DNA of 59,122 nucleotides from sequence record DRR378314_729; one strand, written 5' to 3'. Each line of letters begins with the position of its first letter. The first letter of the stretch is position 1. The translations under genes and the position numbers were made by a program. The notes below the pieces were generated by a model. The model made no database searches. It was given only the letters and a program-made list of their open reading frames with translations, and had not been told where the DNA came from. This document shows, piece after piece, positions 1-59,122 of this stretch.

Positions 1-30
1 TCTGGCTCTGGCTCTGGCTCTGGCTCTGGC
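1..30. repeat. Tandem 6-bp repeat (TCTGGC)x5, encoding (PE)n on the minus strand
   Basis: Directly visible; truncated by the window edge. Confidence 0.9.
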
Positions 31-206
31 GGGAGTATTATCGGCAACTCGACGATGTCCACCTCAAAAACTTCAGGCGGCGGCGCGGGTGGCAGTTTAT
101 GTCCAAAGGCAAGCGCGAACAGGAACAGCATCAGGCCATTGAGACCCAATGATCCCGCCACATAGGGCAGTCGTTCCCGTGCGAATTGTTTCCAGGCTCC
201 CCCCAT
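1..206 (-). CDS. Partial membrane-anchored proline-rich protein, TonB/TolA-like (runs off the window)
   Basis: Manual translation from ATG at 206: MGGAWKQFARERLPYVAGSLGLNGLMLFLFALAFGHKLPPAPPPEVFEVDIVELPIILPPEPEPEPEP. One TM helix followed by a PE repeat. Confidence 0.6.
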   Translation of the reverse strand, partial: MGGAWKQFARERLPYVAGSLGLNGLMLFLFALAFGHKLPPAPPPEVFEVDIVELPIILPPEPEPEPEP

Positions 207-274
207 GGGTGAAAGGCCTACCAGCCAGCCCTTCAGGGCCTCAGTTACTTTTCGTACAGCTTGCGCTGGCGCCC

Positions 275-1153
275 TTATAGCGCCAGCTCCAGCTTGCCGT
301 TCACCAGGGCTGTATAATCATTGACCAGAGTCTCGGAGATCTGGCCGGGTTTGAACACATGCTCGCCGATCTCTGCGACAGGCGTGATTTCCGCTGCGCT
401 GCCCGTGATGAAGCATTCGCTGAAGGTCGACAGCTCGTCCGGGAAGATGGCCCGTTCGATCACTTCGATACCGCGTTCCTTCGCCAGCTTGATCGTCGTC
501 TGACGGGTCAGGCCGTTCAGGAAGCAATCGGGTGTCGGTGTGTGCAAGGCGCCATCGCGGACGAAGAAGATGTTCGCGCCGGTCGCTTCGGCAATCTGCC
601 CGCGATAGTCCAGCATGAGGGCGTCGGCGTAGCCATCTCGCTCAGCGGCGTGCTTGGACAGGGTGCAGATCATGTAGAGGCCCGCAGCCTTTGCGTGGCA
701 TGGCGCGGTTTCCGGCGCCGGTCGACGCCATTTGGCGTGCGTCAGACGAATACCTTTCATCTTGTCCGCAAAGTAATCGCCCCAATGCCAGACGGCGACC
801 GCCAGATGAATCGTGTTGTTCTGAGCCGAAACGCCCATCATTTCAGACCCGCGCCAGGCAACAGCGCGGACATAGGCGCTTTCCAGACCGGATTTCGCCA
901 ACGCTTCGGTTTTGGCCTGCTCCAGCTGTTCAACCGAGAACGGGATTTCGAACCCCATGATCTCAGCGGAATTGTGAAGACGTTTGGAATGGTCGAGGGA
1001 GCGGAAGATCTTGCCGCCATAGGCGCGCTCGCCTTCGAATACAGAAGAGGCATAGTGCAGGGCGTGGGTCAGCACATGAACTTTCGTGTCCCGCCACGGC
1101 ACGAATTCGCCATCCATCCAGATATAACCGTCGCGATCGTCATATGCAGACAT
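275..1153 (-). CDS. ilvE: Branched-chain amino acid aminotransferase
   Basis: HALHYASSVFEG, AKAAGLY (PLP Lys), EATGANIF, LNGLTR, TGSAAEITPV; class IV PLP enzyme. Confidence 0.95.
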   Translation of the reverse strand: MSAYDDRDGYIWMDGEFVPWRDTKVHVLTHALHYASSVFEGERAYGGKIFRSLDHSKRLHNSAEIMGFEIPFSVEQLEQAKTEALAKSGLESAYVRAVAWRGSEMMGVSAQNNTIHLAVAVWHWGDYFADKMKGIRLTHAKWRRPAPETAPCHAKAAGLYMICTLSKHAAERDGYADALMLDYRGQIAEATGANIFFVRDGALHTPTPDCFLNGLTRQTTIKLAKERGIEVIERAIFPDELSTFSECFITGSAAEITPVAEIGEHVFKPGQISETLVNDYTALVNGKLELAL

Positions 1154-1209
1154 AATAGTTCAGCGCTCCTCGCTTGCACTTATAGCATTTTTTGCGTTCA
1201 TTTCAGAAC

Positions 1210-1677
1210 ATGGCCCCTGACGTCAACCTGAATAGACCGTTCGATCCGCGCCTTTTCCTTATGGATCAGGAGCTTGACCGCGGCGTGGGACTCTTGCTGG
1301 CCGGCAGTGCGGAATTGATGAGAGCCGCAGAAGAGGCGCGACACAAGGCTGGGCTGAGCAAGCCAGAGCTGCAAATTCTCATGGCTATACGCTATACGCC
1401 CGGCCAGACGGTGGGCGATTTGCGGGACTCCCTGAGCATGACGGTGCCGACTTTCGCCCGTATCATTGGCGAACTCGACAAGCGCGGACTGATCGAACGC
1501 GAGCGAGAACAAGCCAGCGACAAGCGTCGCCGGACGCTCACCCTGTCAGACGTCGGCACCACGCTGACCACGCAGATCACCATTGTGTTGCGCGAACGAC
1601 TGCGACTGGCCTATCGCGCCGCAGGTCCGGATGCGGTTGAAGGTGCTCGCAAGGTTCTGGATTCGCTCACACGATGA
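1210..1677 (+). CDS. MarR family transcriptional regulator (PetP-like)
   Basis: Winged HTH with DKRRRTLTLS motif; ATGA overlap with the next gene; start moved to ATG 1210. Confidence 0.85.
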   Translation: MAPDVNLNRPFDPRLFLMDQELDRGVGLLLAGSAELMRAAEEARHKAGLSKPELQILMAIRYTPGQTVGDLRDSLSMTVPTFARIIGELDKRGLIEREREQASDKRRRTLTLSDVGTTLTTQITIVLRERLRLAYRAAGPDAVEGARKVLDSLTR

Positions 1678-2357
1678 CTCAAGATGTCGCCCATATTCTC
1701 GTTGTCGATGATGACGACCGGATTCGCGATCTGTTGAAGCGCTACCTGACGCGTGAAGGCTACCGCGTGACATCTGCGCCTGACGCTGCCGGCGCGCGCA
1801 AGATGATGGACGCGATGGAATTCGATCTTGCCGTGCTGGACATCATGATGCCGGGCGAAGATGGCCTCTCCCTGCTGAAATCCATGCGCGAAGGTCGCAA
1901 CCGCGAGACTCCGGTCATGCTGCTGACCGCGAAGGGAGAGGCCTCCAGCCGGATCGAAGGACTGAAGCATGGCGCCGATGATTATCTGGCCAAACCCTTC
2001 GAACCCGAGGAATTATCCCTGCGCTGTGCAGCCATCCTGCGCCGCTCCCACAAGGCAGAGCCCCCTGCCGAGGTCGAAATGTCAGGCCTGATCTTCAATG
2101 CAGAGCGCGGCGAACTGAAGGAAGGCGACAAGCGTATCCGGCTGACGGAAGCCGAACTGCAATTGTTGACGGTGCTGGCCGGCAGCCCCGGCGAACCCGT
2201 CAGCCGCGAACAATTGGCCTCGCTGACCTCCGCCGGCATGGAACGCTCTGTCGATGTTCAGGTCACGCGCCTGCGCCGGAAGATCGAACCCAATCCCCGC
2301 GAACCGATACATTTGCAGACTGTGCGCGGTATCGGGTATCGCCTGATGCCGGACTGA
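1674..2357 (+). CDS. OmpR-family response regulator (PetR/OmpR-like)
   Basis: REC domain (VVDDD, LDIMMPG, KPF) plus wHTH (RSVDVQVTRLRRKIE, TVRGIGY). Confidence 0.93.
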   Translation: MTQDVAHILVVDDDDRIRDLLKRYLTREGYRVTSAPDAAGARKMMDAMEFDLAVLDIMMPGEDGLSLLKSMREGRNRETPVMLLTAKGEASSRIEGLKHGADDYLAKPFEPEELSLRCAAILRRSHKAEPPAEVEMSGLIFNAERGELKEGDKRIRLTEAELQLLTVLAGSPGEPVSREQLASLTSAGMERSVDVQVTRLRRKIEPNPREPIHLQTVRGIGYRLMPD

Positions 2358-2358
2358 G

Positions 2359-3657
2359 ATGATGTTTCGCCTGAGGGATATCACACCGCGCGGTTTGTAT
2401 GCCCGCAGCATGCTGATGGTCATTACGCCTGTCGTGCTGATCCTGTCACTGATGACCTGGTATTATTACGACAGCCACATTGCCGAGGTGAACCGCAAGC
2501 TGGCCCAGTCTATCGCGCGGGATGCCAGCCTGATTCAGGCCTATTGTGATCGCCGCGAAGACTCGCCTTCGGTTCATCGCACCATTGATGAACGGCTGGA
2601 CCTGACCTTTACCTGCAGAAGCCCGGAACAGGCGCTGGCATCATCCAGCTATTTGGACCGGTTTGCCTATAGCAGCACGCTGGACAATGAGCTGGAGACG
2701 CGGCTGGGCGTGCCGGTGGAGACGGCGCTCAATCCACGAGACTCCATGCTGCACCTGCGTTTCGCGTCCGGGCCGCGCACAGTGGAGATCATTGTCGAGC
2801 GAAAGCGCGTATTCGTCGCCAATGCACACATCTTCATTGTCTGGGTGATCCTGTTCTCCCTGTTCATGATTGCGCTGGCGATTGCGTTCCTGAACCAGCA
2901 GGTCCGGTCCATCCTGCGCCTGTCGAAAGCCGCGCGCGCGTTTGGCCGGGGGCGCGACGCACCCGACTTCCGGCCTTCGGGGGCGAATGAAGTGCGCGAA
3001 GCGGCGCGCGCCGTAATCGACATGAAGAACCGACTGACCGCTTTTACCGAACAGCGCACGGCAATGCTGGCGGGCGTCAGCCATGATTTGCGCACCCCCC
3101 TCACCCGGTTGAAACTGGCCCTTGCCATGATGGAGGAGACTGACGACATCAGGGCGGCGCGCTCGGACCTCGATGACATGTCGATGATGCTGGACGAATA
3201 CCTGACCTTCGCGCGCGGCGAGGAAGGCGACGAGGCAAGCGATCTCGACTTGTCCGAGCTGGTGCGGGAGGCCGCCGCTGGCTTTGGACCGCATATCATT
3301 GTGAACGGTCCGGAAGAGATTGCAGTCAATGGACGCCCGCTCGCCATCAAGCGGGCGGTCAGCAATCTGATCTCGAACGCCATGAAATTTGCCACCGATG
3401 TGCAGATCACACTTGTGGACGGTCCGCATGCGGCTGATATACATGTCGACGACAATGGACCGGGCATACCGCCAGAGCGCCGGGAGGACGCTTTCAGGCC
3501 GTTCATGCGGCTGGACGAGGCCCGAACCCAGAACACGCCGGGCACAGGGCTCGGCCTGACACTCGCCCGGGATACGGCGCGCGCACATGGCGGTGACCTC
3601 CGCCTCAGCGACAGCCCCCTTGGCGGCCTCAGGGCCAGCCTGCGCCTGCCGCATTGA
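2359..3657 (+). CDS. EnvZ-like membrane sensor histidine kinase
   Basis: Two TM segments, HAMP, H-box VSHDLRTPLTRL, NLISNA, DDNGPG, GTGLGL. Confidence 0.93.
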   Translation: MMFRLRDITPRGLYARSMLMVITPVVLILSLMTWYYYDSHIAEVNRKLAQSIARDASLIQAYCDRREDSPSVHRTIDERLDLTFTCRSPEQALASSSYLDRFAYSSTLDNELETRLGVPVETALNPRDSMLHLRFASGPRTVEIIVERKRVFVANAHIFIVWVILFSLFMIALAIAFLNQQVRSILRLSKAARAFGRGRDAPDFRPSGANEVREAARAVIDMKNRLTAFTEQRTAMLAGVSHDLRTPLTRLKLALAMMEETDDIRAARSDLDDMSMMLDEYLTFARGEEGDEASDLDLSELVREAAAGFGPHIIVNGPEEIAVNGRPLAIKRAVSNLISNAMKFATDVQITLVDGPHAADIHVDDNGPGIPPERREDAFRPFMRLDEARTQNTPGTGLGLTLARDTARAHGGDLRLSDSPLGGLRASLRLPH

Positions 3658-3687
3658 ACCATATCCCTCCAGAGGCATTTCTTCGCC

Positions 3688-5235
3688 ATGAGCAATAGCA
3701 AAGCCAAGCTGATCATCCGCAATGCGACGCCGGATGACATTCCGGGCCTGCAGGCCCTTTCCGCAAAAGTCTATGGGGAGGGCGAGGAGTATTCCCGCGA
3801 CCACCTCATGGCGCAAATCAACCGTTTTCCCGACGGCCAGTTCGTAGCCGAGTATGAAGGCACGATTGTCGGCCATTGCGCGACCTTCATGATCGCCTCC
3901 GAGCACGCCTTCGGGCCACACACCTGGATGCAGATCACCGGCGGCGGCTATGCTGCGCGGCATGATCCTGAAGGGGATGTGCTCTACGGCATGGATGTGG
4001 CGGTCGACCCCAACTATCGCCGCCTGCGCATTGGGCAGCGCTTCTACAAGGCACGCCGCGAATTGTGTCAGTGGCTGGAGCTGAAAGGTATTGTCTTCGC
4101 TGGCCGCATGCCCGGCTATGCGCGCAAGGCGAAGCAGTATCCCAGACCGGAAGACTATGTGAAGGCCGTGCGGGAGTCCAAACTGCGCGATCCGGTCATC
4201 ACCTTCCAGCTGAACCAGGGATACGAGCCGCTCGGCGTGTTGCGCCACTATTTGCCGGAAGACACGGATTCCATGGGACATGCCACGCACATGTTCTGGG
4301 AGAACCCGCTGGCGCAGGAGAAGATCCAGACCAATACGAGTTTTGGCGACACATCTCTGCCCGAAAGCGTCCGTATCGCGACCGTGCAATGGCAGATGCG
4401 CCGCATCACCTCCATCGACGAGTTCGAAAGCCAGTTGGAATACTGGGTGGACATCGCGTCTGATTACAAAAGCGATTTCGTCGTGTTCCCGGAAATGGTG
4501 ACGTTGCAATTGCTGTCGCTTGCTGAACGCCCGCTGGGGCCCATCGACGCCATCGCTCAGATATCGGAATACACGCCGCGCTTTGTTGAATTCATGGAGA
4601 AGCTGGCTGTCTCCTACAATATCAACATTATCGGCGGCACCCATCCGAGCCAGATGGAGAACGGCGAGATACTCAACGTGGCGCATGTCTTCCTGCGCGA
4701 TGGATCCGTTCACACTCAACAGAAGTTGCACCCCACCCCGTCGGAACGCCATTGGTGGAACATCCAGGGCGGACGCGGCAATTCCGTCATCCAGACAGAC
4801 TGCGGCCCAATCGGCGTGATGATCTGCTATGACAGCGAGTTCCCCGAAATTGCGCGTCACCTGGTCGACCAGGGCGCGCTGATGTTGTTCGTGCCCTTCT
4901 GCACGGACGAGCGCCGCGGCTATATGCGTGTACGGTATTGCTGTCAGGCGCGGGCCGTCGAGAATCAGTGCTATGTCACCATGTCGGGCGTCGTCGGCAA
5001 TCTGCCAAACGTCGAGAACATGGATATTCATTATGCGGAGAGCTGCATTCTGACACCATCTGACTTCCCGTTCTCGCGCGACGGCGTGGCGGCAGACACT
5101 GCGCCAAACACCGAAACGATTGCGCTGGCAGATCTGTCGATTTCCGACCTGCTGACGGCGCGCCAGTCGGGTGCGGTGCAGAATTTGAAAGATCGACGGC
5201 TCGACCTGTATCAGGTGGCCTGGAAGAAGAACTAG
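3688..5235 (+). CDS. GNAT acetyltransferase / carbon-nitrogen hydrolase fusion (YhcX-like)
   Basis: N-terminal GNAT (VAVDPNYRRLRIG); C-terminal nitrilase fold with E (FPE), K (QKLH) and C (ICYD). Confidence 0.9.
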   Translation: MSNSKAKLIIRNATPDDIPGLQALSAKVYGEGEEYSRDHLMAQINRFPDGQFVAEYEGTIVGHCATFMIASEHAFGPHTWMQITGGGYAARHDPEGDVLYGMDVAVDPNYRRLRIGQRFYKARRELCQWLELKGIVFAGRMPGYARKAKQYPRPEDYVKAVRESKLRDPVITFQLNQGYEPLGVLRHYLPEDTDSMGHATHMFWENPLAQEKIQTNTSFGDTSLPESVRIATVQWQMRRITSIDEFESQLEYWVDIASDYKSDFVVFPEMVTLQLLSLAERPLGPIDAIAQISEYTPRFVEFMEKLAVSYNINIIGGTHPSQMENGEILNVAHVFLRDGSVHTQQKLHPTPSERHWWNIQGGRGNSVIQTDCGPIGVMICYDSEFPEIARHLVDQGALMLFVPFCTDERRGYMRVRYCCQARAVENQCYVTMSGVVGNLPNVENMDIHYAESCILTPSDFPFSRDGVAADTAPNTETIALADLSISDLLTARQSGAVQNLKDRRLDLYQVAWKKN

Positions 5236-5921
5236 GCCTCTTCGATCAGTTGCGGCCCCTGATTGCGGACATTGCCGACTGCCGGATTGACCGGCCATGC
5301 GTGCATGTCCGCCGTCGGGAATGGTTCGTAGAGATACTCGACCTTGCGATTGTCCGCGTCCAGCCATGTCCGATAGTCTGACGGATGGAGGATCACCGGC
5401 ATACGCGTGTGCAGCCCTGCCATGAGGTCATTTGGCTTTGTAGTCAGGATGGTGAATGTGTCGATCTCCGATCCGTCGATCATGGCCCGGTCCCACAATC
5501 CGGCAAAACAGAACCAGCGACGATTGCGCAGCCCGATCGCATAAGGTTGTTTCTTCCCTTTTGGCCCCGTCCATTCGTAAAAGCCGCTCGCCGGAATCAG
5601 GCAGCGATGATGCCGGAACGGGCCACGAAATGTGTTGGAAGCTTCCAACCCTTCGCTGCGCGCATTGAAGGTGGAGAATTTCTTTTCACTGAGTGGTTTC
5701 TTCCACCAGCTGGGCACAAGCCCCCACATGGCTGGCGCCATCTGGATCGCATGGCGGGGAACATCCTCCCCTTCCGGGGCCATGCGTATGATGGGGGCAT
5801 ATTGTGTGGGCGCGATATTGTAGGCCGGCTCTGGCGGCTGAATGCCATTTGGATGGATCAGGTTCAGCGCGTTGTGGTATTCCTCCCACGAAACCCCATG
5901 ACGGAAAAAGCGACCACACAT
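5232..5921 (-). CDS. SOS response-associated peptidase (SRAP/HMCES/YedK) family
   Basis: N-terminal MCGRF (catalytic Cys2), YNIAPT, FNARSE, GFYEW, HTRMPVIL. Confidence 0.93.
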   Translation of the reverse strand: MCGRFFRHGVSWEEYHNALNLIHPNGIQPPEPAYNIAPTQYAPIIRMAPEGEDVPRHAIQMAPAMWGLVPSWWKKPLSEKKFSTFNARSEGLEASNTFRGPFRHHRCLIPASGFYEWTGPKGKKQPYAIGLRNRRWFCFAGLWDRAMIDGSEIDTFTILTTKPNDLMAGLHTRMPVILHPSDYRTWLDADNRKVEYLYEPFPTADMHAWPVNPAVGNVRNQGPQLIEEA

Positions 5922-5923
5922 GG

Positions 5924-6826
5924 CTAAGGCCGGAACACAGCAGTGTTGTCGCGCCCGAGATCGTAGGCGACGTGGTGTTTCAGTTTCTCGGTCAACTCGT
6001 TCACGTCGCCCTGCAATTGATCCGGCTGAATCATCTGGCCGAATGTCATCCGTACATTGGCGCCGCGCTTGTTCAGCAATTCGTGGAACAGGGTTATGTC
6101 ACGCAATTCGCCATTCAGCTCGCTGAAAAAGTAGAACAGCCAGGAATTCCACGCATCGAGATTGAGCGGCAGGATTGGTGCGTTCTGCTTGCGGGCGAGC
6201 CCGACCACGGTGGAAAACCACTCCTTCTCGACGAGTCGGCCATCCTCCTTCTTCGCCAGACGGCCTGACGGAAAGATCACCACACACTTCTCCTCGGAGA
6301 ATGCTTGCCCCGCCCGCTTCAGGGTCTCGCGTGTCTTGGCCGGGGTGCGCTTTTCCGCGACCCACTCCACCGGGATGATGACATCCTGGAAACGCGGATT
6401 GACCCGGATGGCATCTGCATTTGCGAAGAAGATGATGTCCTGACGGATCTGTTTGAGCAAATCCCACACGGCCACCCCATCGGCCAGACCGGTTGGATGA
6501 TTGGCCGCGATAATAACGCGCCCAGATTCAGGTAGACGCTCCAGCCCCTCAATGTCGAGCGAGAAGTCGAGCTGCGCTGACAGATGATCGAATGAGTCCC
6601 GACCATTGAGCTGCATGATCGTATCCGCCATCTCGCGCGCGCGACTGTATCCCAGCATCTTGTAAAGAACGGGGCGGACAAGCGGCCAGCTCCAGCTTGA
6701 GCGGAGTTGCGGGCAGCGTTCCTCGATCAACGTATCGACGATATGCTGGTCATTATTTTTTTCTGCGTCCAGAAACGCAGACGCCCGCAAGGCAGGTGTT
6801 TTCGCTGTCAGGCTCTCGTCACTCAT
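5924..6826 (-). CDS. Lysophospholipid/glycerol acyltransferase family protein
   Basis: ANHPTGLADG and VIFPSG acyltransferase motifs; start moved to ATG 6826. Confidence 0.85.
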   Translation of the reverse strand: MSDESLTAKTPALRASAFLDAEKNNDQHIVDTLIEERCPQLRSSWSWPLVRPVLYKMLGYSRAREMADTIMQLNGRDSFDHLSAQLDFSLDIEGLERLPESGRVIIAANHPTGLADGVAVWDLLKQIRQDIIFFANADAIRVNPRFQDVIIPVEWVAEKRTPAKTRETLKRAGQAFSEEKCVVIFPSGRLAKKEDGRLVEKEWFSTVVGLARKQNAPILPLNLDAWNSWLFYFFSELNGELRDITLFHELLNKRGANVRMTFGQMIQPDQLQGDVNELTEKLKHHVAYDLGRDNTAVFRP

Positions 6827-7067
6827 GGTGTCACGGCCACTCCAATCTCCCTTTAGATACATAGGGGTTCGGGCGATTCCCTGAAAGCGTGAAACGCATG
6901 AGACGGAGGCGGGAAGCTTACCGCTCAACTACCGCACTCTGTTGAAAAATAAACACTTCGGAAAGTTTCGCTTTACCAAGACGTAAGAGCCACGTGCCAT
7001 TGTGAACGCAACAGGGGGGTTGGCTTAAGCCTTTCCTTCGCGGGCAAATTAATCGGGATACGAGTAG

Positions 7068-7502
7068 ATGAAAGTTCTTTGGGTTGAAGATCACGAGCCA
7101 GTTCGAGACATGCTGGCAATTGCTGCGGACAAGGCAGCTCGTTCTCGTGTCCAGATCGACCTCGTCATGGCGCCAACCCTGATGCTTGCAGAGTCCCGCC
7201 TTCGCCTTGAACGCTTTGATCTTGTCGTGCTTGACCTTGGCCTGCCAGACTCCTTCGACCCTGACATGACGATCGCTCGTGTGGCCAATATGGGCAAATA
7301 CCGGATCGCTGTCGTGTCCTCCATGGATGTGCGTGACCAGGCCGTCGAGTCCGCGCTTCGCTGCGGCGCAAACATCCATCCCGAGGCGATCTTCAAGGCC
7401 AACCTGCCCTTCAACCGTTTCATCCAGCGCCCGGATGCCTTCGAAGACTTCCTGATGGACCTGATGCCAGCCGCCGAGACCGCCGCCGTCCGCGCCGCCT
7501 AA
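7068..7502 (+). CDS. Single-domain response regulator receiver
   Basis: LWVEDH, VVLDLGLPD (phosphoacceptor Asp), VVSS, conserved Lys; no output domain. Confidence 0.8.
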   Translation: MKVLWVEDHEPVRDMLAIAADKAARSRVQIDLVMAPTLMLAESRLRLERFDLVVLDLGLPDSFDPDMTIARVANMGKYRIAVVSSMDVRDQAVESALRCGANIHPEAIFKANLPFNRFIQRPDAFEDFLMDLMPAAETAAVRAA

Positions 7503-7540
7503 ATCTGTCGGGCGCTTGCGAAGCGCCCCTTCCCCTTGCT

Positions 7541-7571
7541 AAGCCGCTTGGACACGTCCGGGCGGCTTTTT
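7541..7571 (+). terminator. Rho-independent terminator
   Basis: AAGCCGCTTGGAC...CCGGGCGGCTTTTT hairpin with U-tract. Confidence 0.7.
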
Positions 7572-7602
7572 GCTGGCGGCATAACAGGAGAGCAGCCAGA
7601 CG

Positions 7603-8208
7603 ATGATGGAATTCCCGGTAACGATTAGCCTGATCGTGGCAAATGTGCTGGTCAGCCTGATCGGCCTCTCAAATCGCGACTTCTTCACTGACAACAGCTT
7701 CTGGATCGCCCCCATCCGGGACGGGCGGCAATGGTGGCGGTTCGTGACGTCAGCCTTTCTGCACGTGAACCTGACTCACCTGCTGATCAATATGTACGTT
7801 CTGTGGGAATTTGGCCGCGTGCTGGAGCGCAGCCTCGGCGCGACGACATTCCTGATCATCTATGGAGGCTCGCTGCTTGGCGGAAACTTGTGGGAGTATT
7901 TCGACAAGAAAGACCAGCCGGACTATCGCGCCGTTGGAGCGTCGGGCGCGACGTCCGGCGTCATCCTGTCGTTCAGCGTGCTCGCCCCTTTCGCATTGCT
8001 CGGCCTGTTCTTCATCATTCCGATGTGGGCAATCGTGGCCGCCGCCTTGTTCATCTCCGTCAGTTTCTTCCTGTCCCGCCGTCCGAACACGATGATTGCG
8101 CACGGCGCGCATTTGGGCGGCGCACTGGCCGGGGCTGCACTGACTTTCCTGCTGGTTCCGGGATCCTGGTCTCGCCTGATCACACAAGTGGCAGAAAGAC
8201 TGGGCTAA
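7603..8208 (+). CDS. Rhomboid intramembrane serine protease
   Basis: WWRFVTSAFLH, HLLINM, VGASGA (Ser), AHLGG (His); multiple TM segments. Confidence 0.93.
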   Translation: MMEFPVTISLIVANVLVSLIGLSNRDFFTDNSFWIAPIRDGRQWWRFVTSAFLHVNLTHLLINMYVLWEFGRVLERSLGATTFLIIYGGSLLGGNLWEYFDKKDQPDYRAVGASGATSGVILSFSVLAPFALLGLFFIIPMWAIVAAALFISVSFFLSRRPNTMIAHGAHLGGALAGAALTFLLVPGSWSRLITQVAERLG

Positions 8209-8358
8209 CCACCCAGCGGCCAGCACGGTGACGCAGTGCCATACTCTCTCAGCGGAACGCATTTCCAATAATCGAGTTGACTGTATAAGTTTCACCAGCA
8301 GCCTGAAGCCGTCTGGACGGTGCCGGGTAAGTTTCCACTCCTGCATGGGCGTCTCTGA

Positions 8359-9486
8359 ATGGGCTATGTGATTGAGCGCTACGAGGCGCGGATCAATGAC
8401 GGACAATTGATGCCGGACCCGGTGCAGGCCGAAGCCGCCGCGGCGCTGGATGATCTTGCCCATCGACTGGCGAACCGGAAGACCGGTGGGTGGTTTTCAA
8501 AGGCGGAGACCGTAACGGGCCTGTACATGTGGGGCGGCGTAGGGCGCGGCAAATCCATGCTGATGGATCTGTTCTTCGAGCATGCACCGGTCGAAGCCCG
8601 CCGCCGGGTTCACTTCCATGAGTTCATGGCCGAAGTTCATGACCGGCTGGATGCATGGCGCAAGCTTTCCGAAGATGAACGCAAGCGGTCCGAGTGGCGT
8701 GTGAAGGGAGCTGGCGACGACTCGATCGCGCCAGTGGCGAAACAGATCGCCTCCGAGGCGAACCTGCTCTGTTTCGATGAGTTCCAGGTAACCCAGATTG
8801 CTGACGCCATGGTGCTTGCCCGGTTGTTCGAGGCCCTCTTCGAGCGCCATGTCACCATCGTTGCAACATCAAACCGTCACCCCAACGATCTCTACAAGGA
8901 TGGCATCAACCGTCCCCTCTTCCTGCCCTTCATCGAGCACCTGAAGGCCAATTGCGACGTGATGGAACTGGCCTCCGAACGGGACTATCGACTGGACCGT
9001 CTGATTGAGGCGCCGGTCTGGTACGCGCCGCTGGGCGGAGAATCCGAGAGGGCTCTGGATCAGGCCTGGGACCGGCTGACCCTGGGCGCTGAGCCGCAGC
9101 ATTGTGTGCTGACGGTCAAGGGCCGCAAACTGGAGGTCCACCGCGAAGCTGCTGGCGTTGCGCGGTTCACGTTCGAGGAGCTTTGCGCCCGTCCGCTTGG
9201 GTCGCGGGACTATCTTGCCATTGCTGCGAATTTCAACACCGTCATTCTATCCGGCATTCCGACGCTCGGACCAGAAAACCGCAACGAGGCAGCCCGGTTC
9301 GTGTCGCTCATTGATGCGTTTTACGAGGCGAAGGTCAAACTCGTGGCCAGCGCCGCCGCTGAACCGGAAGAACTCTACCCCGAAGGCGACGGCAGCTTTG
9401 AATTCGAACGCACCGTCAGCCGACTTCATGAAATGCGGTCAACGGATTACTTGGCCGAAGAACGGATCGAGATCGAGGCGGAATAG
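8359..9486 (+). CDS. zapE: Cell division ATPase ZapE (AFG1 family)
   Basis: GLYMWGGVGRGKSMLMD Walker A, LCFDEFQV Walker B, TSNRHP, FERTVSRL. Confidence 0.92.
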   Translation: MGYVIERYEARINDGQLMPDPVQAEAAAALDDLAHRLANRKTGGWFSKAETVTGLYMWGGVGRGKSMLMDLFFEHAPVEARRRVHFHEFMAEVHDRLDAWRKLSEDERKRSEWRVKGAGDDSIAPVAKQIASEANLLCFDEFQVTQIADAMVLARLFEALFERHVTIVATSNRHPNDLYKDGINRPLFLPFIEHLKANCDVMELASERDYRLDRLIEAPVWYAPLGGESERALDQAWDRLTLGAEPQHCVLTVKGRKLEVHREAAGVARFTFEELCARPLGSRDYLAIAANFNTVILSGIPTLGPENRNEAARFVSLIDAFYEAKVKLVASAAAEPEELYPEGDGSFEFERTVSRLHEMRSTDYLAEERIEIEAE

Positions 9487-9562
9487 AACCAGCGGAGAGC
9501 TGGATACCTCGCCTTTCAACGCCCCATATATGATGCCCGTTGAAACGGATGGCTGAAGCCTG

Positions 9563-11278
9563 TCAGGACGCCTGTGTAATCACCGATGGCGACGTCAATT
9601 CCTTGCACAATACGGCACGACCAATCAGAAACCCCTGAACCAGATCGCATTTGCGTGCGGCCAACTGCTCAAGCTGCCAACTTGTCTCGACGCCTTCGGC
9701 GCAGCTGATCAGGTTCATTTCCCGGCACATCTTCAGGCTCCCTGTCAGGACCTTCGGCAGGACACCGGAATCACTCTTCTTGCCTAGCAGGCTCTTGTCG
9801 AGCTTCACTTTCTTGAACGGCAACTCTTCCAGCAAGGAAAGAGACGAGTATCCCGTGCCAAAATCATCCAGAGCCAATGACACACCGGCATCGACAATCT
9901 TTCCGAGCACCTGCTTGCTGGTATCGATATTCCGGAAAAGGACGTTCTCGGTAATCTCCAGTTCAATGCGGGACGGCTCGACCTTGTGACGTCGTAGCAC
10001 GTTGAGGAAGAGATCCGAGAATTCCAGCGAGGTGAGCTGCGAGGGCGACACGTTGAAGGACAGGAAGCTCCGGCCATCGGGCAGCCATCGTAGAGCCTGA
10101 TTCAGCATCGACCAGAAGAAGCTGTCTATCAGCCCGAGACGCTCCACCGGAGGCATGAATTGCTTCGGCGATGGTTGCCGCTTCAAGCCACTGTTTGGCC
10201 AGCGTGCCAGGACTTCGTATCCGGCCACGGAATGTGACCGGAGATCCAGGATGGGCTGGACTGCCGGCTGGAAGCGGTTGTCCTTCACGGCGCTGATGAT
10301 TGTTTTGTCAAACTCCTGCGCGTCCATGTCTGACAAGTCCATACGGCGGTCGAAGACGGCGATCCCACCCCCTTCAGACTTTATACGGATCATTGCCTTG
10401 TCGGCGGCATACATCAGATTGACTTCATCAACAGCGTCATCGGGATAGGACGCAAGGCCAATTGAGGCACCAACCGAGACCAGCCCCAGATCGGTCTCGA
10501 CAGGAGAAACAATTGCACTCTGCGCTCGCGCTGCAATCTCGGAGGCATCGGCATCACAGATGATAAATGCAAACTCGTCTCCGCCCAGGCGGCAGGCCAG
10601 TCGGCACCCCTCAGCCTCGGACAGTCGCCGCGCCAGCTCTTTTAGCACATGATCGCCAACTGCGTGGCCATACCGGTCGTTCAGTGGCTTGAAACGGTCC
10701 AGATCGACCAGCGCGCAGGTGAAAGGCTGTTGTGCATGGATCAGTGCCTCGACTTCACGAATGAAGGCACGACGGTTCAGGATGCGGGTCAGAGGATCCG
10801 TATCGGCCAGTTGGCGAACCGTTTGCTCGGCGCGTTCGCGCTCGACTATCTCTGCCTTGAGATCAGAGAGCATGTTGGCATGTATTTCGGTAAGCGCATG
10901 AAAGACGCCGAGTGCATTCAGGCACCCTGCATATACACCGTCGTCATGCACGAGGATCAACCCGTTCGTCAGGAGATCTGACTTGTCTCGAATACTGCTG
11001 AAAACCGATGCCGTGTCATCGTTGAGTTCCAGGACAAGCGGGTTTCGGTCCAGAATCGCGGCCAACCCCCTCTTCTGATTCAGTGCGTACCCGTAGGGAT
11101 TGGATATGATGCGCTGAAACGCCTGAAGGGAAACAAACCCGTTCGGCCGACCGCGCCGGTCAACAACCGGACACAGCGTGGCCTCAGGATTACTAACGAA
11201 AAAAGCTGACAGCGCATCAAAGCTGTCATCCACCGACAAAGGCGGAAAATGCTTCCAGGACGTGGAGCGAAACTTCAT
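9563..11278 (-). CDS. CBS-like / GGDEF / EAL c-di-GMP metabolism protein
   Basis: DPLTRILNRR, DLDRFK, RLGGDEF; EVLARW, ELEITE, LDDFGTGYSS, AEGVET. N-terminal CBS-like segment (PVVDRRGRPNGFVS). Start at 11278 or 11302. Confidence 0.9.
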   Translation of the reverse strand: MKFRSTSWKHFPPLSVDDSFDALSAFFVSNPEATLCPVVDRRGRPNGFVSLQAFQRIISNPYGYALNQKRGLAAILDRNPLVLELNDDTASVFSSIRDKSDLLTNGLILVHDDGVYAGCLNALGVFHALTEIHANMLSDLKAEIVERERAEQTVRQLADTDPLTRILNRRAFIREVEALIHAQQPFTCALVDLDRFKPLNDRYGHAVGDHVLKELARRLSEAEGCRLACRLGGDEFAFIICDADASEIAARAQSAIVSPVETDLGLVSVGASIGLASYPDDAVDEVNLMYAADKAMIRIKSEGGGIAVFDRRMDLSDMDAQEFDKTIISAVKDNRFQPAVQPILDLRSHSVAGYEVLARWPNSGLKRQPSPKQFMPPVERLGLIDSFFWSMLNQALRWLPDGRSFLSFNVSPSQLTSLEFSDLFLNVLRRHKVEPSRIELEITENVLFRNIDTSKQVLGKIVDAGVSLALDDFGTGYSSLSLLEELPFKKVKLDKSLLGKKSDSGVLPKVLTGSLKMCREMNLISCAEGVETSWQLEQLAARKCDLVQGFLIGRAVLCKELTSPSVITQAS

Positions 11279-11414
11279 AATAAACCCATTTGCCCCACCC
11301 AAGGCACTCTGGGTATCGTGCTAACAGGACATTCTGAAAACTTGGTAACCAACAATGTTTACAGCAGGTTACAACGCATTGTTTTATGTGAATTTATTGT
11401 GACAGACGTTGCAC

Positions 11415-11963
11415 TCAGCGCGTGTCCGACGTTGGCACCCCAACAACCGATCTGCGCAGGACATCTGCAGAGACCTTCCCAGCGTCACGAGCAATAACGC
11501 TGAATGATGCGTCGGTTTCGAGTACAACCGTTTCGGCTTGCTCCACTTGCGTCAGTCCATGTTCTCTCAGGGCAGAGAGTATCTCGGATCGGGTAAGTCG
11601 CTCGTCGAGAATATTGTCGTCCAGATAGTTGCCCCGATACACCAGAAGCCGTGGGCTGGATTTGACCAGCTTTTCGACACCGATTGAGCGCGCGATCATG
11701 AAAGTCAATGCCCATTGTATGGTGAGCAAAGTCGCGATGGCCAGCAATGCTTCAAATACTGTCACCGAGTTGCTGGTAATACCCGCACCAGCAATAGACC
11801 CGAGCGCTACGGTGACGACCCAATCGAAATTATTCATCTGGGACGTGGACCGTTTCCCCGCCAATCGAATAAACACAATAATGGTGAAATAGATGGCGGG
11901 CGCCGCCAGAACGATCCTTACCAGGTCTTTCCAACCATCATAGAAGATTGCCGAAATATCCAT
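11415..11963 (-). CDS. DUF421 (YetF-like) membrane protein
   Basis: RLAGKRSTSQMNNFD, LRERHG-like LREHG segment, VVLETDASFSVI; three TM segments. Confidence 0.88.
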   Translation of the reverse strand: MDISAIFYDGWKDLVRIVLAAPAIYFTIIVFIRLAGKRSTSQMNNFDWVVTVALGSIAGAGITSNSVTVFEALLAIATLLTIQWALTFMIARSIGVEKLVKSSPRLLVYRGNYLDDNILDERLTRSEILSALREHGLTQVEQAETVVLETDASFSVIARDAGKVSADVLRRSVVGVPTSDTR

Positions 11964-12556
11964 CAGACCACACCCGAACCGATTTGATAGTCTATGGGCT
12001 TGTAAACAAAATTGTTGGACTCGCCGGCAGAACAGCTAGTCATGCCGATTATCAAATCCATGCAGGCTTCGAGAACGATCGATTGCCCCGCCTTGCTCAA
12101 GGGTGGCAGCACACTGATCTTTCCGGTGTCGGGGTCCATCGCCACATGCATGAAGATATTGAACGCAATGGGGATATCGTCTGGCCCAATACCGTATTCA
12201 GACAGAGCAGCTTCCAGGTTTTCCTGACATCCGCCTTGCGGATCTGCCTCATTGTAGAGCTTGCGAAATGTGTCCTTCGAACATGGCGTAAGCGTGAAGT
12301 CATGTCGCCCGACCTCGTCCTTTACGATCTTCAGCATGTCACGACTACGGTTTGAGTACAGCACATCACCAGTGGTAAGGAACATGCGCCCGGCATAGTC
12401 CAGCGAACGCCCGGAAGAGATGACTTCCTTTCGGTCATCGAGATTGTAGGCGACCAGATCACTGACCTGCTCGCCTTCCGGATCTGTCACGGTCAGGCGC
12501 TGGCCTTTGCGGAGGATGAAGGCTACGCCGGATTTCGGGGGAATGCGCTGGATCAT
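11963..12556 (-). CDS. DUF1989 urea-carboxylase-associated family protein (CgdA/CgdB-related)
   Basis: GQRLTVTDPEGEQVSDL, LYSNRSR, GRHDFTLTPC, GCQENL, FNIFM, TSCS. ATG 12556 overlaps the upstream stop (ATGA). Confidence 0.9.
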   Translation of the reverse strand: MIQRIPPKSGVAFILRKGQRLTVTDPEGEQVSDLVAYNLDDRKEVISSGRSLDYAGRMFLTTGDVLYSNRSRDMLKIVKDEVGRHDFTLTPCSKDTFRKLYNEADPQGGCQENLEAALSEYGIGPDDIPIAFNIFMHVAMDPDTGKISVLPPLSKAGQSIVLEACMDLIIGMTSCSAGESNNFVYKPIDYQIGSGVV

Positions 12557-13248
12557 TTGATGGGCTCCTGGGGCGTGAATGGGCATTTCCAGTCTGGTCC
12601 GACTTCGCGACCGGAATATTGCGCGGCTTCCGATCCACTGCCGAAGTCGGCCAGCATCGGATTGACGGACCCGGCAAGCGCTTCGTCACGCGCCCGAATG
12701 ATCTGTTTCATTTTCTCGAACCGGCCGTCCTGGCGAAGCCGCTCAAACTGCTCATGCGAGTTGAAGACGAGGGTTGGATACCGAAATCGTCGCGCGGGCC
12801 GCGAGGCATTCGGGTGCAGGCCAATCACAAAAAAGGCCTCTCCAAGCAATCCCATGGAAAAATGCGCAGACTGAGGGTCCCTGTCGGCGTTCTCCGCCCA
12901 TCCCCTGCCCTCCACCACATCAAGATTATGCAGGGATTGGAGACGGTTCCACAACGCGTGCTCGAATTCATCTTCCAGCAAGTCGTTTGGCCCGGTGAAT
13001 ATCGCGACGAACGACTGAACGACCGGGGAGTCGAAATCGAGCTGGTCGATGAACGTCTCCAGCGCCAATCGCAACTTGATATCACCAGCCGCGGAGTCGA
13101 TCTCCCCAAACTCGGCAATCATCAATTGATCCCGGACCATGGCGGATTTCGCACCAATACAAGGAAACTCGTCAGACTTCACGAATTTCCGAAACGCCTC
13201 GGTCGGCGTGACAGTCGCTTCCTGTCTATCCTTGAATGTGGTATTCAT
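12553..13248 (-). CDS. YqcI/YcgG family protein (DcsA/GntA-like heme-dependent guanidine N-hydroxylase family)
   Basis: FPCIGAKSA, LWNRLQSLH, DPQSAHFSM, FFVIGLHPNASRPARRF, VFNSHEQFE, QYSGR, WKCPF. Confidence 0.85.
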   Translation of the reverse strand: MNTTFKDRQEATVTPTEAFRKFVKSDEFPCIGAKSAMVRDQLMIAEFGEIDSAAGDIKLRLALETFIDQLDFDSPVVQSFVAIFTGPNDLLEDEFEHALWNRLQSLHNLDVVEGRGWAENADRDPQSAHFSMGLLGEAFFVIGLHPNASRPARRFRYPTLVFNSHEQFERLRQDGRFEKMKQIIRARDEALAGSVNPMLADFGSGSEAAQYSGREVGPDWKCPFTPQEPIK

Positions 13249-13279
13249 AGGTGTGTTCCTGAGTTGTTATTGCTCAAAG

Positions 13280-13305
13280 AACCTTTCGGAATGCGATGCG
13301 GTTCC
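13280..13305 (-). promoter_or_regulatory. EcfG/SigT-type general stress promoter for the YqcI/YcgG operon
   Basis: Minus strand GGAAC-CGCATCGCATTCCGAAA (17 nt)-GGTT, ending about 30 nt before ATG 13248. Confidence 0.7.
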
Positions 13306-13480
13306 CCAATTTTGAGTGGAAGATTGCAGACAACAATTCGAGAGACAGCCCGCCACCAAAAAAGCCTTCAAATTCCGGGAAGGCCTTCTTATTTATGTTA
13401 ATCCGCGATGACATTCATGCGGACAATACGGGACGACGCCGCTGCAAAGCAGGGCTAAACACCCAATACACCTGAATGCC

Positions 13481-13505
13481 GGAACGATCGCCGCGACGCG
13501 GGGTT
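13481..13505 (+). promoter_or_regulatory. EcfG/SigT-type promoter upstream of rpoH
   Basis: GGAAC-GATCGCCGCGACGCGG (16 nt)-GGTT, 25 nt before ATG 13531. Confidence 0.7.
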
Positions 13506-13530
13506 GGTCTGCAAAGGAGGAGATTTGACT

Positions 13531-14445
13531 ATGGCAAACAAGATTGCCGCCAGTACGAGCATGACCCTCAGCCCTGAACAGGGCCTGAGCCGCTACCTCA
13601 CGGAAATCCGCAAATTTCCGATGCTTGAGAAGAACGAGGAATTCATGCTTGCGCGTCAATGGCGTGAGCAGGAAGACACACAAGCAGCCGAAAAGATGGT
13701 GACCTCTCACCTGCGCCTCGTCGCGAAGATCGCGATGGGCTATCGCGGATATGGCCTGCCGATGGCCGAAGTTATCTCCGAAGGGAATGTCGGCCTGATG
13801 CAGGCCGTGAAGAAATTCGACCCTGATAAGGGGTTCCGCCTTGCAACATACGCCATGTGGTGGATCCGTGCCGCGATCCAGGAATACATTCTGCGTAGCT
13901 GGAGTCTGGTAAAACTGGGCACAACTGCCGCACAGAAGAAACTATTCTTCAACCTGCGTCGCCTGAAAGGCGAGATGCAGGCGCTTGACGAGGGCGACCT
14001 GAAGCCGGAACAGGCCAAGCTGATCGCCGAGAAGCTGAACGTGACCGAGAATGAGGTCTACTCGATGAACGGGCGGATGTCCGGTTCAGATGCGTCCCTG
14101 AACGTGCCGATGGGCACGGATGGCGATATGGAATGGCAGGATTGGCTGGCTGACGATGATCAGGGCCAGGCTGAAGAGTTCGCAGACAAACAGGAATTCA
14201 ATGCACGGATGGAATTGCTAACGTCCGCCATGGAAGACCTGAATGAGCGCGAACGCCACATTCTAACCGAGCGTCGTCTTTCGGAAGAGCCGAAGACACT
14301 TGAGGAATTGTCGGAAGTTTACAACGTATCCCGCGAACGTATTCGTCAGATCGAGGTGCGTGCGTTTGAGAAGTTGCAGAAGGCCATGAAACGCATGGCG
14401 AAAGAACAGGGGCTGGCATCAGCGTCTGCGGCCGGCGCAGCATAA
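13531..14445 (+). CDS. rpoH: RNA polymerase sigma-32 factor
   Basis: RpoH box QKKLFFNLR, SHLRLV, GFRLATYAMWWI, SRERIRQIE; GGAGG RBS before ATG 13531. Confidence 0.96.
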   Translation: MANKIAASTSMTLSPEQGLSRYLTEIRKFPMLEKNEEFMLARQWREQEDTQAAEKMVTSHLRLVAKIAMGYRGYGLPMAEVISEGNVGLMQAVKKFDPDKGFRLATYAMWWIRAAIQEYILRSWSLVKLGTTAAQKKLFFNLRRLKGEMQALDEGDLKPEQAKLIAEKLNVTENEVYSMNGRMSGSDASLNVPMGTDGDMEWQDWLADDDQGQAEEFADKQEFNARMELLTSAMEDLNERERHILTERRLSEEPKTLEELSEVYNVSRERIRQIEVRAFEKLQKAMKRMAKEQGLASASAAGAA

Positions 14446-14454
14446 ACTGCCCTG

Positions 14455-15075
14455 TTAGTGATCTGCGGAAGCTGACTTTACGCCCTCTAAACGAGCGGAC
14501 TCGGCTGCCGTATCGGTTCCGGAGGACAGGTGCGCAGGCCAGAACATCGTTGCCTTTACTGATTTGTAGCCCTGCTTTTCCGGCGTCCAGATTGTAACCA
14601 AACAGGCGGTCTCCTTTTCGGGGACCGCTTTTTTCTGGTCTCTTGGTGACCAGCTTACAGCCGTCTCACACACATAGTCCGAGGGGTTCGTCTCCTCTCC
14701 AGTATGCAATGTATGAGGACACATGGTCGGATGAGGCCGCGAGCCAATGAACGACCGCGGTCTATGAGGGTGGCAGACAGGATCGGACACGGCAAATGTC
14801 ATCTCTGCCGTATTCAGCCGCACGAACCTGTCAGCATCCGATGCCGGCAATTGATCCAGGAGAACGGGGCGCTCTCCACTTATGGCCCAATTCACCAATT
14901 GCGCGTTCTGATCGCCCTGGTGACGCACCACCTCCTTGTAATCTCCGTAACGCTGCAACTGCCGCCCCGCAGTAATCGTCAGGAATGCCATCGCCAGCAC
15001 AATCAATGTGAGCGCAAAACGATGCTCCCACAGCACGATCAACGACTTCATCATCACACTCATCCCTGCCCCCAT
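14455..15075 (-). CDS. Hypothetical membrane-anchored protein
   Basis: 206-aa ORF filling the gap; one N-terminal TM segment and four Cys; start uncertain. Confidence 0.55.
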   Translation of the reverse strand: MGAGMSVMMKSLIVLWEHRFALTLIVLAMAFLTITAGRQLQRYGDYKEVVRHQGDQNAQLVNWAISGERPVLLDQLPASDADRFVRLNTAEMTFAVSDPVCHPHRPRSFIGSRPHPTMCPHTLHTGEETNPSDYVCETAVSWSPRDQKKAVPEKETACLVTIWTPEKQGYKSVKATMFWPAHLSSGTDTAAESARLEGVKSASADH

Positions 15076-15296
15076 CCCAGCCGGCAGAATCGAATAACAG
15101 CCCGTCTTCTATCTATTTATGATTGCGCTCTCAATAGTTGAGATTGAATTTTTTCTCCTGTTTGGGGAATTTATTGCTCTGAAGCACCCGCAGCAGGAAG
15201 GCGACCTGCGGATTTGCGTTTTGACAAGCGGTCATTCCTCCCGCACATCGCCCCGAAACCCTCCAGTCTTCTCCCTGTCCAAGGCTCGTCTGAAAC

Positions 15297-16109
15297 ATGC
15301 CCCCCATCCCAATCGATAACGAAGGCGACCCTAGACTTGCGGCGTACACATCAATCCGGGAAAAGGATCTGACCTCAGGCCACGGCGCACGCTTCATCAT
15401 AGAAGGCAAGGTGACGCTCGAAACTGCAGTACGACGGGGCCGGTTCGCGCTGGAAAGCGTGTTCCTGGCCGAAAGCCGTATCGAGCCACTTGCGGAACTA
15501 TTGGCGTGGGTTCCAGCAGACGTGCCGGTTTATACGGCGCCTCAGAGTGTGATGGACAAGGTGACTGGCTTCCCGATGCATCGCGGCGTGCTGGCCTGTG
15601 GGCTGAAAGGGGAAATTCCGGACCCGGCCGTGTTTTTGGAGAGCGGCGGGTCGGCAGCCTCGACTCTCCTGCTGCTGTCGGACCTGTCAAACCACGACAA
15701 TATTGGCGCCTGCTTTCGCAACGCCGCTGCTTTTGGCACCTCTGCCGTGCTGATGGACGCGCAATGCTGCGACCCGCTCTATCGCAAGGCCATCCGCGTT
15801 TCGTCCGGCAGCACACTCTGGCTGCCCTATGCCCAAGGCGGGACGGGCCTGGACATGGTGAACGCTGCGAAAGCGGCGGGCTATGAAGTCTGGGCGATGA
15901 CGCCCCGCGCGGACGCGGCACCGCTCTCCTCCCTGCCCGTTCCGGCAAGGCTTGCGATCCTGCTAGGCGCAGAAGGCCCCGGCCTGCCAGATGAAGTGAT
16001 CGCGACCTGCCGGGCCGTGCGTATTCCGATGTCAGAAGGCTTTGACAGTGTGAACGTGGCGACCGCCGGAGCGATCGCCTTGTCACATGTGTTCAATGCA
16101 GCCGTCTAG
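15297..16109 (+). CDS. TrmH/SpoU family RNA methyltransferase
   Basis: NHDNIGACFRNAAAFG, LGAEGPGL, IPMSEGFDSVNVATA. Confidence 0.92.
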   Translation: MPPIPIDNEGDPRLAAYTSIREKDLTSGHGARFIIEGKVTLETAVRRGRFALESVFLAESRIEPLAELLAWVPADVPVYTAPQSVMDKVTGFPMHRGVLACGLKGEIPDPAVFLESGGSAASTLLLLSDLSNHDNIGACFRNAAAFGTSAVLMDAQCCDPLYRKAIRVSSGSTLWLPYAQGGTGLDMVNAAKAAGYEVWAMTPRADAAPLSSLPVPARLAILLGAEGPGLPDEVIATCRAVRIPMSEGFDSVNVATAGAIALSHVFNAAV

Positions 16110-16849
16110 AAAACCCGCGGGCGCTCTGTCTTGTCGACATGGAGGCCACATTCGGTCTTTTCCTGACCAGCCCAGCGTCCAGCGCGGGGATCGTCAGGAT
16201 TGTCAGACGGCTTCGTGCACGGCCAGCAGCCGATGGACGGATAACCCTGGGCCACCAACGGATGACGCGGCAAGTTGCGCTGCTTGATGAGCAGCTCAAC
16301 ATCTTCAGGCGTCCAGTTTGCCAGCGGGTTCACCTTGTAGCGACCATTTGCAAATTCGAAGACCGGCATGCTCATCCGGGCGCCGCCGTGGAAGCGTTTG
16401 CGGCCGGTGATCCATGCATCAAAGCCTTCCAGAGCAGGCTCAAGTGGGCGAACCTTGCGCAGGGCGCAGCACGCGTCGGGATCAGTCTTCCAGAGCATGC
16501 CTTTCGGATCGAGCACTTTGCGCTCTGTCTCGCTCGGCGGAATTTCGCGCACGCCCGTAAGGCCCAGCTTTTCGATCAGCTCGTCCTTGTAGTCCAGCGT
16601 TTGCGGGAAGTGCATTCCAGTCTCAAGAAAGATGATCGGCAGATCCGGCTTCACTTCAGCGATCAGCGCCAGCATGGCCACGCTTTCCGCGCCAAAGCTG
16701 GATACATAGGTCAAGCCATCGCGCCATTCACGGATCATGGCAACGCGCAAGATCGTCTGCGCGGACGCATCCCGCAGCTCGGCATTCAAGCGTGCGAGCC
16801 GGGCGTCCGACGTCTCGTTCTTGCGGGTCAGGCTGTCGCCATAAGGCAT
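16106..16849 (-). CDS. cysH: Phosphoadenylyl-sulfate / APS reductase
   Basis: SSFGAES, CCALRKVRPL, YPSIGCWPCT, RAGRW, KTECGLH. The CC...CxxC pattern suggests the Fe-S APS-reductase type. Confidence 0.95.
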   Translation of the reverse strand: MPYGDSLTRKNETSDARLARLNAELRDASAQTILRVAMIREWRDGLTYVSSFGAESVAMLALIAEVKPDLPIIFLETGMHFPQTLDYKDELIEKLGLTGVREIPPSETERKVLDPKGMLWKTDPDACCALRKVRPLEPALEGFDAWITGRKRFHGGARMSMPVFEFANGRYKVNPLANWTPEDVELLIKQRNLPRHPLVAQGYPSIGCWPCTKPSDNPDDPRAGRWAGQEKTECGLHVDKTERPRVF

Positions 16850-16854
16850 AAGGG

Positions 16855-17343
16855 TCAGCTTTCGTGTCTCTTCCGGTAGACCGGCGTCCGATCACCCGCT
16901 GCGGGCTGGTAGACCTCGGAATACTCATTCAATGCGTTCAGCACTTCATGTAGGTCAGCGCGGTCGGTCTCGTAAGCATCAAAGCCTGAACGGTTCATAT
17001 AGAATATCTGATCCCGCAGGACGTGGCCGACGGCGCGCAGCTCTCCAGAATATCCGAAGCGACGGCGTAGTAGCTGCGCCTGCGAGTATCCACGCCCGTC
17101 GGTATATTTAGGAAAACTGATCTCGATCAGCTGGAGACGCTCCAGATGCTCCTCCAACTCATGAGGATCATCGCCCGGCTCCAGACGCACGCCGATATCG
17201 GTATTTCGTGCAAGCAGCACGTCCGTCTCGCTGCGAAAACGTGCCAGCGAAACTGTAATACATCCACCAGGGGACAGCTCTCCCTCATCGGGGACATAAG
17301 CCCAGATATCGTCGATCTCCGTGCCGTTCTTAATCAGCGGCAT
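16855..17343 (-). CDS. DUF934 protein (sulfite-reductase associated)
   Basis: FPKYTDGRGYSQAQLLRRRFGYSGELRAVGHVLRDQ. Confidence 0.9.
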   Translation of the reverse strand: MPLIKNGTEIDDIWAYVPDEGELSPGGCITVSLARFRSETDVLLARNTDIGVRLEPGDDPHELEEHLERLQLIEISFPKYTDGRGYSQAQLLRRRFGYSGELRAVGHVLRDQIFYMNRSGFDAYETDRADLHEVLNALNEYSEVYQPAAGDRTPVYRKRHES

Positions 17344-18988
17344 AAAGCGCCTCCTTGAAGGGATCATGGCCGAGGCGGGCCAACGTCTCGATAAACAATT
17401 CGTTCTTGTCGGAGCGCAGGTCGCGATAGGTATCCACGACGCGCTTCAGCGCGTTCGGAACATCATCGGCTTTCAAGCCCGGCCCGGCAATCGAGCCGAT
17501 CGCGGCCTTCTCATCGGCGCGGCCGCCAAAGGTGATCTGATAGAATTCCTCACCTTTCTTATCGACGCCCAGAATGCCGATATGGCCGATATGGTGGTGA
17601 CCACAAGCGTTGATACAGCCGGAAATATTGATGTGCAGGCGGCCAATATCCTCTTGATAATCAGGATCAGCGAAGACTTGCTGGACAGCCTGACCAACGG
17701 GAATGGACCGGGCATTGGCAAGGTTGCAATAGTCGAGGCCGGGGCAGACGATCATGTCCGTAATCAGGCTCTCATTGGCGGTGTGAAGGCCAGCCGCTTT
17801 CAGCTCGCGGTACACATCCGGCAGGTCATCCAGCGCCACATGCGGAAGGACGAGGTTCTGGGCGTGACTAACGCGGATATCATCATACGCATAGGTCTCA
17901 GCCAGATGCGCGACCGTCATCATCTGCGCATCCGTCGCGTCCCCGGCAAGACCGCCAACCGGCTTCAGGCTCACCGTAACAGACGCGTAACCATCTGTTT
18001 TGTGCGGATGCAAGTTCACGCGCGCCCAGCGCGCAAACTCCGGATCTTCGGCCTTGAGCGCCTCGAATGCATCAGACGTTGCAGGTTTTTCAGCCAGGGC
18101 CGGAGGCGCGAAATAGGCGTGAATCCGATCAATCTCCGCCTGCGGAAGATCGATCTTCTCCTGCGGGCGTTGCGCCGCATATTCTTCTTCCACCAGGCGG
18201 CGGAACTCGCCTTCACCCAGCTCACTCACCAGAATCTTGATGCGCGCCTTGTACTTGTTGTCCCGGCGACCGAAGCGGTTGTACACGCGCATGATTGCTT
18301 CGAGATAGTCGAGCAGTTCGGCTTCAGGCACGAATTCGTTCACGAGCGTCGCCAGATGTGGCGTACGCCCCTGCCCGCCACCGACATGCACTTCAAACCC
18401 GACAACGTCGCCGCGTTTGCGAATGTGCAGGCCAATATCGTGCACGCGGATCGCGGCCCGGTCATGCTCGGCGGCCGTGACCGCAATCTTGAATTTCCGT
18501 GGCAGGAAAGCGAATTCCGGATGAAATGTGCTCCATTGGCGGATGATCTCGCACCACGGACGTGGGTCCATCAATTCATCTTTTGTCGCCCCCGCAAAAT
18601 GGTCAGACGTCACGTTGCGGATGCAATTCCCCGAGGTCTGAATTGCGTGCATCTCTACTTCCGCGAGCTTCGCCAGCACATCGGGAATATCTTTCAGGGC
18701 AACCCAGTTGAACTGAATGTTCTGACGAGTCGTGAAGTGGCCATAACCACGGTCATAGTCCCGCGCGACAACTGCGAGCTGGCGCAGCTGACGACCGCTC
18801 AACTGGCCATAGGGAATGGCAACACGCAGCATATAGGCATGTAGCTGGAGATACACTCCATTCTGCAAGCGCAGGGGTTTGAACTCATCTTCGAGCAGCG
18901 TTCCAGCCAGGCGGCGTTCCACCTGCCCCCGGAATTGCGCGACACGCTCGGACACGATCCGAGCATCAAATTCATCATAACGATACAT
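17330..18988 (-). CDS. cysI: Sulfite/nitrite reductase hemoprotein
   Basis: LRLQNGVYLQ, HFTTRQNIQ, TSGNCIRN, LPRKFKIA, CPGLDYC, ISGCINACG. Confidence 0.93.
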   Translation of the reverse strand: MYRYDEFDARIVSERVAQFRGQVERRLAGTLLEDEFKPLRLQNGVYLQLHAYMLRVAIPYGQLSGRQLRQLAVVARDYDRGYGHFTTRQNIQFNWVALKDIPDVLAKLAEVEMHAIQTSGNCIRNVTSDHFAGATKDELMDPRPWCEIIRQWSTFHPEFAFLPRKFKIAVTAAEHDRAAIRVHDIGLHIRKRGDVVGFEVHVGGGQGRTPHLATLVNEFVPEAELLDYLEAIMRVYNRFGRRDNKYKARIKILVSELGEGEFRRLVEEEYAAQRPQEKIDLPQAEIDRIHAYFAPPALAEKPATSDAFEALKAEDPEFARWARVNLHPHKTDGYASVTVSLKPVGGLAGDATDAQMMTVAHLAETYAYDDIRVSHAQNLVLPHVALDDLPDVYRELKAAGLHTANESLITDMIVCPGLDYCNLANARSIPVGQAVQQVFADPDYQEDIGRLHINISGCINACGHHHIGHIGILGVDKKGEEFYQITFGGRADEKAAIGSIAGPGLKADDVPNALKRVVDTYRDLRSDKNELFIETLARLGHDPFKEALYAAD

Positions 18989-19617
18989 TACGCAGCCTCT
19001 TTTGCATGCGGGATATTAAGCGCCGCTTCTGTGCGGCTGACCCATCGTTCGACGGAGGGAAATTCACTCAGGTCAAAGCCGCCTTCATGCGCGACGCGCG
19101 TATAGGCGACCAGCGCGATATCTGCGAGTGTCATCGCATCACCGACCAACCAGTCCGTATAAGTCAGTTGCAGCTCCATCACTCCGAGGGCGCGTCGTCC
19201 CCTGGCCATGAGCTGCGGATCGATCTGGTCCTCAGGTGTCTTGAGATAGTGTTTCTGGAATCGTCGCACGGCAATCGCCGTCTCATGCGAATACTGCTCC
19301 CAGAACAGCCAGCTCATCATCTGTGCTTTCTTGAATGAGTCCGCAGGTACCAACTCGCTACCAGCGTCTTCGGCGAGGTAAAGCATGATGGAGTTGGACT
19401 GCGGCAAAGCGCGGCCATCCGGCCAGCGCGCCAATGGCACCTGACCGGCCGGGTTCACAGACAAAAAGTCTTCCGTGCGCGTACCGCCTTGAAGAATGTC
19501 TACCTCAACCCAGTCATAAGCAATGCCCAGCAAGTCGGCCGTCCATTTCGGCTTCATGCAATTGCCGGAGATGGAGTCTCCGTAAAGGGTCAAACGCGTA
19601 ATCTCGCGATTTGGCAT
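18988..19617 (-). CDS. Glutathione S-transferase family protein
   Basis: SGNCMK, NPAGQVP, QSNSIMLYLA, WLFWEQYSHE, TLADIAL. Confidence 0.9.
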   Translation of the reverse strand: MPNREITRLTLYGDSISGNCMKPKWTADLLGIAYDWVEVDILQGGTRTEDFLSVNPAGQVPLARWPDGRALPQSNSIMLYLAEDAGSELVPADSFKKAQMMSWLFWEQYSHETAIAVRRFQKHYLKTPEDQIDPQLMARGRRALGVMELQLTYTDWLVGDAMTLADIALVAYTRVAHEGGFDLSEFPSVERWVSRTEAALNIPHAKEAA

Positions 19618-19922
19618 CAGCCAGCGTCCCCGTATGCAACGGTCGGCCCGGTCGCACGAATGGTCTCGCGCAACGTTTCCCGGCCTGTAATACCACCGGT
19701 TTCCGTGACTTCCATAAAGTAAGGGTCGGTAACCTGCCCTTCCTGGCCTTGCGCATCAGCAAGGCGGGCTTCGGCCTCCTCACCTGTGAACGCTCCGATC
19801 TGGGCTGGATCCTTCGTCCAGCCCCCATCGGCGGTCATCCAGACATTTTCACCTGTGGCCGTTTCCCAGGCGGTTACTGCCTTCGGGGTCTCTGGCTTAA
19901 GTTTCGGGCGGACGGATGTCAT
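19617..19922 (-). CDS. DUF2849 protein
   Basis: AVTAW...GENVWMTADGGW, DPY, LRETIRATGPT; usual position upstream of cysI. Confidence 0.85.
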   Translation of the reverse strand: MTSVRPKLKPETPKAVTAWETATGENVWMTADGGWTKDPAQIGAFTGEEAEARLADAQGQEGQVTDPYFMEVTETGGITGRETLRETIRATGPTVAYGDAG

Positions 19923-21325
19923 GCGAAAGTCTCCTGCTGGACCGGATTAGCCTGAGCGATTGTACCGCTGGCGAATGGCAAACCTGCCACTTTGCCAATG
20001 ATCAGCAGGGCCGGCCCCTTGATGCCGTTATCTGTGATGAGGTCCGGCAATTCCGCCAGGATTCCAAAAACCTGAATCTCATCGCGCCGCGTGCCATTCT
20101 CAATGACTGCAACGGGCGTGTCAGGCGCGCGCCCGGCTTCGATCAGCTTGTCTGTGATCGCGGCGGCTGTGCCAACGCCCATGAAGACTGTCACGGTCTG
20201 GTTCGGTTTGGCGAGAGATTCCCAGTCGAGGTCTGGCACACCGCCAGACTTTGCGTGTCCGGTCACGAAGGTCAGGCTCTGCGCATGATCGCGATGGGTA
20301 AGCGGCACGCCCGCCTGCGCTGCGCAGCCAAGCGCAGACGAAATGCCGGGCACGACAAACGCCTCAACGCCCGCGGCCAGGACAGCTTCCATTTCCTCAC
20401 CGCCACGACCGAAGATGAATGGGTCACCGCCTTTGAGGCGAACGACACGCTTGCCATCGCGCGCAGAGCGGATCAACATCTCGTGAATTTCTTCTTGGGG
20501 TACGGAGTGATCGCCCTTGCTCTTGCCAACCGGCACACGGTCCGCATCCCGGCGGATCAGAGTAAGAATCTCGTCACTCACCAGCCGGTCAAAGTAGACG
20601 ATATCGGCCTCCTGAAGCAGGCGTAGCGCTTTCAATGTTAGCAATTCCGGATCACCCGGACCGGCCCCGACCAAATGCACCACGCCCTGTGCGCGACGAC
20701 CATTGAGTGCGTCTCGCATAGCCTGCTCAGCAGCCTCCATCTCTCCCGCATAGGCAAGCTCAGCGGCCTTGCCATTCAGCACAGATTCCCAGAACTGCCG
20801 GCGCTCGCCAGCATTGGGCAATCTCTCCTTCACTTCGTCTCGCATCCGACCCGCCAGTTCAGCCAGATCACCGATCCGTGCCGGCAGCAGGCCTTCGAGC
20901 TTGGCGCGCACTGATTTTGCGAGCACAGGAGCAGATCCACCGGAAGCAACAGCCGCGACAATCTCACCCCGGTCCAGAATGGACGGAACGGTAAAATCGC
21001 ACAATTCAGGGCGGTCGACGACGTTCAGAGGCACCCCATATTGGCGCGCCCATGTGATCGATCGTTCTGTATTTTCGTCGATGCGGCAGGCGACAATCGC
21101 AAAGCGGGCAATATCCAGTGCCGGGCCAGCCTCGCTCTGAGGCGCGATCGTGATACGCCCCGCAAATTCCTCGGCGAAACCTGGATCGATATCTTTGCCA
21201 ATAATTACAGTGATTTGCGCTGGCGTCTTTGCGAGCAGGCGCACCTTGCGGCGCGCTTCTTCTCCGCCGCCAAACACGACGACGCGCGCGTCATCCATGT
21301 TGAAGAAAGCCGGGAACTGGCGCAT
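19919..21325 (-). CDS. cysG: Siroheme synthase
   Basis: GGGEEARRK, NVVDRPELCDF, VHLVGAGPGDPELLTLKA, RLKGGDPFIFGRGGEE; GAGG RBS before ATG 21325. Confidence 0.95.
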   Translation of the reverse strand: MRQFPAFFNMDDARVVVFGGGEEARRKVRLLAKTPAQITVIIGKDIDPGFAEEFAGRITIAPQSEAGPALDIARFAIVACRIDENTERSITWARQYGVPLNVVDRPELCDFTVPSILDRGEIVAAVASGGSAPVLAKSVRAKLEGLLPARIGDLAELAGRMRDEVKERLPNAGERRQFWESVLNGKAAELAYAGEMEAAEQAMRDALNGRRAQGVVHLVGAGPGDPELLTLKALRLLQEADIVYFDRLVSDEILTLIRRDADRVPVGKSKGDHSVPQEEIHEMLIRSARDGKRVVRLKGGDPFIFGRGGEEMEAVLAAGVEAFVVPGISSALGCAAQAGVPLTHRDHAQSLTFVTGHAKSGGVPDLDWESLAKPNQTVTVFMGVGTAAAITDKLIEAGRAPDTPVAVIENGTRRDEIQVFGILAELPDLITDNGIKGPALLIIGKVAGLPFASGTIAQANPVQQETFA

Positions 21326-21432
21326 GCGGGCGGACCTCATTTAGGTTAGCTGATCAGTCGAATGTCAAAATGGCTCTTGACGCGGCGGACGCAACCATGA
21401 ACCCCTACAGCGATCCTTTAGAGAAACTATCC

Positions 21433-22365
21433 ATGTCAGATCCAACCGACCGACTGCCTCCCCTGAATGCGCTGAGAGCCTTTGAAGCTGCCGCGCGGCG
21501 CCTGTCTTTCACGCAGGCTGCCGAGGAACTGAATGTCACGCCCGGCGCCATTTCACAACAGATAAGGCAGTTGGAGGAATACGCCGGAACGCCACTGTTC
21601 AAACGAACCGGCCGTTCAGTTTTGCTGACAGATGCCGCTCAGGCAAGCCTGCCCCTTGTGCGCGACGCATTTGAGAGAATTTCTGAAGCTGGCCGCATCA
21701 TGCAGGCGCCTGCGCGAAAAGGCCGGGTCATGGTTTCCTCGGCACCTTCCTTCGCCGCCAAATGGCTGGCCCCGCGTCTTGATGGGTTTCACCGGGACCA
21801 TGAGGACGTGGAAGCCTGGATCAGCGCAGATATGGGGCTGACTGATTTCACCACTGCCGATGCCGATTTTGCCATTCGCTACGGTCGCGGAAATTATGAC
21901 GGGCTGAAATCAGAAAAACTGATGGACGAGACGGTCCTGCCAGTTTGCTCCCCCGCCCTGCTGGACGGCCCTGACGCCATCCGCAAGCCATCCGATTTGC
22001 GCCATCACACGCTGATCCATGATGAAAGCAACGAAAATGATCCTTCCTGCCCGGATTGGGCAAGCTGGCTGCGCGCGCGCAATGTAACCGACGTGGATGG
22101 AAGTCGAGGGCCGCGCTTCAATCAGGCAATCCTTGTGATCGAAGCCGCAGCCGCCGGGCGCGGGGTCGCGCTCGCAAAACGCGCCATCGCCGCCGCAGAC
22201 CTTGCTTCAGGGCGCCTGGTTGCACCGTTTGCGGACGGCTCACACCTGATCGATTTCGGCTATTGGATTGTATATCCGAAAGGGCGTCACCTGACCCCGG
22301 ATGTACGTAATTTCATCAAATGGCTCAAAGCGGAAGCGACGAACAGCGAAGTTGTGGGCGTCTAG
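21433..22365 (+). CDS. LysR family regulator, GcvA-like
   Basis: LPPLNALRAFEAAARRLSFTQAAEELNVTPGAISQQIR; divergent from cysG. Confidence 0.9.
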   Translation: MSDPTDRLPPLNALRAFEAAARRLSFTQAAEELNVTPGAISQQIRQLEEYAGTPLFKRTGRSVLLTDAAQASLPLVRDAFERISEAGRIMQAPARKGRVMVSSAPSFAAKWLAPRLDGFHRDHEDVEAWISADMGLTDFTTADADFAIRYGRGNYDGLKSEKLMDETVLPVCSPALLDGPDAIRKPSDLRHHTLIHDESNENDPSCPDWASWLRARNVTDVDGSRGPRFNQAILVIEAAAAGRGVALAKRAIAAADLASGRLVAPFADGSHLIDFGYWIVYPKGRHLTPDVRNFIKWLKAEATNSEVVGV

Positions 22366-22811
22366 GGCTCATTGCCTTCCCAGTCGACAATCCAGTCTTC
22401 AGTGTCTTCTTCGAAAACCGTGTCTTCGGAAATCGTGCGTCCCCGGATGGAATGGCCCTCAGCGTGAATGCGCTCGCGATCCCCGCAGACCAGATGGTGC
22501 CACTCCGGCAAATCCCTGCCTTCATGAACAAGCCGGTAGGCGCACGTCTGCGGCATCCAGCGGATCTCCTCGACCTTTTGCGGGGTCAGGATCACGCAGT
22601 CTTCGACGATTTTCTTCCGGTTCTGATAGTCCGCGCACCGGCAAGTCTCACCATCAAAAAGGCGACAGTGCAGACGGGTATACGCTATCTCACCGGTGTC
22701 TTCGTCTTCCAGTTTCAATAAGCAGCACTTACCGCAGCCATCGCAGAGGGACTCCCACTCTTCCGACGACATTTCGGCGAGGGTTTTCGTCTGCCAGAAA
22801 GGCTGCGTCAT
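22362..22811 (-). CDS. YcgN/UPF0260 cysteine-cluster protein
   Basis: EWESLCDGCGKCCL, C...C.C..Y, WMPQTCAYR. Confidence 0.92.
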   Translation of the reverse strand: MTQPFWQTKTLAEMSSEEWESLCDGCGKCCLLKLEDEDTGEIAYTRLHCRLFDGETCRCADYQNRKKIVEDCVILTPQKVEEIRWMPQTCAYRLVHEGRDLPEWHHLVCGDRERIHAEGHSIRGRTISEDTVFEEDTEDWIVDWEGNEP

Positions 22812-23083
22812 ACGCGGAGCGCTGCCCATTCGGGCGTTTTCTCGATCAAGGCGGTGGCAAACCAGCAGGATGATGAAACCGTTTCACCCGCCGCAATGAT
22901 ATCTTCCATCGCAGCCGTCACCAGACGCTTGCCAAGCCCTTTGCCACCCAATTCGCCGGGCACGATCGTATGCGTGATATGTCGATGACCTGTGCGCGGA
23001 CGCTCATAGGTCAGATAGGCTTCCAGCCCGTCCTCGTAGTGGCTGTAGCGCATATGGTTCTCGTCGTGGGTAATCGCACTCAT
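22808..23083 (-). CDS. Small GNAT N-acetyltransferase (YjdJ-like)
   Basis: ITHTIVPGELGGKGLG, SSCWF. Confidence 0.85.
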   Translation of the reverse strand: MSAITHDENHMRYSHYEDGLEAYLTYERPRTGHRHITHTIVPGELGGKGLGKRLVTAAMEDIIAAGETVSSSCWFATALIEKTPEWAALRV

Positions 23084-23367
23084 GCAAGAATGTCCTGCCA
23101 TTCAGGGTGTTTCTGAATTTGAGCCTTCGCGAAGGGGCAGAGTGGTATGATCTTGATTCCATCGCGCCGGGCATCCTCAACCGCTTGTTTGACCAATGCC
23201 ACCCCGACACCAAGCCCACCCAACTCTCTTGGGACGCCGGTGTGATCAATGATGATCCGCTCTGTGCCTGCTCTGGAATAGGTCATTTCGGCCTCATGAC
23301 CGTTCACGACAGCAACGTAACGTCCTCCGGACTTTCCGTCCTCTCGCGTGATCTTGATCTCGGTCAT
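23080..23367 (-). CDS. Small GNAT N-acetyltransferase (YjdJ-like)
   Basis: IIDHTGVPRELGGLGVG, IIPLCPFA. Confidence 0.88.
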   Translation of the reverse strand: MTEIKITREDGKSGGRYVAVVNGHEAEMTYSRAGTERIIIDHTGVPRELGGLGVGVALVKQAVEDARRDGIKIIPLCPFAKAQIQKHPEWQDILA

Positions 23368-23422
23368 CCCGTTCACCTTCTGCTTTGACCCCTATGTGGC
23401 GTGCGCATAGCCGGTACGCAAG

Positions 23423-23451
23423 GAAAAGCCGCCCCTCTCGGGGCGGCTTTC
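23423..23451 (-). terminator. Rho-independent terminator after the CsbD-family gene
   Basis: GAAAAGCCGCCCC-TCTC-GGGGCGGCTTTC hairpin. Confidence 0.8.
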
Positions 23452-23471
23452 TCAGTTCAGGAAATGCCAGC

Positions 23472-23642
23472 CTATTTTTTCGTGGCATCCTTTACATCGC
23501 CTGCGGTGTCGCGGACTTCGCCTTCGGCTTTGTCCATTTTGCCTTCGGCCTGCATTTTCTTGTTATCTGTCATCTCGCCGACAGTTTCCTTGATTTCGCC
23601 TTCGGCTTTCTTTGCGGCGCCTTTGACATGCTCCTTGTCCAT
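23472..23642 (-). CDS. CsbD family general stress protein
   Basis: MDKEHVKGAAKKAEGEIKETVGEMTDNKKMQAEGKMDKAEG; AAGGAG RBS. Confidence 0.92.
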   Translation of the reverse strand: MDKEHVKGAAKKAEGEIKETVGEMTDNKKMQAEGKMDKAEGEVRDTAGDVKDATKK

Positions 23643-23694
23643 TTCAATCTCCTTCATGGGTTGTGTTCGGCCGCGTGAGTGCGGTCATCCAATC

Positions 23695-23719
23695 AACGCA
23701 CGTGAAGGCAGAGCGATCC
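23695..23719 (-). promoter_or_regulatory. EcfG-type promoter of the CsbD-family gene (one mismatch)
   Basis: Minus strand GGATC-N16-CGTT; csbD genes are typical EcfG targets. Confidence 0.6.
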
Positions 23720-23794
23720 GATTAAATCCTCTACAGGTTGCACGCGGCGCGCGAGGTCTGTTCAAACGCCCCCTGCCCAGCTACCTGCTGTGCA

Positions 23795-25645
23795 ATGACA
23801 CGCCTGCTGACCCACCCCACTATCGACTGGAAAGACGATGGCACACCCGTCGCGCGGGAGGCAGGTGACGTTTACTTCACGGCTGGCGACGGTCTGGCAG
23901 AAACGCGGGCCGTGTTCCTGAAGGGATGCGGCCTGCCAGAGGCCTGGACCGGCCGGGACGAGTTCACAATAGCCGAAACAGGCTTTGGGACCGGACTGAA
24001 CTTCCTGGCCCTGTGCGAATTGTGGCAGGCAAACCGCCCACATCCGGATGCCTGGCTTCATTTTGTCAGCTTTGAGGGGTTCCCACTCACCCGCGACGAC
24101 GCTGCCAGAGCGTTGAACACATGGCCGGAACTGAAGCCTTATGCAGATCGCCTGCTTGCGGCGTGGCCCGGGCCCATCCGCCGTGTGCATCATGAAGTCT
24201 GGCAAGATCTGGGCATAACACTCACGCTGCATCTGGGCGATATTCATGACACGCTGCCGCAAAGTCGATTTCAGGCGGACGCCTGGTTCCTTGACGGCTT
24301 CAGCCCTGCAAAAAATGAAGATATGTGGGCCGCCGAACTCTACGGCCGGATCGCGGCGCGATCGAAACCGGGCGCAGTCATCGGCACATTCACAGTCGCA
24401 GGCGCTGTTCGCCGCGGACTGGCGGATGCGGGCTTTAATGTTGCCAAGGCACAAGGGCATGGGCGAAAGAGAGAACGACTGGAAGCCACGCTACTCAATC
24501 CCCCCACCTCGGCTCAAGATGTATACGGACTTCGTGGAAGCGCTTCGACCGCGAAAAGAATCGCCATCCTCGGCGCTGGAATTGCTGGCGCCAGCGCGGC
24601 GCATGCGCTGTCCGTGCGTGGAGCGAATGTCACCGTCTTTGATCCAGCAGGCATCGCCAGCGGCGCAAGTGGCAACCCTCTCGCCTTGCTGATGCCGCGC
24701 CTTGATGCCGGCGACACGGTTCAGGCGCGCCTTTTGATCGACGCCTATCTTGCCGCTCGGCAAACCTATTCAGGTATGGATGGCGCGCATGAAACCAGTG
24801 TTCGTCAGATGCCGAAAGACACGGCAGAATTGAGCCGTTTTGCCAAACTGCTCGCTGACCCACCTCTGCCGCTGGAAGACCTCGAGGCCATTTCAGGCGG
24901 CGGTCTTCTGCACAAACGCGCAATGATTCTTGAGCCGCAGAAAATTGTCGCGAGCCTTCTCGAAGGTGTCCGGGTACAGATCGGGACCGTGAACATCGAC
25001 CTCCGCAACCGGACCGTAAATGGCGAGACCTTTGATGCAATCATCATGGCCAATGCCATGTCCGCCATTCAGCAGTTCGACTGGCTGAAACTGGAAGGCA
25101 GGCTTGGCCAGGTAGAGTTTGTAACCGGCGCAACACGCGTTGAGGCAGATGCTCTGGCCAGCGGACACTACGCCCTTGCCCTGAACGATGAGCGCTTATG
25201 GGGCGCGACGTTCGAAAAAATTCCGCAGGATGCCGACGCGACAACAGGCGACACAGCGCGAGAAGATAATGCTGAAGCCCTAAAAAAGCTCTCCCCGTGG
25301 TGGCGACGCGACGCGAAAGACCATCCGGTCACATCACGTGCAGCAATTCGCGCCACTACCGCCGACCGTCTGCCCCTGATCGGCGCCGTACCAAACCTTG
25401 AAGCGATGCTTGAAGCCTTTTCCGGATTGAGAACAGGGCGCGCCGCCGAAGCAGATGCACCTCTTTTGCCGGGAATATTCTTGGTGAATGGCTTTGGCGC
25501 GCGAGGGTTTACCTGGGGCCCCTGGGCGGGACGAATTCTCGCAGCAATGTGCCTGGGCGGACCAGTTGCCGCCGAGGTTTCGGCGCTGGAAGCCATCAGC
25601 CCCTCGCGCCTTATCGTGCGCGCCTTAAAGCGCGGTGAAATCTGA
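23795..25645 (+). CDS. mnmC: Bifunctional tRNA mnm5s2U34 methyltransferase / FAD-dependent oxidase
   Basis: [48 protein letters not shown]. Confidence 0.93.
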
Positions 25646-25834
25646 CTGGCCGAAAGAGCGGGCGATGCTCAGGCGAACACCCCCCTCCTCGTGCGGCGCG
25701 AAGGTCATCTGAAGCCCGCCGAACTCCAGATCCGTGTCACCATGCAGGCTGGAAACAAACAGTGTCATCATCAGGATGAGGACAGAAATGCCTCCAAGCA
25801 GCCAGTTGTTTGTCAGTAGCGTCCCCTTACGCAT
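25625..25834 (-). CDS. Small hypothetical membrane protein downstream of pspC
   Basis: 69 aa with one TM segment ([17 protein letters not shown]); AAGGA RBS; overlaps the mnmC end by 21 bp. Confidence 0.55.
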
Positions 25835-25879
25835 TTTTCCGGTCCTTCTTGTCGGAGAGTTGGGGTTATGGGCGTGGTC

Positions 25880-26326
25880 TTAGTTGCCGCGCTCCAGATC
25901 TCGGAATTCCTTGCGCAAGCGCCACTCGTCAGATGTGACTTTGCGTTCGATATCCCGCAGGCGTTCGTCGAGATCCATGAAAGTATATTTCAGCGTCCCG
26001 AACGTGGCTCTCGGGCGGTCATTCACACTGCGCCAGAATGCGTCTTCTTCCGGTGAGATGGAGCGACCGCCCAGCGGTGTCCGCGGCGTAATCATCCAGA
26101 CAACGATGTAAGCGATAATCGCGATCGGTCCTGCGATGAAGAAAAAAGCCAGAATAGCGAGTAGGCGAACGAGAATTGGCTCCCAGCCGAAACGTTCAGC
26201 CAGGCCGCCGCAGACACCGGCGATCACCTTGTCACGGCGCGAGCGATAATAACGCTTTGGGTTGGGAGATCCGTACCGGTCTTCACCGGGCTCAGTGTCG
26301 CGATACGGGCGGGAATGGCGGGTCAT
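25880..26326 (-). CDS. pspC: Phage shock protein C
   Basis: RSRRDKVIAGVCGGLAERFG, TM, YIVVWMITP, C-terminal LRDIERKVTS. Confidence 0.92.
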   Translation of the reverse strand: MTRHSRPYRDTEPGEDRYGSPNPKRYYRSRRDKVIAGVCGGLAERFGWEPILVRLLAILAFFFIAGPIAIIAYIVVWMITPRTPLGGRSISPEEDAFWRSVNDRPRATFGTLKYTFMDLDERLRDIERKVTSDEWRLRKEFRDLERGN

Positions 26327-26337
26327 AGGATTGGTCC

Positions 26338-26595
26338 TTAGTCGTCAAAAGTGGGGCGGGAAGAGCGCGGCGGGCGGCGGGGGCTGTCCGCCTCGCTCTG
26401 TTCAAGGAGGGATTCCAGCGTCTCGATCCGGCGCTCCATCGCGCGGGCCGAACGCCAGAGATCCTCCATTATGCGCTCATCGTCCGGCATCAGGGTTTTC
26501 TGCTTCCGCCACAGAGTAATGTAGTGGAAAATCATACCGGGAAAGACGATGAAGAGCGCAACAATCGCTACGATGGGGATGAGAATTTCGTCCAT
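26338..26595 (-). CDS. pspB: Phage shock protein B
   Basis: N-terminal TM, FHYITLWR, AMERRIETLESLL. Confidence 0.9.
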   Translation of the reverse strand: MDEILIPIVAIVALFIVFPGMIFHYITLWRKQKTLMPDDERIMEDLWRSARAMERRIETLESLLEQSEADSPRRPPRSSRPTFDD

Positions 26596-26705
26596 CAGGC
26601 GGCCTCTTCCATGGTTGCGCGGCGCTCAGCACGGACCTGAGCGATCAGGCCAGGTGCACAAACAAGCGTCATGAAGCCAACGAGGCAGGCGAGCGAAAAT
26701 AACAT
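26595..26705 (-). CDS. Small hydrophobic ORF (36 aa) between pspA and pspB, not in the ORF track
   Basis: MLFSLACLVGFMTLVCAPGLIAQVRAERRATMEEAA*; GGAGG RBS in the pspA tail; TGATG coupling to pspB. Confidence 0.7.
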   Translation of the reverse strand: MLFSLACLVGFMTLVCAPGLIAQVRAERRATMEEAA

Positions 26706-26708
26706 CGA

Positions 26709-27401
26709 CTATTCCTCCGATTTCTTGCTCGAAGACTTCGCTGAAGACTTGGCACGCTTGGCCTTGAGAGCCTCAAGTTCCTTCTCGACGCTTTCGTCAC
26801 GCTCCAGCGCAGCAAACTCGGCTTCGAGGCTCGGCTCGCGGCCTTTGATGGTGTCAGCGTAGGCTTCCATCTCATCGACCTTGCGTTCGATGTTGTTGTA
26901 CCGGGCCAGCGCATCATCCACTTTGCCATCATAGACCTGGCTGCGGATGCGGATGCGTTGTTCCGCGGCCTCACGGCGCATCATCAGGGCACGATGCTTT
27001 GCCTTGGCTTCGTCCAGCTTGGCCTGAAGTTTGGCCAGATCGTCCTGACGCTTTTCGAAAGCTTCTTCAGCGGCGTCCATGGCCACCTTGCGGCGGTCAA
27101 TTTCACCTTCGGCCTTTTGCTTTGCAACCAAAGCGCCTCGGGCCAGATCCTCACGCCCCTTGTCGATGGCCAGCTCAGCCTTTGCCGCCCACTCGTCGCG
27201 GGTAGCGGAGAAATGCGCGATCTCGCGTTCCATTTCTTTCTTGTCAGCCATCGCACGTGCCGCAGCGGTGCGAACCTCAACCAGCGTATCTTCCATTTCC
27301 TGGATGATCAGCCGGGCAATCTTTTCCGGATTTTCTGCGCTGTCGAGCATCGCATTGATGTTGGAATTGATGATGTCACCGAGTCGGGAAAACAAACCCA
27401 T
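26709..27401 (-). CDS. pspA: Phage shock protein A (PspA/IM30)
   Basis: MGLFSRLGDIINSNINAMLDSAENPEKIARLIIQEMEDTLVEVR, GREDLAR, coiled coil; AAGGA RBS. Confidence 0.95.
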   Translation of the reverse strand: MGLFSRLGDIINSNINAMLDSAENPEKIARLIIQEMEDTLVEVRTAAARAMADKKEMEREIAHFSATRDEWAAKAELAIDKGREDLARGALVAKQKAEGEIDRRKVAMDAAEEAFEKRQDDLAKLQAKLDEAKAKHRALMMRREAAEQRIRIRSQVYDGKVDDALARYNNIERKVDEMEAYADTIKGREPSLEAEFAALERDESVEKELEALKAKRAKSSAKSSSKKSEE

Positions 27402-27430
27402 TTTGGTGTCCTTTCGTGTCTGGAGGGGAA

Positions 27431-27562
27431 TTAGAAGAACAAGCCGCCGAAGAAGACGCCGATCACGAAAAACATCCAGCTTTCCGCGGGGCGTGTCGCA
27501 AGCCACCGACCGAAACGGCCAGCATCCGAGCGGGCTTCCGTAGTGTTGTAGCGATCGTCCAT
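27431..27562 (-). CDS. Small ORF (43 aa) with C-terminal hydrophobic helix, first gene of the psp operon, not in the ORF track
   Basis: MDDRYNTTEARSDAGRFGRWLATRPAESWMFFVIGVFFGGLFF*; AAGGA RBS; lies between the sigma54 promoter and pspA. Confidence 0.7.
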   Translation of the reverse strand: MDDRYNTTEARSDAGRFGRWLATRPAESWMFFVIGVFFGGLFF

Positions 27563-27621
27563 TTTCGTTTTGTCCTTCTTGAGTGTGAGCAACGCCCTGT
27601 CGCTCTGAGCCCTTCACTCAT

Positions 27622-27637
27622 TTCAAGGAGCGTGCCA
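27622..27637 (-). promoter_or_regulatory. Sigma54 (-24/-12) promoter of the psp operon
   Basis: Minus strand TGGCACGCTCCTTGAA: perfect -24 box, non-canonical -12 (TTGA); divergent from a PspF-type activator. Confidence 0.75.
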
Positions 27638-27711
27638 ACTCAGAATTAATTTTACACATCGCTGTTATTGTTGGATTTTTTCTCGATCTCGCCATACGAC
27701 TCGCACAAAAT

Positions 27712-27728
27712 TTGGTTAAATTCGCCAA
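27712..27728. promoter_or_regulatory. Putative PspF upstream activating sequence
   Basis: Imperfect palindrome TTGGTTAAATTCGCCAA about 75-90 bp upstream of the -24 box in an AT-rich spacer; resembles the enterobacterial PspF UAS as I recall it. Confidence 0.5.
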
Positions 27729-27771
27729 ATTTCTTGTGGATTTAGATCTCTTTTTTAGCTAATCCAACCCC

Positions 27772-28860
27772 ATGATCGGTCAGAATACCCAATTACTGGG
27801 TCAGGCACCCGCCTGGCTTAGTGCGCAAGAGCACGTTTCCCGCGTCGCCCCGCTGGACAGACCCATTCTCGTCATTGGCGAACGCGGCACGGGCAAAGAA
27901 CTGATAGGCGAGCGCCTTCATTTCCTTTCCCGTCGCTGGGACGGCCCGTTCGTCAAAGTGAACTGCGCCGCGCTCTCAGAAACGCTTCTGGATTCTGAAT
28001 TGTTCGGGCACGAGCGCGGAGCCTTCACTGGCGCAACAGAGATGCGCCGTGGCCGATTTGAGCTTGCCGATGGCGGCACGATCTTTCTGGACGAGATCGC
28101 CACAGCAAGTAATCAGGTACAGGAAAAACTGCTGCGCATCGTAGAGTATGGAGAGTTCCAGCGCGTTGGCGGCTCCAAAGTGCTCACCACTGATGTACGT
28201 ATCGTAGCAGCGACGAACGCCGACCTCCCCGCGATGGTCGAGGCAGGCGAGTTCCGCGCAGACTTGCTGGACCGGCTCGCTTTCGACGTCATCACCCTGC
28301 CGCCGCTGCGGGCGCGCCCAGGCGATGCCAGCCTGCTGGCAGATCATTTTGCTCGCAGGATGGCGATTGAGATGGCGCAGGACTTTCCCGGCTTTGCGCC
28401 ATCCACTATTGCCGCCATCGAAGCGCATGATTGGCCGGGAAACGTGCGTGAATTGCGAAACTTCGCACAGCGACTTGCCCACAGAGCGATTTTGCTGGCG
28501 CCGGACGAACCTGTCCTGTTCGACCCGTCCGCGCTGGATCCATTTGCCTCCCCTTGGCGACCGAAGGGCGCTGGAAAGTCCGGGAAAGCAAGCGCAGCAG
28601 TCACTCCTGCCGCCAGCCCTCAGGCCCCAGAGACAGTCGCTGCAAACTTCACGGCACAGGTCTCCGCATTTGAAATGCGCCTGATAGATGAAGCCCTCAG
28701 CCTGTCACAAGGCCATCAGGGCAAAGCCTCGGAAATGCTCGGCTTATCATATCACCAGTTTCGCGGACTACTTAAAAAGCACGACTACGGACGCAATGCT
28801 GGTAAGCCGGCCGCAACAGAACGCGAAACCCCCATCAAGGGGCCAGTACGCGGTATGTGA
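27772..28860 (+). CDS. pspF: Psp operon sigma54 activator
   Basis: GERGTGKE, ELFGHERGAFTGA, FLDEI, WPGNVREL, C-terminal HTH (LGLSYHQFRGLLKK); no N-terminal sensor domain. Confidence 0.93.
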   Translation: MIGQNTQLLGQAPAWLSAQEHVSRVAPLDRPILVIGERGTGKELIGERLHFLSRRWDGPFVKVNCAALSETLLDSELFGHERGAFTGATEMRRGRFELADGGTIFLDEIATASNQVQEKLLRIVEYGEFQRVGGSKVLTTDVRIVAATNADLPAMVEAGEFRADLLDRLAFDVITLPPLRARPGDASLLADHFARRMAIEMAQDFPGFAPSTIAAIEAHDWPGNVRELRNFAQRLAHRAILLAPDEPVLFDPSALDPFASPWRPKGAGKSGKASAAVTPAASPQAPETVAANFTAQVSAFEMRLIDEALSLSQGHQGKASEMLGLSYHQFRGLLKKHDYGRNAGKPAATERETPIKGPVRGM

Positions 28861-28870
28861 CCCGCAACGG

Positions 28871-29236
28871 TCAAGTACCTTGCGCGCCTAGCAATTCTCT
28901 AAGCACACTGATCAAACGAGGATAGTTGACAGGTTTGGTCATTATCGGGCTGCCCACCAGATCACCGGGCAACTCACCCCCATCATTGCCTGACACGAAC
29001 AGGAATGGGATCCGCATTTCGTTCAGGCGATGTGCAATTGGGAATGACGATACGCCCCCAAGGTCCATGTCCAGCACAGCAGCGCAAACCGAGGTATCTT
29101 CCAGCAATGCAAGCGCGTCCTCCGCACTACTAACTGTCCCGACAACAACGAATGCCGCCTCTTCCAATTGCAACTTCATATCGTAGGCAATCAAAAAATC
29201 GTCCTCGACCAGAAGTATGTTTGGTTTGTCCCCCAC
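28871..29236 (-). CDS. Single-domain response regulator
   Basis: LLVEDDFLIA, VLDMDLGG, FVSG, TKP; GTG start 9 bp after the kinase stop. Confidence 0.88.
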   Translation of the reverse strand: MGDKPNILLVEDDFLIAYDMKLQLEEAAFVVVGTVSSAEDALALLEDTSVCAAVLDMDLGGVSSFPIAHRLNEMRIPFLFVSGNDGGELPGDLVGSPIMTKPVNYPRLISVLRELLGAQGT

Positions 29237-29245
29237 CCAATCCTC

Positions 29246-31018
29246 CTATTTCCGAACCGGAAACTGAAATTCCGCCTTCAACCCTTCTGGATTGAAATCC
29301 ATTTTTGAACGCCCCCCAAGGGAGTGCGACAGACTTTGCTCTATCAACGCGCTGCCGAACCCTCTTCGCGTTGGGGGCACAACGGTTGGCCCGCCCCTTT
29401 CCAGCCACTCCACAACGACATCTTCCCCTTCCAGACGCCAACCAATCCTGAGGCAGCCACGCTCGTTCGAGAACGCACCATATTTCGACGCGTTGGTTGC
29501 CAGCTCATGCAGGATCAGGCCAAACGCATGCGCACCTTGCGGGCCAAGCACCAATGGCGGACCTGACAGTTCAAGCCGGCTAGCCTCCTCGGGAGCATAT
29601 CCCATTATCTGCTCTCGAATAAGTCGGGAAATGTCCGCAGACTCGCGAGTTGAAGAAACCAGCAAATCGTGACTGGCCGCGATAGCACGGAGGCGCCCGG
29701 TGAAGGCGCGACGGAACCCCTCCAAATCAGTCGCCTCGCGCACCGTATGGGCAGCGATTGCCTGAATTGTGGCCAGGGAGTTCTTTACCCTATGGTTGAG
29801 CTCGCTCAAAAGCATTTCACGGTGCGCTTCAGACCGTTTGCGTTCGGATATATCCACAGCGGAGAGAACGATTTCCGTTACCTGCTCGAACTCGTCGAAG
29901 ATCGGGGAGAGCTGCATGTCAACCGGAATTGACTGCCCGTCAGATCCGCGAATCTCTGTATCAAAGCGCATGCGTTTTCCGACCTTGGCTTCCTCGAATG
30001 CCTTGACCAATTGATCTTGCGATTCCGACGTCTGGCACCAGGCGGGATGGTTCCAGATTGGGTGCCCCAACATTTCATCTTCCCGTACGCCTGTCAGGCG
30101 CAGGGTCGTTTCATTCACCTCGAGCAATTTGCCATCGGGTTTCGCCAACCCGATGATAGCCATCACGCCGTTGAGAATTGTCCGAAGGCGCTTTTGACTG
30201 GCCTGCAGTTGAAGCTCTGCATTCTTTCGCGCCGTGACATCCTGAAATGACACCGCAAAGCCATCACCCACCCGCGCGACCGTGAAATTGAACCATCGAC
30301 GACGATCCCGCCCCGGATAATAAACCTCACGTCGCCAAGGCGCACCAGTCTGAACGGTATTGCAGAACACTTCAAACAGTCCATAAGTGCTGACTTCCGG
30401 CATCTCTTTGGTCAAACGTTTGCCAATCAGGGCCTGACTGACGCGCCCCGTGAGCTGCTCTGCGGCGGGATTGATAAACTCCCACACAAAATCCTCGATC
30501 TCACCATCGGTCGATCTGAGACTATGGAAAATCATGAACCCGTCAGGGCTGGTTTCCTGAACGGCCCGGAAGCGGATTTCGCTATCCAGCAATGCCTGTC
30601 CAATGCGTTTCTTCTCCGTAATATCCTGCAGAACGGAGATGAAGTAGTCGACTTCGCCGGACGCTTTCCGCACGCAACTGACAGACAGCGTGACCCATAC
30701 AATGCGCCCCGTCTTGTGAAAGTAGCGTTTGTCGATCCGATACCCATCTCTTGTGCCATCGAGCACTTCATTCAGGAGATTTACGTCGAGATCGAGATCA
30801 TCGGGATGCGTGATGTCTTGAAAGGTGATCGTCAAAAGCTCGGAAGGCGAATAGCCCACGATTTCCGAAACACGGCGATTGACGTTGAGCCACTCCCCTT
30901 GCGCACCGACATGCGCAATGCCCACACTCGCCTGCTCGAAGGCGCTTCTATACATGGCTTCCCGCTCAGCGAGCGTTCGGTCGGAACCAGGCATTTTTTC
31001 CGGGTCGTCGGTCGCCAT
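29246..31018 (-). CDS. Cytoplasmic triple-PAS HWE-family histidine kinase
   Basis: Three PAS/PAC segments (THPDD etc.), ELNHRVKNSLA H-box, HELATNASKYGA, WLERGGP (WxE), GFGSALI; no TM. Confidence 0.92.
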   Translation of the reverse strand: MATDDPEKMPGSDRTLAEREAMYRSAFEQASVGIAHVGAQGEWLNVNRRVSEIVGYSPSELLTITFQDITHPDDLDLDVNLLNEVLDGTRDGYRIDKRYFHKTGRIVWVTLSVSCVRKASGEVDYFISVLQDITEKKRIGQALLDSEIRFRAVQETSPDGFMIFHSLRSTDGEIEDFVWEFINPAAEQLTGRVSQALIGKRLTKEMPEVSTYGLFEVFCNTVQTGAPWRREVYYPGRDRRRWFNFTVARVGDGFAVSFQDVTARKNAELQLQASQKRLRTILNGVMAIIGLAKPDGKLLEVNETTLRLTGVREDEMLGHPIWNHPAWCQTSESQDQLVKAFEEAKVGKRMRFDTEIRGSDGQSIPVDMQLSPIFDEFEQVTEIVLSAVDISERKRSEAHREMLLSELNHRVKNSLATIQAIAAHTVREATDLEGFRRAFTGRLRAIAASHDLLVSSTRESADISRLIREQIMGYAPEEASRLELSGPPLVLGPQGAHAFGLILHELATNASKYGAFSNERGCLRIGWRLEGEDVVVEWLERGGPTVVPPTRRGFGSALIEQSLSHSLGGRSKMDFNPEGLKAEFQFPVRK

Positions 31019-31329
31019 ACGCTAGGGGTAGTCCTCGATGAATGGAACTTAACTAGACTGCGTCACTGAAAGTATAGATCAAGTTACCGCCAAACAAATC
31101 GAAGAAACTTAAAACTCTCTTGGCTGTATTTTGGATGAGAATGCGAACCCGCGAAACTGCAGGCAATGCTTCAGGTCAACAGACGCTATCAACGCATTTC
31201 CCCAATTTCGCGCCCGGGCTCTTGAGGCAGGCCAAAGCCGCTCCCAAGTCATCCAGATGAGGAATTGGATTCGCCTCGGTCGCAATTCTGCGCCATACTT
31301 GAATCCTGAAAAAACAAAGGAGACCGCCC

Positions 31330-31923
31330 GTGCAGATACAGATTACTGGCAAGCATATGGATCTCGGAGAAGCTCTGCGGAGCCGAATAGAAGACGGACT
31401 TGAGGCGGCAGTCAGTAAATATTTCAACCGAAGTGGTGACGCGCGCGTATTCGTATCGCAGCAGGGCCCATTTGTTGAAGTGGACTGCAATGTGCACCTA
31501 CCATCCGGAATCATCCTTCAATCAACGGGCAAGGCTGAAGACCCCTACGCGGCTCTGGAAAACAGCCTCGACAAGATGGAAAAGCGGGTTCGCCGCTACA
31601 AACGTCGCCTGAAAGACCACCATTCTGGAAATTCAGCCCCCATGCCGAGCGAATTGGTCCCGGAATCCGTATTCCGTGCAAATGGCCAGGATGCGCATGA
31701 AGAAGAACTCGCAGAAGAGGCAGATGACACGCCCCTGACCGTCGCAGAAACGTCGCACACAATTCGGACAATGAGCGTATCTGAGGCCGTTATGCAGCTC
31801 GAACTGCAGGAAGTCCCGGCACTCATGTTCAGAAATGCTGGCCATGACGGGCTTAATATGGTCTACCGCCGACCAGACGGTCACATTGGATGGGTGGATC
31901 CTGCGAACGTCCCGAGGAACTAA
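31330..31923 (+). CDS. hpf: Ribosome hibernation promoting factor (long HPF)
   Basis: QITGKHMDLGEAL, KMEKRVRRYKRRLKDH, MSVSEAVMQL, NMVYRRPDGHIGWVDP. Confidence 0.93.
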   Translation: MQIQITGKHMDLGEALRSRIEDGLEAAVSKYFNRSGDARVFVSQQGPFVEVDCNVHLPSGIILQSTGKAEDPYAALENSLDKMEKRVRRYKRRLKDHHSGNSAPMPSELVPESVFRANGQDAHEEELAEEADDTPLTVAETSHTIRTMSVSEAVMQLELQEVPALMFRNAGHDGLNMVYRRPDGHIGWVDPANVPRN

Positions 31924-31946
31924 TCCGGAAGACGGAAAGTAACTTC

Positions 31947-32417
31947 ATGGCGACAGATTTGACGTCCCTGCTTGAAAACGGGGTGATTATCCCTTCGCTC
32001 GAGGCAAAGAGCCGCAAGCAAGCCATTCACGCTCTCGCTGAAGCGCTGGCGGCTGCAACCGGTCTTGGCCTTCGTGAAATCGAGGATGCCGTGATGGAAC
32101 GCGAACGCCTCGGATCGACCGGCGTCGGTGAAGGCGTTGCCATTCCACATGCGCGACTGGATGGCATCGAAGCGCCTATCGGCGGCTATTTACGGCTTGT
32201 TCAAGGCGTGGACTTTGAAGCCATTGATGACCGACCTTGCGATCTGGTCTTCATGCTGCTGGCCCCCAAATCGTCTGGCGCTGACCATTTGCGGGCTTTG
32301 GCCCAGGTCAGCCGCACCTTCCGTCAGAGCGCCATCCGCGACGCCCTGAGAGAAGCCAAGACCGAAGATGAGGTAAAGGCGATCGTATGCCGTGAAGCGG
32401 CCGAACAATCCGCCTGA
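31947..32417 (+). CDS. ptsN: PTS IIA nitrogen-regulatory protein
   Basis: ERERLGSTGVGEGVAIPHA, DFEAIDDRPCD, ADHLRALAQVSR. Confidence 0.93.
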   Translation: MATDLTSLLENGVIIPSLEAKSRKQAIHALAEALAAATGLGLREIEDAVMERERLGSTGVGEGVAIPHARLDGIEAPIGGYLRLVQGVDFEAIDDRPCDLVFMLLAPKSSGADHLRALAQVSRTFRQSAIRDALREAKTEDEVKAIVCREAAEQSA

Positions 32418-32445
32418 TCTGACCTTTCAGCAAGCAACCAACACG

Positions 32446-32480
32446 AAAAAGCCCGCCGGAACGTATCCGGCGGGCTTTTC
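32446..32480. terminator. Bidirectional Rho-independent terminator
   Basis: AAAAAGCCCGCCGGA-ACGTA-TCCGGCGGGCTTTTC between convergent genes. Confidence 0.85.
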
Positions 32481-32497
32481 AGTTGAATTGAAGGAGA

Positions 32498-34693
32498 TCA
32501 GCCTTCGCTCGGCTGCTCTGCGAACCCGCGCAGCTTGAGCAGCGGCTCAATGGTCGGGTCGGACCCGCGGAAATTGCGATAAAGCTCATCCGCCTCGCGC
32601 AAGCCACCCGCCTCATAGACCCACTTCTTCAGACGAGCCGCCAGTTCCGGATCATAAATGTCGCCCGTCTCACGGAACGCCGTGAAGCCGTCTGCATCCA
32701 GGATCTCGGACCAGAGATACGCATAGTAGCCGGCAGAATAGCCGCCTGCGAAAATATGGCTGAAATACTGGCTGCGATAACGTGGCTCGATCTCGGGCAG
32801 CAGGCCGTATTCTTCCAGGACCTTGCGCTCAAATTCCCGCGCGTCCGTGATTTCGGCGGCCTCTTCAGAGGTCAGCATGTGCCAACGCAGGTCCAGAAGA
32901 GAGGCCGCGATGAATTCGGTCGTCTTGAAGCCCTGATTGAAGGTTGCGGCCGCATTCATGTTGTCGATGAGCTCCATCGGGATCGGCTCGCCGGTTTCGT
33001 AATGATTGGCGTATTCAGCAAGCACTTCCGGTGCGCCCGCCCAATGCTCCAGAATCTGGGCCGGGAACTCGGTATAGTCGCGTGGGCCATCCACACCGGA
33101 GAAGGTGGAATAGCGGATCTGCGTCAGCAGGCCGTGCAGGCCGTGCCCAAACTCATGGAACAGAGTCTCCACCTCATCAAACCGCATCAATGTCGGCTCA
33201 CCCTCAGCAGGCGTAATCAGGTTCAAATTATTCGTGATGATCGGACGGATATTGTCGCCATTGATGTTGGATGTGTTGCGATATGAACTCATCCACGCGC
33301 CACCACGCTTTGAATCGCGGGCGTACATATCCATCATGAACAGGCCAAGATGCTCGCCGGTGTTCGCATCCTTCACATCATACGCCGTAACAACGGGGTT
33401 CCAGCCGTCCACCTCCACCGGCTCAAGCGTGATATCGAAGAGGCGGGAAGCCACATCGAACGCACCTTGACGCACCGCGCCGAGTTCAAAGTATGGCTTG
33501 AGCGCATTGTCGTCGAACGCGTACAAATCCTGGCGGACCTTTTCGGCATAGTGCCACCAGTCATGCCCGGCGATCTGAAACTCGTCGCCAACCATTTCCT
33601 GCATGGCTGCGCGCTCTTCCTTTGCACGCTCCAGCCCTGGCTCCCAAACTTTCAGCAGGAACTCCTCTGCACCTTTCGGCGTCTTCGCCATGCGGGGCTC
33701 AAGCTGGTAGTGGGCGTGAGACTTATAACCCATAAGCTCGGCACGCTTGGCACGAAGCTGGGCGATCTTGATGGCGAGCGGGCCATTGTCATACTCGCCT
33801 TCAGATGCGCGCAGGCGATAACCGTCGAACATCTTTTCGCGCAGTTCACGGTTCTCGCTCTGCGTCATGAAGGTCTCGTAGACTGACCGGTCAACTGTCA
33901 GAACCCATTTGTCCTCACCGTCGACTTTGAGGGCACTTTTGAAGTCATCAGACAAGCCGGCAAGCTCGGCCTCGTCCGTGATCTCGATCTTGAATGCCTT
34001 GGTAGACAGGAGCAGGTTGCGACCGAACTTGGTAGTCAGGCCGGAAAGCTCTTCATTGATCGCAGCAACCTCAGCTTTCACCTCGGGAGAAAGCGCTGCG
34101 CCGTTGCGCACGAACTCACGATGCGTCAGTTCCAGAAGGCGTGCATCCTGCTCATCGAGCCCCAGACGATCACGCTGATCATAGACAGCCTTCACGCGGG
34201 TGAAGAGCGCATCATTGAAACTGATCGCATCTGTTTCGCGCGTCAGCATCGGCCAGATTTCAGCTTCAAGCTCGCTCAGCGTGTCGTTCGTGTCTGTGTT
34301 TGTGATGTTTGAGAAGACCCCCAGAACGCGGTTCAGGGACGCACCAGCCGTATCAAGAGCGACAATCGTATTCTCGAAGTCAGGTTCCTCTGGATTGCTG
34401 ACGATGGCATCAATGTCGGCGCGCAGCTCCAGAATGGCTTTCTTAGTGGCCGGCATATAGTGCGCATCTTCAATCTCTGCGAAAGGCGGCACGCCATAGG
34501 GCGTATCCCACTCCTGACGGAACGGATTGCCCTCGAGTTCCGCGTCACTCACGGAGATCTCAGGCAAGTTCGCTTCTTCAGCAGGCGCCTCGGCAGCAGC
34601 CTCCGCATTCGCAGCATCGGGCTTCTCGCCACAGGCCGTTACGACAAGAGCAAGCGCTGCGGCGCTGCCTACGAGCAAAGATTTTCTGGTCAT
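32498..34693 (-). CDS. M3 family metallopeptidase (peptidyl-dipeptidase Dcp-like), probable lipoprotein
   Basis: HEFGHGLH zinc motif, KRGGAWM, YSAGYYAYLW; lipobox VTAC. Confidence 0.92.
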   Translation of the reverse strand: MTRKSLLVGSAAALALVVTACGEKPDAANAEAAAEAPAEEANLPEISVSDAELEGNPFRQEWDTPYGVPPFAEIEDAHYMPATKKAILELRADIDAIVSNPEEPDFENTIVALDTAGASLNRVLGVFSNITNTDTNDTLSELEAEIWPMLTRETDAISFNDALFTRVKAVYDQRDRLGLDEQDARLLELTHREFVRNGAALSPEVKAEVAAINEELSGLTTKFGRNLLLSTKAFKIEITDEAELAGLSDDFKSALKVDGEDKWVLTVDRSVYETFMTQSENRELREKMFDGYRLRASEGEYDNGPLAIKIAQLRAKRAELMGYKSHAHYQLEPRMAKTPKGAEEFLLKVWEPGLERAKEERAAMQEMVGDEFQIAGHDWWHYAEKVRQDLYAFDDNALKPYFELGAVRQGAFDVASRLFDITLEPVEVDGWNPVVTAYDVKDANTGEHLGLFMMDMYARDSKRGGAWMSSYRNTSNINGDNIRPIITNNLNLITPAEGEPTLMRFDEVETLFHEFGHGLHGLLTQIRYSTFSGVDGPRDYTEFPAQILEHWAGAPEVLAEYANHYETGEPIPMELIDNMNAAATFNQGFKTTEFIAASLLDLRWHMLTSEEAAEITDAREFERKVLEEYGLLPEIEPRYRSQYFSHIFAGGYSAGYYAYLWSEILDADGFTAFRETGDIYDPELAARLKKWVYEAGGLREADELYRNFRGSDPTIEPLLKLRGFAEQPSEG

Positions 34694-34759
34694 TTGGTCC
34701 TCTCAGGTGAAGAATTGTCGTTTAGCGATAATTTCGGGCAAAAACCAGATGGCTTGAGA

Positions 34760-35698
34760 CTATTTTGGGAGCCGCGCAACGACGTTATAATATTCCATAA
34801 TCGTCTCGTCCAGAATTTGAGCGACAGGCTTTGCCCCCGTGATCCGTCCGGCAACCTGTCCAGTCAGGGCGATCCCAGCTTCGAGGTCCCCCCCGAAATA
34901 GACTTTCTGCGTGCCCGCAAACTCTCCAAATATATTCTCCACACCCTCATTCAGGATGCGTTCCGTACGCTCCGTACGCAGGGCGCGCAGAGCTGGACCA
35001 GGACCAGACCGGTTCAGAAAGACCGTATCGGTGGCGTCAGCCGCAAAAATAGCATCCTTCCAGTTTTGATGCACCGGGCTTTCCTCGGAAGACAGAATGC
35101 GTGTGCCCATCAACACGCCTTCGGCACCAAGGGCGAAAGCTGCGGCCATGCTGCGACCATCCGTAATACCCCCAGCCGCCACGACAGGCACGCTCACATG
35201 CTCGCAAACGAGCGGAATGAGGACCATCGACGCAACATCCCTGGGGTTCTTGAAGCCTCCCCCTTCCCCGCCTTCAACAATCAAGCCGTCCACGCCGGCC
35301 TCAATCGCGCGCAACGCCCCCTGCAGCGACGGCACCACGTGGAAAACGGTCAGACCGGCCTCTTTCAGCATGGATGTATACTTCATCGGGTCGCCCGCAG
35401 ACGTAGTGACGAACTTAATCCCCTGATCGATGATGAAATCGACAATATTCGGGTCGCGCACAAAGGCTTGCGCGACGTTTACGCCGAATGGCTTGTCGGT
35501 CAGATCTTTCATCTTGAGAATTTCGTCGCGGATCACGTCCAGTTCTCCAGACGAGGTCTCGATAATGCCCATGCCGCCGGCATTCGAAAACGCCGAGGAA
35601 AGCGGTGCGCGGGCGATCCAGCCCATTGCAGCCTGAATAATCGGTTTCTCGATACCCAGCATGTCGGTGATGCGGGTTTTTACGGGTGCAGCTGCCAT
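34760..35698 (-). CDS. Nitronate monooxygenase / FabK-like flavin oxidoreductase
   Basis: PIIQAAM, TDKPFGVN, EGGEGGG, VAAGGITDGR, ALGAEGVLMGTR, GQVAG. Confidence 0.88.
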   Translation of the reverse strand: MAAAPVKTRITDMLGIEKPIIQAAMGWIARAPLSSAFSNAGGMGIIETSSGELDVIRDEILKMKDLTDKPFGVNVAQAFVRDPNIVDFIIDQGIKFVTTSAGDPMKYTSMLKEAGLTVFHVVPSLQGALRAIEAGVDGLIVEGGEGGGFKNPRDVASMVLIPLVCEHVSVPVVAAGGITDGRSMAAAFALGAEGVLMGTRILSSEESPVHQNWKDAIFAADATDTVFLNRSGPGPALRALRTERTERILNEGVENIFGEFAGTQKVYFGGDLEAGIALTGQVAGRITGAKPVAQILDETIMEYYNVVARLPK

Positions 35699-35794
35699 AT
35701 GACTTCCTCCATTTTGCCGCTACAAGACGCAGGAAACGCGAGGCTCGCAAGACCTTGCCTTGCGTCAGCGATCACACTTCGGAGAGCGAGACTC

Positions 35795-36253
35795 TTGCAA
35801 ATTCTTGTCGATGCCGACGCCTGCCCCGTGAAGGAAGAAACCTACAAGGTTGCCCTTCGGCATGAAATGCCGGTCCTGATCGTCGCCAATTCCTATATTC
35901 GCATTCCGGAGCACCGCCTGATCAGCCGCAAGATCGTTTCAGACGGATTCGACGCAGCAGACGACTGGATCGCCGAAGCCGCAGGACCCGGCACCATCGT
36001 CATCACGGCAGACATCCTGCTGGCTGACCGGGCTCTGAAAGCCGGTGCACGCGTACTTGCACCCAATGGCAAGGCATTTACCGACGCCTCAATCGGTAGC
36101 GCCGTCGCTGTGCGTGCCATTCATGCCGATTTGCGCGCTGGTCTCGGGGATGGCATCCAGAGGGGCCCGGCGCCTTTCTCCAAAGCAGACCGTTCACGCT
36201 TCCTGAATGCGCTGGACGCCGCCGTGGTGGCCCTGAAGAAAACACGGGACTGA
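35795..36253 (+). CDS. YaiI/YqxD (UPF0178) family protein
   Basis: ILVDADACPVK, DAADDWI, VITADILLA; TTG start after GGAGAG. Only the C-terminal part of the 597-aa track ORF is real. Confidence 0.9.
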   Translation: MQILVDADACPVKEETYKVALRHEMPVLIVANSYIRIPEHRLISRKIVSDGFDAADDWIAEAAGPGTIVITADILLADRALKAGARVLAPNGKAFTDASIGSAVAVRAIHADLRAGLGDGIQRGPAPFSKADRSRFLNALDAAVVALKKTRD

Positions 36254-36308
36254 CCCGGCGGGGTCGCGAGACACTTGCCCTTAACGCCTGAAGTGCTACA
36301 GCCTCGCC

Positions 36309-36923
36309 ATGAACGGCATTACACTTCACAAGGGCGACCTGCCCGCTGGTCTCGACTTTGGCCCGGTTGTGGCAGTCGACACAGAGGCGATGGGCCTCAA
36401 CCTGCTTCGCGACAATCTCACACTCGTGCAACTCTCCTCCGGTGACGGCACAGCGCATCTCGTCCAACTCGACCGGGATTATGACTGCCCGAACCTGAAA
36501 CAGGTTCTAACCGACCCGAACGTTTTGAAACTGTTCCATTTTGCCCGGTTTGACGTTGCAATGATGAAGCGCTGGATGGGCATTGATTGCGCGCCGATCT
36601 GGTGCACCAAGATCGCTTCCAAGCTGGCGCGCACCTACACAGATCGCCACGGCTTGAAAGATGTCGCCCGCGAAATCGCCGGGGCGGACATGTCCAAGGC
36701 ACAGCAGAGCTCTGACTGGGGCTCAGCCGAGCTGACAGACGCCCAGTTGCAGTACGCCGCGTCTGACGTTCTCTACCTGCACAAGATCAAGGACGGCCTT
36801 GAAGCCATGCTGAAGCGCGAGGGGCGACTGGAGCTAGCGGAAGCCTGCTTTGCCTTCCTGCCAATTCGCGCGACGCTGGACCTGTCTGGTTGGGACGATG
36901 TGGATATCTTCGCACACAGCTAA
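36309..36923 (+). CDS. rnd: Ribonuclease D (3'-5' exonuclease)
   Basis: AVDTEAMGL, FHFARFD, CTKIASKL, QSSDW, YAASDV. Confidence 0.92.
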   Translation: MNGITLHKGDLPAGLDFGPVVAVDTEAMGLNLLRDNLTLVQLSSGDGTAHLVQLDRDYDCPNLKQVLTDPNVLKLFHFARFDVAMMKRWMGIDCAPIWCTKIASKLARTYTDRHGLKDVAREIAGADMSKAQQSSDWGSAELTDAQLQYAASDVLYLHKIKDGLEAMLKREGRLELAEACFAFLPIRATLDLSGWDDVDIFAHS

Positions 36924-37011
36924 CGAAACCGTCATGCCTTCGCCGCTTTTGTTTCCAAGGTTGGGCCGCTAAACGTTTTATCCACTCATTCCAGCAGGCC
37001 ATTTAGTTTTC

Positions 37012-37695
37012 ATGGACGCCGTCAAGCATCACGACCCGGCATCATTGTGGGCGCCCCGGCGCCAGCTCACGCTTGCCCAGGCGCGGAAACGATCTCAGGG
37101 CGTTCGCCTGTTGCGGCTCGGCTTTTCCACGTGTGCAGCTGTCGCGATCGGCCTGTTTCTCGGTTACATTGTGCGCAGCGCGATTGCGAAGGATGCGACG
37201 CCCGTTCAGGTTTCCCAAGGCCAAGCCGTTACCATGGTGAACCCGCGCTTTTCCGGCCGTGACTCCGTAGGGCAGAGTTTTCAGATCGTCGCAGACGCAG
37301 CAAGGCGTCGCCAAGCGACGGAAATGCTCGTCGATCTGGTCAATCCTGTAATGCATGACGAGACCGGCAGTGAAATCCGCGCACCGTCCGGAATGTATGA
37401 TCGCGATGCCGGGATTCTCGAATTGTATGAGGACGTTCGCATTCTCGACTCGAACGGCTTCACCTTCATGACTTCAGGGGCGCGCGTCTTCGTAAATGAG
37501 GGGCGAATTGAAGGGCTTTCTCCCCTGCAAGGCAGAGGGCCCCTTGGCGATATCAGCTGTGACTCGTATGAAGTTCTGGAAGATGGCAACCGCGTCATCT
37601 GTAAAGGCAATGTGAAAACGGTGCTCTATCCGACGACCGAAGAACCGTCGGAACCTGAGACGACTGAAGGTGAGGCCGATGGCTCTGATGAATAA
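37012..37695 (+). CDS. lptC: LPS export protein LptC
   Basis: Single TM, MVNPRFSGRD, jellyroll-like C-terminus; position before lptA-lptB. Confidence 0.82.
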   Translation: MDAVKHHDPASLWAPRRQLTLAQARKRSQGVRLLRLGFSTCAAVAIGLFLGYIVRSAIAKDATPVQVSQGQAVTMVNPRFSGRDSVGQSFQIVADAARRRQATEMLVDLVNPVMHDETGSEIRAPSGMYDRDAGILELYEDVRILDSNGFTFMTSGARVFVNEGRIEGLSPLQGRGPLGDISCDSYEVLEDGNRVICKGNVKTVLYPTTEEPSEPETTEGEADGSDE

Positions 37696-38203
37696 GCTTC
37701 TTGTAACGCTGACGGCTCTGATTGCGTTTGCCATGCCGGCTTTCGCGCAGATCTCGTCCGAAGGCGGCCCGATCTATATCAATTCCGAGCGCACAGAGAG
37801 CCTGGAACTGGAACGCAAGGTATTGCTGATTGGCAATGTCGATATCCAGCAGGGCGATGCCCGCCTGAGAGCTGACACGGTTACGATGATTTTCGCTGAG
37901 CGGCCTGCCGGTGCAACGCAGTCATCAACAGTTGGCGGCGGTTTTGGTCAGGTTCAGACCATGATCGCGGAAGGTAACGTCTTCTACATCACGGCAGACA
38001 TGAAAGCGAAAGGCGACCGCGGCGTCTATGATGCGGCCAGCGACGTCATCACCATGACCGGTAATGTGGCCCTGATGCGTGAGCGTGACGTTGCCGAAGG
38101 CGCAGTGCTGCGGGTGGAAATCGGCAATCGGCGCACCACACTGGATGGCGGCGACGGACGCACGCGAATGGTCCTTGAGCCCGACAATCAAACGGCGAAC
38201 TGA
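37679..38203 (+). CDS. lptA: LPS transport periplasmic protein LptA
   Basis: Signal peptide, PIYINSE, GNVDIQQG, AEGNV, AKGDRGVYD. Start at 37679 or 37688. Confidence 0.88.
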   Translation: MALMNKLLVTLTALIAFAMPAFAQISSEGGPIYINSERTESLELERKVLLIGNVDIQQGDARLRADTVTMIFAERPAGATQSSTVGGGFGQVQTMIAEGNVFYITADMKAKGDRGVYDAASDVITMTGNVALMRERDVAEGAVLRVEIGNRRTTLDGGDGRTRMVLEPDNQTAN

Positions 38204-38301
38204 ACAAATTTTAGCGCAAGCGTGAAGCCGATCTTAAGTATGTCGGGATAAGCCATCCTCCGGGTTGGCAAACACCAGTAGATTGAGGGAAGTGAACAGA
38301 G

Positions 38302-39036
38302 ATGGCGGATCCGGCCGAAGGCCTTGTCGTAAGCAATATTGCCAAGTCTTTTGGCAAGCGACAGGTTGTGCGGGACGTATCTCTAAGCCTTCAACGGGGT
38401 GAAATTGTCGGCCTGCTTGGACCCAATGGGGCCGGCAAAACGACCTGCTTTTACATGATTATGGGCCTCATCGGCGCGGATTCCGGATCAATTTCGATTG
38501 ACGGCGAAGACGTGACCCGCCTGCCCATGTACCAGCGCGCACGCCTCGGCGTGGGCTATCTTCCACAGGAAGCCTCCATTTTCAGGGGCATGACCGTGGA
38601 AGAAAACGTCATGGCCGTTGCGGAACTTGTCGAAAAGGACCGCGCGAAACGAATGGCACAAGTCGATAGCCTGCTCAGCGAATTGCATGTGGAACATCTA
38701 CGTGGCCAGGCGGCGACCTCCCTCTCCGGGGGCGAACGTCGTCGCGTAGAGATCGCCCGTGCACTCGCCTCTCGTCCGAGCTTCATGCTACTGGATGAAC
38801 CGTTCACCGGTATCGACCCACTCGCCATTTCAGACATTTCCGAACTTGTCCGCTACCTGAAGCAACGCGGCCTCGGGGTCCTGATCACGGACCACCAGGT
38901 GCGCGAAACGCTACAGATCGTCGACAAGGCCTATGTTATGTATGAAGGTGAAGTCCTCTTCGACGGTACGCCGCAAGACGTGCTCACGAATGAAGAGGTC
39001 AGACGGGTCTATCTGGGTGAACAGTTCGCCGCTTGA
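38302..39036 (+). CDS. lptB: LPS export ABC ATPase
   Basis: GPNGAGKTT, YLPQEASIF, LSGGERRRVEIAR, LLDEP, ITDH, VYLG. Confidence 0.96.
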   Translation: MADPAEGLVVSNIAKSFGKRQVVRDVSLSLQRGEIVGLLGPNGAGKTTCFYMIMGLIGADSGSISIDGEDVTRLPMYQRARLGVGYLPQEASIFRGMTVEENVMAVAELVEKDRAKRMAQVDSLLSELHVEHLRGQAATSLSGGERRRVEIARALASRPSFMLLDEPFTGIDPLAISDISELVRYLKQRGLGVLITDHQVRETLQIVDKAYVMYEGEVLFDGTPQDVLTNEEVRRVYLGEQFAA

Positions 39037-39056
39037 GGAAAGGCGCGGGCTTAGGA

Positions 39057-40547
39057 ATGAAACAGTCACTCGACATGCGCCAGGGCCAGTCCCTGGTAAT
39101 GACGCCGCAACTCCAGCAGGCGATCAAGCTGCTGCAACTTTCCAATCAGGAACTTACCGAGTTCGTTGAAGCCGAGATTGAGCGCAACCCGCTTCTGAAC
39201 AAGGGTGAGGAGGATTCGTCCGGCGATTCCGAACGCGCGCAATCAGACAACCGGGAACAATTGTCGCTCGATGAATCTTCTGGTCTCGGTGCTGCGCGAG
39301 ATCAATTGGATGCGCCGGGCGAGGATGTCTATGAACCCGGCACGGGGTCAGACACTGCGACGCCCGCTGGCTCCAGCGGGCCATCTGCCAAGGCAGACTG
39401 GTCTGGCGTTGGTGGCGGCGGCTCCAGCGAAGACTTCGACTATACAGCCAATCTGAGCTCAGACGTTTCCCTGCACGAACATCTTCATACCCAGCTGAAT
39501 CTCGCGCCCCTGTCGGCGGCAGACCGCCTGATTGCGTCGCGCCTGATCGACGAAACCGACGACACGGGTTACCTGCGCGCAGATATCGAGGAAGTCGCTG
39601 TCGCACTTGGTGCCGACACGGCCAATGTCGAAGCTGTGCTGTCGGTCTGCCAGGGCTTTGACCCGACTGGTGTGATGGCCCGCTCCATTCCGGAATGTCT
39701 CGGCCTGCAGCTGAAAGAGCTCGGCCGTTACGACCCCGCCATGGAAGCGATGGTTCAAAACCTTCAACTGGTTGCGAAGCACGATCTGAAAGGCCTTGCC
39801 GATATCTGTGGTGTCGACAAGGAAGACCTGCTCGACATGATGAGCGAGCTGCGCCAATTGTCACCCAAGCCAGGCTCTAGCTTTGCCAGCGATGCCTCCG
39901 TTGCTGTGACACCAGACGTCTTCGTCCGGGAACTACCGAATGGGATGTTTGCGGTCGAACTGAATTCTGAGAATCTGCCCCGTGTCCTGATGGACAAGGC
40001 ATATTATGCCGAAGTCACGGCTCTGCCGATGCGCGAGAAGGAGAAGGAATTTATCTCCGAATGCGCCGCGTCCGCCACATGGCTGATCAAGTCTCTGGAC
40101 CAGCGCGCCCGGACCATTCTGAAAGTGGCCAGCGAAATCGTACGCCAGCAGGACGCCTTCTTTGCACACGGTGTCGCACATTTGCGCCCGCTGAACTTGA
40201 AGCAAGTCGCTGATGCCATTGAAATGCATGAATCGACCGTCAGCCGCGTGACCACGAACAAATACATGTCCACACCGCGCGGTCTGTTTGAATTGAAATA
40301 CTTTTTCTCAGCAGCAATCCCGGCAACAGGCGGGGGTGAAGCGCACTCCGCTGAGGCTGTCCGTCACCGGATCAAGACCCTGATCGATAATGAAACACCC
40401 GACAATGTGCTCTCGGATGATCAGATCGTCGAAATCCTGACGGGCTATGGTGTCGATATTGCCCGCCGGACGGTCGCAAAGTATCGCGAAAGCCTCAACA
40501 TTCCATCCAGTGTCCAACGCCGCCGCATCCTGCGCGCCAGCGCCTGA
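39057..40547 (+). CDS. rpoN: RNA polymerase sigma-54
   Basis: MTPQLQQAIKLLQL, HESTVSRVT, RpoN box ARRTVAKYRE. Confidence 0.97.
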   Translation: MKQSLDMRQGQSLVMTPQLQQAIKLLQLSNQELTEFVEAEIERNPLLNKGEEDSSGDSERAQSDNREQLSLDESSGLGAARDQLDAPGEDVYEPGTGSDTATPAGSSGPSAKADWSGVGGGGSSEDFDYTANLSSDVSLHEHLHTQLNLAPLSAADRLIASRLIDETDDTGYLRADIEEVAVALGADTANVEAVLSVCQGFDPTGVMARSIPECLGLQLKELGRYDPAMEAMVQNLQLVAKHDLKGLADICGVDKEDLLDMMSELRQLSPKPGSSFASDASVAVTPDVFVRELPNGMFAVELNSENLPRVLMDKAYYAEVTALPMREKEKEFISECAASATWLIKSLDQRARTILKVASEIVRQQDAFFAHGVAHLRPLNLKQVADAIEMHESTVSRVTTNKYMSTPRGLFELKYFFSAAIPATGGGEAHSAEAVRHRIKTLIDNETPDNVLSDDQIVEILTGYGVDIARRTVAKYRESLNIPSSVQRRRILRASA

Positions 40548-40549
40548 CC

Positions 40550-41353
40550 CTAGTTTGTGCCTGATGCGTCAGTCGGCGCAGGATCGAACATCCCATTCAG
40601 ATAGGCCGCCAAGCGCACTCCGCCTTTGCTCATCTGCTCGTTGAGGATCGGCCGCGCCATATAAGCGTAGTCATAAGACAGGATTTCCGACTCCGGATAA
40701 ATCGTGTCGCGAATAGCAGCGCTTTCATCGGCCCATTGCGCAGGGGTCGCTTTCCCCCATTCACCGAGATCTGCCGGTGTGATCTTCTGGATCAGCCAAT
40801 TCGCCCATTCCGAATAAGACAATTCTTCATACTGGATCAGCTTCTCATCCCAGACTTCATGGAGATTGGACATCTCTTCAAAGAAGACGACGTCGACCCA
40901 GTTGCCGCCCCGGTCCTTGCCATTTCCAGCATGAAGAGGCTGCTGCAAATCACCGACAAGGTGCACAATGAAGCGCAGCGCAAGTTGACGGTCTTCCAGA
41001 CTTGCACCCTCATCCATCGCGATCGCCCGGAATTTGGTGAGCGCCGTAATCGCATCCCCAGCCTCTGGCGGGGTCGTCTCTGTATAGCGCATCCCCTCGG
41101 GTATCGTCACATAGTGCCAGGGATTAGCTTCAGATCGCCAGAAAGCGTCTGGATTGGAGCGCATGTAATCCGCCCAGTCAGAAGCCTCGGCGAGCCCCTC
41201 CGGTCCCAGAATATCCTCCACAGCCTGCGCGGCCGGCTCGCTAAGGTATTCCGTGGCAACTTCACCCACAATCCGATGACCGGTTTTCCCCCACGCCGAC
41301 GCCGGCAGAGCCAATGCGGCGAGAGAACAAGCGAGCGCGATTGTGCGAAACAT
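40550..41353 (-). CDS. Exported S1/P1 family nuclease
   Basis: Signal peptide then WGKTGH, WAD, WHY, HLVGDLQQPLH, NLHEVWD. Confidence 0.93.
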   Translation of the reverse strand: MFRTIALACSLAALALPASAWGKTGHRIVGEVATEYLSEPAAQAVEDILGPEGLAEASDWADYMRSNPDAFWRSEANPWHYVTIPEGMRYTETTPPEAGDAITALTKFRAIAMDEGASLEDRQLALRFIVHLVGDLQQPLHAGNGKDRGGNWVDVVFFEEMSNLHEVWDEKLIQYEELSYSEWANWLIQKITPADLGEWGKATPAQWADESAAIRDTIYPESEILSYDYAYMARPILNEQMSKGGVRLAAYLNGMFDPAPTDASGTN

Positions 41354-41441
41354 GGGAATACCTCCAGATCGGAAACAGGACACCAGAAAGCCCTAGCGCC
41401 AAGATACGTCAACCACGTGACGCGCCATGCCTTCTATCTCT

Positions 41442-42278
41442 TCAGAGATAGGGCTGAAGCTCTGCGCGCTTTGGTAGGCTTGGCTGGGCTCCGGGGCGAG
41501 TACATGCCACCGAGCCAGCCGCCACCGCAAAAGCAAGCGCGGCTTCGGGAGATTTTCCTTCAATCATTGCAACCGTCAACGCAGCGGTAAACGTGTCCCC
41601 TGCCCCGACTGTATCGACGACAGTCACTTTTGGCGCCGCAACCCGCGCGATTTCCTGTCCACCACGCCAGAGAGCCGCGCCATCTCCGCCAAGTGAGATC
41701 GCGATATAGGCATCAAGCTTGTGCAAGGCATCGCCGTAAAACGCAGCTTCGGTTTCGTTCACGCTGATCAGGTCAGCCTCCGCGAGTAAAGCGTCGGGCA
41801 CGTGCATGGCAGGCGCAAGGTTCAGGCTAACAAAGCCTGTCGCCTTTCGAGCTGCTGCGAGCAGAGTTTCCGCGCGAACCTCCAGCACACCCATCATATG
41901 CTCGATGGGTATTTGCGCGACGTCGTCCGGACGAAGCACATCATTTGCACCGGGGCAAACAACAATCTGGTTTTCGCCATCGCGAGACACCGCAATCAAA
42001 GCCACACCCGTCGTCTCGCCATTCACATGCTGAACGCTGGACAGATCTACTCCGCCTGACTGAAGGAGTCTCAAGGCTTCATCGGCCATGTCATCTGCGC
42101 CGACTGCCCCGACAAGCTGCACGTCCGCGCCGAGGCGACGCGCCGCCAAAGCCTGGTTTGCGCCTTTACCGCCGGGATGGCGGGCGAGCATTGCGCCGGT
42201 CACCGTCTCCCCCGGTCGAGGCAGCGCGGAACCGGTCGCAACGATATCAAGATTGATCGATCCGACGACGGTAATCAT
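41442..42278 (-). CDS. rbsK: Ribokinase (PfkB family)
   Basis: VVGSINLD, GGKGANQA, NETE, DTVGAGDTF. Confidence 0.9.
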   Translation of the reverse strand: MITVVGSINLDIVATGSALPRPGETVTGAMLARHPGGKGANQALAARRLGADVQLVGAVGADDMADEALRLLQSGGVDLSSVQHVNGETTGVALIAVSRDGENQIVVCPGANDVLRPDDVAQIPIEHMMGVLEVRAETLLAAARKATGFVSLNLAPAMHVPDALLAEADLISVNETEAAFYGDALHKLDAYIAISLGGDGAALWRGGQEIARVAAPKVTVVDTVGAGDTFTAALTVAMIEGKSPEAALAFAVAAGSVACTRPGAQPSLPKRAELQPYL

Positions 42279-43198
42279 GCACGCTCCATCAAGCTCACGA
42301 GAAGATCAAAGAAGCCATCCGCATCTGCGTCCGTGATCCAGGTGTGCGGCCCTGCCTCCAGTTTCTGAGGCCGAGTCTGACCGAACCGCTCTCCCGCTTC
42401 GGTCTCAACCGAAACGCTGGAGCGATAGCCACTGAAAAGATCAGGGGCCAGCACAAAGCCAATGGTGGACGGATCATGCATCGGCGTACGCTTGCCCTTC
42501 CACTTCTCTTCCAGAAAATTCGCCGCTTCCAGAAGACGCACCATGATCGCAGATCTTTCGCCTGGTATGCCACGCAGTCGATCCACATACTGATCATGCG
42601 CGCGCACCTGATGGGTAGCATCCAGAGGAAGCAGTATCGCGGGTACACCGCTGCTCAGCACGATTTCCCCCGCATGCGGATCGGCAAAGACGTTGAACTC
42701 CGCAAAGGGCGTGATGTTGCCACCTTCACTGTCTGCACCGCCCATGATGACCAGTTGCCGGATATGGTGTGCGATGTCTGGTGCCATGACCAGCGCCGTC
42801 GCCACATTGGTCATTGGCCCGGTGATGATGATCGAAACTTCATTCGGCCCGGCCGCCCGAAGAGTGCTGATCAGGGCGTTGACGGCATGAGACGCACCAA
42901 GAGGAGTTTCCGGTTCGAACGGGTCGAGACCCGCTATGCCGCTCTCGCCGTGAAAATCCTCAGCCGTTACCGGCAGTCGCAATATGGGCCTCGGGCATCC
43001 GGCAAAGACCGGTACGTCCTCGCGTCCCATAAGATCGCACATCATCCGTGCATTCCGGCTTGTCAGATGCAGCGGAACATTACCGGCGACCGTTGTGATG
43101 GCCCGCACATCCAGCGCAGGGCTGGCCAGCGCCATCATCAACATGACGGCATCATCCACGCCGGGATCGCAGTCAATTATCAGGGGAAGAGTGGACAT
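42275..43198 (-). CDS. Nucleoside hydrolase (IU-NH family)
   Basis: DCDPGVDD, TVAGN, HGESG, AEFNVFADP, HDP. Confidence 0.93.
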   Translation of the reverse strand: MSTLPLIIDCDPGVDDAVMLMMALASPALDVRAITTVAGNVPLHLTSRNARMMCDLMGREDVPVFAGCPRPILRLPVTAEDFHGESGIAGLDPFEPETPLGASHAVNALISTLRAAGPNEVSIIITGPMTNVATALVMAPDIAHHIRQLVIMGGADSEGGNITPFAEFNVFADPHAGEIVLSSGVPAILLPLDATHQVRAHDQYVDRLRGIPGERSAIMVRLLEAANFLEEKWKGKRTPMHDPSTIGFVLAPDLFSGYRSSVSVETEAGERFGQTRPQKLEAGPHTWITDADADGFFDLLVSLMERA

Positions 43199-43283
43199 CA
43201 GGCTCCGCAACACAGGCTATCGAGTGACAAAACAGACGACAATGCCTAAGCATGAAGCATGCCCTTGGCCAGAGGATTGTTCC

Positions 43284-43691
43284 GTGACTGACGCTCAAAT
43301 CCCCCTGAAAGACAGAATGAAATCGGCTGCTATTGCGGCACGCGAGAACGCGCATGCGCCTTATTCTCGGTTCAAGGTCGGTGCAGCCGTACTGGATGAT
43401 CAGGGACGGATTTTTGCGGGATGCAACATGGAGAATGCTGCCTATCCGCTCGGCACCTGCGCCGAGGCGGTGGCGCTAGGTGCAATGATCACAGCTGGTG
43501 GAAAGACCTGTTCGCATGTGCTGATCGTTGGCGGAGATGGTCGTCTGTCGCCATGCGGCGGCTGTCGTCAGCGTATCGCTGAACTGTGCACATCTGATTG
43601 TGTCGTATCCGCGGTATCGGCCGACGGAGCCATACTCAAGGAATGGAAGATGGCAGACCTTCTGCCACATGCGTTCGAATTTGACCGTTAG
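43284..43691 (+). CDS. cdd: Cytidine deaminase
   Basis: APYSRFKVGAA, GCNMENAAY, CAE, SPCGGCRQ; GTG start after AGAGGA. Confidence 0.93.
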   Translation: MTDAQIPLKDRMKSAAIAARENAHAPYSRFKVGAAVLDDQGRIFAGCNMENAAYPLGTCAEAVALGAMITAGGKTCSHVLIVGGDGRLSPCGGCRQRIAELCTSDCVVSAVSADGAILKEWKMADLLPHAFEFDR

Positions 43692-44245
43692 CCCTGCTTG
43701 GAAGCTTGTTCTGCGTCCCGCTCGCGGTCTTTCGCCTGCAAATCTGCAATCGCATCAAGATAACGCTGGCTGAGCGGCGGGCTCGTCAGGTCCAGCCCCA
43801 TCGCCTCCAGCGCCATATCCGTTGTCACTTTTTGTCGCCGCCGACCGACAAGGCGCGCCACCATGCGACTTTCCGCAATCAGCTTTCCCTTGCTGTGAAA
43901 CCGGTGACGGAAGCAGATATAGCAATCCTCCCACCCGACGAGTTGCGTTGTCAGTTCGAATTTCTGCGGAAACTTCATCATTCGATAGAATGTGATGGAT
44001 TCATGCTGGACGATCGGGCTCCAGCCTCGCTTTCGATACGTCATCAGCGCACCGGTCCGGCCCATATAGTTCATTGTGCCAAGATCAGTGAAAGACGAAT
44101 AGCGCGAATTGGTCATGTGACCGAGCGGATCCTGGTCCCCGATCCAGACCGAAGACCGGATCGTGTGCACATCCATCAGCCCAGTGCGCTTCTTCGTGAA
44201 GAACGCCGGTAGGAATATGCGGAGGAACCGGAAGAACAGATTCAT
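43688..44245 (-). CDS. Thioesterase (4HBT-like hotdog fold)
   Basis: DQDPLGHMTNSRY, DLG, LVGWED. Confidence 0.85.
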   Translation of the reverse strand: MNLFFRFLRIFLPAFFTKKRTGLMDVHTIRSSVWIGDQDPLGHMTNSRYSSFTDLGTMNYMGRTGALMTYRKRGWSPIVQHESITFYRMMKFPQKFELTTQLVGWEDCYICFRHRFHSKGKLIAESRMVARLVGRRRQKVTTDMALEAMGLDLTSPPLSQRYLDAIADLQAKDRERDAEQASKQG

Positions 44246-44425
44246 ACAACAACTCTCTGCCCGCATTATGGAGCATAAGGTAACCAGACTCTTTCAGCGT
44301 CGATGGCTGGTCGCGCGGTGACAGCATCCCTCCGGAATACTCCGCCGCTTGTCAGTCATTCAGCTGGACAGGAGAGCATCCGCAAGACGCGGGCCAGAAT
44401 TGTAGTAAATATTGCAGGAAGCACG

Positions 44426-44454
44426 AAAAAAGCCGGCACATTCTGTGCCGACTT
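44426..44454 (-). terminator. Probable Rho-independent terminator
   Basis: AAAAAAGCCGGCACA-TTC-TGTGCCGACTT; U-tract on the minus strand, downstream of the 44535 ORF. Confidence 0.65.
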
Positions 44455-44534
44455 AGTTCAGATGGAGAAGCACCAGAGCGTTGCTTCACCGACTCTATGC
44501 ATCAGATCCAAAATCGTTCGAATTTTTGTTGCGA

Positions 44535-45707
44535 TTATGAGTTAACGCTATCAGCTGCCGCATTAACGTGGTTGCGCCCGTACAGTATCAGCAGGGCAAC
44601 GAGCCCGATTGACGTGCCCTGACTGGAAAAAAGCTCCAGCATCAATGCGAAGAACCAGCCCGGAATGGAGGTGCGCGTTTGGGCCTGAACAAGGATGTCG
44701 CCGCTGCCTGTGCCAAGCAATTCTGCATTGGCTGCATCAATCCGCGCCTGCAGGTCATCGCGGCGACGGGCAAGGCCAAGTTCGTTCTGCGCATCACGAT
44801 AGGGTTTCTGATGCGTACGCCCCACGCGTTCAACTTCCGCCAGATATGCCTCCAGCCCCTCAACCGAGCGCGTCTCAGGGGGAATCCCCTCCAATTGTCG
44901 CCGCCAATCGGTGATCTGCATTTCCAGCACGTCCCGATTTGATCCAGCCTGTACCAATTCGGCTTCGGCTGCGCGATTATTGGCAGCAATATACATTTGC
45001 GTGCCGACGATGGACGTGCCGCCCCCCGCCAGGGCGAACAGAAGGGCACGAATGCCTTCCTTCATCCGGCCATTGGCAGAGTGCCAATAGAAGAAGGTAA
45101 ATCCGCCAAAGGAAATGACCGCGGCAATCACACCGGTCCATCCCCAGACGCCAGACTGCAATGGGTCGGCGACTGAGCTGGAAAAGGCCTGGTAGTTCGC
45201 AAAGCCCGACAGCCCAGCCGCAGCCAGACCAGCGCCAAGAAACACAAGCGCCAGTAAAGTGATGATGATCTTCTCGCCGGTGTGGCGCCCTTGCCGCGCT
45301 GTCTTGCGCGCGGCTTTGGCCTCTCGCCGTATCTCGCCCTGTGATCGGACACGCTGCCCCTCCCCCAAATGAACCACTCTGGGCTCGGTCTTCACGACTG
45401 CGCGGGTAGCGCGGATAGGGGCGATAGAATAATCTGTATCAACAATGTCCCGAACCACGGGCGAAGAAGCAGGCTCTCCCGTCTCAAGCGCGCGAACCAA
45501 TTCCCGGAACGAACCCGACGCGCCACAATTGCTGCAACTGAATTGCTCACTGACTTGGTTAAGAGTCAGGCTGTTGTCTCCTGCCTCGATGCAATCCTGC
45601 GTCAGGCGGCATGTGCTTTTTACCTCTGCCTCATCCTGACTGGAATCAAGATCGAGCCCGAGTTCCCGGAGCCGTTGCAAGTCAAATTGGCGACGATCGT
45701 CCGCCAT
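44535..45707 (-). CDS. Hypothetical multi-TM coiled-coil protein with N-terminal 4-Cys zinc ribbon
   Basis: CRLTQDC...FSCSNCGASG, three TM segments, coiled coil, C-terminal hydrophobic segment; AGGAGG RBS before ATG 45707. Confidence 0.75.
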   Translation of the reverse strand: MADDRRQFDLQRLRELGLDLDSSQDEAEVKSTCRLTQDCIEAGDNSLTLNQVSEQFSCSNCGASGSFRELVRALETGEPASSPVVRDIVDTDYSIAPIRATRAVVKTEPRVVHLGEGQRVRSQGEIRREAKAARKTARQGRHTGEKIIITLLALVFLGAGLAAAGLSGFANYQAFSSSVADPLQSGVWGWTGVIAAVISFGGFTFFYWHSANGRMKEGIRALLFALAGGGTSIVGTQMYIAANNRAAEAELVQAGSNRDVLEMQITDWRRQLEGIPPETRSVEGLEAYLAEVERVGRTHQKPYRDAQNELGLARRRDDLQARIDAANAELLGTGSGDILVQAQTRTSIPGWFFALMLELFSSQGTSIGLVALLILYGRNHVNAAADSVNS

Positions 45708-45929
45708 GCAGCGCCTCCTACAGGTTCCCGGCACATGTTCCCCACGTGTTCTAGCCAATCCGAGGCCGGTTCGTCACCCCCACACCACACGTATCGATAA
45801 CGTTTGCGCCAGCGATGTTGTTACACCTTTACGAGGGTGGCCCCCTCACCTTAAGTCTTTAGCAATCCGCATTGCCGGACACTTCTATAAAACACGGCCC
45901 GCCTCAGGCGGGTTCACTGGAGGAACTCA

Positions 45930-46823
45930 ATGACGCTGCCCCGCTCGCTCGCCATTCCAAAGACATGGAAAAATTTCAATTATGCGAGCTTTTTCTCGGC
46001 CTTCGGTTATCCCGCGCTTGGCTTGGCCCTGTTCATCACCATGATCGTGCTGGGCCTCGCCCTGACGCAGCTGACCTTCCATTGGTGGTACATTCCATTG
46101 GCCGTTGCCGTAATCGGCGCGTCGATCTTTGTCTGTAATGCTGGCATCGGGCCGCTTCACCGCATCCTGCAGCACCGGGCCGGCGAACTGGCCATGCCGG
46201 GCCAGATTGTCACCATGATCAATCTCGTGATCGCCATGCAGGGCAATGTGAAAGATTGGGTGAATTATCACTCGCAGCATCACCGCTTCTCCGACAAGCC
46301 GGGCGACCCGCACAACCCCTTCGAGTCCAAGCGCTGGGCGTGGGTTGGCTGGATCCTGTGGCGCGACAAGAAGGACACACAGCGCCCGCTGGCCATGTGG
46401 TTGAAGAACCAGCCAGCCGTCGTCTGGATGGACCGCTTCTATAATGAGATCAGCCTGGTGGTGCACCTCGTCATCCCGGCGGCGATCTATCTCGTCGTAT
46501 GGGCCGCCGGTGGCTCGCTCCTGCTGACCGCGCTGATCCACGCCTCGGTCGTGATCGGTCGCGCCATTCAGTTCCACGCCACCGTTTATGGCATCAATGT
46601 GCTCGGCCACCTGAAGACTCCGCTCTGGGCTGATCACGTCATCGGGTTGCTCACCGGCGGGGAAGCCTTCCACGATCATCACCACGACCAGCCGGTCAGT
46701 GCGCTGCACCGCCCGCGCCGCGGCCTGTGGAACCGGATTGTCGATTATAACGGCACCATCCTGCTCGCGATGGAAAAGATCGGCTGGGTGCGAAATCTGA
46801 AGATCGCGCCACAATTCGCCTGA
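45930..46823 (+). CDS. Membrane fatty acid (acyl-CoA delta-9-like) desaturase
   Basis: His boxes HRILQH, HSQHH, GEAFHDHHH; DPHNP. Confidence 0.9.
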   Translation: MTLPRSLAIPKTWKNFNYASFFSAFGYPALGLALFITMIVLGLALTQLTFHWWYIPLAVAVIGASIFVCNAGIGPLHRILQHRAGELAMPGQIVTMINLVIAMQGNVKDWVNYHSQHHRFSDKPGDPHNPFESKRWAWVGWILWRDKKDTQRPLAMWLKNQPAVVWMDRFYNEISLVVHLVIPAAIYLVVWAAGGSLLLTALIHASVVIGRAIQFHATVYGINVLGHLKTPLWADHVIGLLTGGEAFHDHHHDQPVSALHRPRRGLWNRIVDYNGTILLAMEKIGWVRNLKIAPQFA

Positions 46824-47020
46824 TCAATCCTATCAACATCAGGAGACGCTGGCTGCTGAAAATGAACAGTCAGTCATATTAACCGGGTACGGACCATCAT
46901 TCGCACCCGATTACCTTCCTAACAACGCGTTAATGCCACATGTGTGCCTGATTTCGCCCAGACATTGATCTACATCAGGCCGGGTGGCCAGATCGTTGAT
47001 TACTGGGAAGGGACGCACGC

Positions 47021-47782
47021 ATGAAAAAGCTCATCACCACGCTCGCCGCTGGCGCAGCCGCCATCTCCTTGATGGGACAGGCTTCCGCCAAGATACCCGC
47101 ACCGGAACCCGAAGATGATCCGGGGGCGGTGCATTCCTACATCCTGCTGGACCGAACCGGCTCCATGAGCAGCATCTGGGATGAAGCGCTCACTTCTGTA
47201 AACGCCTACGCCGCCAGTGTTGGCGAAGCCGACGAGGGAGAGATCGAAGGCGATGATATCAAGACAGATGTCACGCTCGCCATATTTGACTATCAGGATG
47301 GCATGCAGTTTGACGTGCTGCGCGACAAGGTGACGGCAGAAAACTGGACAAACGTCACAAACGACGAAGCCAATCCACGCGGCATGACCCCCCTGTTCGA
47401 TGCCATCGGACGCATCGTCTCCCGCGCCGAGGCAGACAATCCTGAAAAGGCCGTGATCGTCATCATGACCGATGGCCTTGAGAATTCTTCCCGTGAACTG
47501 ACCAAGGATGGCGCAAAAGCTGCGCTTGATCGCGCCGAGGCCAAGGGTTGGGAAGTCGTTTTCCTGGGCGCAGAATTCGCCCGGTTCGATGATGCAGAGG
47601 CCGTCGGCGTATCTGCATCCAAGACCATGGCCGTTGGACAGGGCTCGATGAGAGAGTCCATGTCTGCGCTCGCGAAGAAGTCGCGGGCCTATGGCAAGGG
47701 AGAAGAAGCAGAAATCATCTTCGACGAAGAAGATCGTGCGATTGCTGATGAGGAAGGCGTGAAACAACGCAAGGGACAGTAA
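47021..47782 (+). CDS. Exported vWA-domain protein
   Basis: Signal peptide; MIDAS-like LLDRTGSM, GMTPLFDAIG, IMTDGLENSS, FLGA. Confidence 0.85.
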   Translation: MKKLITTLAAGAAAISLMGQASAKIPAPEPEDDPGAVHSYILLDRTGSMSSIWDEALTSVNAYAASVGEADEGEIEGDDIKTDVTLAIFDYQDGMQFDVLRDKVTAENWTNVTNDEANPRGMTPLFDAIGRIVSRAEADNPEKAVIVIMTDGLENSSRELTKDGAKAALDRAEAKGWEVVFLGAEFARFDDAEAVGVSASKTMAVGQGSMRESMSALAKKSRAYGKGEEAEIIFDEEDRAIADEEGVKQRKGQ

Positions 47783-47838
47783 CGGGGACGACCGGGAGCC
47801 GGGCTCCCTGTCTTCCTCGCGGCCCGCTTCCATTAATA

Positions 47839-47868
47839 AAGGCCCGCCCCTTTTCGGGAGCGGGCCTT
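47839..47868. terminator. Terminator-like hairpin between convergent genes
   Basis: AAGGCCCGCCCC-TTTTC-GGGAGCGGGCCTT. Confidence 0.65.
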
Positions 47869-47895
47869 GAAGCGTTCCTGAAAGGCTTTGGCCGA

Positions 47896-48675
47896 TCAGC
47901 GCGGCGACATGCGGATCGCGCCGTCGAGGCGGACGTCTTCACCGTTGAAGTAGCCGTTCTTGATCATTTCGCAGGCGAGCGAGGCATATTCGTCCGGATT
48001 ACCAAGACGAGCCGGGTTCGGCACGGAAGCGGCCAGCGCCTGTTTCACATTGTCCGGTGCGCCCTGCATGAGCGGCGTGTCGAAGATGCCCGGCAGGATC
48101 GTGTTCACACGGATCAGTTCACGCGACAGGTCACGTGCAATCGGCAGAGTCATGCCAACCACGCCGCCCTTGGAGGCAGAGTAAGCAGCCTGACCCATCT
48201 GTCCGTCTTCAGCCGCGACAGATGCGGTGTTCACAATCGCGCCGCGCTCACCTTCGATCGGGTCCAGTGTCATCATGCCAGCGGCAGATTTGGCGATGCA
48301 ACGGAAGGTACCCACCAGATTGATCTGAATAATCAAGTCAAACTTATCGAGCGGGAAATGCTTGATCTCGCCGGTTTCCTTGTTGCGGCTGGCGGTCTTG
48401 ATCGCGTTGCCGGTGCCGGCGCAGTTCACAAGGATACGCTCCTGGCCGTTTGCCGCGCGAGCCTTTTCAAAGCCGGCATCAACAGACGCCTCATCGGTGA
48501 CGTTCACTTTGCAGAAAACGCCGCCAAGCTCGCTGGCGAGAGCCTCACCTTTTTCTTCGTTCAGGTCGAACAGGGCAACTTTGACGCCTTGTGCGGCCAG
48601 TTTGCGGGCTGTCGCTGCGCCGAGACCAGACGCACCGCCGGTGATGACTGCAGAGATGTTAGAGTTCAGTTCCAT
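47896..48675 (-). CDS. SDR oxidoreductase, 3-hydroxyacyl-CoA dehydrogenase type II-like
   Basis: TGGASGLG, NCAG, NTASVAAEDGQMGQAAYSASK, MTLPIARDL. Confidence 0.92.
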   Translation of the reverse strand: MELNSNISAVITGGASGLGAATARKLAAQGVKVALFDLNEEKGEALASELGGVFCKVNVTDEASVDAGFEKARAANGQERILVNCAGTGNAIKTASRNKETGEIKHFPLDKFDLIIQINLVGTFRCIAKSAAGMMTLDPIEGERGAIVNTASVAAEDGQMGQAAYSASKGGVVGMTLPIARDLSRELIRVNTILPGIFDTPLMQGAPDNVKQALAASVPNPARLGNPDEYASLACEMIKNGYFNGEDVRLDGAIRMSPR

Positions 48676-48740
48676 GGGCTGCTGCCCTCCCTTGTTTTTG
48701 TTGATACACTACTGGTCTATAGTGCTGACAGGAGTTCGCA

Positions 48741-49142
48741 ATGTCTGACGCAGCGGAAATAATAAACATGGTGCAGGACGCCGATGGCCGGTTCACGCCG
48801 CTATCGGTGGAGCGTATGGAGCGCGGCGCGAAAGGCCTCGTGCCGAAACTGCTGAAAGTCGCCGGAAAGATACCGTTTGCGGATGACCTAGCGGCAGCCT
48901 ATTTCGCGGCGCGCGATCCGGACACGCCACTCAAGGCAAAAGGCGTTCTATTTGCAGCGGCGGCCTATTTCGTGATGCCAATCGATCTGATGCCGGATTT
49001 CCTGGCCGGGCTTGGCTTTACCGACGACGCAACCGTGCTCGCCACAGCGCTCGGCATTGTGGGCATGCATGTGAAGGACGTGCATCGCGGAATGGCGCGC
49101 CGCCTGCTGCGCATGCCCGAACCAGTCAGTCGCGAAGACTGA
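48741..49142 (+). CDS. YkvA/DUF1232 family membrane protein
   Basis: AYFVMPIDLMPDFLAGLGFTDD. Confidence 0.9.
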   Translation: MSDAAEIINMVQDADGRFTPLSVERMERGAKGLVPKLLKVAGKIPFADDLAAAYFAARDPDTPLKAKGVLFAAAAYFVMPIDLMPDFLAGLGFTDDATVLATALGIVGMHVKDVHRGMARRLLRMPEPVSRED

Positions 49143-49146
49143 TCCA

Positions 49147-49800
49147 GTGACACTCTCAACCGGCGTCCTGCTCGCATCGATCGCTCTCGGCGTCCTGTAC
49201 GGCGTCGCATTCTGCTGGCGTCCGCACAGCCTGCTCAAACTGATTGTGAAAACCGGCTCTACCGCCCTGCTCGCGCTGTGGGCATATTTGCTTGGCGGCC
49301 CGGTCCTGCTGGTGGCTGGGCTGGCTTTGAGCGCTCTTGGCGATTTCTTCCTTGAGGCTGATGAGAACGACAAATTCCTGCTGCCCGGCATGGCCGCATT
49401 CTTCGCGGCGCATGTTGCCTATATTGCGCTGTTCTGGGCCCTGCCACAGGCAGATCGGACGCTCTTGATCCTTGCCGCACAGATTGGCCTCATCGCCTGC
49501 GGCGTCGTCTTTATCCGCTGGCTCGCGCCGTGGGTAACGAAAGACATGCGCTTTCCGGTGATCGGATACGGCGCGATCATCCTGATGATGGGCGCAGCGG
49601 CACTCCGGCTAGACCCCACCTATCTTCCCGTGCTTCTGGGCGCGCTCATGTTCATCGCGTCAGATGTGATCCTGTCGTTTCAATTGTTTGTCAGACCAGC
49701 AGATGCACCGAAACGCGCCCTGCCCTCTATCGCGCTCTGGTTTCTCTATTATGGGGGTCAGGCGCTGATCGCCTGGGGCGTGCTCCGCAACCTCGCCTAG
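49147..49800 (+). CDS. Lysoplasmalogenase (YhhN/TMEM86) family
   Basis: LSALGDFFL, GMAAFFAAHVAY, LMFIASDVIL, LYYGGQ. Confidence 0.9.
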   Translation: MTLSTGVLLASIALGVLYGVAFCWRPHSLLKLIVKTGSTALLALWAYLLGGPVLLVAGLALSALGDFFLEADENDKFLLPGMAAFFAAHVAYIALFWALPQADRTLLILAAQIGLIACGVVFIRWLAPWVTKDMRFPVIGYGAIILMMGAAALRLDPTYLPVLLGALMFIASDVILSFQLFVRPADAPKRALPSIALWFLYYGGQALIAWGVLRNLA

Positions 49801-50633
49801 CGGGGCCGATCGCCATTGATCGTGGCGCGGCGCATATGCCGACGATGGCCGTGATAATCATTCAGCGCGTAGTGCCAGACACAGCGATTGTCCCACATGG
49901 TCACATCGCCCGCCTGCCAGCGCACGCGGCATGTATTGCGCTCCTCGCGCGACAGGTCGAACAGATAGGTCAGCAGAGGGCGGCTCTCTTTCCGGCTCCA
50001 GCCTGCAAAACGCAGCGTGAAGGCCGGATTGACGAACAGCCCCTTGCGGCCAGTTTGCGGATGGGTGCGGATCACGGGATGTTCGAATTCCGGCGCATCG
50101 GGCGCTGATTTCGCGTCCATCGACTGGCGCACCGCCGCCGAATAGCCATCCGCGCCATATTCCTTGCTGGCCGTATGGATGGCCGTCATGCCCTCCAGCG
50201 TCTTCTTCAACCCGTCAGACAAGCGGTCGTAGGCGGCCTGCTGGTCAGCAAACAGCGTGTCCCCACCATAGGGCGGCACTTCGATGGCGTGCAGCACAGA
50301 CCCCAGGGCCGGCTCCTCCAGAAAGCTCATGTCGGAATGCCAGCCGCCGCCGAAATTGGTTTTCTCGTCCGGTTCCTTGATGATTTCCAGCAGCTCCGGA
50401 TGGCCGTCCATGCCCTTCACATACGGGTGTATATTCAGCGTGCCGAACCGCCGCGCGAAATCCTTCTGCTGGTCCGGCGTCAGCCCGTTCTGGCCGCGCA
50501 AAACGATCACCTTGTGATCCAGAAATGCCTGATGGATCTCATCGAACTCGGCATTCGACAGGCCGCTGAGAAGGTCTGCCCCGAAGATTTCGGCGCCGAG
50601 AGTGCCCGACAGTGGCTGAATGGTCAGGGTCAT
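49797..50633 (-). CDS. TauD/TfdA Fe(II)/2-oxoglutarate dioxygenase
   Basis: WHSD, GGDTLF, HPVIRTHP, WDNRCVWH, RHMRR. Confidence 0.92.
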   Translation of the reverse strand: MTLTIQPLSGTLGAEIFGADLLSGLSNAEFDEIHQAFLDHKVIVLRGQNGLTPDQQKDFARRFGTLNIHPYVKGMDGHPELLEIIKEPDEKTNFGGGWHSDMSFLEEPALGSVLHAIEVPPYGGDTLFADQQAAYDRLSDGLKKTLEGMTAIHTASKEYGADGYSAAVRQSMDAKSAPDAPEFEHPVIRTHPQTGRKGLFVNPAFTLRFAGWSRKESRPLLTYLFDLSREERNTCRVRWQAGDVTMWDNRCVWHYALNDYHGHRRHMRRATINGDRPR

Positions 50634-50720
50634 GCGCTCTACTGAACCACCGACCTGCACACGACGCAATATTGTCATTTGCGCCCGCCAAGGAAATGTG
50701 AGACAGACGCGGCGGGCCAG

Positions 50721-50768
50721 GCGCCCCCAACGGCGCTCAGCCTATCTGTGAGGATAGGAGTAAAACAG

Positions 50769-50771
<3 letters not shown>
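50721..50771 (+). ncRNA. serC leader cis-regulatory RNA motif (alphaproteobacterial)
   Basis: Hairpin GCGCC-CCCAAC-GGCGC, short TCAG linker, hairpin CCTATC-TGTGAG-GATAGG overlapping the RBS, then the serC ATG. Matches the two-hairpin serC element as I recall it. Confidence 0.65.
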
Positions 50772-51932
<1,161 letters not shown>

Positions 51933-52027
51933 GGCCACGTCCAGACTTGCTTTTCCTGCCCTCTCTCATCCTCGGCCCTGCTGAGGATGGGGGACGCAGC
52001 CCTCAATGCTCATGAAGAGACAGACAC

Positions 52028-53623
52028 ATGACCAAAGTCCTGATCGCTGACAAACTCAGCCCCGCCGCCGTCGATATTTTCAAGGCGCGCGGAATCGAAA
52101 CCGACATCAAGGTTGGCCTTTCAAAAGAAGAGCTGATCGAGATCATTCCACAATATGATGGCCTTGCCGTTCGTTCTGCCTGTAAACCGGATGCAGACGT
52201 CATTGCCGCCGCTGACAATCTGAAAGTCATTGGCCGCGCCGGAATTGGTGTCGACAATATCGACATCAAAGCCGCCACCGCCAAAGGCGTGGTGATCATG
52301 AACACGCCATTCGGCAACGCCATCACGACGGCAGAACACGCCATCGCCATGATGTTCGCTGCAGCCCGCCAGATCCCGGCCGCCAATGCTCGCACACAAG
52401 CTGGCGAATGGCCGAAGAAAGACTTCATGGGAACGGAAGTTTCTTACAAGACACTTGGTCTGATCGGTTGCGGCAATATCGGAAGCCGCGTTGCCGAGCG
52501 CGCCATTGGCCTGAAGATGAAAGTGGCCGCATATGACCCGTTCCTGACGGAAGAGCGCGCCGTTGAACTGGGCGTTGAAAAGGTCGAGCTTGAAGAATTG
52601 CTCGCCCGCGCAGATGTCATCACGCTGCACGTTCCGCTTACAGATCAAACCCGCAATGTCCTGTCCCGAGAGGCGCTTGAGAAAACCAAGAAGGGCGTCA
52701 TCCTCGTCAATTGTGCCCGGGGTGGCCTGGTCGACGAACTCGCGGTGAAAGACTTGCTGGAAAGCGGCCATATTTCTGCTGCAGCCTTCGACGTATTCGC
52801 CGAGGAACCGGCGAAAGAGCACGCCCTGTTCGGCACGCCAAACTTCATCGCAACGCCGCACCTTGGCGCGGCGACGACTGAAGCACAGGAAAACGTCGCC
52901 CTTCAGGTGGCGGAGCAAATGGCCGACTATCTGCTTTCCGGCGCGGTCACGAATGCGCTGAACATGCCGTCCATCACCGCTGAGGAAGCCCCGCGCATCA
53001 AGCCGTTTGCAACGCTGGCCGAAAAAATTGGCAGCTTCGCCGGTCAGATCTCTGACTTCGGCTATGACGAAGTCGTCATCGAGTATGAAGGCGAAGTGGC
53101 TGACCTGAACCGCAAGCCGCTGACGGCCGCTCTGCTCGCAGGTCTGCTGCGTGCCTCCCGCGGCGATGTGAACATGGTCTCCGCCCCGGCCATACTGGCC
53201 GATAGCGGCGTCAAGCTGACCGAAACGAAGACTGAGGACAGCCCGGTCTATGACAGCCTGATCCGCATCAAGGTGAAAACCAAAGCGACCAAGAACGCCC
53301 CCGAAGGCGGCTGGCGGACACTGGCCGGCACGATCATCGCCGGACAGCCGCGCATCGTCGAAGTGAAGGGCATGGCGCTGGAAGGCGACTTCTCGCCGGT
53401 CATGCTCTACATCAACAACCTGGACACGCCGGGCTTCATCGGTGCGCTGGGCCAGATGCTGGGCGAAGCCAACATCAACATCGCCACTTTCCATCTCGGC
53501 CGCACAGCTGCCGGAGAAGAAGCGATCGCGCTCGTCGGAGTAGACGCTGTTCCGCCAACCGAAATGATCGAGAAGCTCGATGCGCTGCCGCAAGTTCGTT
53601 ATGCGAAAGCGCTGACATTCTAA
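52028..53623 (+). CDS. serA: D-3-phosphoglycerate dehydrogenase
   Basis: GRAGIGVDN, GCGNIG, NCARGG, TPHLGA, C-terminal ACT domain. Confidence 0.96.
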   Translation: MTKVLIADKLSPAAVDIFKARGIETDIKVGLSKEELIEIIPQYDGLAVRSACKPDADVIAAADNLKVIGRAGIGVDNIDIKAATAKGVVIMNTPFGNAITTAEHAIAMMFAAARQIPAANARTQAGEWPKKDFMGTEVSYKTLGLIGCGNIGSRVAERAIGLKMKVAAYDPFLTEERAVELGVEKVELEELLARADVITLHVPLTDQTRNVLSREALEKTKKGVILVNCARGGLVDELAVKDLLESGHISAAAFDVFAEEPAKEHALFGTPNFIATPHLGAATTEAQENVALQVAEQMADYLLSGAVTNALNMPSITAEEAPRIKPFATLAEKIGSFAGQISDFGYDEVVIEYEGEVADLNRKPLTAALLAGLLRASRGDVNMVSAPAILADSGVKLTETKTEDSPVYDSLIRIKVKTKATKNAPEGGWRTLAGTIIAGQPRIVEVKGMALEGDFSPVMLYINNLDTPGFIGALGQMLGEANINIATFHLGRTAAGEEAIALVGVDAVPPTEMIEKLDALPQVRYAKALTF

Positions 53624-53671
53624 GCCAGAGCGGCGCGTTTCATACGCGCAGCGCATAGATACTATGCTTCA

Positions 53672-53707
53672 AGGGCGGGCTGATCGGCGGATCGGCCCGC
53701 CCTATTT
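53672..53707 (+). terminator. Terminator-like hairpin after serA
   Basis: AGGGCGGGCTGATC-GGCG-GATCGGCCCGCCCT followed by ATTT. Confidence 0.65.
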
Positions 53708-53737
53708 GCTCCTTTCAACACGCAAAGGAGTTCTCAA

Positions 53738-54325
53738 ATGGCCAAGATCGCCATCGTTTATCATTCAGGCTACGGCCATACAGCCAAGGTCGCCGAACAC
53801 GTCCGGAAAGGCGCCGCCAGCACCGGCGCGGAGGTCACGCTCTACAAAGCCGAAGATCTCGCCTCCCCCGAATCAGGCCCCTGGGATGAGCTGAACGCCG
53901 CAGATGGCATCATTTTCGGTGCGCCGACCTATATGGGCTCGGCCTCTGCCCAAATGAAACAATTCCTCGATGCCACTTCCAAGGCATGGTTCACCGACGC
54001 CTGGAAAGACAAGATTGCTGCTGGTTTCACCAATTCCGGTTCGCTCGCAGGTGACAAATCCAGCACGCTGAACCAATTCTCCACCATCGCCGCCCAGCAT
54101 GGCATGGTCTGGGTGAATTTCGGTTTGAAATCAGGATTCAACGCCTCCGGACACGACTTCGCCGGCGCCCTGAACCGCGCTGGCTTCTACAATGGTCTTG
54201 CAACCCAGGCGATGACTGACCTGTCCGCTGAGGAAGGCCCCGACGCCTCAGACCTGAAGACAGCCGAGCTGTTTGGCGAGCGTGTCGCAGATGCCACCCT
54301 GCGCTGGGTTCGCGGCGCAGCCTGA
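53738..54325 (+). CDS. WrbA-like flavodoxin family protein
   Basis: YHSGYGHT, FGAPTYMG, KIAAGFTNSGS. Confidence 0.9.
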   Translation: MAKIAIVYHSGYGHTAKVAEHVRKGAASTGAEVTLYKAEDLASPESGPWDELNAADGIIFGAPTYMGSASAQMKQFLDATSKAWFTDAWKDKIAAGFTNSGSLAGDKSSTLNQFSTIAAQHGMVWVNFGLKSGFNASGHDFAGALNRAGFYNGLATQAMTDLSAEEGPDASDLKTAELFGERVADATLRWVRGAA

Positions 54326-54389
54326 CGGAACGGAGTTGACGGCGCGGCGTTCGCTCCCTTCATTGGGGAAAATTACATAGGGTTAACAT

Positions 54390-54971
54390 ATGAAACGCGC
54401 CGTCTCGCTCCTGCTTTGCTCGTCCATCCTTGCTTCAGGTGCCGCTAGCGCCGACATTCTCAGTGAAGCGCGTTTCGGCGTCATGCAGGAGAATATCTGC
54501 ATCCTCGATTGCGACAATGCGAACAAGGAGCCCGGCCAGAACATCAGCGCCGAGCTCCTCTTCGCCTCTCCTGACTTTCTCGACCTGATCTGGAGCCCGA
54601 AGCCCTATGTGATGGGCAGCCTGAACACGCAGGGTGACACGAGCTTCGGCGGGTTCGGCCTGCACTGGTCGTTCGATTTTGCCGACAAATGGGCCTTCCA
54701 GCCGAGCGTCGGCTATGTCATCCATGATGGCGAACTGGCCAGCCCCTTCCCTCAAGGCGACCCGCGCGGCGACGCGTTTACCGAAGAACACGTCCTCTTC
54801 GGCTCGCGGGACTTGTTCCGCACGACATTCGGCCTTCATTACGAGATCAACGAGACCTGGGGGGCGGAGCTGCTCTACGAGCACCTCAGCCACGGTCAGA
54901 TCCTCGGCAATGGCCGCAATCAGGGCATCGACAATATCGGGCTGCGCGCCACCTACGCATTCGGGAATTAA
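54390..54971 (+). CDS. Outer-membrane beta-barrel acyl hydrolase (PagL/acyloxyacyl hydrolase-like)
   Basis: Signal peptide, FGSRDLFR, YEHLSHG, NQGID, aromatic C-terminal strand. Confidence 0.8.
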   Translation: MKRAVSLLLCSSILASGAASADILSEARFGVMQENICILDCDNANKEPGQNISAELLFASPDFLDLIWSPKPYVMGSLNTQGDTSFGGFGLHWSFDFADKWAFQPSVGYVIHDGELASPFPQGDPRGDAFTEEHVLFGSRDLFRTTFGLHYEINETWGAELLYEHLSHGQILGNGRNQGIDNIGLRATYAFGN

Positions 54972-55052
54972 GCCCTCCCGCTGCGGAACCCCTTGTGAAA
55001 CGCAGGCGTCGTGACACTCTTCCTCCCATAAAAATAACGGGAGGAAACACGC

Positions 55053-56522
55053 ATGCCGGACAAGCACATTGTCATTATCGGCGCTGGCCTTGGCGGGCTG
55101 ACCGCAGCCATCAAGCTGCAGGAAGCCGGCTACGACTTCACAATACTGGAACAGGCGGGCCGTGTCGGCGGCACCTGGGCGCAAAACACCTATCCGGGCT
55201 GCGCCTGCGATGTGCCCGTGGCGGCCTACCAGCTCTCATTCGCCCAGTCGATGAACTGGACCCGCGTGTATCCGCAACAGCCTGAGATCCAGGCCTATGC
55301 CGAAGAAATCACGGACCGCTACCAGCTGCGCCCGAACCTCCGCCTGAATGAAGCCGCAGAAAAGGCTGTCTGGGATGAAGCGACGAAGATGTGGACCATC
55401 ACCACCTCCAAGGGTGAAACGCTGACCGCTGACGCGGTGATCGGCGCGCTGGGCCAGTTGAACCGCCCCTTCTGGCCGGATATTCCCGGCAAGGACAGTT
55501 TCAAGGGCGCCATCATGCATTCTGCCGAATGGGATCATTCGGTTGAACTTGATGACAAGCGGATCGGCATTATCGGCTCAGCCGCCAGCGCCGTGCAGAT
55601 CATCCCCGAAGTCGCGAAAACCTGCGCCAATGTCGGGGTCTTCCAGCGCTCGCCCAACTGGGTCATCCCACGCAATGACCGCTTCATCTCGCCAGAGGAG
55701 ATGGCGCTGATGTTCACCATTCCGGACAAGGCGATGGAATTCGCAGAAATGAACCGCAAGCTGATCTATGAGAATGCGGACTATTTCTTCTGGCAGGCCT
55801 TTGAATGGACACCGGAGGGCCGGGCGCACTTTACGCGCCTCGCCACGGATCATCTGCACGAGCAGGTGCCGGATGAGGAGATGCGCAAGAAACTGACGCC
55901 GGATTATCCCGTCGGCTGCCGCCGCATCCTGATCTCGGACGACTACTTCACCACACTGATGGAGCCGAATGTCGACCTGATCACGGATCACATCGCAGAG
56001 ATCGTTCCGGAGGGCATCAAAACCGTGGACGGAAAGATCCACGAATACGACGTGCTGGCGTTCGCCACCGGATTCGAGACCACAGGCTGGCGCTGGTCGG
56101 TCGATGTCATCGGCCGCGATGGCCAGTCCATCACCGACGCCTGGGAAGACGGCCCCGAAGCCTATCTCGGCATCACGGTCACCGGCTTCCCAAACTTCTT
56201 TGTCCTCTACGGCCCGAACACAAATCTCGGCCACAACTCCATCACCTTCATGCTGGAGCGCCAGGTGGAATACACACTGAAGGCGCTGCAGGCGCTCGAC
56301 GAAAAAGGCGCCGCCGCGCTTGTGCCGACCGAAGCCGCACAGGCCGCCTACAATGCTGACCTTCAGGAAAAGCTCGGCAAGACGGTCTGGGCCGACCCGG
56401 CCTGCAACAGCTGGTACAAGACCGGCACCGGCAAGATCACCCAGAACTGGTCCGGCCACACCCGCGCCTACGCCGACGCCGTCGCGGAGGTGAAGCTGGA
56501 GGATTATGAGCTGGTCCCATAA
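55053..56522 (+). CDS. Flavin-containing (Baeyer-Villiger type) monooxygenase
   Basis: GAGLGG, GGTWAQNTYPGCACD, FKGAIMHSAEW fingerprint, GSAASA, ATGF. Confidence 0.93.
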   Translation: MPDKHIVIIGAGLGGLTAAIKLQEAGYDFTILEQAGRVGGTWAQNTYPGCACDVPVAAYQLSFAQSMNWTRVYPQQPEIQAYAEEITDRYQLRPNLRLNEAAEKAVWDEATKMWTITTSKGETLTADAVIGALGQLNRPFWPDIPGKDSFKGAIMHSAEWDHSVELDDKRIGIIGSAASAVQIIPEVAKTCANVGVFQRSPNWVIPRNDRFISPEEMALMFTIPDKAMEFAEMNRKLIYENADYFFWQAFEWTPEGRAHFTRLATDHLHEQVPDEEMRKKLTPDYPVGCRRILISDDYFTTLMEPNVDLITDHIAEIVPEGIKTVDGKIHEYDVLAFATGFETTGWRWSVDVIGRDGQSITDAWEDGPEAYLGITVTGFPNFFVLYGPNTNLGHNSITFMLERQVEYTLKALQALDEKGAAALVPTEAAQAAYNADLQEKLGKTVWADPACNSWYKTGTGKITQNWSGHTRAYADAVAEVKLEDYELVP

Positions 56523-56654
56523 GGGCCCCGGTCACTGGGCCCCAATCACGGGCATCGCCGTACATAAAGCCCGCCAAAATTCCGTGTCGCCATTCCTGCT
56601 CAATTGATATATTCATATAACAATATGAATTCGAGCGAGATCGGAGACGCGTGC

Positions 56655-58154
56655 ATGGCGAATTGTGGATATGTAACCCTGCCCAATGGGCGCCAGATTC
56701 ACTTCCGCGCCGAAGGCTCCGGCCCGCCCTTGCTCGTCCTGCACCCTTCGCCGCAGCATTCCGGGGCGATGGGCGCCGCCCTCAACGCCTTCTCCCCGCT
56801 TTGCACCTGTATCGCGATGGATACGCCCGGCTATGGCTGGTCGGATGCGGTCGCGCTGGAAACGCCCACAGTTTCCGACTACGCCATCGTGCTCAATGAC
56901 GCGATGACGGCACTCGGCTTTGACAGATACTTTGTCTATGGCGCTGCCACGGGTGCGCAGTTCGCGGCAGAACTCGGCAAGCTCTATCCGGATCGCGCCA
57001 GATTCGTGATGCTGGATTCCAACGGCCACATCTCCGATGAAATGGCGACGCGCCTGATCGACAGTGGCTATTTCGCGGATGCTACGCCGCGCCGGGATGG
57101 CGGACACCTGCTGACCTATTGGGACATGTGTCGCCAATTGTTCTTCTCTTTCCCGTGGAACTCGGATGATCCGGCCGAACGCCTGGGGCTGGACCTTGCG
57201 CCGGCTGACATGACGCATGCGATATTCCTGCGATACCTGCTCGCGGGGAAAGATTACGCCAAAGCCTACAAGGCTGCGCTCCACTCCGAGAAACGAGCGC
57301 ACCTTGATGGGCTGAATGTCCCCTCCATCATGACCCGCTGGGAAGGAAGCCCGGTAAAGAACATTGCGGACGACCTCATAAACATGGGCCTGCCTGAGTG
57401 CATCACCGTCCATTATGCTGACGCTGGTCTCGATGCGCGCTACGGAGTTCAGGCAGACGCCCTGAAACAACAGATCGCGACGCAGGCCCTTCCGTCTACG
57501 AACGCAGGTTCGCTGGTCAAACCTGACCCGTCGACAGATCTCCGCCGAACCTATCTGTGTACGAATTTCGGCCAGCTTCACGCCTACCGCCTTGGCGGTG
57601 GCAGTCAGACGCCCCTGGTCCTGCTGCATGCTGCGGGGCAATCCGGCGGGCAAATGCTGGGGCAGGCCGCGGAGCTGGCAAAGGACCGCCCGGTCTGGGT
57701 GATTGACCTGCCCCATCATGGCGGCTCATTCGATCTGCCTGAAGGTGGAACGATCAGCCTGGACACGCTCGCCACCTACATTCAGCTCGGCCTGAAATCT
57801 GCTGGGCTCGACCATGCCGACTTCACTGGCCGTGGCCTCGGCGGCGCCATCGCTGGCAAAATCTCCGGAAACACAGCGACCAGCGCCGTACCGCCAGCCC
57901 ATCATGAAGACCTGCCGGACCTGGCACCGCAGGATGATGGTACGCACCTGATCAGGGCATGGTCCACGTGCCGCGACATGGCAATCTTCCATCCCTTCTG
58001 GGATCATCGCGTAGCGGCCCAGCGCGACACCCCGCTCGACCTCTCGCCCGCAATCCTCCATGCAAAGACGGCGGACATGTTGCGGGTCGGCGCCAGATGG
58101 CGGGAGTTCATGCAGCTGGAACTCGCCGAAGCAGGCCTTTCAGGCATCGCATAA
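56655..58154 (+). CDS. Tandem alpha/beta-hydrolase-fold protein
   Basis: Two repeats: GSGPPLLVLH...DTPGYGWSD and PLVLLH...IDLPHHGGS; GGAGA RBS before ATG 56655. Confidence 0.85.
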   Translation: MANCGYVTLPNGRQIHFRAEGSGPPLLVLHPSPQHSGAMGAALNAFSPLCTCIAMDTPGYGWSDAVALETPTVSDYAIVLNDAMTALGFDRYFVYGAATGAQFAAELGKLYPDRARFVMLDSNGHISDEMATRLIDSGYFADATPRRDGGHLLTYWDMCRQLFFSFPWNSDDPAERLGLDLAPADMTHAIFLRYLLAGKDYAKAYKAALHSEKRAHLDGLNVPSIMTRWEGSPVKNIADDLINMGLPECITVHYADAGLDARYGVQADALKQQIATQALPSTNAGSLVKPDPSTDLRRTYLCTNFGQLHAYRLGGGSQTPLVLLHAAGQSGGQMLGQAAELAKDRPVWVIDLPHHGGSFDLPEGGTISLDTLATYIQLGLKSAGLDHADFTGRGLGGAIAGKISGNTATSAVPPAHHEDLPDLAPQDDGTHLIRAWSTCRDMAIFHPFWDHRVAAQRDTPLDLSPAILHAKTADMLRVGARWREFMQLELAEAGLSGIA

Positions 58155-58223
58155 CCGGGCAGATCCCAGCACGCAGTTCCGCGCCTTATCCGTCTGAGAC
58201 GTCCTGCTTCCACACTTGGTGGC

Positions 58224-58844
58224 ATGAGCAAGGATTCCTCCTTCATCGCCATGGGGCTTGGCCTGGTAGAGCATGCGCTGCTCGATGTGATCGCGCGGGA
58301 CAATCTGCACTTGCGGCCCGCACACATGCCGCGCACGCGGCGCGCCCGGGCCAATGGCCGGTTGAAACTGATCGAGCAAATTGTCCGACGATTGATCGCC
58401 ATGATGGCGCTCGGCCTGCATGTTGTCTTTGCGCCGCCGAAACAACGCGCGCCCTCGCCAGATTTGCCGGACGGCGTGGAGATAGTCATATTTCCCGGCG
58501 CGGTGGAGTATCATCTCACCCTCCTGCCAGCCTCACAACAACTCAACCTATCAGAGCCGTTTCCAGAAATTGCACGCAATGGTTGTGCGCGTGCCGGCCC
58601 GGTCTCCACGGCCAGATTGCTCGCCCGCGTCCGGGCGCTTCATCGCCTCCTGAAATCTCCTGAAGCTGCCGCCAAACGTCTCGCCCGCAGCTTCCAGCGC
58701 CTCAAGGCAAAGGGCCGCCCCAGCCCGGTGGCGGGTCCTGCGCCGAATGCGTTTCGCCTCAACGCCGAGCTTGGCGCACTCTCGACCGCCCTTCCCGGTC
58801 TGCTGAACGCAAGGCTGATGTCGGCCTGGACTGATTCCGGCTGA
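58224..58844 (+). CDS. Hypothetical basic protein
   Basis: 206-aa ORF filling the gap before purA; no recognisable motif. Confidence 0.55.
   Translation: MSKDSSFIAMGLGLVEHALLDVIARDNLHLRPAHMPRTRRARANGRLKLIEQIVRRLIAMMALGLHVVFAPPKQRAPSPDLPDGVEIVIFPGAVEYHLTLLPASQQLNLSEPFPEIARNGCARAGPVSTARLLARVRALHRLLKSPEAAAKRLARSFQRLKAKGRPSPVAGPAPNAFRLNAELGALSTALPGLLNARLMSAWTDSG

Positions 58845-59122
<278 letters not shown>

Follow-up and report, generated by a model that had tools for sequence, protein, structure and literature searches.

A near-obligate YqcI/YcgG–DUF1989 gene pair with an EcfG-type promoter motif suggests a possible, so far undescribed conversion of nitrogen-rich compounds in two steps

What does a YqcI/YcgG-family protein do when it is encoded with a single DUF1989 protein and a small membrane protein and no biosynthetic pathway surrounds it? 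The question is raised by three genes in a 59,122-nt stretch of DNA from sequence record DRR378314_729; the whole stretch is called the window here. YqcI/YcgG proteins have so far been met only as tailoring enzymes of antibiotic or toxin pathways, and here they form a large subfamily whose partner is fixed, which is not embedded in a biosynthetic cluster and which, in Alphaproteobacteria, has a stress-promoter motif. The pair and the promoter point to a reaction in two steps, not described before, that would act on compounds rich in nitrogen. In the literature searched no description of the module was found, in agreement with an earlier reading of the window (the sequence-only reading), which knew of no function described for it.

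The layout of the locus was confirmed at the nucleotide level. The sequence-only reading had described three overlapping minus-strand genes, and the junctions are present as claimed: the YqcI stop and the DUF1989 start share ATGA at 12556-12553, and the DUF1989 stop and the DUF421 start share TGATG at 11965-11961. Its family calls (YqcI_YcgG, DUF1989 and DUF421) are borne out by HMM matches that all exceed the gathering scores (PF08892, PF09347, and PF04239 with PF20730). The longest open reading frame of the DUF1989 gene covers 11963-12586, and homologues favour the ATG at 12556, giving the shorter product listed in the table. The module is flanked by rpoH, a GGDEF-EAL gene and zapE, both in the window and in the nearest genome (G001), which serves as a stand-in for the window's own assembly. 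Scans of 11000-13700 for sigma-70 promoters and for terminators did not exceed the results from shuffled sequence, and none of the terminator hits fell between the DUF421 gene and the downstream GGDEF-EAL gene, where a terminator is lacking.

Table 1 Features of the YqcI/YcgG–DUF1989–DUF421 locus, in window coordinates
Feature	Position	Strand	Description
YqcI/YcgG gene	12553-13248	minus	231 aa; first gene of the operon
DUF1989 gene	11963-12556	minus	197 aa; single copy; ATG at 12556
DUF421/YetF gene	11415-11963	minus	182 aa; small membrane protein
EcfG-type promoter-like element	13280..13305	minus	GGAAC (13305-13301), 17 nt, GGTT (13283-13280)

The proposed partnership of YqcI with a single DUF1989 gene was surveyed across related loci, of which at least 584 were counted in the species-genome collection. 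In 78 of 80 such loci the gene that immediately follows YqcI on its strand encodes DUF1989, although many of these loci come from few genera (Methylobacterium, sphingomonads) and the counts overstate independence. It also adjoins 21 of the 23 YqcI genes of a phylum sample (20 co-directional, one convergent), and the pairing recurs in six of eight YqcI-bearing genomes of a class sample. The pair is found across Alpha-, Gamma- and Betaproteobacteria and in one locus of an Acidobacteria MAG. Stop and start codons overlap in 54 of 78 pairs, with the exact 4-nt overlap in 36, as judged by a start-codon heuristic. The core is a conserved two-gene module with near-obligate pairing across classes. No third neighbour is conserved: the largest neighbour cluster comprises nine of 81 loci, and among 61 downstream ORFs the commonest family is DUF421, in two. 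Neighbours were also tallied by Pfam family, since a crude longest-ORF caller gave antisense artefacts in GC-rich loci. The ycgG and ycgI genes of B. subtilis, which may be a YqcI/DUF1989 pair on either side of a permease, form no part of the evidence used here. Three fused YqcI-DUF1989 proteins (P0009, P0105 and P0122; no others) are each an assembly singleton, one with a junction deletion and one with an odd C-terminus, and they were left out of the evidence because they may be assembly or frameshift artefacts.

The third gene behaves differently. Its product carries the YetF_N transmembrane domain (PF20730, 36.9 bits) and the YetF C-terminal domain (PF04239, 36.8 bits), each at E 3e-9 and above the cut-offs, and phmmer against PDB sequences gave no match for it. 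The sequence-only reading took DUF421 as the membrane partner of the module, and a constant partner it is not: it lies directly downstream in two of 78 pair-bearing loci and, in a small number of others, close by. Direct downstream positions were seen at L003, L025 and L112, and positions nearby on the other strand at L064, L077 and L117, the base rate across 301 genomes being 24 matches. DUF421 recurs beside the module as an accessory that is optional. It shares both Pfam domains with the YetF/DUF421 proteins of the Bacillus spore inner membrane, whereas the host here is a non-sporulating proteobacterium in which the gene shows translational coupling to those of two enzymes. An association with stress resistance is described for the family (PMC10126465; PMC12548441).

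The YqcI protein matches PF08892 over profile positions 1-211 (E 4e-57, 193.8 bits against a cut-off of 27). Its AF2 model (pLDDT 88.6) has five PDB matches at E <= 0.001, all of them AglA entries (TM 0.73-0.75, with TM 0.74 at E 1e-8), at 18% identity to AglA, and on this model an AglA-type heme 'sandwich' fold is predicted. Phmmer against PDB sequences gave no match for the protein, and a profile search found AglA weakly (E 0.008). The F28-P29-C30 motif is invariant in 23/23 subfamily sequences, and P29-C30 in 28/28. The heme thiolates of AglA and ChmN are Cys44 and Cys47 (PMC12866846; bioRxiv 10.1101/2024.01.24.577118). C30 is the predicted counterpart of AglA Cys44 and the predicted thiolate ligand of the heme, an equivalence drawn from motif and fold, as the profile alignment to AglA does not reach the Cys region. 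Within that weak alignment, F140 and F168 correspond to the AglA pair Phe152 and Phe182, which sandwiches the arginine side chain, R153 to the heme-propionate residue Arg166, and N163 to Gln177; all four are invariant across the subfamily. The same alignment places His165 at the position of AglA Arg179, which fixes the substrate backbone, and the substrate would therefore differ from that of AglA. Sequence and model together predict a thiolate-ligated heme N-oxygenase. Like GntA, AglA, ChmN and DcsA, the protein combines this Pfam family with the predicted AglA-like fold, the FPC cysteine, the Phe pair and the heme-propionate Arg; unlike them, it is encoded outside a biosynthetic cluster, paired with DUF1989 and preceded by a putative general-stress promoter, and its sequence is distant from AglA. 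To our knowledge only six enzymes among the more than 4,000 members of the YqcI/YcgG family have been characterised, and for this reason the label 'guanidine N-oxygenase' may not generalise.

The DUF1989 protein matches PF09347 (E 7e-54, 182.4 bits against a cut-off of 27), and an ESM Atlas look-up returned generic DUF1989 clusters only. Its C92, C110 and C175 align with cysteines of 3oru and of the TMAO demethylase Tdm and are invariant in all 28 linked members, and D33, H85 and D86 are likewise invariant in the YqcI-linked subfamily. As the zinc site of DUF1989 is described as three cysteines (PMC12560246), zinc binding is predicted. In the tree, the YqcI-linked DUF1989 proteins form a clade of their own on a long branch (support 97/96), and all 28 score below the cut-offs of the UAAP1, UAAP2 and Tdm models. 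By these sequence measures they are a distinct, previously undescribed subfamily. Prediction of a complex between the YqcI and DUF1989 proteins gave no call for or against interaction.

We propose, at roughly even odds for the reading as a whole (about 0.5), that the pair is a self-contained two-enzyme module which converts a guanidino compound under stress. Spread among Proteobacteria, the module would consist of a heme N-oxygenase and a Zn-binding DUF1989 enzyme, the YetF/DUF421 protein having been added in this lineage, and in Alphaproteobacteria it would be transcribed from an EcfG-type general-stress promoter. With O2 and a housekeeping ferredoxin system, the module itself encoding no redox partner, the heme enzyme would N-hydroxylate a guanidino compound of alkyl or cyclic type, or possibly an amidino compound. 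Its partner, the DUF1989 enzyme, would next cleave a C-N bond of the N-hydroxyguanidine by deimination or hydrolysis; the order of the steps is assumed, and the second is modelled on the carboxyguanidine deiminase acting on N-carboxyguanidine. Working together, the two enzymes would turn the compound over during stress and keep the reactive intermediate from being released, and the membrane protein, where present, may be an optional helper in transport or membrane protection.

A precedent for this two-step logic exists in D-cycloserine synthesis, where the YqcI/YcgG enzyme DcsA N-hydroxylates a guanidino group and DcsB hydrolytically cleaves the N-hydroxyguanidine to hydroxyurea. DcsB belongs to the arginase family and the pathway sits in an antibiotic gene cluster, whereas the hydrolase candidate here is a DUF1989 protein. 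By family analogy, N-hydroxylation of a guanidino group followed by C-N cleavage is plausible, and on the same analogy it might yield the hydroxyurea- or NO-related products suggested by the sequence-only reading. A more specific version would make the module a general-stress effector that starts from arginine or a guanidine related to it and produces a bioactive N-oxygenated compound, such as hydroxyurea, hydroxylamine or a donor of NO/HNO, which would slow replication or serve as a protective signal; we consider this quite unlikely. If true, bacteria without nitric oxide synthase would have a route to such species that bypasses NOS. The pair offers enzymologists a well-delimited system of two proteins in which to look for a new DUF1989 reaction and for the substrate on which a "housekeeping" YqcI acts physiologically, and it would extend the general stress response of Alphaproteobacteria by a candidate metabolic function.

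The same two proteins could be joined by another chemistry, in which an amine is N-oxygenated by the heme enzyme and cleavage of the N-oxide or N-hydroxy product falls to the DUF1989 protein, as in the oxidative N-dealkylation by the DUF1989 domain of Tdm. In the PDB as searched, no DUF1989 protein other than Tdm, a fusion of DUF1989 and GcvT, combines a solved structure with a named activity, and the substrate of Tdm is an N-O compound (PMC12560246). Its DUF1989 domain aligns with the window protein at E 1e-12, including an Asp (D33), the RHD motif and the three Cys. We nevertheless judge this N-oxide route unlikely. The window protein reaches 66.7 bits against a cut-off of 1100 in the Tdm model NF053776; at 197 aa it lacks both the GcvT domain and the DUF1989-like domain at the N-terminus; the His put forward as an Fe ligand in Tdm aligns to Q107, which is variable in the subfamily; and the linked DUF1989 clade stands apart from the Tdm-like clade in the tree. 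On the side of the heme enzyme, every characterised YqcI/YcgG member N-oxygenates guanidines (PMC12866846; bioRxiv 10.1101/2024.01.24.577118).

The stress component of the proposal depends on the promoter. The GGAAC-N17-GGTT element, claimed about 30 nt upstream of the first gene, ends 31 nt before the YqcI ATG at 13248. Within the window alone the loose motif GGAAC-N17/18-GTT occurs no more than chance allows (five matches against 2.7 expected, a number reached by 14 of 100 shuffles). Orthologous loci, by contrast, keep the motif in the corresponding position far more often than chance would allow: a search of the 200 nt upstream of YqcI gave GGAAC-N16/17-[CG]GTT in 30 of 61 alphaproteobacterial and none of 17 non-alphaproteobacterial loci, compared with 29 of 6800 control windows (0.43%). 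The looser GGAAC-N17/18-GT raises the alphaproteobacterial count to 46/61, against a control rate of 2.0%; this loosest motif is absent upstream in the remaining 15/61 and in all 17 other loci. In an 85%-identical relative (L003) the -35 and -10 blocks are kept and the spacer has diverged. The published EcfG motifs are GGAAC-N17-20-GTT (PMC6599016) and GGAAC-N16-CGTT, the latter with some flexibility in its -10 box (PMC7083833). The element fits this consensus and lies, as in known targets of the EcfG/NepR/PhyR regulon (PMC6599016; PMC7083833), less than 100 nt from the start codon; the operon is a candidate member of the regulon. Three EcfG regulon papers, searched in their main text, gave no hit for the operon genes. 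In the nearest genome, a search for NepR gave three family matches over the cut-off.

Conservation across alphaproteobacterial families thus backs the EcfG-type promoter suggested earlier. The wider link to general stress would hold for Alphaproteobacteria and not beyond them: gammaproteobacterial and betaproteobacterial loci and one Acidobacteria MAG locus carry the module motif-free, and since all 17 non-alphaproteobacterial loci are without the motif, stress control would be lineage-specific and not intrinsic to the module. Metatranscriptome contigs from four of four runs (three studies) cover parts of the operon, and one contig of 1784 nt spans 11278-13061 and bridges all three genes; such contigs show neither transcript start, strand nor level, and because RNA libraries can contain DNA they are weak evidence of expression.

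A shared promoter might also explain the adjacency by itself, as co-regulation of functionally unrelated stress proteins with no pathway between them. EcfG regulons include many unrelated genes of unknown function (main-text table of PMC6599016), and neither a redox partner nor a transporter is conserved beside the pair in the neighbour tallies. Still, order and adjacency persist in 78/80 loci over several classes, motif-free lineages included, stop/start overlaps are frequent, and the linked DUF1989 proteins are one clade, which makes an explanation by co-regulation improbable.

Assimilation of nitrogen from guanidine or urea, along a CgdAB-like carboxyguanidine deiminase pathway, is highly improbable. 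Among NCBIfam models the DUF1989 protein comes closest to those of the urea-amidolyase-associated proteins UAAP2 and UAAP1, and it shares with CgdA/CgdB (TIGR03424/TIGR03425) the DUF1989 fold family and the Cys triad; the substrate of CgdAB is an N-substituted guanidine. Both matches are sub-threshold, however, at 105.7 bits against 284.7 for UAAP2 and 83.8 against 205.95 for UAAP1. CgdAB is a tandem heteromer, whereas here there is a single gene, and carboxyguanidine-deiminase-like tandem pairs fall in a separate clade (support 100/100). As the sequence-only reading had it, no urea carboxylase accompanies the lone DUF1989: the nearest genome has one DUF1989 and no urea carboxylase over the cut-off, and among five module genomes just one has a carboxylase (TIGR02712) over the cut-off, on another replicon and beside its own tandem DUF1989 pair. 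The reported lack of a guanidine riboswitch agrees with Rfam, whose sole match in the window at the gathering threshold is a serC leader; a permissive scan of 11000-14000 gave nothing relevant. As a separate observation, guanidine riboswitch control of CgdA/CgdB systems is frequent but not universal.

The NCBI name 'GntA' (NF041366 equivalog, 271.2 bits against a cut-off of 145) would make the locus part of a natural-product pathway, for example that of guanitoxin, which would suit the biosynthetic role of all characterised YqcI/YcgG members (PMC12866846). This is hardly credible, because the model is also passed by 28/28 YqcI proteins with a linked DUF1989, taken from a wide range of Proteobacteria, and their neighbourhoods have only DUF1989 in common; the window and the nearest genome have rpoH, the GGDEF-EAL gene and zapE at the flanks and, as first read for the window, there is no biosynthetic cluster. 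The name 'GntA, guanitoxin' for the whole subfamily is likely an over-annotation. With the label 'guanitoxin biosynthesis GntA' carried by many marine and soil bacteria, their genomic potential for the neurotoxin is probably overstated.

On the minus strand of the window the three genes of the module are arranged head to tail, the YqcI stop overlapping the DUF1989 start in ATGA (12556-12553) and the DUF1989 stop overlapping the DUF421 start in TGATG (11965-11961). The DUF1989 start was set at the ATG at 12556, where its homologues begin, the longest ORF opening at 12586. A GGAAC-N17-GGTT element ends 31 nt before the YqcI ATG. ORFs and direct sequence reading confirmed this arrangement, overlaps and promoter motif included, as the sequence-only reading had given it, and Pfam matched all three families that it had named (YqcI_YcgG, DUF1989, DUF421). 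As also claimed there, no guanidine riboswitch was found by the Rfam scan of the window, in which the serC leader is the sole match at the gathering threshold. The GGDEF-EAL gene starts about 110 nt past DUF421, with no terminator predicted between them by the terminator scan, and is also next in L003 (an 85%-identical relative) and in G001, the nearest genome used for comparison.

Features of the module and its flanks in the window
Feature	Coordinates (nt)	Strand	Evidence
YqcI/YcgG gene	12553-13248	minus	231 aa; PF08892 YqcI_YcgG, E 4e-57
DUF1989 gene	11963-12556	minus	197 aa; PF09347, E 7e-54
YetF/DUF421 gene	11415-11963	minus	182 aa; PF20730 and PF04239, E 3e-9 each
Promoter-like element	GGAAC 13305-13301, 17 nt, GGTT 13283-13280	minus	sequence reading
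rpoH	13531-14445	plus, divergent from module	TIGR02392, 365 bits (cut-off 323)
GGDEF-EAL gene	9563-11302	minus	Pfam; downstream of DUF421
serC leader RF00517	50710-50762	plus	Rfam, 50.4 bits

A one-genome-per-species search with a YqcI-subfamily profile returned at least 600 matching stretches, at least 584 of them encoding a relative; analysis went on with the best 80 loci. These span Hyphomonadaceae, Hoeflea, Roseibium, Methylobacterium, many sphingomonads, Paracoccus and Acetobacteraceae, and also include Lysobacteraceae, Woeseiaceae, Methylophaga, Nitrosomonas and one Acidobacteria MAG. DUF1989 directly follows YqcI on the same strand in 78 of these best 80 of at least 584 relatives; the exceptions are locus L016, with YqcI in two alignment pieces and without DUF1989, and L029 (Methylorubrum zatmanii), where no DUF1989 comes directly after YqcI. 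Of the 78 pairs, a start-codon heuristic makes 54 overlapping, 36 of them with an overlap of exactly 4 nt; 16 are separated by 0-30 nt and 8 by more. Two samples, less biased than the best-80 set, agree with this co-occurrence. YqcI is present in 8 of 301 evenly drawn alphaproteobacterial genomes (class sample), and DUF1989 adjoins it in 6; the two exceptions come from one genus and carry another YqcI type, once within a 4900-aa open frame (G231:C15:36089-36712, no DUF1989 beside it). The 401 genomes of the phylum sample hold 23 over-cut-off YqcI genes in 22 genomes, with DUF1989 downstream in 20, convergent in 1 and absent within 1.5 kb in 2. The biggest neighbour cluster around the pair covers only 9 of 81 loci, and the representative neighbours include an aldehyde dehydrogenase, an HWE kinase, a CRP-type regulator, GGDEF-EAL proteins and an SDR. 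The conserved unit is the YqcI-DUF1989 gene pair, and its surroundings are otherwise not conserved.

Several single loci showed peculiarities. The convergent, adjacent DUF1989 (L104, in genome G573 of the family of G001) is unique among the pairs examined. At L037:6681-7724 the heuristic gives a DUF1989 ORF of 347 aa, exceeding the others by about 150 aa; the protein may be extended at its C-terminus, or a stop may have been missed. The 599-aa YqcI-type protein P0123 is fused to glycosyltransferase domains and has no DUF1989 beside it. GGDEF/EAL genes and HWE kinases recur near the pair at a few other loci.

At E <= 0.001 the AlphaFold model of the window YqcI (pLDDT 88.6) matches just five PDB entries, every one of them AglA (TM 0.73-0.75, 18% identity). 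In AglA, the Cys44 thiolate is the heme ligand, Phe152 and Phe182 sandwich the arginine side chain, and Arg166 binds a heme propionate; the same report lists only six characterised YqcI/YcgG members, each of which works on an arginine derivative in a natural-product pathway (PMC12866846). The same thiolate-heme chemistry is described for ChmN, in a family of more than 4,000 members (chalkophomycin preprint). The FPC cysteine C30 of the window protein is invariant in the subfamily, as are F140, F168, R153 and N163, which a weak profile alignment (E 0.008) places at Phe152, Phe182, Arg166 and Gln177 of AglA; Arg179 corresponds to His165 in that alignment. We read the window YqcI as a predicted heme-thiolate N-oxygenase for an alkyl-guanidine-like substrate unlike that of AglA.

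DUF1989 is common in the class sample (79 of 301 genomes), mostly as tandem pairs, Tdm-like proteins of about 800 aa or other lone proteins. A maximum-likelihood tree of 53 sequences puts the 28 YqcI-linked members, picked via the YqcI search and not by DUF1989 similarity, in a single clade (support 97/96, branch length 1.38) that excludes the tandem pairs (100/100), the Tdm-like proteins and two kinds of lone protein. This tree, and scores of all 28 below the UAAP1, UAAP2 and Tdm cut-offs, mark the YqcI-linked DUF1989 as a subfamily of its own. C92, C110 and C175 of the window protein align to cysteines of 3oru and Tdm, and together with D33, H85 and D86 they are invariant in all 28; three Cys are described as the Zn site of DUF1989 (PMC12560246).

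The best reading of the pair is a two-step conversion of a guanidino or amidino compound, in which the heme enzyme would N-oxygenate a guanidino (or related amidino) compound and the Zn-DUF1989 enzyme would cleave a C-N bond of the product. The reading is plausible because an N-hydroxyguanidine would combine features of known DUF1989 substrates, CgdAB acting on an N-substituted guanidine (carboxyguanidine) and Tdm on an N-O compound (TMAO). One rival is a Tdm-like N-oxide route; all 28 YqcI-linked proteins fall below the Tdm cut-off, and the Tdm His proposed as iron ligand aligns to Q107, a position variable in the subfamily. A second rival is mere co-regulation of functionally unrelated proteins, against which stands the adjacency kept in 78 of 80 loci. 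A third is nitrogen assimilation of the CgdAB type; all 28 fall below the cut-offs of its families UAAP1 and UAAP2. The lone DUF1989 without carboxylase noted earlier held up: G001 has a single DUF1989, and of 5 module-bearing genomes just one has urea carboxylase above cut-off, encoded on a different replicon and next to a tandem DUF1989 pair that this genome also carries.

The last rival is a fragment of a natural-product pathway, the setting of the characterised YqcI/YcgG enzymes; no biosynthetic cluster surrounds the DUF1989-linked YqcI genes that pass the GntA model. The window YqcI scores 271 bits against this NCBIfam equivalog for guanitoxin biosynthesis, NF041366 (cut-off 145), which 28 of 28 DUF1989-linked YqcI proteins from diverse Proteobacteria pass, so public records bear the neurotoxin-pathway name (P0008, P0022, P0026 and many other NCBI records); this is probably systematic over-annotation. 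That the module has no described function was borne out by a full-text literature search on DUF1989, YqcI/YcgG, carboxyguanidine deiminase and EcfG, in which the pair is nowhere described. The families are already known; what is new against this literature is that the pairing is fixed, that the linked DUF1989 proteins form a clade of their own and that a putative stress promoter precedes the pair.

The window alone holds 5 loose GGAAC motif matches (2.7 expected, not significant); the significance of its motif comes from comparison across loci. In the 200 nt before the YqcI start, GGAAC-N16/17-[CG]GTT occurs in 30 of 61 alphaproteobacterial and 0 of 17 other loci, and control windows taken from these loci contain it in 29 of 6800 cases. 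This supports the proposed EcfG-type promoter; classes were taken from record titles, 2 of the 80 loci being uncertain, and upstream sequence is nearly absent at two loci. The looser GGAAC-N17/18-GT is found in 46 of 61 alphaproteobacterial loci (2.0% of controls), and a first, broader pattern in 35 of 80 (about 1 expected). L003 retains the -35 and -10 blocks with a diverged spacer. The element agrees with published EcfG motifs, namely GGAAC-N17-20-GTT, enriched within 100 bp of starts and with GGTT variants among targets (PMC6599016), and GGAAC-N16-CGTT with a flexible -10 box (PMC7083833). G001 has three NepR-family matches. The element is an EcfG-type motif conserved across alphaproteobacterial loci, with EcfG control putative. 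The main texts of three EcfG regulon papers do not mention the module's YqcI, DUF1989 or DUF421 genes.

The divergent rpoH has its own GGAAC-N17-GTT element (13481-13505, plus strand), about 25 nt before its ATG. Since L003 retains this element (5695-5719, minus strand; a weak footprint, the surrounding region being highly conserved), sigma-32 may here be another target of EcfG. In 9 of 80 loci such a motif lies upstream of YqcI in antisense orientation. The Lysobacteraceae-type loci L019, L026, L038, L058, L075 and L080 are without the GGAAC motif; what they share is a TAGGGTG-like element just a few nt ahead of the start codon, possibly another promoter that would leave a very short leader.

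In the class sample DUF421 is rare (24 matches in 21 of 301 genomes). It lies directly downstream of the pair in the window, G001, L003, L025 (Qipengyuania) and L112, and nearby on the opposite strand in L064, L077 and L117. Anywhere in the genome, it occurs in 4 of 6 class-sample module genomes and 17 of 295 others; because related genomes are not independent samples, we treat it as a recurrent, facultative accessory outside the module core. The proposed membrane partner thus adjoins the pair in several lineages; among 61 same-strand downstream ORFs it is the top Pfam family, with just 2. Parts of the operon are represented in metatranscriptome contigs of four libraries from three studies, and one contig of 1784 nt bridges all three genes; such contigs show the presence of the operon in RNA libraries and are not proof of a single transcript.
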